Shown here one piece after another: positions 1 through 64,000 of a stretch of 64,000 nucleotides of DNA. Within the stretch, counting starts at the first letter, position 1; each line of letters opens with the position of its first letter. Made by a program: the position numbers and the translations under genes. The notes under the pieces were generated by a model that was not told the DNA's origin, ran no database searches, and worked only from the letters and a program-made list of their open reading frames with translations. This DNA is from Neoconidiobolus thromboides FSU 785 (lineage: Eukaryota > Fungi > Entomophthoromycota): contig MU626353.1 in assembly GCA_025603075.1 (NCBI GenBank), positions 4,681 to 68,680 of the forward strand. The letters are read 5' to 3'.

Positions 1-11960: not shown

Positions 11961-12568
11961 ACCAATAAGTTTCTTATTTAGATTGATTTTAAGAAACAGT
12001 CATTTTCAAGTATTATATATACTGCTAATGTTAAGTCATCTTAACTTAGTTACCTTAAATTCCATAATAGCCTAAAATAAATGCGATAAAAGAGGCAATA
12101 TTCATAAATTAATTTTATTTTAAAGCAATTTAATTTGTATATAAAATTAAAATTTTAATTGCATATTGTTCATTTTATTTGAAACAATAATTTACAACTA
12201 TTACAATCTCTCCTACGACTTAATTAACTACTCATTTAAGAAAAAAATTGCCATCAAAACTAAACTAAAATATAAGAATCATGTCAAAAAAGTTGTCATA
12301 TAAATTGATTTGATCATAAAAATTGTTACTAAAAAGTCACAAAAGAGTTATAACAACTGCAAACCGCAAATTAAATCTAAGGTTAAGATTTTATACTGGG
12401 TGAAACTTAAATAGCCAGAGATTAAATTGCTATAAAAATAAAGTTACAAAATTGCCATTTTCAAGGAGGCGATTTTTAATTGTGGTAGTTTTACCATAGC
12501 CTTAATGAAATATATTACAGCTGTTAAGGCCCAAATATTTAGTTTCTCATAAAATCTCTTCAGTTGCC

Positions 12569-12799
12569 ATTTGGGGATATATTTTTGTATCTAACAATTT
12601 TACTAACAATTTTTTTACTAAAATAGCGCTTAAAAGATGGAAAAAGTAATGAAGTCAAAAAAATACCCTATTTGTTTTCTAGTTTTTTTAAAGCATATGG
12701 GAGTGTTTTTTTTGGCTTCATTACTTTTTCCATTTTTAAACACTATTTGAGTGGAAAAATTGTTAGTAAATTCTTAAACATAAAAATACATCCCCATAT
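12569..12799. mobile_element. Inverted pair of GGGGATGT-family copies (12569-12671 minus, 12695-12799 plus)
   Basis: Two consensus matches 23 bp apart in opposite orientation. Confidence 0.8.
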
Positions 12800-13443
12800 A
12801 ATCCTTAAGTTTTACCGAAATTTGATCTAAAATTTTATCCTTAAATGAACAGTTAATCATTATACAATTATACCCTGACAACTCTAAAAATAGCCTATAT
12901 TATATATGGTACTTTCAGAGCCAATATTCCTTTCTTTTGATAGTGATCGGTCTATTTTTTTGTTCAAAATGATCTCGTAGACACTTTTTGTAAAAATAGC
13001 TGCAAAAGTGATCCAAAAATATTTCAAGAAATTAACTTGTAGTGTATAAAAGGTATATCTTACATACGTTCTACATGTATTATGTAACTTAACACTACTT
13101 TCAGAAGATTTTGTTTAGCATTTTGCTCTTTTATTGAATACTAAAGAACTATACCTTTTTGAGCTATATTTATCTAGGGCTTAACTCAATGCTTTGTATT
13201 TTGAATTTTGTTTCTTGAGCTTATAAAAGTTACAATTTGATTCAATAAAGTAGCCAAGAACTCATACATTCCTATTGACTAATACTTTCATACTATAAAG
13301 GCACTTTAAATAAAAACATCTTGGTTTAAATTTTGTTCAAAGAATGAGGTTTATTAAAAACTACTTTGTATCGATTTTTATAATTTTATCAGCAATAAGG
13401 CTGCTTATCTAAAAATCGTTCTATCACTTTTTTGTATTTCAAG

Positions 13444-13547
13444 TGGGGATGTTTTTTTTGGTTTCATTATTTTTTTCATTTTTTGAGCACTACTTGAGTG
13501 GAAAGATTGTTAGTAAAATTCTTATACAAAAAAATACATCTCCAAAT
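13444..13547 (+). mobile_element. GGGGATGT-family MITE-like copy
   Basis: Consensus match. Confidence 0.8.
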
Positions 13548-14163
13548 AGTATTTTGCAAAAATTGATTTTTTGCTTGTTTAAAAAACATACATCAACAGA
13601 AATAAAGATAATCAAGTGCTGAGAACAATATATCAGTAGTATATTAAACTTAGTTGTAACTCATTTGTAATTACATTTACTTTAAAAATGGCTTTCATTT
13701 ATATTGAATTTTATGATTCAAACAATCTATAAAAATTTTAGTATAGCTATTAACATAATGCTATCTGCATAAATACTTGTTAATAATTTAAATTTAAATG
13801 TTTCAGATTGATCATAGAAAATAGCTTAAGGAGTTTCAATCATAAAGCAGCAAGTTTATTGCATTATAAGTCTATTTTATTAACCAAATGAAACACTCAT
13901 TTTATCAATATATCATCATCTTAGTGATAATAAAACTAGCAACATATATTGCCTACACCTTTCAAACCAAATACGTTCTCCTTGAAATTAGAATATTAAC
14001 TTCAATTTAGATTGCTGTTTTAATTTTTATTAACTTCAAATAATCTAGATTAAATAAGATAAAGTAGAAAAATAGGGTTAATTAAGGTGATGTGGTGTAG
14101 TAAAAAAAATGAAAATAAAACTATAAATAAGGATAAAATGATTGTAGTTAAAATAAATTTCAA

Positions 14164-16134
14164 ATGTTAAATACATATACTATTGTGAGTTATTTAGCAA
14201 CAGTTACTTTGTCTTTTTGGATTTATAAGGTATATTAGTCAGTAAATAAATCTAAAAATTAAATAACATATAGGTTATCAATGCCATCTTTTTTCATCCA
14301 TTGAAAAATGTTCCAGGACCTTTAATTTATCAGTTCTTTCCGCTTATTTTTATGGTAGATAGAATCACTGGAGGCTATCATATTACTTCCTTGAAACTAC
14401 ATAAAAAATATGGCAAGGCAGTAAGAACAGGTAATTTTTATACCGATTGAATAAAAAATAGCAACTAATAGCCGTATCCAACTTTTAGGCTGGAATTCAG
14501 TATCATTTTCGTCAAAAGAGGCAACTAAGATTATTTATTCTACTTATACCTTTAGAAAAAGTATAGTTTATGAAGGCTTTCACGTTTCTGGGGAAACCAC
14601 TTTAGTAACTAGGTATTCTATTATTGTCATTTACTCATAATTAGCTAAGTTATTCTATAGGGATCGTGACTTTCATAGAAAAAGAGTAAAAAAACAATTA
14701 ACTATAGAATGAGTATTTATTTTATTATGTATTTATTAGAAAAGAATCGTTGGTCCAAGTTATTCCGAGAGTTCCATAGCTTCTTTAGAAGCTTTATTTA
14801 ACGAAAAAGGGGTACAAAAACTTATCGAAAAGATTAAAGGGTATAGTTCACCAAACCAGAGCATCGATTTGGAAGTTGTCTTTCATTGTCTAACTCTGGT
14901 ATGATTTGATGTTATTTTTAATGTCACGAAGCTAGTCAAAGCTAAAGTTCAATTCATAGGATATCATTGGTGAATTAGCTTTTGGTAGATCCTTTAATAT
15001 GATTGATAATGGCTTTCATCCGGTTTTAGGTTGGATTAAAGATTACTTATTTTATTCAGCATTGGTAATTACACACTGTATAAATATAACAAGAATATAC
15101 TTAAAATTTAGAGAGGCTCATTGACGTTCTTGCGATCTTATGTTGATTCGGGCACCAAGCATCTATATGAAGTAAGTGTTAATATAAAAGTGGTTCTATA
15201 TTGTAACTAAAATAAAAATAGTTTGCCTACGAATCAATTGATAGTGCCAAAACACATAAGAACCGTAATACTATTTTGGAGTCCTTTTTAAACGCTGTAG
15301 ATCCAGAAACTGGAGTTAAGTTAACGAGCAAAGAAGTAGCCGAAGAAAGCATGCTACAAATGTAATTTCTATAAGTAATTTATTCGAATTTCATTAAATT
15401 TTAAAGATTCGCTGGTACCGATACTACTGCAAACGCCTTAATATGGTAGGAAGACAATATCAATATGAACTATGATTAACCTCTTTTAGGACATTTTATT
15501 TGTTGTTAAAGAACCCTGATAAATACAACAAATTAAATGATGAGATTCTGAAAGTATTTCCAGATAAGAATAGTATCACCTATAAAGATTGTAAGAAAAA
15601 ATGCCAATATTTGAATGCTGCAATCAATGAAAGTATGCGTATTTTTCCTTCAGTTGCAGGTACCTTAACAAGAGATACACCAAAAGGCGGAAAAATCATC
15701 GAAGGACACTTTATCCCAGAAGGAGTAAATAAATCATCAAAATTCAACTTTAAAATTTTAAAAATTATATAGACAATAGTAGGAACTAGCACATATGCAA
15801 TGCATAATTTAGAAGAGCATTTTGAAAATCCAGATTTTTACTTACCTGAAAGGTGGTTAAATGCAAAAGATGATTTTAAAGAAAACTTTATCCCCTTTTC
15901 AATTGGTCCAAGAGCTTGCTTGGGCAGAACGTAATTTAATTTAGTATTTTCCATTTCATAACTTAAATGTTATTTAGTTTAGCTATGATGGTATTGACTT
16001 TGACTACTGCGTCATTGATACGTAACTTTGAGTTCAGTTTAGTTGATGAAAAATTAGTTTTAAACTCAAGCTATCATATAGTATTAAAGCCTTATAATGG
16101 CAAATTATTGGTATGCTCTAAAATTAGAGAATAA
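14164..16134 (+). CDS. Cytochrome P450 monooxygenase, multi-exon
   Basis: Spliced translation gives an N-terminal TM anchor, HPLKNVPGP, LHKKYG, I-helix FAGTDTT, ExxR (NESMR), PERW and heme motif FSIGPRACLG, with canonical short introns. Confidence 0.93.
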
Positions 16135-16496
16135 ATATCATTAAAGTATATAATATTTTATAGTGTTGTTTATCATTTTTTAAGAGATTTATTAGTTTGA
16201 AGTAGTTATCCTAGGACTTTAAAGTCCTTCATTTAACTAAATTAAGCTTTTTAGAAAACACAACACAAAAGCATTAAAATGTGAATAAATCCAAAAAGCA
16301 TAGTTTTAGTTTGTTTTTGTGTTTTAAATCAATTTAGAACCTTAAAATGTCAAAAATGAAACTACGCTTACATTGAAAATAGTTACTTAGTTTGAAGTAT
16401 AATTATGTAAATGCTTCACAAATAAATATTTACTTTGAAATGAAAGATATACTAAAGAGATACATTCTTATAAGTTATTTATTCATAAATAAAAAG

Positions 16497-16739
16497 TTAA
16501 CAGTTGTTTGGGTTATAGATATCGATCCAACTACTAAAGGTACATTTACCGTTTGAGAGAATGTCATAGCAATCCCATTTTCCATTGTTCCAAGTCCAGC
16601 ATCTTGGGCAACTATAGCCATCGTAGCAAAAGTTCCCGCCATTTCCTCTATCACATCGCTCATTATTTGGATTTGGACAACGTGACACTACAAAGGGAAG
16701 GATAAAAGATAAAGCAAAGATTGATTGAGTGAATTTCAT
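16497..16739 (-). CDS. Small secreted cysteine-rich peptide (8 Cys)
   Basis: 80-aa ORF with signal-peptide-like MKFTQSIFALSFILPFVVS and a mature part of ~61 aa with 8 Cys. A degraded paralog lies nearby. Confidence 0.8.
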   Translation of the reverse strand: MKFTQSIFALSFILPFVVSRCPNPNNERCDRGNGGNFCYDGYSCPRCWTWNNGKWDCYDILSNGKCTFSSWIDIYNPNNC

Positions 16740-18818
16740 ATCTATTTAACTTGATTTTAATAAAATATAAATGATTATCTCTACAGTATTTATACTATTT
16801 TATTATCTTTTAAGTTATATAACATTTTTAAGTGATGTTTATTGTATCATATTTATAAAAAGAATATATTTATTATTATTATTAAACAAAGTTATTTTTA
16901 ACATGATATTCTAATAGTATTTCAGCTATTAGACTTACGTAGATGGAATATTATTAATTAATTTGTTTATTTTGTGCTAAATTTTACTAATTTTAATTTT
17001 AAATTTAAACAAGCATACTCTTTTGTTGTTATTTTTAAAATGCATAATTAATTTAGAATTTGTTTTAACTATAATTACTTTTTTCTTTATATTTGAAATC
17101 TTCAAGTAAACCGATCGTAGAAGATAGATTAGATCGGAGAGTTATGAAGATCTGCACATTCTCTCATGTATTGTAAGAAGAAACAAAAGTAATTTCGATT
17201 GTCCCTATTAGAAAACACATTGAATGGCTATTAACATAGCCATTAGTCTAATCTTATTGGTCAAAGCATATTTTATTAAAATAGAATAGGCTTTATTTAA
17301 AGCTGCTTTTTTTATTGTGGGTTTAATATCAACAAATCCTTTTGACATATTCTATTTTTATTCTATCTATCCATTTAATATGCACCTATTAGTAGGCCTT
17401 CAATAAGAAATTCAAAGGAATTAGACAATTTTTTAAATCAATTTTCATGTGGATTAAGTTTTAAGTAATTTTACTTATTAGCTGACATTAAAGATATAAA
17501 TAACTGTATTTCTAATTTTAAATCAGTCAATTTATCATTTAGTTTTCTATCAATGCTGTACGAGATTTGTGCTATTTATAAAATTAACTTATAATTTTTT
17601 TATACATGGATACTTGGACTCAAATATTTATGTTGCTTCTTGCTATATTCAGCCTTTTTAAAATACTGCTTATCTTTCTGGTGAATTTATAACCAGTGCT
17701 GGATTATAAATAACTCATGCTAAGTATAATAAAATTACTGTTAATGAAACTATCAATTAAGGCATTGACAATTCCCTGTTATTTTACTACCTGGTTTCTT
17801 ATTATAGCCCTTTCACAGTTTCACTGTTTTCTTTCTAACCTTAAGCTGGGAAGATAGAAACCAAAATCCTTTGCTTCTTTTCAGAATAAATCTTTAATTT
17901 TATCTATCACCATGTTTTTATTAAAATAAAATCCTTAAGTTTTAAGACCTTTCAAGGTATTATACATATATATTACCTCCTTAATAGACTCTTTAATAAT
18001 CATCTATTATGTTATACCATTCTTACTGGGGTGTTCATAGCTTTGGTTTTCAGGACAGAGTCGAAACTATAATATCAATCCATTACTTCATTTAAGTACC
18101 ATTTCTAACTTAACATACAAACTCTATACTAATAAGTACATATATTCATAAATTTCTTATAGATTAGTAGTAGCTGCGAACTAAAAAGACAAATATTACA
18201 AAATATGAAAGTAAACATTATGATTTTTTGTTTTTAAAATATTTTTATTTAAAAATATCTTACACGTTTAATGACCATACCTTGTAAAAACCAAAGCATG
18301 GCCTCAGAGGTGTAACGTTTGCTCGAGGCGTTGTTTAAAAAGCCTACAATCATTATCTAATTGGTACTAGAGTACAACCCATGATGAATAGAGATAAGTT
18401 GGAAAAAATAGACTTAATCTATTATGACCAACAAACTTCTAAAGTTCTATTATTGAGATTTCAGTCTATTTAATAAAACCCCGATTTTTTTTTGACATTT
18501 TAAGTTTATGGGATTGAAGTTCAAACTTTAATTAGTTACATAATAATAGAATTGTGTTAAAAATAATATAATCAAAGTTAATAATTTCTTAAAGGCTATT
18601 TATAGCCTTTGAAATAACATTTAACTGTATGTAATTTATTTAACAACATAAATATTAAACTATTAAATTATTTATCATAGACAGGCTAATTTACAAAAGT
18701 ATACTAAGTTTGAAGACCTGTTTTTTCACATCACTTATTTTAATTGGACCAAATGTTTAGGATTTAGATAAAAGCTATAAAATGAAAACATCATTTTTTT
18801 AAAAAAAATTAATATAAA

Positions 18819-19194
18819 ATGTCAAAAGCAACAAACGCAGCTACCGTATTAGGAGGAGGATTTGTATTTTGGTTAGTGGTATTATTGAACTGGGTTCCAT
18901 TGCCAATATCAGAAACTTTTTTAACCAAAGTATGGCCAACAGTAAGTGTTTTTATTTTTAGATGATTAAATTTATCAAAATTAGCTTCCATTTGTAGCAT
19001 TAGTAGGATTCGCTTCTTATTCTTTAGTTAACATTGGCTATAGCTTAATCACATTCCGTGACTGCCCAGAAGCTCATGAAGAATTGATGAAGGTAAACAA
19101 CTATATTTTTTATTTAATAAATTAAATACGAATTGAATAGGAAATTGATGTTGCTATCACTGATCTTCGTTCTAAAAACGTTACTGTTGATTAA
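18819..19194 (+). CDS. DPM3: Dolichol-phosphate mannosyltransferase subunit 3 (3 exons)
   Basis: Exons 18819-18941, 18985-19092 and 19141-19194 give MSKATNAA...LPFVALVGFASYSLVNIGYSLITFRDCPEAHEELMKEIDVAITDLRSKNVTVD, matching the DPM3 motif FxDCPEAxxEL. Confidence 0.92.
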
Positions 19195-20000
19195 ATAAAT
19201 TTTAAAAGTATAAAAAGAATGTAAATTTATACAAAGCTCAAGATGCAAATGTATTAAAACATAGTTTGGTAATTTTGTATAGGGATCAATCAGTATAAAG
19301 GCTTATTTTAAATTTAAGTTATAATTACTGACAAATTTTTAGCTGATGCTCTAACCAGGATGGATAAGTTATCAAAGCCCATATTAGGAAAACTTTTATT
19401 TCAATTATAATAAATAGTCTTAATCAATTTATTACTATCAGTAACTATACATTTAATATTCAATTTTAACTTCGTCAAACGTTATAAATAACAATTAATT
19501 ATCAACTTACATCTAAATTTGTATTTTGATTTAATATTGCAACAATAATGAGACAATTTATGTGCTGTATTTGGTGATATCAGTAAGTAGAGTAGTGAGT
19601 TTCCATTTATTTTTTACATGTGATATTATTCTGTCTTTAGATGCAATTAAATTTTGTGCATTTGTTTAGGAACTTTGTATATTTAAGTTAAAGAACCTCT
19701 ATACTTATTTAATTCTTAAATGAAACCGTTTGTTATAACCTTAATGTTTCTAAATAAAAACAATTTAAACATCTTATTTTTTATCATAATGAATTATTTG
19801 AATAACAAACAATCGATGTATTAGGTTAATCCTTTAGAAAGTTGTCTTAGTTATATTTAGACAGAATTAAATCCAAACATAAAGAAGCTTATTAAGCTTT
19901 CAAGATACTAAAATTTTATTCATTTTAGCTTTAATTATAATTATCAAGTAATGTTTAAATGAAACTTCAAATATAGTATGACCAAAATGACCAAGTATAG

Positions 20001-20100
20001 ATATGGTGATATATTTTTTGTTTAACAATTTTGCTAACAATTTTCTTACTTAAATGATACTTAAAAATGGAAAAAGCAATAAACTAAAAAAACACCCTTA
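20001..20100 (-). mobile_element. GGGGATGT-family MITE-like copy (degraded)
   Basis: Reverse consensus match. Confidence 0.7.
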
Positions 20101-20912
20101 CACTGTTTTTATTTTGATATGAAAAATACAAAAACACATTAACATCAAAGTGTGACAATATAGTCCTTTAAATTTTAGTTTTAAATTAGCTTTTTATGCT
20201 ATGAGATTATAATAAACAGTATTATCTTTAGGAATTCCAATATAATTTTTAAATTAGTTAGATTATAGTATCACTACAAGTTTGTAAAGATTACTCACTA
20301 AAACAATGTATATTTGATAAGAAGTCTTTAAAGTACTTGTTAAAAGAATAGTGTTCAAGGTATCAATAAAAGTAAAACCAATCAGAAGAGTGACCTATAT
20401 TCTAACTAAATTAAAAGTTTGATAGTTGTATTATAGCCAAACTATAACAATTTTATCATCCGCTTTATTGCATAATTGTGATTTAAATTTATATATTTAA
20501 AATTTTATTTGAAAACTAAAATGTATGAAAAGAGAAATAACTAAAAAGTATAATAGACTAAATTAAAAATTAAACTCCCTGAAAACATAATAGGATAGCT
20601 ACATAGATAAAACCGAAATAAAATAACTGCATAATAAATAAAATAAAAGCAGTGTTTTGTACAAATAAACAAAATTGAATAGCTTTTATTAAAATTTAAA
20701 CCAATATCAGTCAAGTCATAAGTATTGGAAAAAAGAATAAAATAAGTATAAAAGTATAAACCCGATATTATGAGTCAAAAATACACAGAGTTAATACAGA
20801 TAATAAATTATAAAAATAATTGAAACTAACTTTAAAAAGTTATAGAATCTTCCAGAACTAAGTTAGAGTAGTATAAAATAACTATATACCAAAACACAAA
20901 TTGAAAAATAAA

Positions 20913-22284
20913 ATGGTATTAAATAATGATAATTTAGTATCGGTTGAAGATAAAAAAGAAATGAATAACTCAAAATATAGCTTGGTAATTGTAGCTTGTA
21001 GTTTTTTAATGCAAGCGTGTACCTTTGGTACTACCATAAGCTATGGTGTATTTATAGATTATTATTCCAAAGTAGTGTTTCCTGATAGTGAATATAGTAT
21101 AATTTCGCTAATTGGAATTATAGCGCCCGCCTTAATAGCCTTCACTTCACCATTGGCTGGTAAACTGGCTAATAAAATTGGTTTAAAAAAAGGGATTCTT
21201 ATTGGTACTACTTTCATTACTTTAAGTTATCTTCTAGCTTCATTCTCGTTTAAGGTAGTTCATTACTATTGTTAGTGTTAAATAATATTTAATTTTATAA
21301 ATAGGTTTGGCATTTGTTATTGACCCAAGGAATTATGTTTGGCATTGGCGGTGGATTAGTTTTTGTACCAGCTAATGTAATTGTTAGTCAATGGTTTACT
21401 AAAAACCGTGGATTAGCATTAGGGATAGGTACAGCTGGATCTGGTATTGGGGGTATGGCGTTTAGTGTTTTAAATGGGTATTTGTTACCCCAAGTAGGAT
21501 TTGAATGGACTTTAAGATATAATTGTATTATTTTATTTTCCTGTTTAATAGTTTCAATCCTTTTACTTAAAGAAAGGAAGCCTGACAGTGATAATACTGC
21601 AAACAATAATAAGATCAATATTGTAGCTAAACCTGAGAGCAAAAGGAGAATGCTTTTATCAGGAAAGTTTTTATTATTTTCATTATCAAATTCACTTTTC
21701 GTTTCAGCCCATTTTATCTCATTATATTATTTACCACCCTATGCGATATCAATCAATTTAACTAATGAGCAAGGGGCTGCATTAGTAGCTATATTAAGTG
21801 CATCGAATGCAGTAGGAAGGATAATATTTGGTTTTATTGGTGATAAATTTGGTCATCTAAATATATATATCATATCTTTAGCATTAACTAGTATATTAAT
21901 GATATTATGGCGGTTTTCATTTAATTATGTAGCTTTAATATTTTTTTCTATTTTATATGGACTTCCTTCTGGTGGATTAGCCACACTATTTCCTTCCTCT
22001 TGTGCTGAAGTATTTGGTATATTTTAATATTACTTTAGTTTTTTAATCACTTATTATACTTATTAGGACTTGAAAATATGGCAGTAGTGATGGGATACGC
22101 TTATGCACCTGCCGGATTAGCTGAACTGGTGGGTCCACCAATAGCTGGATTAATATATGATTACACTTTGGATTATAGTAATCTTACCTATTATGCAATG
22201 GCAATATTCTTAGTGAGTACTTTTTCATCCTATGCCGTCAAAACGTTTTATTTAAAGAAAAGCACTATAGATAGCATTGCTTAA
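20913..22284 (+). CDS. MFS transporter, monocarboxylate porter (MCT/MCH-like) family, 3 exons
   Basis: Exons 20913-21254, 21305-22016 and 22067-22284 (~423 aa). Motifs QWFTKNRGLALGIGTAGSGIGG, GRIIFGFIGDKFG and GPPIAG; many hydrophobic TM segments. Confidence 0.92.
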
Positions 22285-23050
22285 ATTAAACTTTATTTTA
22301 AAACAAATATTATGAGTTAAATGTAATTATTTAATTTACGAAAAATTTATATTCTATTATTATTTTAATGAAATTCAAAGCTTTTTATCGTACTTTTTTG
22401 CTTCTAGAGTTATAAAACAAGTTTTTTAAATTTTATAGTTATTTTATACACCATTGTTATTATTATAAAAATATTTTAAAAATAAGAATTTATTAAACCT
22501 AGTTTAAATCTAAAACTCCAATACATCTGAGTTTAAAAAACTCCTTTGCTTTAGACAACTAACTAATCCCATAAACATAAAAACTTTATCTCTTGACTAA
22601 GCAGAAATTACCAAAAATAGTAAACTTTTATCGTCCAACGTATTTTCTTTTGTCCTGATAATAGACTTATTATAATAATAAGTTTATTGCTGAAAGTACT
22701 AAGAAGGAGTGGAAACGAATGACGGATAATGTTCTATATTTTCAATGGAATTAATTATTCTATATTACGGTTCACATTTTGAAAATTATAAATTTGAAAC
22801 TCTTATAATATTTGAATTCAAAGATTTGAAGTTAAATATTGAACAATAAAATTTTAAGTTTTGCATGTGCGTACAAAGCAGTATATGCGTCTGTATTGTA
22901 AGTTCACTTAATAGTAGTACCCTTGCTAATAGAGACTAAAAATTCAGTATTAGCAATATTAAAATTCAAGTTCTAATACAAATGAATTCTATTAACTGTT
23001 TCAATTCCAATCGATATATGAAAATACAAGCCAAAAAAACTTTGGTACTA

Positions 23051-23765
23051 TATAAGGATATATTTTCGAGTTTTACTAATAGCTTTTCCGTTCAAATAAT
23101 GCTCAAAAAATAGAAAAAGTGATGAAGCCAAAAAAAATATTGCTAATATAGAAGATTGATTGCTTAAATTTTTAAATTACATTTTTTCAATAAATCTAAA
23201 CTATGAAAGTAAAAGGTTATAACAGTATAGCTTTTACTTTAAGAGATACCCTGATATTTTATAAAAAATAGGATGTTGCAATTAAATAAATTGATAAAAT
23301 ATTTTATAGTTTAATTAATTTAATTGAATTTAATAAATTTTATTTTAATATATGAGAGTGTTTTTTCGGTTTCACTATTTTTTCTATCTTTTAAGCGCCA
23401 TTTAAGCGGAAAATTTGTTAGTAAAATTCTCAAACACAAAAATATATTCCCAATATTAAATAAAAAATAATAACAATAAAAAACTTGTTTTTATAGAATT
23501 TTAAGCAGTTTTTAACATAAAATATTTAAAGGTTGGATAAAAGAATGAAACAAAATTAGACATCTTTGATTAATATAAAATTGGTTAGTAAATGTACTAA
23601 ATTTGAAATAGGCTTATATTTTTATAATAGATTGAAAATATTTTAATAATTTAAATAATTTTATTTGAGGATGTATTTTTGTATTTGAATTTTACTAACA
23701 AGTTTTCCACTCAAATAGCGTTTAAAAGATCGAAAAAGTAATGAAGCCACAAAAACATCCTCATT
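23051..23765. mobile_element. Three GGGGATGT-family copies (23051-23148 minus, 23350-23456 plus, 23663-23765 minus)
   Basis: Consensus matches in alternating orientation. Confidence 0.78.
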
Positions 23766-24061
23766 TTATTGCTTATATCAACTACAACCTTTATAATGAT
23801 ATTTATTATTGATTTTTAACACTAATAAATAATAAAGTAGTTTTCAAATTAATTTTATAATTAATTTTATGCACTGCTGTTTGCCAAAATTATTAAAATA
23901 TGAGAAACCAATTTAATATTATTAACTAAATATCAAATGATAGAATATAAATAAAACAATATTAACATTGTAAATAAATAATAAATAATAAATAACAATA
24001 ATATAAATTTATTGTAAAGATAGGTGTATAATTTGAATATGACTCATAAAAATCTTTCAAC

Positions 24062-27000
24062 TTAAGCAAATCTTATTTTAAGTGTAATAATTTGAAACGG
24101 TTTAAACTTAAGTTGAATTCCTTTATCTTTTAAATGTTCGATAATATTTAAAGGCATCACATCATCTTCCAAAATATTAGAAAGTTGAACATCAATTACT
24201 GGAATATTAATAATAAGTAAAGGATTACTATGAGCCCCAGCTGATTCATAAAATCTCAAAATAACAGCATTATTATCATCTTCTGCAATTTTGACCGTTT
24301 CTAAAATAACACTATCCGTTGTATCAAATTTATTAGGTTTTAATTGAAATAAATGAATATTTTGATTGTTGCTAAATATTTCCATATTGGATTTACTTTT
24401 ATGTGCTTTTAAAGGTGAGTTAAATGCATGTGCATATTTTGGTACATTAGCATCTGAGAAGGTACCGCCATGAGGATATAAAGTATACTTAAATTGATGG
24501 TTACCAATATCGCAATATTTATCAGGTGACTTTGGACTACGAATTAAAGATAATCTCATTGTTGAACCGTGAGTTGCAAACCCATATTTACTATCATTAA
24601 TAACTGATAATCCATAACCAGTTTCTTGTAATGTAGCGAATTTATGTGAACACACTTCAAATTTAGCTAAATCCCAACTAGTATTAAAATGAGTTGGTCT
24701 TCGTATAATCCCAAATTGAGTTTCATAGATAGCATGGTCCGATCTTAAATTGGTATTAAATTCTACTTTTAAAAATTTACGATTTTCATTCCAAAATACA
24801 TTTGTATCAAATTCAATCATTTTAGATGTTGCTGTTAATTTGATAATTTGTTTCATAGAAGAATTGTTACTCAATTTATAATCTACTAATATAGAACTAA
24901 CCAATGGTCCTTGGTCTTCAATATTTATTAAATGTCCATGACATAAATCATATTTTTCTAAATGATATACTTCTGCGTCCCACGCATCCCAATATAATGG
25001 TACATCTTCATATATTTTAAATAAATTAGCTAATTTACCTTCTTCAATAACTTCTCGATTATGCACAAGATCGAGTAAACTAATAATTTGTCCAGTAGAA
25101 TTGATAACTACTTTGATATATCGATTACGTAAGATATAAGTACCATTGGACGCAATGTATTCTAAACTAACTTTATCTTCTTCTTTAGTTGCTTCAATAG
25201 TAACAGAATCCGATAAAGTTAATGGTGCAGCTTTGTCAACTTCAACATAACCAAATTGTTTATTTTTAGATATTTGCATGCCGGGTTTAATATCCTTTTC
25301 ATTTTCTAATGGGATAGTAACAATTTCAGAACGGTCCCAAGCGGATGGATTTAATATTTTATAATCAAAAGTATCAAATTCGTTGGAATCACCTAATATA
25401 ACTTTAGCTGCTTTTTTAATCAATTCCTTTCCTTTTTTATCTACTTCTTCATAAAATTTAATAGCATCTTCATAAACTAATCCAATTGAGGAGCCTGGTA
25501 AAACATCATGAAATTGATTTAAACAAACTAACTTCCAAAGATGGGTTAATTCTTCGTGAGGATATTGAGCATTTGCTTTGACTCTAGCTAATGTCCAAAA
25601 CAACTCTACTTCTCTTAATAAAAATTCACAATATCGATTATATTTTTTAATAATAGCATGGGAGGTATATGTACCACGATGCAATTCTAAATAGAGCTCA
25701 CCATCCCATTCAGGTAGCTCGTTGACTTCATCTAAATTGGCAATTTCATCATAAAATTCTAAGGCATTTCCCATTTTTACTTTAGGTAATCCTTCTACAT
25801 CTTTGAGTCGGTTCATTCTTTCGATCATTGATGGTAAAGGTCCACCTCCGCCATCTCCATTACCAAATAAATATAGACCTTGATTAGCAATGGCTTTATC
25901 TTTATTATTTGATACTGAATATAAAATCTCTTCAATGTTTACTTGTGCATTGTAAGTATCACCTGGAGCCATATGAGCTAATACTCTAGTACCATCAATA
26001 CCTTTCCAAAAGAAAGTAGTATGTGGAAATTTATTGATATTATTCCACGATAATTTTTGAGTAAAAAAATAATCCATTTTAGCTTCTTTAATAATTTGAG
26101 GTAATTGAGCAGAATAACCAAAGGTATCAGGTAGCCAAAAAATTCGACATCTTTTACCAAATTCTTTTTCAAAATATCGTTGTCCTAATAAGAACTGTCG
26201 ACAAAATCCTTCTCCAGAAGGTATATTACAATCCATTTCTACCCAAGTACCACCAATTGGTAAAAATTGTTTTTTTTCTACCTTTTCACAAACTCTTTTA
26301 AATAAAGTTGGATAAAGTTGTTGTAGCCATTCAAATTGTTGAGCTTGAGAACAGACAAAAGTAAATTCAGGATATTTTTCCATTAATTGAAGTTGAGTGG
26401 ACCATGATCTAGCTACTTTACGTTTAGTTTCATCATAAGGCCAAAGCCAAGCAGTATCAATATGACAATGACCAACTGCAACAAGAGTATGATTATTAAT
26501 CGGACCAGTAGAGCTTAAAAAGGCAGAAGATAATTCAAAACATTCCTTCAAACTATCTTCATTTCTTTCTTCCCTTTGAAATGTATTCATAATTTTATTA
26601 GCTACAAATAAAGCTCTTTCCTGACGATATGATTTCTCTGGTAGTTTTTTTGCCATATCTCGAATCAATTGAAAATCATAAAAAACCTTAAAAGCCATTT
26701 TATTAGGTATAGCTAACTCGGCCATTCGAATTGGATATTCTCTTTCTTCTGGTGGGCCAATTAAATAAGGCCCAGTACCAAACAATCCATTACACGCCAT
26801 TTCTAAATAAAATTCAAAGACTTCTCCTCCTTTACAAGATTCAGTTAACACATATTCTAACCTCTGATTTCCTCCCCCTTCCCCTGTTAATGCTTGAATA
26901 GGATCTCCATCAGTAGAATAAATTAATACTTCTGAATCCGAGTTCCAACGGAATTGCACTTCTTCTCCTTTCCAATCTTCAGGTACCCTAGCTGTAATAT

Positions 27001-27339
27001 GAAACCAATGAGTTGCCTTTATAAAAAAAGCATTAAAATCATATAAAATTTAAATAATAAATTCAATCTTACCCAACTAGGACCAAATTTTCTACCTACA
27101 TCCGTTTCAGCAAAGATATTTTTAATGGCTTCTGAAAATGGAATACGATTTAAATTAGGTACTGGATAATGTTTTATTTGAATGTGTCCTTTTCCGGAGA
27201 TTTTGGATTTGTATAAATAAGGGATTAAGCTAACATCCGTAAATTGATTTCCATCGGATAAAAATAAATCCAATCGGGATTTTGTGATTGAGGCATGTTT
27301 ATGCATCTTTCCAACGTTCTTTACACTTTCCTGATACAT
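24062..27339 (-). CDS. AMS1: Alpha-mannosidase, glycoside hydrolase family 38 (2 exons)
   Basis: Exons 27339-27073 and 27016-24062 (~1073 aa). Motifs GHCHIDTAWLWP, WLPDTFGYSAQLPQ, GELYLELHRGTYTS and NQFHDVLPGSSI. Confidence 0.96.
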
Positions 27340-27698
27340 CTTTCAATTGAAAAATTAGTTTTTGAAAAATGCAAGTTTTGAAATTTTATTCAGTAGAATA
27401 ATGACGTGGGATTTAAATTGACATCATTAATTATTAGGGTCATTTGGGGGTGACTTTAAAACTTAAAAGTTGATATTCTTTTTAAATTTATGTGGAAAGG
27501 AACAATTTTAGTTTTAAAGCAATAATTGCTTTCCTTTGGGCAATAATCTTCGCTATAATAATGCCCAAAATATAAAATAAAGATTAAATAGTATTGAATT
27601 TAAATAATATATTTTTATTGGTGTAATTGTTTGTTATATATTATTATAAAACAATTCAACCTAATCTTTATAATTAATTAATATGCCTTTAATAAACA

Positions 27699-27803
27699 AT
27701 ATGGGAGTGTTTTTTTGGTTTCATTATTTTTTATATCTTTCAAGCACTATTAAGTGGAAAATTTGTTAGTAAAATTCTTAAGCACAAAAATACATCCTCA
27801 TAT
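27699..27803 (+). mobile_element. GGGGATGT-family MITE-like copy
   Basis: Consensus match with ATAT ends. Confidence 0.8.
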
Positions 27804-28677
27804 TATTTATTATAAAAAAACAAAAACGATTTTTTATAATAAATAGCTTTTTCTGATAATGAAATTTTGTTTAAATTATTATAATTATATATATAAGGCA
27901 AAGTAAAATAAACTTTTTATAAAAATTAGTATTTAGTAGCTAAAACTAAAAGCAGTTTAATTAATTGACTATAAATTAAAAGACCTTAGTTTATATAACT
28001 AAGATAAACTTAAATCAATAAGGATAGTTTACAATAAGCTATAAAATAAATAAAACAGAAAACATCACTATAAAATATTGCAAAACTTAATAATTTTATT
28101 AAAAAGTATAATATTTTAATATTTTAAAAGCTTTAAGCTATTGTATTAAGAAAAAATTATATTTTAACTAGATGACTGTGTATAAAAAACATAGCAGTTA
28201 TTTTTTATTGTGATCACTAAATATAAACATTAAAATATAAAAATGGTGTTTTTTGTAATTAAGTGGGAAAGTTTTTTATACCAAAGCTAAATAAAAACTC
28301 TGAATTAATTATACTTGAATTTAAAAATATAATAACTCTTAATAATAAAATTACCTGAAGCTACTTAAATTTATTATATAAATTACAATTAAGTTAATCA
28401 TAAAATTGTAACTAATTTTATAAACACTTTAAGTGGTTATTATGTAATTAAATATAAATGTAGTAAAGCAATATTTCAAACTTTATAATTTTATTTGATA
28501 TTAGTTAATTTATTACAAAATTAACTAATAGGCTGTAAAACTATAATAGTGAGTATAACTAATTAAAAAAATAATCTCAGTCAATAGTTAATTTAGGTTA
28601 TAAAAAATAAAAACTCTAATAAAAATCAGGTATTATAAACAATAATTTAGTGTGGTAATCTAAAATTATAAAATAAA

Positions 28678-29370
28678 ATAAGTTTAAAAACAAAGCAATC
28701 TATTAATAATAAATATAAGGCACTATTTAACTATAATAAAGGTATCATAAAATAATATGAATATAGATATAAATATAAATGCATATTTATAAAAAAAGCA
28801 ATAACATAACTAGAAATAAAACAATTATAAATATAATAGATAAAAATAAAATTATTATAAATTATTTGAGTTTAAAAAAGATAAAACAAGGCGAGTTTAT
28901 AGTTTTAAAGTATTTTATAGTACTTTTATATCTTTTGATTTGAACTTGAGTTAAAAAATTTTAAAGCTTAAACATTCAAGGTTTAGTGTTTTTTATTACT
29001 GCTCACATTTGACATCTTGATTATTTATTAAAAAATCTATAGTGCTTTTAAAAAGCTATTATAACTAAGAAATTGTTTAAATTTAAAAACAAACATACTC
29101 TAAATTTCAAAAAACATGATAATATTAGATTACCTTTTTGTTAGACTGCTATTTTAATATTTGAAAATTGCAAGACTTTATTTTATTCCCAAAAATAATC
29201 TGATAAAGTATTTATATTAATGTGTCTAAAAAGATATTGAAACAGTTCAAGTATATTAGTGAGGTTGATTTACCATTTTATATATATCTTTGATTGCGTT
29301 TACTATGGACGGCGAAAGCAATATCATTTATGCTTTTAGTGCTTCCGTTACTAATGATCTTTGGCATTAA
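28678..29370 (+). pseudogene. Pseudogene of the tubby/LURP-like family (closest to 61100..61762)
   Basis: Start codon mutated ATG>ATA. Frames read LFEFKKDKTRRVYSFKV...KILKLK and LKQFKYISEVDLPFYISLIAFTMDG, versus MFDFKNNQTGETYNFKV...EILKLK and LKQFKYIDEVDLPIYLIFLVTLTMDA in the intact gene. Many stops. Confidence 0.8.
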
Positions 29371-29778
29371 TAATAAATCTAAATATTTTTTTAAACATTT
29401 TTTTAAACATAATACTATGAGATACATCTTTTAGAACTTTTCGACTCATTTTTTGGTTCAAAGTTGTATAGAGACGATAACATTATCATAGCTATAGTCT
29501 CAACAATATATATTAGGTCCAGATGTAAAGTAAATATTCTAAACTGTTGCTTGGTTTGTCTATCTTGTCACTTTTTCTATCTAAACTGTAGCCGCTTTTC
29601 AATCATTGTATATCTGAATTTAATAACTAAATATTTATAATAAAAATTAAAGACGCTGAACAAGATTGAATAAAAACAAAACACCAATAGGTTTAAAATT
29701 TATTAGATATTTAATTATTAGAATAAAAACACTATACTATTTAATATTTCTTACACTATATCTTTAGTTTTTGATTAC

Positions 29779-31209
29779 CTATTCCCTTACATTTTCAGAT
29801 AATCTTTCAGTTACATCTTTTGGCAATATAGTATCGGGTTCAAAAATACTCCCTTTAAACATACAACAACTATCACATAGAGAAACATATTTTCTAGCAT
29901 GTTTGAAGTAATGCTCACAATGCTGACCATCCCCAATTTTGTTTTGGACTTTTATTATATTCTTAATAACATCTGAATTTTCACCATGTGCTAATTTATT
30001 GACTCCAGATTTTAAGGCATTGAAAAATAATTCAATTGGGCTTAAGAACACTGAATATTCAGGTAGTTTTAATATAAATGAAAACGAAGATCTAATGGCT
30101 TCTTTTAGCTGATCAGAAATGGCGTGAGTATTTGTACTGTTAAACACATAGACAATCTGTTTATGTCTATTTTTCGAATATAAATCATACATAAAGTAAT
30201 CAAAATCTTCTTGGTTACTGGTGTTGGTTTTTGTCTTATCAACTATTCTATAACTTACAATCCCAAATTCTGATATAGCCCCAATATAATTAACGCTTTT
30301 AAGGGTTGATCCTGGCGTCAAAATAATTCTCTGTCCTTCAGATCCATCTTCATTTTGATTAATAGTATGACGATTAAAATAAACCTCATCAATATAAATA
30401 AATTCGCGCGGCAGTAATCTTTTGTATTCTTCAGCATATCGTTTTCTTTTTAAAATCATTTCCTTGTCATTCCATATGTTTCGAATTTGAGCACTTTGCT
30501 TATAAGTAATATCCAGCTTATTTTTAATATTACATATTGTAGTTTTGGATATATCTATCTGCTTTTTTAATAAAAAGTCCCTTATGTGTTTTATCATGGT
30601 ATCATGATTTCTTGATATATAATCATAGATAAGGTCGGTAGTTTCTTCATTTACTTTTTTATAATTACCATATTTCCTTAAATCACCAAGATCAAGATTA
30701 AGAGCCATCTTCTTCTTTTTTCTATAGACCCTTGCTATAAAAGCCTCATACTTTATATTTAACAAGTCGGCACCAAGTTTAGACGAAATCTTCCCATCCA
30801 AAACGTTTTCAAAAATCAAGTCGGCGTTGATTTTCTTAGCTAATTTATCATCTGGCTCTTCTGCTTTCTTTTTACGCTTTGATAACTTTACTTTTCCTAA
30901 TCTAGATGATTTATTAAATTCAATCATCTCTTTATTGATATCAGTTATCATTCTCTTCAGCTTATTGTACTTTTCTTCAAGTTCAGGATTTGTACTAAAT
31001 AGCCTCAAAGTCTCAGATTTAGTAAGAACACTAGTGCTATCTCCATTATATAACTTTAATTCGCTAATATCCCCTCTACTTATGACAACTAGCTCATTAC
31101 CTGGAATGCTACATTCGTTATTTCCATTATCAAATTGATTCCCATCATTTAACTGGCTATTATCTTCAACTTCGTTAACATTGTCAATAAGCTTCCTAAT
31201 TTCATCCAT
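29779..31209 (-). CDS. IS630/Tc1-mariner (DDE_3) transposase-derived protein with second catalytic Asp replaced (D-N35E), copy A
   Basis: 476-aa intact ORF with HTH-like regions, FIYIDE, IVYVFNSTNTH (canonical MDNA..H) and LPEYSVFLSPIE (canonical LPPYSPxLNPIE). No TIRs seen. Confidence 0.85.
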   Translation of the reverse strand: MDEIRKLIDNVNEVEDNSQLNDGNQFDNGNNECSIPGNELVVISRGDISELKLYNGDSTSVLTKSETLRLFSTNPELEEKYNKLKRMITDINKEMIEFNKSSRLGKVKLSKRKKKAEEPDDKLAKKINADLIFENVLDGKISSKLGADLLNIKYEAFIARVYRKKKKMALNLDLGDLRKYGNYKKVNEETTDLIYDYISRNHDTMIKHIRDFLLKKQIDISKTTICNIKNKLDITYKQSAQIRNIWNDKEMILKRKRYAEEYKRLLPREFIYIDEVYFNRHTINQNEDGSEGQRIILTPGSTLKSVNYIGAISEFGIVSYRIVDKTKTNTSNQEDFDYFMYDLYSKNRHKQIVYVFNSTNTHAISDQLKEAIRSSFSFILKLPEYSVFLSPIELFFNALKSGVNKLAHGENSDVIKNIIKVQNKIGDGQHCEHYFKHARKYVSLCDSCCMFKGSIFEPDTILPKDVTERLSENVRE

Positions 31210-31276
31210 TATAAACTTAAAAAATAAAAGGATTTTTTATTTATTTTCCGAATATAATATTTGAATCGATAGAGAA

Positions 31277-31312
31277 CTATTTAAATTACGTAATCGTTGC
31301 ATTTAAATGAAG
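31277..31312 (-). promoter_or_regulatory. Conserved upstream block of transposase-derived gene A (TATA-like plus TTACGTAA palindrome)
   Basis: CTATTTAAATTACGTAA..CATTTAAATGAA is shared with the block upstream of copy B (35987..36022) at equivalent distance from the ATG. Confidence 0.5.
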
Positions 31313-31884
31313 CAAATGATCTGTTAAAATATTAGCTTTAACCCAAACGAAATTTGCAATAAGATTTCGAATTAAATGAATTGCATGTAAAGATAACAAT
31401 TTCATTATTCACTCACCTATAAAGATCGAAGGTTTAGGACTAGGTGTGAAATTCTATCAGGTCTTTAGAACTTTAAAGCTTACTAATATGCTTGGCTGAT
31501 AAAAGGAAGCCAAAAGAATTCTAACCAAGGAATATACATTATCAATTAAAAGTATATGCACTGTAATCTAGAATTTAGAAAAATGAGTTTATAAATAAAA
31601 AGACTTATTAATAACGTATATGAAGTATCACCTAGCTATAAAGATATACTGGGTAGTAGCAAAAGTATCAGAGCATACTTATAAGAGGTAGTAATATGAC
31701 TGAAAATGGAACAATATTTAAATACTCAACAAAATTTTACTATAAAACAATTTGATTTTTAGCTTAAATATGTTTTTACATTAATTGTTTACCTAATTTT
31801 AATTGTTTATTGAAAAAATTTATGTTAAAAGTGTAGTAACCATAGTTTTCTCAGAGGCAATTTGTTGAAATAGTGTAATACTTT

Positions 31885-31987
31885 ATATGGAGATGTATTT
31901 TTGTGTTTAGAAGTTTTACTAACAATCTTTCCACTCAAATAGTGCTTAAAAGATAGAAAAAGTGATGAAGACAAAACACTCCTATAT
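31885..31987 (-). mobile_element. GGGGATGT-family MITE-like copy
   Basis: Reverse consensus match with ATAT ends. Confidence 0.8.
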
Positions 31988-32423
31988 GTTTAAGTTTAAG
32001 CTCAAATTTAATTCTTTATTCAGATTTTAGCTTAAGTTTTTATTTGGAGTTACTTCGTTTGAAAATAATAATTCAACAATAGAACTTGATTAGGAAATTG
32101 AAGGGCGGCATGCAGCGGTAAACCTACGTAAAAAACATGTGTAACAAATGAGCTAGAACTTTGTCACTAAAAGCTCAAACCTAGTCAAGCCCAATGTTAA
32201 ATAAACCCTTATAATTTTATTTGAAATTAATTAATCCAATTAATATTAATTAAATGAGTAGTTTAATCGCAATTGATGGTAGGAATTAGTTAAAGAAGTA
32301 GGTTCATTAATAGTTTATTTGGCCAACAAAAAGAAGCCTAAGGTGTTCTAATTAAGAATACAAATACTAGAGTTAAAGACATAAAAGATAAAGCTAAAAA
32401 AGCAGAAATTTAGAGATAGCAAA

Positions 32424-33058
32424 ATGAGTCTAAAAATAAAAAAGACGTCTTAATAGTGGATACAAAACACACTCTTTCTATAATGAGGCACTCGAGAAGG
32501 ATAAAAGTATTAATGCACACTTACAAGGAAGTATAAACATGGTTAGATATGAAACAACTACATACACAATAAATAAAAATGGGCTTATCACAAGATCATT
32601 TGAATTTATAGTTTTGAAGTGTCTTTTAATACTTTAAAATATCTCGATTTATACTTAGGTCAAGATATATTAGAATCAAAATATCAAAAGTTTGGGCTTA
32701 CTATTGTTAGTACTACTTAAGATCTTATTTATTATGAAAAATCCCAGAACGCCACCACCAAAAGGTTACCATGGTTAAGGAAGGTTTTGAGTTTAGAGAT
32801 ACATATACTTTAAATCTTAAAAAACACGATAATAGTATGGTAACTTTTTATTGGAGTTATGATTTGTTAGAAACAAGTAGACTTAGTTTCTAAAAACAAC
32901 TGTTATTTGAATGAAATATTTAAAATTTTAAAAAAAATACTTTAAGATAGTTTAAGTATACTGATGAAGTCGATTTACTTGTCTACTTTGTATCTTTAGC
33001 TACCCTTATTATAGATATTAAGACTAAATCTTCTCTAGCTACTACTTTTATTAATTAA
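32424..33058 (+). pseudogene. Full-length pseudogene of the tubby/LURP-like family (copy of 61100..61762)
   Basis: ATG AGT CTA start. Frames read FYNEALEKDKSINAHLQGSINMVRYETTTYTINKNG, MVKEGFEFRDTYTLNLKKHDNSM and KKNTLR*FKYTDEVDL, colinear with 61100..61762. Contains stops and frameshifts. Confidence 0.85.
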
Positions 33059-33211
33059 TTTTAATAACTTATCTATATATTAATTTTTGTATGTATTAAA
33101 AACAGACGTGATAACTTACATTTAGTTTCAAATTCTTTCAATTCTCTTTCTTAACATTATCATACCAACTTTATAGCTTATCATCATAAGGGAAGTTTTC
33201 AAAGTTTGAAG

Positions 33212-33826
33212 TTATGCAACTAAATGGTTTCTCCTCTTTACTGTTTTTGAATTATTTAATACAATCGTTGAAGTAAACAACAATATTTACAGATCATATT
33301 CGTCAACAGTTATATGCTGATTTACCACATTCGTTGAAAATAAATGAAATTTGAACCCTAAAATCAAATAATACTTATTATTAAACATATTCCAATCAGT
33401 CACATATTTACTTCTTTCCCATCTAGACTCTGTCGTTTTATTCTAATGATCGATTAAGTAAATACAAAATACTAGTTTATTACAAATGGTTTTATTATTT
33501 AGCTTAATGGCCGAATATTTATTGGTATTAATGAAGCAAATGATTTCCCATGTTGTAGAAAAAGTCAGAGATTACACTTTTTTAGCTTCAAAACAGTGGT
33601 GATTGAAATGCTCCAAAATTCTCCTGATCTGATGCCTGCCTTGCTAGTGTATTTCGCTCCCTTATCTTTTCTAAGTTGAATTGTTTTTCGCTAAAGCCAG
33701 TTGTTTTTATTGTGTAAATTTTGGCTTTAGTTTGATTCTCGCGATTGTTAACAGGTATCAAAGCTGGTGTATCTGCTTCCTTACAACTTTATTGTAGGCT
33801 AGTGGGGTCACTAATTCATTTGTCAT
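33212..33826 (-). pseudogene. Pseudogene of the tubby/LURP-like family
   Basis: MTNELVTPLAYNKVV..., TTVLKLKK, TFSTTWEI and DWNMFNNKYYLILGFKFHLFSTNVVNQHITVDEYDL*ILLFTSTIVL align to the family C-terminus (NNWTLFDSQNQPLLEY...IDEVDLPIYLIFLV). Several stops. Confidence 0.7.
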
Positions 33827-34469
33827 TTTTATAGTTAGTCTTAAGTTTACTTGGCTTACCTTATATACTCTTTTTTAGGGTTTCCTATTAGAAGTTTCAA
33901 TTTCTTTATTTGTCGATTTTTAAGTTGTACTATAAACCTACTGCAATATAAGAATGGGTGTTATCAATTTTAGTGTTATGGAATTTGATAGTTGTGTTGT
34001 AATAGTAACATTTTAGTATTATTTCTAAAAAATAGTCACTATAGCACACCATTCGATATTTATATTTTATTATTACTAGGAAGAGTAATCTAAAGATAAC
34101 TATTAAAAGGTAGATTAAATAATTCATAAAGTAATCTTATTATATATAAAGAGTAGTGATTAAATTATACAAAAATAACTACTCCATTATACCTATAGCT
34201 TCAGCTCTTACAAATTGTGTTTAGAGTAAATTAAATACTTCAACTTGCCATTTGTTTTATTGATCTTGCTACTTGTTCTATTTGAATCTACTCCTTTTTC
34301 AAGCATCATGTACCTAAGCTTTACAATTTGATATTGTAATAAGAAATCAAAAATGAAATGAAATGAAATAGAAACAAATAAAATTGATAACTTTAAAATT
34401 TAATAAACTCATTTATTAATAAAGCATGAATAATCTTATACTAAATCTCACTCAGGTATTCATGCTTTG

Positions 34470-35918
34470 CTAATTTTTGTTTAACAACTCACTTACATTT
34501 TCAACTGATCCTTCTGGCTGATCTTTTGGTAACAAAGTATTGGGTTTAAAAATATTCCCTTTAAGCATACAACAATTTTCGCATGCAGAAATATAACTTT
34601 TTGCATGTTTGAAGTAACCATCACAATGCTGAATATCCCCAACTTTATCCTGAACTTCTAATATACTTCTAATAATATCTGAATTTTCATCGTATGGTAG
34701 GTCATTAATTCCAGCTTTTAATGCATTAAAAAACAATTCAATTGGGCTCAAAAACACAGAATATTCGGGTAAAGTTAATATATATGAATTAGAGGACTTA
34801 ATCGATTTTTTTAGAGCATTAGAAACTACATGGGTATTTGCACTATTAAATACATAGACGATTTGTTTATCGCTATTTTTTGAATACAAATTATCCATGA
34901 AGTCATCAAAGTCATCTTGATTATTGTTAATAGTTTTCGTTTTATCAACTATTTTATAACTTTCAATCCCAGATTCCGATACAGCTCCAATATAGTTAAC
35001 GCTCTTGGGAGTGGACTCTGGCGTTAAGATGTATTTTTGTCCTCTGAATATACCATCTTCGCTTTCGTTGATAGTATGACGATTAAAATAAACCTCATCA
35101 ATATAAATAAACTTATATTTCATTAATTTCTTGTATTCTTCGATAAATAATTTTCTTTTTAAGATTATTCCTTTATCATTCCACATCTTTGAAACCTGGG
35201 CTGCTTGCTTATAGGTAATATCAAGCTTATGCTTAATTCTACTTAACGTAGCTTTGGATATATCTATTTGCTTTGTTAATAAAAAATGTCTTACTTGCAA
35301 TAACGTGGTATCATGGTTTCTTGATATAAAGTCATAGATGAGGCCGTTTGTTTCTTCATTTGCTTTTTTATTCTTCCCATTCTTTCTTAAATCATTAACT
35401 TCAACGCTTTCAGTCATCTTCTGTTTAGTTCTACAAACCCTTTTATGAAAAGTATTATAACTTAGGCCTAGTATATCGGCACCAGTTCTAATTGAAATTT
35501 TTCCATCCAAAACACTTTTAAAAACTAAATCGTCACCAATCTTTTTGGTTAGTTTATTGTCCTGCTTCTCTAATTTCTTTTTACGTTTCAATATCTTTGT
35601 TTTTTCTGATCCAAATAAATCATTAAATTCACGCATTTCTTTATTGATATCAGCTACCATTCTCTTTAATTTAGTATACTTTTCGCTAAGCTTGGGATTT
35701 GTACTCAATAGCTTCGAAGCCTCAGATTTGCTAAGAACATCGGAGCCGTTTTCACTATATAACTTCAATCCATCAATTTTCTCTCCAGTTGAAATATCTA
35801 CTCCATGAACTGGGATGTTATCCTCACTACCTCCATCATCAAATTGGTTCTGGTCAGATACTTGGTTAGAATTCAAGATTTTGTCAATATTATTTGTAGG
35901 CTTGGTATTATCTTCCAT
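34470..35918 (-). CDS. IS630/Tc1-mariner (DDE_3) transposase-derived protein (D-N35E), copy B
   Basis: Intact ORF of ~482 aa from the ATG at 35918, which is homologous to the copy A start (the ORF-track start at 35963 is TTG). Motifs FIYIDE, IVYVFNSANTH and LPEYSVFLSPIE. Confidence 0.85.
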   Translation of the reverse strand: MEDNTKPTNNIDKILNSNQVSDQNQFDDGGSEDNIPVHGVDISTGEKIDGLKLYSENGSDVLSKSEASKLLSTNPKLSEKYTKLKRMVADINKEMREFNDLFGSEKTKILKRKKKLEKQDNKLTKKIGDDLVFKSVLDGKISIRTGADILGLSYNTFHKRVCRTKQKMTESVEVNDLRKNGKNKKANEETNGLIYDFISRNHDTTLLQVRHFLLTKQIDISKATLSRIKHKLDITYKQAAQVSKMWNDKGIILKRKLFIEEYKKLMKYKFIYIDEVYFNRHTINESEDGIFRGQKYILTPESTPKSVNYIGAVSESGIESYKIVDKTKTINNNQDDFDDFMDNLYSKNSDKQIVYVFNSANTHVVSNALKKSIKSSNSYILTLPEYSVFLSPIELFFNALKAGINDLPYDENSDIIRSILEVQDKVGDIQHCDGYFKHAKSYISACENCCMLKGNIFKPNTLLPKDQPEGSVENVSELLNKN

Positions 35919-35986
35919 TATGAAATTTTCATAAATAAAAAGATTGTCATTTATTTTTCTCAAACAACTTTTGAATCAACAAAAAC

Positions 35987-36022
35987 CTATTTAAATTACG
36001 TAACCATCACATTTAAATGAAA
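35987..36022 (-). promoter_or_regulatory. Conserved upstream block of transposase-derived gene B
   Basis: Exact 17-bp CTATTTAAATTACGTAA plus CATTTAAATGAA, shared with 31277..31312. Confidence 0.5.
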
Positions 36023-36747
36023 CAGCTGATAAATTGTAAATATTTGGGGATATTTTTTCTACTTAAAAAGTTTACTAACAAATTATCTAACTTCATTTTA
36101 TTAAAAAGTGGACAAAGATATACAATAAAAAAGGCGCTCTCATTTCCTTTACATTGATGAAAATTTTCAGATTAAAACTTTAAAATGATATATAAAATTG
36201 ACAAATTGCCCTTATTTATTATAAAAAACTATATAAATTGTCATAAAAAGATATAATTTATTAAAGTTATAAATTTTTTATTCAGCTTTAGTACCACTAT
36301 TTTTAAAAAAACTGCGAAGTCTTTTGTAAAGGCGTCTAAAGCTTTTATAAGCATCTAAGGTAATATGATTTAAAAGAAAAAGAATTGAGATAATGGATAT
36401 TAACAAACATGTTAAAATTACTTTTTATTAACCTTGGTTTTTGTATTAATAACATTAAAAATTTTAATTTTAATGCTAAACAAAATGGTTAAAATGAGCC
36501 TTTTCAAGCTTCTAAAATTCAAATTTTGTCCTTATATTAAAGACTTATATAAAAATTAATATAAAAGTTACTTACCTTGCTTATCATTTAAATATATATG
36601 TCGATTTTTAAAAAAATTTGCTATATGAGTTATTTTTTATTTGATTTAATAAAGTAAATAAATAAATTTTAAAAGTTATACTGAATAACTTTATAATAAA
36701 ACTATCTTTGTAAAAGTAAAATGAAATGATAGGAATTAAATAAAAAT

Positions 36748-37095
36748 ATTTTGGGATATTTTTTTGGCTTCATTACTTTTTCCCTTCTTTAAGCCCTATT
36801 TGACCAAAAAGATTATTAATAAAATTCTTAAAATACATTGTTTATTAACTGTAAGAATTAAGCTAAGATGCTATTTATTAAAGCATATTTGTAATACCTG
36901 ATTAAAAATTTTAATATGACCAGATTAAATCAGTATACGCAAATTTATAAAGGCAAGTATTTGTATTAAAATAATAAAGCTTTGATTTAATAATATATAG
37001 GGATGTATTTTTTTAAGAATTTTACTAACAATCTTTGGACTCAAATAGCGCTTAAAAAAACGGAAAGTAATGAAACTAAAAAAACATCCCCGTAT
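36748..37095. mobile_element. Two GGGGATGT-family copies (36748-36840 plus, 36995-37095 minus); a further fragment lies at ~36042-36085
   Basis: Consensus matches. Confidence 0.75.
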
Positions 37096-37666
37096 ATTAG
37101 AGGAGGTTTTGAAATATATATTAATATTTTTTACAATTAAAAATTATTACTAAAGCATTTCAGTATTAAGTTTTTTAATAATTAAAAATCAAATATACAT
37201 ATCGGCAAGATTTTTTTATACCTTTTGCTAAAAGTCAATAATATTGCATTTTTATAATGTTATAATATAAGATTTAAAAATAGTAAGTTGGAAATCATTT
37301 TAAATTATCTCCACAAATTTTATAATTGTCTGTGCTCTCTTTACTAAGATCTATTATTTTGAAAATACCCCCGTATAAACCATAAACACCTCATAAAATG
37401 ATGTTTAATTTTAAGTCCTTCTGACGAAACTTATAAAGTCTATTATTCATTGTAAATTGCTATTTCTGTGATCGACTACTATTTAAACTCATTAAATTTA
37501 TTAATCAATTATATAAAGTTCATAAAACTAAACTGTAATTTCTACAACAACAATTTATTACAAGACGTAGGAGAAGATAAAACTTAACTTATTTAAAAAC
37601 AGGATAAGATTTGGAATTAAATAAATAGCATGCAAAAAGATCTAAAATTCGATTCCTTATCCCTTT

Positions 37667-38655
37667 TTAGAGATCAAAGATTTCTGGTAAAATTTCTGGA
37701 AGTTCTAAAATAGAAGATATAGCTAAATGATCCCCATCTTGTTTAGGATTGTTCTTTCCTGTGACGAGGATGGTGGTCCAGCCTAATTGTTTGGCTGCAT
37801 CTAAATTTTTCTTTGAATCATCTGCAAAGAAACATAATGTTGGGAAATTGACTCTGGCTTCTTTCATCGCTTTTTCATATGCTGGAAGTTCTGGTTTACA
37901 TGCAAAGTTGGGCTCAGTGTAATCGCAGTAAGTTACGCCTTCAAATAAATCTTCTATGCCTAAAATACGGAGTACTCTTTCAGCATGCTAAGGTTATAAA
38001 TGGATTAATGTATGTTTTTGTTAATAAAAAATAAAACTTACAATTTTATTAGCATTGGTAAAAGCCCAGCGTCTCATTTTGATTTTTAAAAGCATGTTCC
38101 TTAAATTTGGATCATATTTAAGTAAAGATTCAAGAGGTAAAGATTGGTCAACGTTTTCATCTAAGGAATTTGTCAATATTAAAGTAAAATAAATAAATAA
38201 AAGTATGTACCATAATGAACTGGATCAATATCTAAAAAAGTTAAATTTTAGTTTGATTATTTAAATAAAAGCATATTAAACTTACCATGATGTTTAATAA
38301 AACCACGGATAGCAAGTCCATATTCACGATAATAAGAATAAGAAATTTGTTCTACTTTGTCTTTTGGGAGTCCAATGAATTCGCCATATTGGGCTATCCT
38401 AAAAATTAATATAAATAAAAGCTCTATTATAGTACATCACAAATGTGAAGTATTTTAATGATCAATAGGAAGTACTTACTTTTTAGACATGATATCCGAA
38501 ATACCAGAACTAATATCATAAAGACAGTTATCAATATCAAAGAAAAAGATGGCATTATTATTTTTTAACCCAGTAGATAGAAATGGTACAGTTAAATTAG
38601 AATTAATAGTACAAGCAGCAGCTGTAGTATTGATGAGATCAGAGGTAGTAAGCAT
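37667..38655 (-). CDS. SDT1: HAD-superfamily pyrimidine 5'-nucleotidase (SDT1/SSM1-like), multi-exon
   Basis: Motif I FFDIDNCLY, YYREYGLAIRGFIKHH, AFTNA, CDYTEPNFACKPELPAYEKAM and motif IV FADDSKKNLDAAKQLGW. Confidence 0.88.
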
Positions 38656-39725
38656 AGTTGCGATAAATTAAAGTATAAAATAAAAACAGAAAAGATATAA
38701 AATAGAAATAAAATTGATGGATATAAAAAATAGGAAAAAGCAAATAAGTGTATTTCGCATCCTTTATATACTTTTTTTTCCCAAATTTATTAATAATAGT
38801 TGATATTAGTCACCCCCTTACCTGTCCCCAAACAGCCTAAAATTTAATACTGGATTTAAGTTCCATTTTTAAATGAAATTATCCTTTTCAAAAATAAACT
38901 TAGAAGTTTATTTTATTAAAATTAAGCCAATCAGACTGTTTATTTAGCACCACGTTGATTTCATCGTTCTAAATTTGATCCTTTTTTACTAATCATCCGT
39001 TGTAAAATCCAAGCAATGACATCATGTGTGAAAAAAGAGTGACTGTTTTTTTATATCAATATCGAAAATTATTTCCGTAGTTAAAGAATATTAAAGTTGT
39101 ATAAACATAAAGTTGTGTCTTTTTTCCGGTTCATTTTACTTGATTATAAACATTTAATAGTTTATCCTAAATAAATTAATTGAATTAAATAATCAATTAA
39201 GCTTATTTTAATGTTTATTCTAGCTTAATATTAAATTTATAAACTATTAATTTATTGTTGCATATAATAATCCTTATTCAAAAGCTTAAGCTTTTTTAAT
39301 TGCTTAAAGTTCATCCTTTTATTTTTCAAAAAAGTCAAAATTCTAGATCATTTCTATTAAGTTTTATATAAACAACCATTTAAATATTATGGCTAATATA
39401 TTACTATAAGTTTTATTTAGTAATAAATTAAAACTTAATTTATTGAAAAAGAGGGTCTAATTATAGTTAACAAATGTATCAAAAATATAAAATTGATTTT
39501 ATTACTTAAAAAAATGAAAAATAGTTTTATATTTAATTTATTTCATAATACATATATAAACAAATTTATTGATTATCATAAATTAATTTCATTATTAAAA
39601 TTATAAAAAGCAATTGTTTTATTAAAGGCATATTAGCCGCAGATCTTATTATTTATAAGCATAGCTTAAATACTATACTCTAAAGTTAATTATAAATAAT
39701 AATTATTTAAAAACAATTGAATCAA

Positions 39726-40142
39726 TTACTTTTTAATAAAATAACATACAAGCACTAAAGTATCATTTACATTGTTATGCTTAAGTTTGCCAACTATTTT
39801 AAAAGTTCCCATTTCATCTTTTACTAAGTTATTCCAATCAAACTCCATCTGTTGATACTCTGCTATTAGATAATCCACTCTTTTTGTAGATTCTTGATCA
39901 TATATTAAAAACTTAATATAACCCTCTTTTCTAATTAATACTTCAATTTTAGCTAATAGATTATAAATATAAGCAATACATCAATCAATGATATATAGAT
40001 TACCATGAATCATTATAGCAATGATATTTTCCTTATAAAAATAATGCTCGATTAATGGTGTTTGTAGCTTAAGTTGTAGTATTTGATGGATTGTATTGAA
40101 TTTTTTGAGTTTGGCATCTCCAAAGTTCGAAAATTTGAGCAT
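39726..40142 (-). pseudogene. Probable pseudogene: 139-codon frame with a single internal TGA
   Basis: MLKFSNFGDAKLKK...LYIID*CIAYIY...DTLVLVCYFIKK*. A frame this long is unlikely by chance in such AT-rich DNA. No homology recognised. Confidence 0.35.
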
Positions 40143-41051
40143 TTTATAAAAATAGATGAATGAACTATTTAGTTTATAAACATAATGTTACAATGCATTT
40201 TAACAACCTTTTAATTTAATATAATGTAATATGTTAATAGTAGTATGTTTATGCAATTAACATAAATGCATTAAAAACATTGCTGCATTTTATAAAATAA
40301 CATGATGTTTTTATATTGTAAAATAAAATAAAATTACATGTGTAATTCTAGTGATGATAGCTATAACAATAAAGCGAACTTATTATATTTTTTATTTTTA
40401 TCATGTTCCTTTATCATTTTTTAAATATTTTGTCCCATTTTTGTATAAATTTAATTTTTATAAAATATAAAGCAGATCTTTAGTATTAGCTTATATAGAA
40501 AATTAAACTAAAAGTATTAATACATTCTAATGAAGAGTATACTGGAAAAAGAAGGAATTATTTAAAGACGAAAAAAATAAAAGTTGATCTATTTAGAATG
40601 GGAGTAAAGAAATGCTCTTTAAACAATAGATCTTTTGAAATGCCCCAAGGTCATTAAGTATAAAGTTGAAGAAGGTTGTTTTATAACCGACTTCTTTCAT
40701 TTGAGGGAAGAGCGAAGAAGATAACAGAAGTAGAATATGGCAATACTTTTTTGTATGAGGCAGTTATAAAGAAAGTTAGAATCTACAATAGAAATAAAAT
40801 GACTAAATTTTTAGTATTTCAAAAATCACTGTTCATTCAGCATTTATTGACTTGATAATAAATAAACAGAAATGAGAGATATGGTTAGAAACCTAAAATT
40901 ACTACAAACTAAAGGTTATATGTTTATCAAATCTTTGTTATCTTCCTTTTTTTAAAAGTACGTTATTTTCAATAATAAAATAAATAGACGTAGAATGAAA
41001 AATAATAAGAATGTCGTCTTTTTCATACTCATTGCCCATTTTTAGCGCAAT

Positions 41052-41468
41052 AGTAGAGATGTTTTTTTTCACTTTCTCCATTTTAGGTACTATTTGAACA
41101 AAAGCTTATTAGCAAGATTCTTAAAAAGATATATCCCCAAATTTTGAAAAAATTTTCGGCAAATATTCTTTGATAAAAAAACATATCTGTAAAAAATTCA
41201 TTACTATTTTATATTTCAAAGTAATAATGATTTTATTTTATATAAAAATTAATATACCAAAAAATAATAATAGATATATAAAGTATTTCATTTGTTTATA
41301 TGGAACGCTGTTAAAAAATTATTTATTTAACTTAAAGAACACACACTAAACTTACAACTTTAATCAATATATGGGGATGTTTTTTTCATCACTTTTTCCA
41401 TCTTTTAAGCGCTATTTGAGTGGAAAAACTGTTAGTAAAATTCTTAAACACAAAAAAACATCCTCATG
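41052..41468 (+). mobile_element. Two GGGGATGT-family copies (41052-41142 degraded, 41369-41468)
   Basis: Consensus matches. Confidence 0.75.
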
Positions 41469-41767
41469 TCATCATCGTTTAATAACACAGAGTCCTTTTT
41501 TATAACAAGTTTAGTATTACTGTTTATAAATCACAATATAAGGTAATAGTATAGCTATATTATGACACAAACAAATGCAAGTAAACAATATATATATCAA
41601 ATCACTTAACTTATTTAACTACTTATTTTAATGTATTTTAATTCAAGGAGTGTAGTTTCCTTTTATACAAAAACTAAGATACAAAATCAAGCTATATAAA
41701 ATAATCTATATTGCTAAAACGATAAAAGAATAAAAAAGTTGAAAAAAGTGTAAATAAACAATAGGAA

Positions 41768-42496
41768 TCATTCATTTTTATCTTCACGATCCAATTGATT
41801 TAAAAGGCCATCTAATTTAGCATGAAAATGGGATTGAGATAATTTACCTTGATCATCAAAAAAAGTAGCAAAATTCCAAGTTTCAGTTACTTTTTTGAAT
41901 TTTGGTTGTTCTGGTAAAGAATCTGGAAACTCATAAACGAAGGATACTTCATAAAGTGGTTGGCCTCCTGCATCTACTTTATGATGAGATTTGAAGGCAT
42001 ATTCTCCCTAAAAATGATAAAAAAGATTTTAATTAAGTTATTATTAAATACGTATTCTTTTAAATTACCTCTTTCCCAGGTTTTTTACCAAGATATACTG
42101 TTTTCCCTTGCATAAAATAAGTCCATAAAAACATAAATCCAGAAATTATAAAATAGCTAGTTAATCCCTATTACTATCTTGTAAATCTAAAAACAAATAA
42201 AAACTTACGAGCTACTTGAAAACAAAGATACATAACGAACTGTTTTAAACTCTTTCTTATAAGTTAATAAAAAATCAGCCAATGCTATAATGGCTCCAAG
42301 GTATCCAAATATTAACTTCATATCAACAAACATATGATTCTCAACCCATCCTTTAGAGGTATAATACTATAATTCTATGTTTAATTGAGTGACTTTCTTT
42401 ACATTATTAAATTACTCTTGCTACTTCTTCATCAGCTGCCACCTTAAGATCCAATAGATTATATTTTTCGACTGGCTTAATTTCTATATCACTCAT
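41768..42496 (-). CDS. SPC2: Signal peptidase complex subunit 2 (SPC25 family), multi-exon; start uncertain
   Basis: Exons translate to KYNLLDLKVAADEEV, ENHMFVDMKLIFGYLGAIIA and C-terminal FATFFDDQGKLSQSHF, matching the SPC25 pattern. Confidence 0.85.
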
Positions 42497-42720
42497 CAAT
42501 TCATCATTCTTATATTATTATTAATATAGTTATTTATTTTACCTTCCATCTTTAATAATAATTTAACAAAAGTTCTCTTTTTCTCAACTTATTTATCTTC
42601 TACATCACTAAAATCCATGAATCTCATTTGTTAAAATTTCCAACAAATTAAAAATAGCAATCCAATTTATTTCATTTACAGTTTTTAAAAAATAGCAGTT
42701 TTCAAACATCAATCCTTAAT

Positions 42721-43740
42721 ATGGAAGCAATAAGAAAGAATTTGCCATCCCGTAACACATCGATTTTTTTCAGTATTGTATTTGGTCTGATAGCTTTAAA
42801 ACAATATGATAAAAGAGAATGTATTAATCAACGTCAATCACTTTCTTCAGTAGTAAATTATTTAGCTGAAAGGCCATTAGAGTATAACCAATCACCTGAC
42901 AAATATGTTATCTTTTTACATTCACCTGAGAATGAATTAGACGCTTATTATAAAGCTAAAGAATATTTTAATAGTTATATAAAAGTAAGTTTTTTTTTGA
43001 AATTCATACTATAATTTAGTTTAATAATATATATAATCTATTAGCCAGTATGGGACGCGGCAGCTATTGATTATGATATTGTCATGGAAAAAGATGGTGG
43101 TGAGATCCAGAGATATGTTTATGAAGAAATTAAAAAGATGCGATTACAACCAAATGGAGTCAATTTAATCGATAAAGAAGGCTCGCCTATCCTTGGTTGG
43201 GTAGCACTTGGTAAAGAAGCATTTGGTAAGTTATTATCAGGAATACATGATGGAGCTAGCGTATTTGATCCAAACATTGAAATTGGTAGAATCGAAGAAG
43301 AAGAAGTACAAACTTTAGACCAACTTGAAGAAAAAAAAGAAAAAAAAGTAGAAAAACCAAAAGTTATACCAGCTCAACAGATTACTAGCTTACTTACTAA
43401 AGACACACCAAGGAAAGATATTGAAGTACCAAATACATTACCTAGTTTAGGTTACATTCGTTTTCATCATTATATCGGGTTTACAAGTACTCCTTTGAGA
43501 ATTTTTGAATGGTTTATGGATCGTAAATATGTCAAAGATATTGGTCAAGAAGCTACTGTTCCTTTAATTGGTAATGTTAAACAACTAAATTTACCAGGAG
43601 ATTATTTCGAGTATTCAAAGAGAGATTTGAGAAGTAAAAAAATACCCCAAATTAAAAAAGAAGACTTGGAGTTCGTTAAGGAATTAGATGGAAAAGTTAA
43701 TATATATTGTAACGATGAAGCTAAAGCTGAGCAAAATTAA
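42721..43740 (+). CDS. TIM54: Mitochondrial inner membrane translocase subunit Tim54 (2 exons)
   Basis: Exons 42721-42984 and 43045-43740. Motifs LPSRNTSIF, YDKRE, YIK|PVWDAAAIDY and YIRFHHYIGFTSTPLRIF. Confidence 0.9.
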
Positions 43741-44880
43741 AATAGATTAGAAGTTGATTAAGAAGGTTTATCATATTTTATTTTATTTTTAATTGGGTCT
43801 GTATTGTACATAGGTAGCTTTTTATTTTATTATTACTTTATTTATACAATCAATAGTTAGAGTATTTTGATTTAATTATAGTTTATTTTAATAGTAAATT
43901 ATATTAAAATGAATTTAAATATAATTATACGATTCTAAAAGCAATAATTTTTTCAACTAATTATATTTTTAATTATAAGCTCAATTTCTATTTATCAAAC
44001 ATACAAAGCAATACTAGTAATTAAAATTTTCCTGTTTTTTATTGTTTCATATAATACAATATTGATAAACAAGTATCCAACTTTATTTATTGAATATGAT
44101 TATCATTAAAAGAGCTCATCTTTTCAATTATAGTATCATCTTATCTTTTATAGCACTAAAATCCATGGATTCCATTTGGTAAATTAAATCAAAAATTTTA
44201 ATAATGATTCAATTTATTTTATTAGCCATTTCCTTTTAAGAAATACCATTTCAAAAGTAATATATATTCTGTTCAATTTGTAACTATGGAGGAAGAGATT
44301 CTAGACTTATACTATATTTTATGCTCTATGACAGATGAATAACTTAAAATAATTCAACAAGATATATATAACAACTTGGATGAAATATTAAGGCCAGCTT
44401 TTTACTATGTAAAAGATAAATTTATCAATGCTAATTATAATGAAATATTATCAGACACGAAAAACCTTAATAATATAGAATGTCAAATAGAGTTGTATTT
44501 TTAATAGAAAATAAAAGCATAGATGAAGTTATCATTTTAGTTAATAATGAAAGCAATATTTTGATATTTGAATCCGGACATGAAACTATGGTAGAGATAG
44601 CTTTACATATAACTACTAGTAATTTGTCTATTGATGATATACTTGATAAAGTAAAGGATGGATGGTATTAAAAAATATATATTAACTTCAAAACTTAATC
44701 CTCCATATCAAAGCAATAAAGAAGAACCCACAACCATCTAATATGACTACATTTTTCAGTATTATATTCAGCCTTATAACTTTAAAACAATACCATAAAA
44801 GAGAATTTATCAATCAATAGCAATTGCTTTCTTCTGTAAACTATCTCGATAAAAGACCTTTATAAATAGTCAACCAGGTT

Positions 44881-45010
44881 TACCAAGGAAAAATATTGAA
44901 GTGTCAACTATAATACCTAGTTTAGACTATATTTGTTTTCACTGTTATATTGGATTTACAAGTACTCTTTTAGAGGTTTTCGAGTATTTTATGAACCTTA
45001 ATAAATGACT
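44881..45010 (+). pseudogene. Degraded internal fragment of TIM54
   Basis: accaaggaaaaatattgaagt...cctagtttagactatatttgttttcac...tttacaagtactc matches TIM54 at ~43407-43530. Confidence 0.7.
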
Positions 45011-45876
45011 ATGGTGCTTTTATTAATTTAAAGTTATTATAAAAAATAGAGTCTATTTTTATTTGTAAACTGTAAAGTTATCGCAATTTTTATAGGATTA
45101 AATAAAAATAGATAATATCTATACTTTTTTGTAAAATAAAACTAACAATAGTACAGTATAACAGACCTGGTCCAAGTCACAAGGATTTGAAAGCTGTTAG
45201 GAAGCTTGAGTATTTTCCAAGTGTGGTTTTATTATTCAAGATACAAAATTTGAGCTAAGAAAATTTTAAGCAAATTGCATCCAAAACTATAATTCAACAA
45301 TTGCTATTTTTAGTAATCCAGCTCAAAGCAATTATTAAAAAAGTAAGGAATTTAACTTATAATTTTTTGGACTAACTTCATTTAAATCGAATTAGCATAT
45401 AAAACAATATAATGATATATGCATATATTATTTACTTTTTTACTTTTCTTATATGACTTTTTTATATTTAATTAAAACTCCGAATATAAAGCAAGGCTAT
45501 ATTAATTTGATTTGTTGAATATAATCAAAATAAATGTATGGGCTTTCTACTAACATTTTCGTTTTTTAGCTTTTAGGATCTAAGTTGTTAATAAAATTAA
45601 ATTCAGAATGTTAATTTAATGCCTGTTTAAATTCAATCACTTGAAAGGTAGACCATTCTTCAATTGAAATTAATTGACTCAGAACTTTTGAATAATTGTT
45701 TTATAAATTAGTCTATAAAATTTCAGAGTTAGGTCATGATGAAGATTGCTCAGAACTTCAAATTTCAAATAATTGGTTATTGAGTTAACTCAGCTTTTTA
45801 AGGTTTTTTCAAAACTTGATAATTTTAGTTCAAATCTGTTATAATTTAAATACTCTATAAGATTTTCCATTGTAAT

Positions 45877-45969
45877 ATATGAGGATGTATTTTTGTTTAA
45901 GAATTTTACTAACAAATTTTCCGCTTAAAAGGTGGAAAAAGTAATGAAATCAAAAAATCATCCCCATAT
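45877..45969 (-). mobile_element. GGGGATGT-family copy with central deletion
   Basis: Intact TIRs; the central loop is missing. Confidence 0.8.
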
Positions 45970-46382
45970 TATAACCAGAACGCAAGTAATTAAAGTGAAA
46001 GAAGATGAATTAAAGGTCCTTCTATTATAGCACTTTATAGTAAATTGCGTAATAACTAGAACATGGACAGTTCAAAGAGCTCTTTTAATGAATATTTATT
46101 ACTTAATCACTATATAAGTAACCATTACTAATTCAACAAGCAATTATTATTATCTCAATTATGTCTAATTTTACATAAAGTATACTAAATTTCTACAATT
46201 ATCTAAACTCAACAATCCAAACATAGGTTCTTAAAACTTTCCAGCATAATTGAAATTTCTGAATAATATTTACCAATCAAAATCATTGAACTAGGGTCTC
46301 AATCAATTGCACATTTTAAGCAAAACTATAAAAACAAAACAAATCACTTTCAAAACAAAATTAATAATTTTTTATAACAAAA

Positions 46383-47246
46383 ATGAATCCTAATAATCCC
46401 AATCGAAATGATGGTTATGGTGTATATGAACCTATACCACAACATGTTAATCCACCAGGCTATTCTGAGTCTAATACAAATACTAAAAAGTATAATTCAT
46501 CGCAACCTAACGATTATGTTGACTATCCACAAACTAATGTCAATAACAGCAGTGCTCCAAGTGCTGATGATTTTTTATATGGTTCATCAGTAGCCGATTG
46601 CGATATCAGTATCCGACACGCCTTTATATTTAAAGTATATTCTATTTTAACCGTTCAATTATTAGCTACTGCTTTTTTCAGTATATTATTTTCTTCTGTA
46701 AACTCAATTCAATTATTTTTATTTCGAAATGTATGGATAGTTTATGTATCAATGGGATTAACCATTGTAAATATGATTTTGCTTTTATGGAAACGTCATA
46801 GCTATCCTTTGAACTTTGCATTATTGAGTAGTTTTACAATATTGGAAAGTGTGGGTTTAGGGGTAACTATTTCATTTTATAGTCAATTGGTAGTACTACA
46901 GGCCTTAATATTAACCCTTGGTATTTTTATTGTATTAACATTAATTGCTTTACAATCCAAATACGATTTTACTAGCTGGCAACCATATCTTGGTGTTGCA
47001 CTTTGGATTGTTATATTATTATCGTTTGTTCAGATTTTCTTCCCATTTGGTTCTACTTTTGAATTATTTATTGCTATTGGTACTGCTATCTTGTTTTGTG
47101 GCTATATTTTAGTCGATACTCATATGCTTATGAGTCGACTTAATCCAGATGAATATATTGTGGCTTCAGTAGAACTTTATTTGGATATTCTTAATTTATT
47201 TTTGGCTATATTAAGGATTCTTGGATCTTCTAATGATAGGGATTAA
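46383..47246 (+). CDS. BXI1: Bax inhibitor-1 / TMBIM (LFG-like) membrane protein
   Basis: 287 aa. IRHAFIFKVYSILTVQL, KYDFTSW and EYIVASVELYLDILNLFLAIL; multiple TM segments. Confidence 0.92.
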   Translation: MNPNNPNRNDGYGVYEPIPQHVNPPGYSESNTNTKKYNSSQPNDYVDYPQTNVNNSSAPSADDFLYGSSVADCDISIRHAFIFKVYSILTVQLLATAFFSILFSSVNSIQLFLFRNVWIVYVSMGLTIVNMILLLWKRHSYPLNFALLSSFTILESVGLGVTISFYSQLVVLQALILTLGIFIVLTLIALQSKYDFTSWQPYLGVALWIVILLSFVQIFFPFGSTFELFIAIGTAILFCGYILVDTHMLMSRLNPDEYIVASVELYLDILNLFLAILRILGSSNDRD

Positions 47247-47439
47247 TAAGTAGTATTAGTTTATTAAAGTATCATTTTTATGCTTATTTGTATCATTTTA
47301 TTTTATAATTTTTATTCTGTTTTTTAAACTAGTTGCATAAATTAATTATAATTAAGTAGTATTCTTTTGCAATGACTTCTAAAAATAAACTTTTGAATTT
47401 TAAATTATTACTTTTCTGCCTTTTTGACTAAAATCAAAA

Positions 47440-48665
47440 ATGACCATTTCAACTAGCAATAATCAAGAAACAATAACATCTAGGTCTGTTACAGGAGGTA
47501 AGTCACATCTCATATTAAAAGTAACAAATTGAGCACTCAGCCATAATTTTAAAAGAATCCGACAGTGGTATCATTGATCTCAGCAATCACAGTTCCATTC
47601 CTTATAGGGAAGGTTTTATGAAATATCGAAATTCAATAACAAAAGAAACTTTAAGGGCTCATTTAAGTCAATTAACTTCATCTTCCAACAACGCTTCAAT
47701 TAAAGAAACTATAAAACCTAGTCAATATGGAGAATATAGTAGGAATCGAACCTTTTTTGGCTCAGCCGTAGTATCTAAAAATGAACTTTTGGATCCATTT
47801 GAAAAGAAAGAAGGAATGGGAGGAGTGAAAGAAGAGATAAAAGAAAATAAATTAATGAAAGGAGAAGAATTTTTATCATTTGAAAAAGGTAATTAATAGA
47901 TATTAGAATAAAGTCTTTATTATTGATATTGATTTATTAGTATTTGAAGAAAGAAAATCGAAATTATCTCAATTAGATAAAAAAGAAGAAGTTAAATTAA
48001 AAGTTATTGACCCTAAATTAAAATATTTAATTATTGGTTATATATTGATTATTTTATTTAGTGTATTAAAAGCAAGTTGGTGGTAAGTGAAATGAATTAG
48101 TTATTATTGTTATTACTAATTATATTATTATTTATATTATTATTTATATCAATAATATATTATTTTTAGTTACCTTAGTTCTAATAATACTAAATGCATT
48201 GATGGGCCATTTTATACTGGTAAGGAAAAATTATTATTTATACTGGAATTGAAAATAATGATAATTAATATTTTATTTATATATTAGTTATATTATTATT
48301 CTTATTTTACCCATTTTTATTATTGTATGTTCAAGGTTACTTTGAATTACAAAATTTAAAAAAATTATACCCATTTTTATTTGGCAGTAAGTGATTGATT
48401 TATCTTTTGTATTGAGAAATTAATCTTTTATTTTATTTATAGAACCTAAATTAGAAATAGTTAAAAAAGAACCTAGTGAAAATGGTAAGTATTGAAACAT
48501 TTATTAAGATAAATATTTTTAATTTTATTTTAGAAAAAATAATTGCTAATTCCAAATCTTTAAATGCCTATTTTAAAAATCCAGTATAAATATTAATTAA
48601 AACATAAAAAACAAAATGTTTTTTTTTTTTAGAAATCTATATTCTATTCTACTCCATTCTATTGA
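47440..48665 (+). CDS. Hypothetical membrane protein, ~7 exons
   Basis: Canonical GT..AG introns join exons into one frame, MTISTSNNQ...IIGYILIILFSVLKASWCY...VILLFLFYPFLLLY...YSTPFY*, with two hydrophobic segments. No family recognised. Confidence 0.6.
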
Positions 48666-48870
48666 TTAATATTTATTAATAAATATTAAAAATAAAAGTT
48701 GAAATTTAAATTATATTACTATAATAAAAATTTACAAGCTAATTTTTAATATTTATTAATAAATATTATATGAAAAAGTTGAATTTCAATAGAAAGATAT
48801 CAAATAGTTTTATTAAACTTCAAAATAAAAAACTAATAATCGAACTTTATCTTAACCCTTTTCTCTTTTT

Positions 48871-51800
48871 TTAAATCATAGCCATAGTAGAATATAACTT
48901 ATTATCGTAAGCCGAATAAGTTAATGCCAATTTAGTTAACATATAGGGAATAGTAGCCTCTGGAGAATTTGGATTTTTACTTCCCATCTCTAAAATTTGA
49001 TGATAAGTTTCTAATGATAATTTCCACAAAGTTGCTTTTTCCGAATCGGTATAAACGGTAGCCGTCCTCATATAATGAGTTAAAAAAGTCACTTCACCGA
49101 CAAAAGTACCTGGTAATATAGATTCCATTGTATATTCAACTAAAGATTGAGTGGATGGATCCATAGTTGGAATTTTAACTCGAAGTAAACCATTTTCAAG
49201 TATATAAATAGCATCCGGTTTATCACCAGATTTCCATAATATATCATTAAAATTATATTCCACTTTTTCAAAATATTGAGCTAATTGATGTAAGGAAGGA
49301 TAGTTTACATCTTCAATTTCTTGAAATGCTTGTAATAATAAACCTAAAGGTTGGCGTGCATTTTTTATCAATGATGAAGTTTCATGAACTGAAAGTAATA
49401 AGTTAATATTCAGATTTTATATTATTAATATTAAAATTTTACTTTGTGAATAAACTTTGATTGCTGCTTCTTCAATTTGTCGATTACGTGGTGAAGATGA
49501 ATAATCAGCTTCAAGTAATGGATAAGTACCAGAAGTACCTAAAAGAAAAGAATTATTATTATATAATCTAATCTATTTTAATAGTAAAATTAAATTACCT
49601 AAATGAGTTGATAATCTAGAAGATACTTGATTATTTTGTTTAGCTAATTGATAAAAATTGGATAATAAAGTATTTTCACACCATTCTAATGCTTGATTAC
49701 ATTTTTCAAAATATTTAACATAACCTTCATTATTGGATGACCAAATACCTGCTTTTCTTAATGCACTACCAGTATCCGAATCTAATGTTACTCCAGATAT
49801 TACTAAATAAATACTATTGGAAGATAATCGATACAAAATTCTAGAGAAAGCATCCGTAGCTGAAAAATCAATACCACCAACTAATGTAAAATCTAATATA
49901 ATAAATCGAATTGGTGCTGTACGATGTCGATGTCCTTTTAATATTTGAGATATGGAATGATCTAATTGATGAATTGTACCAAAAAACATAAAACCTTGTA
50001 ATGTAATTAATTTCACTTGATTACCAACAGTTTCTAAAAAGGTTCTTTGATGATATAATCGACGTACTGTTGATGTAACACATGTACCATCAGAAATAGT
50101 TTTAATTGGTGATCGATGAGAATAAATTAATACAAAAAACATACAAGCTAATACAATTCCAAAAAATATACCTTCAATAAATCCAACAAATCCCATTGTT
50201 AATACTATCAAAACAATAGTAATATATTCTAAGGGATGTACTATTGTATATGTATCATATACTGCTTCTTTAATCAATTCAATACCCATATGAAATATTA
50301 ATGCACCAACTAATGGAGTTGGTATAAATCCTACTATAGATGGTCCTAATAATAATATAATAAAAGTACATAAAGCTAATAATAACCCAGCTACTCGACT
50401 ACCACCACCAGATCTTATAAATATTACTGAATTTGAATAAATTAAATAATTTTGTACAGAACCAAATAAGCCAGAAGTTAGATTAGATATACCATGTCCA
50501 ACTAATTCCCTATTAACATCAATATCTTGAATTCTAGTACTTACTGCTAAAGCAGGTACATTAATTGGTACGTGTAATATACCAAAAAAAGTTAATGCAA
50601 AAATAGCAGGAATGACTTTAGGTAAAGTTGACCAAGATATTAGATAAATATTAAAATTTAAATAAAAATCATAAAAAGGTTTGATTGGTGTTGGTAATGG
50701 GAACAACCAACCAATTTGTCTTAATGTATTTAAATTGCCATTCAATAAAAATACAAACATATAAAATACAATTGGTATTAAAAAGAAAAAACAGGGCGTA
50801 ACTAAAGGATGTTTGATTATTCTTGTAGCTATTTGTAATATTAAGGATAATACTAATGAACTTGTCCATAAGGGTAATAATTCAACTGAAAAATAACTTG
50901 CCCATATAGACCAATCAAAAGTGGGACTCAATTTAGTAGTCAATTCCATAGCGGTAGCTAATAAAAATACACCCACACCACCAATACAACCAATTAATAT
51001 ATGCCTTGGAAAAAATTCCATTAAAGAACCTAATTTATACCAACCTAAACCTAAAAATACAATTCCAGTAACAATAGTACTTAACGCATATGCTACCATA
51101 ACTGTTGGTATAACATATTGTTTACCAGCTTCTCCTAAATCATTTAATATAATATTACATATAATATGTAAAAAAGGTACAACTTCAATCATAAAACCAC
51201 CATTACCACCTCCAAATCTAGAGCCTCCACTAGCATAAATTAATTGAGCAATAACAGTACTTAAATAAATAAAATGTTAATATACATTATATATAATTTA
51301 TAAAAAATTAAAATTATTTTTTTATCTTACCTAACTAAAAACATAGATATACCATCTGGACCAAAATCTGAAAACATAGGTAAAGCAGTTGGAAAAATAA
51401 TAATACCAAAAGAAACAGCATCTAATACATTTAACATAGTACCAATTAATACAGCAGGAATAGACATAAATCCTGTTTTAAAACAATCAATAATAAACTC
51501 TTTTTCTAAGAAGTTAGTATTCTTATAAACTTCATTGTAAATCTTAATAAATGCATTATCAGTTTCCATTACAATAGTTTCTCCATCTTGTTTTTTACTT
51601 TCTATTGAAGAATAATTATTATTATTATTATCATTATTATAATTGCCATTATTTGGAAGTAAATGTGAATTTTCATGAACTGATATAGGTCTTGAATTCA
51701 CTACCATTTGTTCTATTCCATCTTTAATTCCTAACATAGGTGACATTGGTCTTGAATTATTAGTTGAATTTAATGGACTATTTTTACGACTTTCAATAAT

Positions 51801-52336
51801 TTCTTGTTCAAAATCTTCTTCATCTGATTTTTCTAAATCTTCCTCTATTTCATTAATAGTTGGGATATTATTGCCCATATGAGAATGAAATGAACCTCTA
51901 CCAATACTACCAGCTCGTTTATCAGTACTAATCAATTGTGATAAATTGGATTGAAATTGTTCATTATTGAAATCTTTTCCAAGGGAAATACTAGAAGTGT
52001 GATGAATTATATCTTCAGTTACAGCCATTAAACCTTGATTGGCCAAAGCTAATGTTTGATTACGAATACTATCACCATCTTGGGTGTAGGAAGCATTATC
52101 TGTCAATAGAATAATTAGTTAAAATATTAATTGAATAGAAATTGAAAATAGTTAGATTTACCATCTTCTGAAGGAGTAGGACGATATAAATTCGAATAAT
52201 AAGAACGAGTAAATGAAGAAGATAATCGATTATTTTGTAATGAATCATAACTTTGAGATTCTAAATCCGTGGGTAAATGTTGATTTAAATGATGAGGACT
52301 TTTAGATAGTAAAGTTCGTCCTTTATCTTGACTCAT
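48871..52336 (-). CDS. VSB1: SulP/SLC26-family transporter with STAS and cyclic-nucleotide-binding domains (yeast YGR125W/Vsb1-like), ~5 exons
   Basis: IPAVLIGTMLNVLDAVSFG, HVPINVPAL, SVQNYLIYSNS, STAS QGFMFFGT/IILDF and cNMP domain GTFVGEVTFL. The symbol is inferred from domain architecture. Confidence 0.85.
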
Positions 52337-53512
52337 TTTTTTTAAAATATTAATTTAAAAAATAAAAATAAAAAAGTAATAGTGGTTTTTTTAGCTATTT
52401 ATTCAAGTTGATAGATTTTATAGACCAATTAAATAATCGATTCGGGATTTATTTTATTTAAAATGTGGCTTCTAAATTTTGATAAAGAAAATTGAGAATA
52501 ATGTTTCAATTTCTTGGAATAAATGGGGACTAGCATTCTATTTATTACAATAAAATAGAAAGCTTTATTAAAATATTAAAAAAATCGTTTATTTTATATA
52601 AAAGTTAGCACTTTATAAATGAACATATTAATTTTTAAACTGTTTTTCCCTTTTTCCCCTTTTTTTAACTCATCTCCATTATTGTTATTTTTCTAGTCCT
52701 TTTAGTATAAATCATATAAGAAAACTTCAATGTATTATGATAATAAAGAATTTAAGCTGGTTGTAAAATCTAAATAAAATAGAATCTAAAATCAGCTGAT
52801 TAAAAATAAAATCAATGTGGTATTTTTTGATAATAATTTCGATTTATCCCTTTAGAATCTAAATTATCCGAAGAATCATAGGAAATTAAGGTTTTAAAAC
52901 ATAACAAAAGGAACAAGTAAAGAAATACAACAAGATTCAAATATATAAGATCAAGATGTATATACAATTCTAATAAGTCTAATACTTATTCTTTTTGATG
53001 ACCCATTAATATTATTGATATTTGATTTTATTTAATTTCATTGTTTTATAATTTATTGAGAATTCAATCTTAATGAAATCAAAAAGATTATTGAAATTAC
53101 TATATTTGTATAAAAAAATCTTGAATTTACGCCACTTTTTTTTTCCAGTTTTTGATGTTTATTTTTACAACTATTGAGAGATAACAATAATGATAATAAA
53201 ATAATAAATTCAAATTAATTATATAAAACATTAAATTCATGATATTTAATTTTTAAAAGCATTTTTATTATAAATAATTAGATTTTATAATCATTGCTTT
53301 ATTTTTTTCAGCCTAAATAGTATAATTTAAGCTATCGGAAGTATTTTATATTTTCGACAAAATAAAACTATTATCTTATTAAATTTGCAGTATAACAATA
53401 CAAGTGGTAGATAAGTTTTGTTATTTATTGATATTCAATATAGGTCAAAGTTTTATCTAATGAGTAAGAGTAGGGTTAAAATTGACAATAAAGTTTAATA
53501 TCAATATTTTAC

Positions 53513-53852
53513 ATTGGGGATGTTTTTTTGGTTTCATTACTTTTTTCATTTTTAAGCACTATTTGAGCGGAAAGATTGTTAATGAAATCCTTAAACACAA
53601 AAAAACATCCCCAATTATTTATTTATTAATCAAATTCCAAGTATTTGAATGTGGGGATGTATTTTTTGTTTGGTGATTTCACTAATAATTTTTCATCTTA
53701 AATTGCACTTAAAAATGGGAAAAAAGAAATTAAAAAAACAGCTTCATATGGGAGTGTTTTTTTTGACTTGATTATTTTTTTCATTTTTTAAGTGCTATTT
53801 GAGCGGGAAATTTATTAGTAAAACTCTCAAACACAAAAATACATCCCCATAT
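53513..53852. mobile_element. Cluster of three GGGGATGT-family copies (53513-53615 plus, 53649-53749 minus, 53746-53852 plus)
   Basis: Consensus matches; the last two share one ATAT junction. Confidence 0.82.
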
Positions 53853-54221
53853 CATTTTATTCATTGATATAAAAAAGCTTACTTTTTTGCATTTCCATCT
53901 TAAATCGAAATCAACTTTCTGGAGAATTTAAAAAATTCTGAGTTTTCCAATTAAGAAATTTAAATTGTCAAGTTGACCCATTTTCAATAAAGCTAAATAA
54001 AATATCTATTCAAAATCAAAATAATGTTTCAAAGAAACATTATTTTATTGAAACTGGATAATATTAATTGTAAATAGTTTCTAATTAGAATTGTTTTTTA
54101 TTTTTTGTTTTGGAATAGTCATACAGACAGTATATATAAGATCGTATATGATTCTAAAAAAGTATTACAAATAAATAGTAAACTCAAGAGCAAATAACTA
54201 ATCAGTAAATAAAAACTCAAT

Positions 54222-54881
54222 ATGACTTCCAAATCAACTGAATACATTTCTAATTCTCATGATACTCCCTTACTCCATTTTTCAGGAGCTTCTTTAACAT
54301 CTAATCCAATGTCACCCCAATATCCTTGTGGAGATCAAGAAGCTAAGGCCACTATTATTTATCCAATATTAAAAACTGGATGTGTTATAAGAAGCATGGA
54401 GCTTACATATAAAAAAGATGAGAAAGTGGATAAAGCTTATAAATCAACTTATTATTCTTTGACTACTGAATTAATGAATGAGAAGAATCAATTGTTGATG
54501 AAATTGACTAAAGCGGAGTTTGAATTATGGTATACAAACTATAATATTTACTATTTAAGCGAGGGGAATGAAAGCAATGGGTATAAGGAAATCAGATTAA
54601 TTAAAACAACAATTCAGATATTTCCTTGTTACACATTAAAAATGATTAAAATTGATGGGGAGATCCTAGAATTTGATTTTAAATCATTAAATTTAATGTG
54701 TTTTTCATGGGGAGTTTACAATAAAAGTACAGGAAGGGAAGTTTTAAGATATGAGAATAATTATTTCAAAGGGGGGAAATTGATTCTTTTCGAGGACTCA
54801 GGTATGTTAGATGTATTCTTTTTAATCATTTCCTTCCTTGCAATTCATTATGAACCATTTCGAAGTAAGATGGAAAACTAA
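54222..54881 (+). CDS. Tubby C-terminal / LURP-one-like beta-barrel protein (divergent family member)
   Basis: 219-aa intronless ORF with a beta-strand-rich core and a C-terminal hydrophobic helix (FFLIISFLAI), like its neighbours. Fold assignment is by eye. Confidence 0.65.
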   Translation: MTSKSTEYISNSHDTPLLHFSGASLTSNPMSPQYPCGDQEAKATIIYPILKTGCVIRSMELTYKKDEKVDKAYKSTYYSLTTELMNEKNQLLMKLTKAEFELWYTNYNIYYLSEGNESNGYKEIRLIKTTIQIFPCYTLKMIKIDGEILEFDFKSLNLMCFSWGVYNKSTGREVLRYENNYFKGGKLILFEDSGMLDVFFLIISFLAIHYEPFRSKMEN

Positions 54882-54929
54882 ATTAGGTTTTATACAAGTA
54901 GTCAACACTACTTATATTTTGTGGATGTG

Positions 54930-54969
54930 AAATAAACAAATAAACAAATAAACAAATAAACAAATAAAC
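54930..54969. repeat. Perfect (AAATAAAC)x5 tandem repeat
   Basis: Read directly; lies ~50 nt downstream of the 54881 stop codon. Confidence 0.95.
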
Positions 54970-55339
54970 TATAGCTATCTTTTATATGCTTTTTTATGAG
55001 TGATGATCTATCTATAAATTGTTTGTTTAAAATTGTTTTCAACTCATCAGTAATAAGTATTAATATAAGTCAAATAAAATATCTGATTATTAATAGATTA
55101 TAAAAATAATTTTTTGAACTTTTTTAAATTACCTTATGCAAACTTTAGAAATTATTTTTGTTGATAATTTTTAATAATATAAACCAAAACTTTATATCCC
55201 TAGTTTGCTTTTTATTTGTAATAACTATAGAGCTAACTAAAATCAGAAAAAAAATAAACAATTATATAAATCCTGGTATAATATTTTTAATAATAATATG
55301 ATTAACATGAATTAGAAAATTATAAATATATAAAACAAG

Positions 55340-55433
55340 ATATGGGGATGTTTTTTCTGATTTCATTTTTTAAGCGCTATTTGAGTGGAAAGATTGTTAG
55401 TAAAATTCTTAAACAAAAAAACACATCCCCATT
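55340..55433 (+). mobile_element. GGGGATGT-family copy with internal deletion
   Basis: Consensus match. Confidence 0.8.
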
Positions 55434-55677
55434 CTACGACCCATTTGTTTAATGTCGTAGTATTTTATAATTTAGGGATATTTTTTATTTTAAACAAAAA
55501 GATCAATAGATCCTTTACGCCATTATAACTCTATTGGGTCCTAGCTAATAGACTATTAAGAGATGATCCATGTTGAAGCTCTTCTATAATAATGGTATTT
55601 ATGCTTTGATAAATTAAAATAATAGCCTAATTACAAGAAATAGAGCTAAAAAAGTCCCAAAAAAAAGTTGTAACAGC

Positions 55678-55695
55678 TATATATATATATATATA
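55678..55695. repeat. (TA)9 microsatellite
   Basis: Read directly. It follows a CAGCTGTT-family TIR-like end (gttgtaacagc). Confidence 0.85.
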
Positions 55696-55998
55696 TTTAA
55701 ATTGCCTACCCAAATGAGGATACAGCGCAACGTTTATGTAAACCAAACCTCAATACTTTGTCTATTTTGTTGTATAAAAATAGTTAATATCATAGTATTC
55801 ATATTTTTAAATACTTGAAAGCGTAAAGATGACAGAGTGTTCTTAAGATTATGCCTTCAACACTAAAGCTGTTTAAATGCTATTTTATAGTAGATTGATA
55901 TATATTTCATATATAAGGATACTTTTTATCTAGTATTGCTCAAATTTTAAGTATATATTATGTTATATCATAATCAGATCAAATATGGATTGATAAAT

Positions 55999-56102
55999 AT
56001 ATGTATATGTTTTTTTTGGCTTCATTACTTTTTCTATTTTTAAGCACTATTTAAATGGAAAAACCATCAGTAAAACTCTTTAAAAAAAGTACATTCCTAT
56101 AT
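55999..56102 (+). mobile_element. GGGGATGT-family copy (degraded left TIR)
   Basis: Consensus match. Confidence 0.7.
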
Positions 56103-57848
56103 ATTGTTTGAACTTAATATCTCATATAGTCCATTTTGCTTTACGTCTAAATTTTAATCAAAGTCATAATTTTTAGTATCCTTATAATAGATATGATAAT
56201 ATACAATAAAGTAATTTATTAAAGTTGTCAAGTATTAAAAGGTGCAAACTTAGGGATAAGTGTGATGTTAATAAAAGTTAGAAATATTGTATTTTAAAGA
56301 TTATTTTGTTATGTTGAGTTTTCTATTTTTTTTATTTTTATAGATATAAATTTAAAAAAAAAACCAAAAGCTGAGTATTAAAATAAAAAGAACTTGTAAA
56401 TATTTGATTCGATTATTAACACTTAATTATTTATCCTGACTAAATCTATATTAGTTTCACTTAAATGCCTCACTGTATTTCTCCTGATGGTTGGGCTCTT
56501 CATAGGCTTTTTTTAGAATTACCAGTTTTCTGCTTTATCGAAATTTATTAACATCCTTTTATTTCTCTTTTTTACCTTTGTTCTTACGTGTTGCATTTTC
56601 TAGTACCCTTACTGCTTTTCCACCATTATCTCTGACTTTGAAAACCATTATCCGATTCACTGGCCTCTGGGCTCCATATTGATAGTTTAGCGCTCTACAT
56701 TCAATCAACCCAATAACATTTCATTGCTTCCCAATTCCATCCCTTATTCTATTGTTAGAAGCCTTTTCGAGAAAAAGGTAAAAAAGATTTTATTTCACCT
56801 CTCCGACTTCTTATAAAAGTAGGAATTTATCAAACTCAGCTCTTATCTTACTAGGTGGTTTTCTCTCAATAATTTAGTCTCTTAATTTACTAACTTAATT
56901 TTCTATTGTTTTTAGTTGATAAAAGACTTAAAGCTACAGCTCTTTGAAAAAAAAATTATTATTTTATAGTAGCTTACTACATAGCATATTTTTTATAATT
57001 TGCTTAAAAAATATATGTTATTTTATTAATTCGCAAAAGTTGAAGATGAAAATAATTATACGCACTGCTAAATTTAAATGATTCTACCTTTATTAAAAGT
57101 TATTCGATATGACTATAGCATATTTAATGTGTAAATTAAACTTATAAACAATTTACGCTATAAAAAACGCCACTTCTAATAATATTATTTGAGCTATTAT
57201 AACAAAACACTAGAGGGTTTTGGCATTGAGTACATTTAACAATTTTAGTCATTTGACGAGAGATTGAGCTTCCAAAAACTTTATTATCTAAATAGCTATA
57301 AGGAGAAATATTCGATTGTTTAGGTATTGTATTTCAAAATGTTACACTACTTTGTAAGGTAATTCAATACGTTTCAAAAAGTTTATTACATCTTTACAAA
57401 CCAGAGCGGCGAATTTAAATTACTTATTTACTATTTAAAGTCAGCTCAACTTGACAAGCTTTTACAACTGTTAAAATTCAAATTCCGACCTTAAAATATC
57501 TTTGTCAGTAATTGTCAGATTGTATTTTTTTAAAGGCTAAATCCCTTGAGCTTTAGTGAGATTTATCTCTAAACTTTTACTTCTAAACGAACAGTTAATC
57601 CGCTGAGCATTTGAACTTCATCGGTTCTAAGGTTCTAAAAAATATGGTTGAACTAACACTCAAAACATTGAAATAAAGGCTAACTTTTCAGCCAACAAAA
57701 AATAGCAATTTGAGTAAAAAATTGGTTTTTTGCTCAATTTTGAAATTTCAATAGAAAATCGGTGAATATAAGTTTGACCACAAGCTTTTCTAAATAGAAA
57801 TCATCTAAAAAATCTCGAAGGCAAAGGACTATAAATACAAATAAAAAC

Positions 57849-58667
57849 ATGAGTTTAAAAATTACAAATAATATAAACATAAATATGGATAAAAAAGAAA
57901 AAGTCGGTTTTAATAATAATAATTTAAATGAATTTGACAATAATCTAAATGAGTTCCTGCCTAGTTATAATGAAAGCTTAACCCCAGAGTCAAGTACAAG
58001 AGGAATAATAATGAATACAAACAATTTTCCAGAACCAAATATAAGAGCCCCAGGGATAGATATGAATAGTTTTATACAGCCAAATTCAGAAGATTCAGGA
58101 ATGAATATAAATAACTACAGGTTAATTCAAACTAGATATGATGTTAGCATAGATGGGCTTCGTAAGAAAAAAATCGGCTTCAAGGATAACCAAACTGGAC
58201 AAGTATACAATTACAAAGTTACAGAAAAAAAAGCTAAATATAGAGGAGATAGTAGAAAAACAGTGATTAAACTTAAGCGTAATAAAAAATTTTCAAAGAC
58301 TGGTAACTGGATGATAGACTGTAAGAAGAAACATGAGGGAAGATATAAAGATATAACATTATTTAAAGATTCGGTTAATTCAGTTCCAAGGTATACTATG
58401 GGTTTTAGAAGATCAGATAATCAAATCATGAATCTATATTGGACCACGGAATCTATCATGAATAATAATTGGTGCTTATTTGATGTTAATTTTAATAAGC
58501 TTATGGAATATAACATTCAAACATTTAAACATAATTCTTTAAGCCAATTCTGTTTTATTGATGAAGTTGACAAACAACTTTTTTTATTGGTTTTAGCTTT
58601 TGTTATCGTAAATTATGGATCTGATAATATGGGAGATTCCTCTAGTGATGATAGTGACAGTTCTTAA
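57849..58667 (+). CDS. Tubby C-terminal / LURP-one-like protein with N-terminal LPSY motif
   Basis: 272-aa ORF with LPSY, FKDNQTGQVYNYKV, NNWCLFD and IDEVDKQLFLLVLAFV; clear paralog of 61100..61762. Confidence 0.8.
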   Translation: MSLKITNNININMDKKEKVGFNNNNLNEFDNNLNEFLPSYNESLTPESSTRGIIMNTNNFPEPNIRAPGIDMNSFIQPNSEDSGMNINNYRLIQTRYDVSIDGLRKKKIGFKDNQTGQVYNYKVTEKKAKYRGDSRKTVIKLKRNKKFSKTGNWMIDCKKKHEGRYKDITLFKDSVNSVPRYTMGFRRSDNQIMNLYWTTESIMNNNWCLFDVNFNKLMEYNIQTFKHNSLSQFCFIDEVDKQLFLLVLAFVIVNYGSDNMGDSSSDDSDSS

Positions 58668-59037
58668 TTTAGTATTTTAACCATTTATATTAATAAATTT
58701 CCTTATATACAGTATCAAATAAACGTTTGAGCGTTCAATATCCCTATTTCATAAATGTATAGTTGAAGCAAGATATGATTAAGATAAATAAAACAATAAA
58801 GTAGTTATATTATACTATCAATAAACTACAGTTATTTTAATGTATTGTATTTAGTCGTGTTGTCATTTTACATTATAGAACCTTAGATCCAAAAATAAAC
58901 TTATAATTTAAGTCATAAATAAAAAGCTTGTTTATTCCAATCAGCTGAACAAACAGGGATACAAACAACAACTTAAAAACTTTAAATCCATGGTTAACTA
59001 TTTTTGATTTATAATATAAAACCAATCTTAAATTTAA

Positions 59038-59670
59038 ATGAGTAGTGCTGTAGAATCTGCTTCAAACTTGCCAATTGATATTAACCATCCTCCGCGTTAT
59101 AGTATGGTACTTGAAAATGATATTGAAATCCAACAAACAGAGGAAGAGGAATTCGAAAACATAATAGAACCAACTAAATTTCAACTTAGTAGATCGAAGT
59201 ATATTAGAAGGGAAGTATGTTGCACCAGTCTAGATGAAAGTCAGGTGTATTATATAAGTGTAGTAAAAGAATCAGCTAAGTTGATAAGTAAAGAAAGGCA
59301 AACAATATTAAAATTAAGTGAGATTAAAAGTGGTTTTCGAGGGACAGCATGGAGAATAATACCTATCTACGAGGATTTAATAGATACCTTAGAAGTACTA
59401 TTTGGGATGAGTAAGTTTTCTGAGATCGATTCTCTTGACGTTAAGATTATAAAGAGAGATGGAAACGTGTTCAAATATCAAGTAGCCAAAAAAGCTTTCT
59501 CTTACACTAGATATAAATTGATTGATATAAGATATCCAGAACAAAAAGTATTGGAGTTTCGAACATCTTTATTTGGTCCTAATTCTATTAAGTTATATAC
59601 TCCTGTAAGCAAGGAGGATTTCGAAATACTTCTTTTAGCTATTATTTTTTTTGTTACATATAAAAATTAA
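59038..59670 (+). CDS. Tubby C-terminal / LURP-one-like protein with PPRY motif
   Basis: 210-aa ORF with PPRY, TILKL, YKLID and a C-terminal helix EILLLAIIFFV. Confidence 0.75.
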   Translation: MSSAVESASNLPIDINHPPRYSMVLENDIEIQQTEEEEFENIIEPTKFQLSRSKYIRREVCCTSLDESQVYYISVVKESAKLISKERQTILKLSEIKSGFRGTAWRIIPIYEDLIDTLEVLFGMSKFSEIDSLDVKIIKRDGNVFKYQVAKKAFSYTRYKLIDIRYPEQKVLEFRTSLFGPNSIKLYTPVSKEDFEILLLAIIFFVTYKN

Positions 59671-59754
59671 CATTGATTTTTATTTGTAATATTTTAGTCT
59701 AGTTATTAATAAAGTAAACATCAAACAATTTAAATCCCGATTTTCGATAATCAA

Positions 59755-59851
59755 ATAGAGATGTGTTTTTAAGAATTTCAGCAACGATTTTTCCACTCAA
59801 TAACACTTAAGAAACAGAAAAGTGACGAAACCAAAAAAATATGCCCAATAT
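59755..59851 (-). mobile_element. GGGGATGT-family copy (degraded)
   Basis: Reverse consensus match. Confidence 0.7.
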
Positions 59852-60389
59852 TAAAATATACAACTTTAGTATTTGACTATAATTATTAATAAACTCATGG
59901 TGACAGAGTTTTTATAGCTTTATAAGTTAAAATAAATATAGTTCATTCTATTTTTTAAAAACACCTAATATTGACTACTTCTTTTCTGATTATACTAAAA
60001 ATTGAATCAATTCTAAAAGTGTGTATTTAAAAAATACACTGTAATACAATGAGAAGCAGCAGACATTTATACTATTTAAACTAACCTTAGGGAACTAATA
60101 CTAATTATAATGTCATCAAATGAAGAAAATGAATAAACAAATTTGTTTGTTTAACTAATAAATCGTTTGCTATTTTATTATTATTAAAGTATAATTAAAG
60201 CTAAGTAAAATAATACTTTCTTAATAGGCGAATTAATCCAATAGCTCATAAAATTTCTCAAAAGCAATACTTTATTAATATACTTTAAATATATAACTTT
60301 TATTTATCACTTAATAGATTCTGTTAGAGTCTTTCAAATACTTTAATTTCTAAAAAAAAGCAAGCATCAAAATTAAAATACAACCAATC

Positions 60390-60900
60390 CCTTCTCTTCC
60401 TCTAGATCTCGTTAACTGAGTCAGTCCCAAACTCCCATTAGTATATGGTGCTTTGCCCACTTAGCTCCTGCTTCTTTTTCTACCATTTCACGCTTTAAAT
60501 CTATTCAAGCTTTTTGTTTTCGTTGCTCCGCTTTGGGCCTTGCACCTCTCCATATATCTATTTGATGCCCAGTAGCTATTACGCTCTGAACTGCATTTTC
60601 TCTTCCCTTGGTTTAAACTTCAATCTATTTTCGTATAATTATTCTTTTACTCCGTTTTTTCCTCAAATTATGAGGTACCCTCCTTTGATTAGAGCCTTTG
60701 TCCTGTGAGCAGGATTACTGGCCATACACAAAAGTTTCACTGATTCTTAAGTTGGACTCATCACCTTCCTATACCTTTCTCTTCAACCCCATTACTCTGC
60801 CCATTCAATTGAAAACCCTATAGAAATTGGAATAAAAATGGACCTCATTTTGTCATCCTCAATCTACAAAAGACAAATGGGGTCTAGACTTAATATCTAT
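60390..60900 (-). mobile_element. Degraded non-LTR retrotransposon remnant (APE endonuclease region)
   Basis: GC-richer island. Minus-strand frames read GRVMGLK...TFVYG...IDIWRGARP...A*ID, in the order of the L1-type endonuclease motifs GR.i, VYxP, DiWR..hP and RID. Contains stops. Confidence 0.45.
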
Positions 60901-61099
60901 TCTTCCAAAAAGGCCCATGAAACGTGAAGTCCCTAGAGCTAATTGACTTTGGTATTAATATACTTTAATTTAGCTAATAAAATACTTGGGCCATAAGCCT
61001 TTCAAGAGAAAAAAAAATCAAAGTACAGGTTATGATATTTTATTATAACATATAACTTAATAAAAAATAAATATTAGAGTATTTGGATAGACGATAAAA

Positions 61100-61762
61100 T
61101 CAAGATCCACCACCACTAGAAGCAGCACGTCTTCTACGCTCAGCGTCCATAGTAAGAGTGACTAAAAATATAAGATATATAGGTAAATCAACTTCATCAA
61201 TATACTTAAATTGTTTTAAAGTATTCTTTTTAAACATATTGATATGGTATTCCAATAATGGTTGATTTTGAGAGTCAAATAAGGTCCAATTGTTTCCAAG
61301 TATTGAAGTAGTAGTCCAGTGGAGATTTGCCATAGTATTATCTTGTTTTTTGAGATTCAATACGTATTTATCTCTAAATTCAAACGTTTTTTTAACCATG
61401 GAAACCTCTTGATAACGTTCTGAGTTTTTTACCAAATAATCGACATTCCATCTAGTAGTTGTAAAAGAGAACCCCTGGCGCTTTAACTTTAAAATTTCTT
61501 GACCTGAGAGTAAATCAAGGAATTTAGAAGTATTATAAGATACTTTAAAATTATAAGTCTCCCCAGTTTGATTATTTTTAAAATCAAACATCTTCTTAAA
61601 GCATCCTCTTTTACTTACTGTATATGTAATTAATTCATTGTCAGCCATATTACTACTCCCTTGAAACTGGGAACAAATATCCGTATTATTCTCCAATGTA
61701 TCATTGTAGCTAGGTGGTGCTTCAAGTTGGTTATTAAAGGGCTTTTCAGTTTCTAAACTCAT
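61100..61762 (-). CDS. Tubby C-terminal / LURP-one-like protein with PPSY motif
   Basis: 220-aa ORF with PPSY, FKNNQTGETYNFKV and IDEVDLPIYLIFLV; source-like copy of the pseudogenes at 28.7 and 32.4 kb. Confidence 0.8.
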   Translation of the reverse strand: MSLETEKPFNNQLEAPPSYNDTLENNTDICSQFQGSSNMADNELITYTVSKRGCFKKMFDFKNNQTGETYNFKVSYNTSKFLDLLSGQEILKLKRQGFSFTTTRWNVDYLVKNSERYQEVSMVKKTFEFRDKYVLNLKKQDNTMANLHWTTTSILGNNWTLFDSQNQPLLEYHINMFKKNTLKQFKYIDEVDLPIYLIFLVTLTMDAERRRRAASSGGGS

Positions 61763-63743
61763 TTTATTTTTCCTTAAAATCCTAAATTTCTCAATTTATT
61801 TATATCTTTGATTACAATGTATATATTCTTAATTAGAACTCTTATTTCTCTTTTTTAGCCAAATAGATCATTATTTGGGGCCTATCTTCATTTTAACTAA
61901 TTACTATTGATTACAATTATACCGCTTTATTTATTTAGTTGTAATAGGCCATTAGATTATTCCTAACTTTTCTTTACAGATTCATCTTCATATAATTTAT
62001 ATAGTTAGCTAGAGATAAATAACTGCAATGCTATAAAAGAATTTACAGAAAAATAATTTTATTTTCAGAGATAGAAAAAACATACTGTTGCAACTAATAA
62101 CTCTCTTACTTTCATGTCCATGAATTTATAAAGAAACATCAAGAACGATCTAATAAAATATAGCATTAAATTCAATCATAAAAGCTTATTTTTGATAAGC
62201 TTCTAAAAAATACATCCCTATTTTTGAAGCTTTATACTAAATAAGGTCTTTGATTAAAACCTACTCCTTAGACCTTGTTGATTATGATAAAATAACGGGC
62301 AAAGATACAACTTAGGTTGTTGTAATGACATAATATTACGCGCAGCTTTGTTGCTTTAGCCAATCATAATCCTTTCGGTTTTTCTTACCAAAGCTCAATT
62401 AATTTATGACTAGCAGCTTCTCATCAAAAATACTCAGTAATATTTATAGTATAATCGATAAATTTAAAAATGGTTTAAATTTTAAAAAAACTCTAATTCT
62501 ACTTTTCGTCCCATTTCCTATCTAACGCGAAGTTCTTAGTAAACCATTAAATAAAACTGGGCAAAAAAACATTTTAATAAGTTATCTAAAATTAAAAGGG
62601 CAAATATTTTTGTAATCAGTATTTAATTTGGAATTTCTGCTGAAAATCAGAATTGAGCATTTAAAAAGTTCTTTAACCCATATGTGGGAGGGGGACCATC
62701 TTAATTTTTAAACCTTTTTCTATTTTTAAGCGCTATTAAGTAAAAAATGCTAAAATTCTAAAAAGCCTATTTTGAATAATAATTTAAGTGGCCTATTCTC
62801 ATACTTATTATTAAAAATGTATCTGTGATTTAAAATCCTAAACAATAACAATAAAAAACAATTTAAAATCAAAGGAAAAATAAAAATTAGAGTTTTTTAA
62901 ATAACATATTCATTGTTTCTGTTTTGAGATCTAAAAATATTGAAAATTCAAGCTCTTTTTGGAACAAACGTTTATTTATTTCAATACAATCTTTAAATAA
63001 GATGCTCAAAGGTAACTTAGCTTTATAATCTCGATTATTAAGGCTTATTCTAACCAGAGAAATAGATATTTTAAAAACAATGTTACAAGTTTTACATAAA
63101 TATAAGGTAAATGTGAATATTTGTATGTTGTATCATGGCTTTTAGTTAGACAGGTTGTCTAAAATATACTCAAATATAGTTTTAATTTCATTATAGTTAC
63201 ATATACTTAAATTGAACTTGTTTTAATAAAAAAGTTAGTTTTTTTATTTATATTTTAAATATTAATATTCAAATATAATATAGCACATGAAATGATACTA
63301 TAATGAATTACTAATTTATATATACATGAAAATATTTTGTAGTATGTACCCAAAGAAAAGCTTTAATTTTATTAAAAATAAAAATTTGGTAGAAGGTTTA
63401 AATGTTCACACTACTTACCCTATTCTATAGTTGGGTACAATTATTTAAAGCTGAATCCTATACAGCTTTACTTAGCCAATTCTAAATCGGGTACTAAAGC
63501 ACTCAATATTCTTTGAGTATCGGATAGCTAATTATTCTCTCTTCTCCCCCTCCTTCCTCTTCATTTCCTCCTCCTACCTTTTCATTTAACTATTCTCATT
63601 ATTTTCTTCAATAAATAAAGACACTTTATGATGTAGTTTTCAAGACTCAAAAACCAAAATATATTATGATAATACCACTTTTTATTCCTGTGATTTTTTT
63701 ATAATTGTAGATTAAATTTCGAAATCATGCTAAGATAGTGATT

Positions 63744-63848
63744 ATATGCGAGTGTTTTTTTTGACTTCACTATTTTTTCATTTTTTAAGCGCTATTTAAG
63801 CGGAAAATTTGTTAGTAAATTTTTAAACACAAAAATACATCCCCATAT
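63744..63848 (+). mobile_element. GGGGATGT-family MITE-like copy
   Basis: Consensus match with ATAT ends. Confidence 0.8.
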
Positions 63849-64000
63849 GTTCATCCTACTATTAAGAACTTTTGATAAATCTTGCTGAAATTGTTTATTA
63901 GTGAATGCTAATATTAGTATTAAAGTACAATAACCTACAGTTTAGCATTACAAACATTATTATGCTTTGCTAATGATATTTATATTAATTTTATAGTAGC

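Follow-up and report, generated by a model that had tools for sequence, protein, structure and literature searches.

Two transposase-derived genes and their products

The DNA analysed (the window, 64,000 nt from the insect-associated fungus Neoconidiobolus thromboides FSU 785) carries two transposase-derived genes, A and B.

29779..31209, minus strand: gene A, an intact 476-aa IS630/Tc1-derived (DDE_3) ORF
30139..30141, minus strand: codon 357 of A (AAC), encoding Asn in place of the second catalytic Asp (sequence, compared with relatives)
34470..35918, minus strand: gene B, an intact 482-aa paralogue of A
34845..34847, minus strand: codon 358 of B, likewise encoding Asn in place of the second catalytic Asp (motif alignment)

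The mechanically delimited ORF of gene B covers 34470-35963 (minus strand), and a start at the ATG at 35918 yields 482 aa; this start is supported by the 5′ ends of RNA contigs at about 35941-35961. The products of A and B are 60% identical over their full length, with one 1-residue gap. They match the Pfam family DDE_3 with 39.6 and 44.1 bits, respectively, the gathering score being 28.6 bits. The two intact DDE_3 ORFs of 476 and about 482 aa described in an earlier note on this DNA were therefore recovered above the Pfam cut-off, and so were the catalytic motifs that it had read. The triad is D274-N357-E393 in A (YIDE, VFNSTNTH, SPIE) and D274-N358-E394 in B, where the second motif is VFNSANTH, and 35 residues separate N from E in both proteins. 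In gene A, a coiled coil (residues ~64-110) is followed by the basic stretch KRKKK (111-115), two HTH units (~119-232) and an RNase H-like core (~266-405).

An AlphaFold model based on an alignment of 150 sequences reached a pLDDT of 79; the model from a 4-sequence alignment (pLDDT 42) was unusable. A Foldseek search with the former matched Mos1 (E 4e-11), and the catalytic domains of Sleeping Beauty and SETMAR matched it at TM 0.68-0.74 (target-normalised). Structure matches in the Atlas belonged to IS630/Tc1 clusters and spanned residues ~124-460. The structure prediction proposed in the earlier note has thus given a well-folded, Tc1/mariner-like RNase H-like core. In the model, this catalytic domain is preceded by a bipartite HTH region, the predicted arrangement being that of the IS630/Tc1/mariner fold. 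A PDB sequence search with the family profile gave coiled-coil matches only, which were discarded as spurious.

A four-member family with an altered catalytic site

Two further paralogues, C and D, are located elsewhere in the FSU 785 genome. Word-indexed protein searches returned the four members or the query only, among the matches listed, and the size of the wider superfamily is not inferable from them. The "pair" proposed earlier holds as regards the relationship of A and B, but not as a pair alone, since C and D make a family of four. The ORFs of the family are 456-510 aa long and share 53-63% amino acid identity.

All four paralogues have Asn at the second catalytic position, and the full D-D-E/D triad of an active IS630/Tc1/mariner transposon is absent from each of them. 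A profile search found 744 relatives; across relatives the second position is Asp in 138 of 146 sequences and Asn in none, so the earlier question of whether active relatives naturally use Asn is answered in the negative within this set. This comparison indicates that the Asn is derived and specific to the A–D family. In one relative, codon 357 of A is AAT, and Asn is retained. Since the Asn is common to all four paralogues, loss of the Asp is older than the duplications, which agrees with the order of events assumed before. The positions of D274 and E393 are kept in A–C, where no acidic residue adjoining the Asn site was seen; in copy D the conserved His is also lost and E is changed to D. 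Retroviral integrases and related DDE enzymes are inactive when a metal-binding Asp is replaced by Asn, and we infer the loss of activity of A–D from this change only. The same genome encodes at least one further dead relative, P0060, with the triad D-G-E.

Near-identical copies of A and B are present in runs of four other organisms (word share 0.14-0.94, roughly 0.2-6% divergence). The search for orthologues suggested earlier was thus successful in other isolates or species, all of them close relatives. Outside these, no orthologue was found among 1.8 billion representatives, the next-best protein being ~26% identical. This restriction to close relatives (~6% divergence at most) was counted against domestication, for which microsynteny conserved across distant species is usually expected.

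Selection on the coding sequences

Whole-gene comparison of A and B (NG86) gave dN 0.246, dS 0.80 and omega 0.31, and omega ranges from 0.21 to 0.36 over all six pairs among A–D. The maximum-likelihood omega of the family is 0.22; fixing it at 1 costs 118 lnL units, and omega = 1 is rejected. Purifying selection had been suspected from the 17-codon block LPEYSVFLSPIELFFNA, in which 8 codons differ between A and B, all 8 synonymously, and the whole-gene ratios lie likewise well away from 1. Constraint is strongest in the RNase H-like core (pairwise omega 0.13-0.35, with further estimates of ~0.09-0.16). In related isolates, the variants of gene A comprise 23 synonymous and 11 non-synonymous changes and those of gene B 24 and 9, with no non-synonymous change in codons 250-400 of B.

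All four ORFs are open at dS of ~0.8-1.2 between the copies and in a genome of 26% GC. In simulations of neutral substitution, fewer than 1% of trials ended with an open ORF when K was 0.05 per lineage, and 0 of 2000 did so at K ≥ 0.1. An intact ORF under purifying selection, as expected of a domesticated gene, is therefore present.

Origin of the copies

The surroundings of A and B contain further homologous segments.

29485..29778, minus strand: 3′ flank of A, part of the duplicated unit (homologous to the B 3′ flank, 34186-34469)
28672..29344, plus strand: frameshifted pseudogene of a 220-aa gene family, co-duplicated with A (homology to the intact copy)
32440..33046, plus strand: second frameshifted pseudogene of the 220-aa family, co-duplicated with B (homology)

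The shared segments indicate that A and B originated by an old tandem segmental duplication. The local gene order is HAD hydrolase, B, pseudogene, A, pseudogene, GH38 mannosidase. An intact copy of the 220-aa gene lies at 61100-61762, and no Pfam family was found for the decayed 220-aa neighbour. The pseudogene segment shows ~101 gapped columns, versus one in-frame indel in the transposase CDS. As the co-duplicated gene has decayed while both transposase ORFs are still open, selection on A and B acted in place, and the neighbour provides a clean natural control for the retention of the transposase genes. Identities from global alignment were used only qualitatively for the non-coding flanks, since AT-rich DNA raises them: shuffled controls reach 58-61%.

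All four copies are homologous to one another over the CDS and its flanks (about -150 to +170/+290). In the dispersed copies C and D, the shared part is confined to a unit of ~1.9 kb whose boundaries are fairly similar; past mobilisation could have left such a pattern. Retroposition of C and D is unsupported: the element that precedes the short mRNA start is present in the copies, and no poly(A) remnant shows in their 3′ alignments.

Transposon ends and micro-MITEs

For each of the four copies, the 400 nt upstream were compared with the 500 nt downstream for inverted matches, and the best of these fell inside the shuffled null. The aligned flanks of the family copies contain no positionally conserved inverted block, and no long inverted repeats bracket C or D. 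By these per-copy, aligned-flank and bracketing tests, no copy bears TIRs or TSDs, as had been stated for A and B. Contig depth at a likeness of at least 90% is ~1-2× that of single-copy flanks, depth being a rough measure. With this low depth and four copies at 53-63% identity, the many near-identical dispersed copies with TIRs that the earlier note had proposed to look for are absent. The triad, TIR/TA ends and near-identical dispersed copies of an active transposon are thus all lacking in A–D.

The earlier picture of TIR-free surroundings was correct for the gene units, but not for their vicinity: micro-MITEs adjoin both genes as independent insertions. The following copies were delimited by copy alignment and have no strand assigned.

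27699-27803: complete micro-MITE of the 105-bp type, TA-flanked
31884-31976: micro-MITE, an independent insertion and not the end of a gene unit
36037-36087: partial micro-MITE
36745-36845 and 37011-37098: similar micro-MITEs

An alignment of 25 copies defines the micro-MITE as a 105-bp element with its own 15-nt TIRs and a TA duplication. About 25 copies lie in the window, one per 2.5 kb, and the read depth of the element is enormous. The inverted repeats 27700-27812 and 31876-31976 were considered as the possible terminal repeats of an element of 4.3 kb enclosing A; this candidate was rejected because each arm is a complete micro-MITE and a comparable pair is missing from the homologous positions in B, C and D.

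Transcription and the upstream element

Run X3 yielded spliced RNA contigs for both genes, and in runs X6 and X8 the contigs are limited to the two CDSs; the kind of these runs was a guess of the software, and it is the splice joints that show RNA. Expression of A and B, one of the points raised earlier, is therefore established at the RNA level, as expected of a domesticated gene.

31568..31631, minus strand: 64-nt GT..AG intron of a long upstream or read-through transcript entering gene A (run X3 joints)
31740-31792, minus strand: 53-nt second intron upstream of A (run X3 joints)
33811..33859, minus strand: 49-nt GT..AG intron of a transcript running on downstream of gene B
31279..31311, minus strand: 33-nt conserved element of A, 70-102 nt before the ATG
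35989..36021, minus strand: the same 33-nt element in front of B, ~30-80 nt before the 5′ ends of its RNA contigs

In the 33-nt element of A, two ATTTAAAT palindromes flank ATTACGTAAT. The number of matches to the element expected by chance is 0. This palindrome-rich sequence, conserved just upstream of the mRNA start among the paralogues, is a candidate cis-element.

Probable domestication and alternative explanations

It is probable that A and B are members of a four-gene, lineage-specific, host-maintained family that descends from an IS630/Tc1/mariner-type transposase and would encode nuclear DNA-binding proteins that do not cut DNA. In the ancestral element, the second catalytic Asp would have been replaced by Asn and the terminal repeats lost; a tandem duplication may then have produced A and B and dispersed duplication C and D, with purifying selection preserving each copy where it lies ever since. 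The protein retains a basic motif resembling a nuclear localisation signal, an N-terminal coiled coil, a paired-type double HTH and the RNase H-like core. It could act as a sequence-specific DNA binder in the nucleus. The dead core might have a structural role, mediate dimerisation or clamp DNA, and expression may be driven from the family-specific palindromic promoter element. The domestication reading of the earlier note is supported, and none of the contrary observations that it had listed was made.

That A–D were domesticated as regulators or tamers of transposition, either dominant-negative partners of an active transposase or micro-MITE binders, is rather unlikely. The TA duplications of the abundant, deeply covered micro-MITEs are typical of the IS630/Tc1/mariner superfamily, MITE ends are found within ~120-190 nt upstream of B and C, and the genome has at least one further dead relative, P0060; however, the MITE ends resemble neither the conserved flanks of A–D nor their promoter element, no intact-DDE partner was identified from this genome, and such nearness to genes is expected by chance at one MITE per 2.5 kb. 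A broader speculation, that the D-N-E family and other dead IS630/Tc1-derived genes (P0060) form an expanded host system recognising transposon-derived DNA, seems unlikely. If true, its targets would be thousands of TA-flanked micro-MITEs or the family's own ex-transposon promoter palindrome, and it would have a silencing, positioning or regulating role, as a fungal counterpart, built from transposases, of the KRAB-ZNF-like families that tame transposons. Reduced or altered nuclease activity of the D-N-E site, which would make the genes host nucleases or recombinases, is quite improbable: the strong constraint on the core, the retention of D274 and E393 in A–C and the partial nuclease activity of SETMAR with its DDN triad agree with it, but D-to-N at the metal-binding Asp is established to abolish DDE activity, copy D lacks the conserved His and has E changed to D, and A–C offer no nearby acidic residue.

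The discrete unit suggested by the homology common to the four copies, as well as the limitation to one lineage, would also suit genes that still belong to a low-copy transposon lineage, moved in trans or via unrecognised ends, with dN/dS reflecting selection for transposition. This is very improbable, given the lack of TIRs and conserved inverted blocks, the segmental duplication of A and B with a neighbour that decayed while both stayed intact in place, the single copy per sublineage with dS 0.8-1.2 between copies, and the missing catalytic Asp in all copies. Functionless decaying relics or annotation artefacts are scarcely conceivable; the genes are lineage-restricted and their function is putative only, but four ORFs remain open despite their synonymous divergence and the low GC content, the genes are transcribed, synonymous variants are in excess, and the selection tests contradict this explanation. 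A–D are therefore a good case of a "domesticated transposase" with a putative host function.

Comparison with known systems

Transposase domestication is already well known, and A–D are a new, well-supported example. To our knowledge, few domesticated Tc1/IS630-type (DDE_3) transposases have been described from fungi, and we know of none in the early-diverging Zoopagomycota. A single inactivating D-to-N change preceded the four-fold expansion of the family, and the constrained dead core raises the question of the role of a non-cutting RNase H-like domain. The family also gives a lead into the interplay of transposons and host in a MITE-rich genome.

The primate SETMAR (Metnase), derived from Hsmar1, is likewise a mariner/Tc1-superfamily transposase kept by the host with one catalytic carboxylate changed to Asn. 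Its catalytic-domain fold matches the model at TM 0.70-0.74 (target-normalised), with a sequence identity of just 11-13%. In SETMAR it is the third residue that is lost (DDN), and a SET domain is fused to the transposase; in A–D it is the second (D-N-E), the proteins have no fusion partner, and there are four paralogues. The DNA-binding proteins CENP-B and fission-yeast Abp1, Cbh1 and Cbh2, which have centromere, retrotransposon and replication roles, resemble A–D in being TIR-less and derived from IS630-Tc1-mariner elements, Abp1/Cbh also being a small fungal paralogue family; however, they are pogo-derived, with Pfam DDE_1 and a CENP-B-type HTH, in contrast to the DDE_3 of A–D. The PiggyMac-like (PgmL) proteins of Paramecium are, similarly, several catalytically inactive transposase paralogues under selection, but they are members of the piggyBac superfamily and act alongside active PiggyMac, whereas no active partner of A–D was identified. 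Eukaryotic relatives of metagenomic and protist origin (P0005-P0020; 20-26% identity) have the same architecture as A–D, namely a coiled coil, a double HTH, a DDE_3 core and a C-terminal C..H..C / PF.G motif; they keep D-D-E and are labelled transposase by their sources, in contrast to the D-N-E of A–D.

Absence of TIRs and TSDs, low copy number, a constrained intact ORF and expression have been used as criteria of domestication (PMC13548663). The same criteria as for A–D were applied to the Tc1/mariner-derived Drosophila genes CG14478, CG4570, cag, toy and LOC26532114 (PMC13548663), none of which is orthologous to A–D. For most of these genes there are deep orthologues in microsynteny, and the DDE triad is intact in CG14478, but LOC26532114 is lineage-restricted (PMC13548663), as are A–D.

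Transposase-Derived Genes A and B and Their Paralogues

Exact protein matches assign the AT-rich window (21–30% GC) to a contig of Neoconidiobolus thromboides FSU 785 (GCA_025603075.1). It contains two neighbouring IS630/Tc1-type ORFs, 60% identical over their full length:

29779-31209, minus strand, ORF A, 476 aa
34470-35918, minus strand, ORF B, 482 aa counted from the ATG (the mechanical ORF begins at TTG, 35963)

Both match Pfam DDE_3 with scores above the gathering score. The catalytic positions of A are D274 (YIDE), N357 (VFNSTNTH) and E393 (SPIE), the second position of B is N358 in VFNSANTH, and the N-to-E spacing is 35 residues in both, as quoted in an earlier note made from the sequence alone. 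The recount of a 17-codon block compared between A and B in that note agrees with its 8 synonymous and 0 non-synonymous differences.

The note described a pair. A and B are indeed intact paralogues, but the family comprises four genes, as the protein database contains two further paralogues from the same genome, copy C (P0002, locus L001) and copy D (P0004, locus L002), located on other contigs, each amid ordinary genes. All four are intact, with identities of 53–63%, and each has Asn as its second catalytic residue; copy D is the most altered, with NEANNN and PID at the catalytic motifs. An exhaustive profile search among 1.8 billion representatives yielded 744 relatives, the best match outside the family reaching only 128 bits with about 26% identity. 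In the alignment with the top 146 relatives, the second-position column contains Asp in 138 of the 146, and Asn is found in N. thromboides A–D only, so that active relatives using Asn, envisaged in the note as a counter-indication, are absent from this set. This indicates a derived Asn that is confined to the family and predates the duplications. A distant relative or paralogue from the same fungus, P0060 (K502DRAFT_333077; 470 aa, on a 23.4-kb contig), shows 26% identity over the core and possesses a D-G-E triad, with the conserved His replaced by Tyr; it has lost the second catalytic Asp independently of A–D.

Flanks and Tandem Duplication

Homology common to A–D begins about 150 nt 5′ of the ATG and runs on to 170–290 nt past the stop codon. 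The upstream flank includes a 33-nt element composed of two ATTTAAAT palindromes flanking ATTACGTAAT, which occurs in the window at two sites only, with 0 chance matches expected:

31279-31311, 33-nt element upstream of A
35989-36021, 33-nt element upstream of B

The element is also present 5′ of C and, in a variant form, 5′ of D. In B it is promoter-proximal, the 5′ ends of the RNA lying 30–80 nt downstream of it.

Region 29485-31333 aligns with 34186-36044 (72% identity), and 28456-29407 with 32177-33101 (E about 1e-50), the B side containing about 1.1 kb extra. These alignments place A and B in a tandem segmental duplication, which also includes a neighbouring gene of a 220-aa family:

28672-29344, plus strand, frameshifted pseudogene of the 220-aa family, co-duplicated with A
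32440-33046, plus strand, frameshifted pseudogene of the 220-aa family, co-duplicated with B
61100-61762, minus strand, intact copy of the 220-aa gene, related to both pseudogenes
57849-58667, plus strand, intact relative of the family

A Pfam search with the intact copy assigned no family. The pseudogene pieces lie in differing frames, and no ORF of at least 60 aa is left in the decayed segment, which contains about 101 gapped columns versus one in-frame indel in the 1431-nt CDS. Thus, of two neighbours produced by one duplication, one decayed and the other was kept twice. A transposon copy merely drifting after insertion is hard to reconcile with such decay beside a twice-kept transposase gene.

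Transposon Ends and Micro-MITEs

The absence of TIRs claimed in the note was borne out for A–D in three ways. For every one of the four genes, the strongest inverted match between 400 nt upstream and 500 nt downstream falls within the shuffled null; the aligned flanks contain no conserved inverted block (the observed score was reached by 25–70 of 300 shuffles); and neither C nor D is enclosed by long inverted repeats. A and B have a contig depth about 1–2× that of single-copy flanks.

Inverted repeats around A were considered as ends of a gene unit and rejected, each being a separate complete micro-MITE with its own ends. Each unit of about 105 bp terminates in 15-nt inverted repeats (TGGGGATGTATTTTT) with a TA duplication, and about 25 copies are spread over 1326-63851 of the 64-kb window (for example, 3541-3654, 12574-12668, 36745-36845 and 37011-37098). 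Summed over the contigs of DNA runs, their depth amounts to 95,000–131,000 versus about 25 in the flanks, a thousands-fold excess. The suggestion that the family proteins bind MITE ends has so far found no support in the sequence.

Purifying Selection

Whole-gene dN/dS, proposed in the note as a check, is well below 1. Pairwise NG86 ω for the six pairs is 0.21–0.36 (core, i.e., the RNase H-like catalytic domain, 0.13–0.35; helix-turn-helix region, 0.13–0.28), and the ML codon model gives ω of 0.22 and κ of 4.2, with lnL falling from −4874.0 to −4992.2 when ω is fixed at 1. The tree length is almost entirely terminal (four branches of 0.66–0.97 versus 0.14 for the internal one). In a simulation of neutral substitution with the base composition of the window, the share of trials with the ORF still open was 0.7% at K = 0.05 per lineage and 0/2000 at K ≥ 0.1.

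Recent variants were read from public-run contigs of closely related coded organisms placed on the window. B has at least 24 synonymous versus at least 9 non-synonymous variants, codons 250–400 being free of non-synonymous ones among those listed; A has at least 23 versus at least 11, part of them derived from cross-placed B contigs. With a synonymous to non-synonymous site ratio of about 1:4.2, these counts correspond to ω near 0.1, some variants coming from a second contig version, 5–9% divergent, that may be an allele or an additional paralogue. In one relative of A, the Asn codon has changed synonymously (AAC to AAT).

Coded organisms B, C and D (sources of runs, distinct from the genes) gave paired short contigs at 29966-30174, 30610-30856 and 34722-35180, in DNA as well as RNA runs. 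One of each pair is near-identical to the window and the other differs by 5–9%, mainly by transitions; the latter may derive from a recent additional paralogue of A or B, from a heterokaryon partner or from an allele.

Expression

Contigs of public run X3 (same coded organism) are identical to the window, and they are RNA-derived, since they are spliced at three GT..AG joints on the gene strand:

31568-31631, minus strand, intron
31740-31792, minus strand, intron
33811-33859, minus strand, intron, 49 nt

These contigs cover B and A. The X3 depth is maximal over B and lower onward to A. Minus-strand X3 contigs are unbroken over 29480-35479, from B through the pseudogene to A, which points to read-through, or to a long transcript started further upstream, besides A's own promoter. 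In runs X6 and X8 (coded organism D), coverage comprises the two CDSs only, with none between them, and the depth of B is several times that of A. The contigs over B terminate at about 35941-35961, 25–45 nt 5′ of the ATG.

The 537-aa annotated model P0003 gives B a spliced 3′ exon at 33588-33761, which has no RNA-contig support. The contigs pass colinearly through the stop at 34470 and only then splice at 33811-33859; the supported product of B is therefore the 482-aa ORF.

Predicted Fold

The structure prediction proposed in the note returned an RNase H-like transposase fold. With a 150-sequence alignment as input, AlphaFold gave a mean pLDDT of 79, exceeding 90 across most of the core. D274 is placed in strand 269-279, N357 just after strand 352-356 and E393 in helix 391-405. 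Foldseek matched Mos1 transpososome chains (E 4e-11) and the catalytic domains of Sleeping Beauty and SETMAR/Metnase (target-normalised TM 0.68–0.74), and the Atlas structure neighbours are IS630/Tc1 clusters. N-terminal to the core are:

residues 64-110, long helix in the model
residues 111-115, invariant KRKKK
residues 119-170 and 188-232, two three-helix units in the model, a paired-like DNA-binding region

Residues H430, C431, H437 and C445 of A (C-x5-H-x7-C; residues 430-445, window about 29875-29922) are invariant in the four paralogues. Relatives with an intact DDE triad largely keep this pattern as well, and it is a possible metal-binding motif at the C-terminus of the catalytic domain.

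Interpretation

Four of the criteria of Tc1/mariner domestication (PMC13548663) are found in A–D, namely transposase homology, loss of TIRs and TSDs with low copy number, a constrained intact ORF, and expression; deep orthology with microsynteny is not among them so far. The observation made in the note is confirmed, and its interpretation as domesticated transposases is supported. It is most likely that A–D constitute a lineage-specific domesticated, nuclease-impaired family of putative DNA-binding proteins. In DDE enzymes, the D-to-N change is known to abolish catalysis, which is the basis for expecting A–D to be catalytically dead. SETMAR, however, retains partial activity with a DDN triad, and this cautions against equating the Asn of A–D with a full loss of catalysis.
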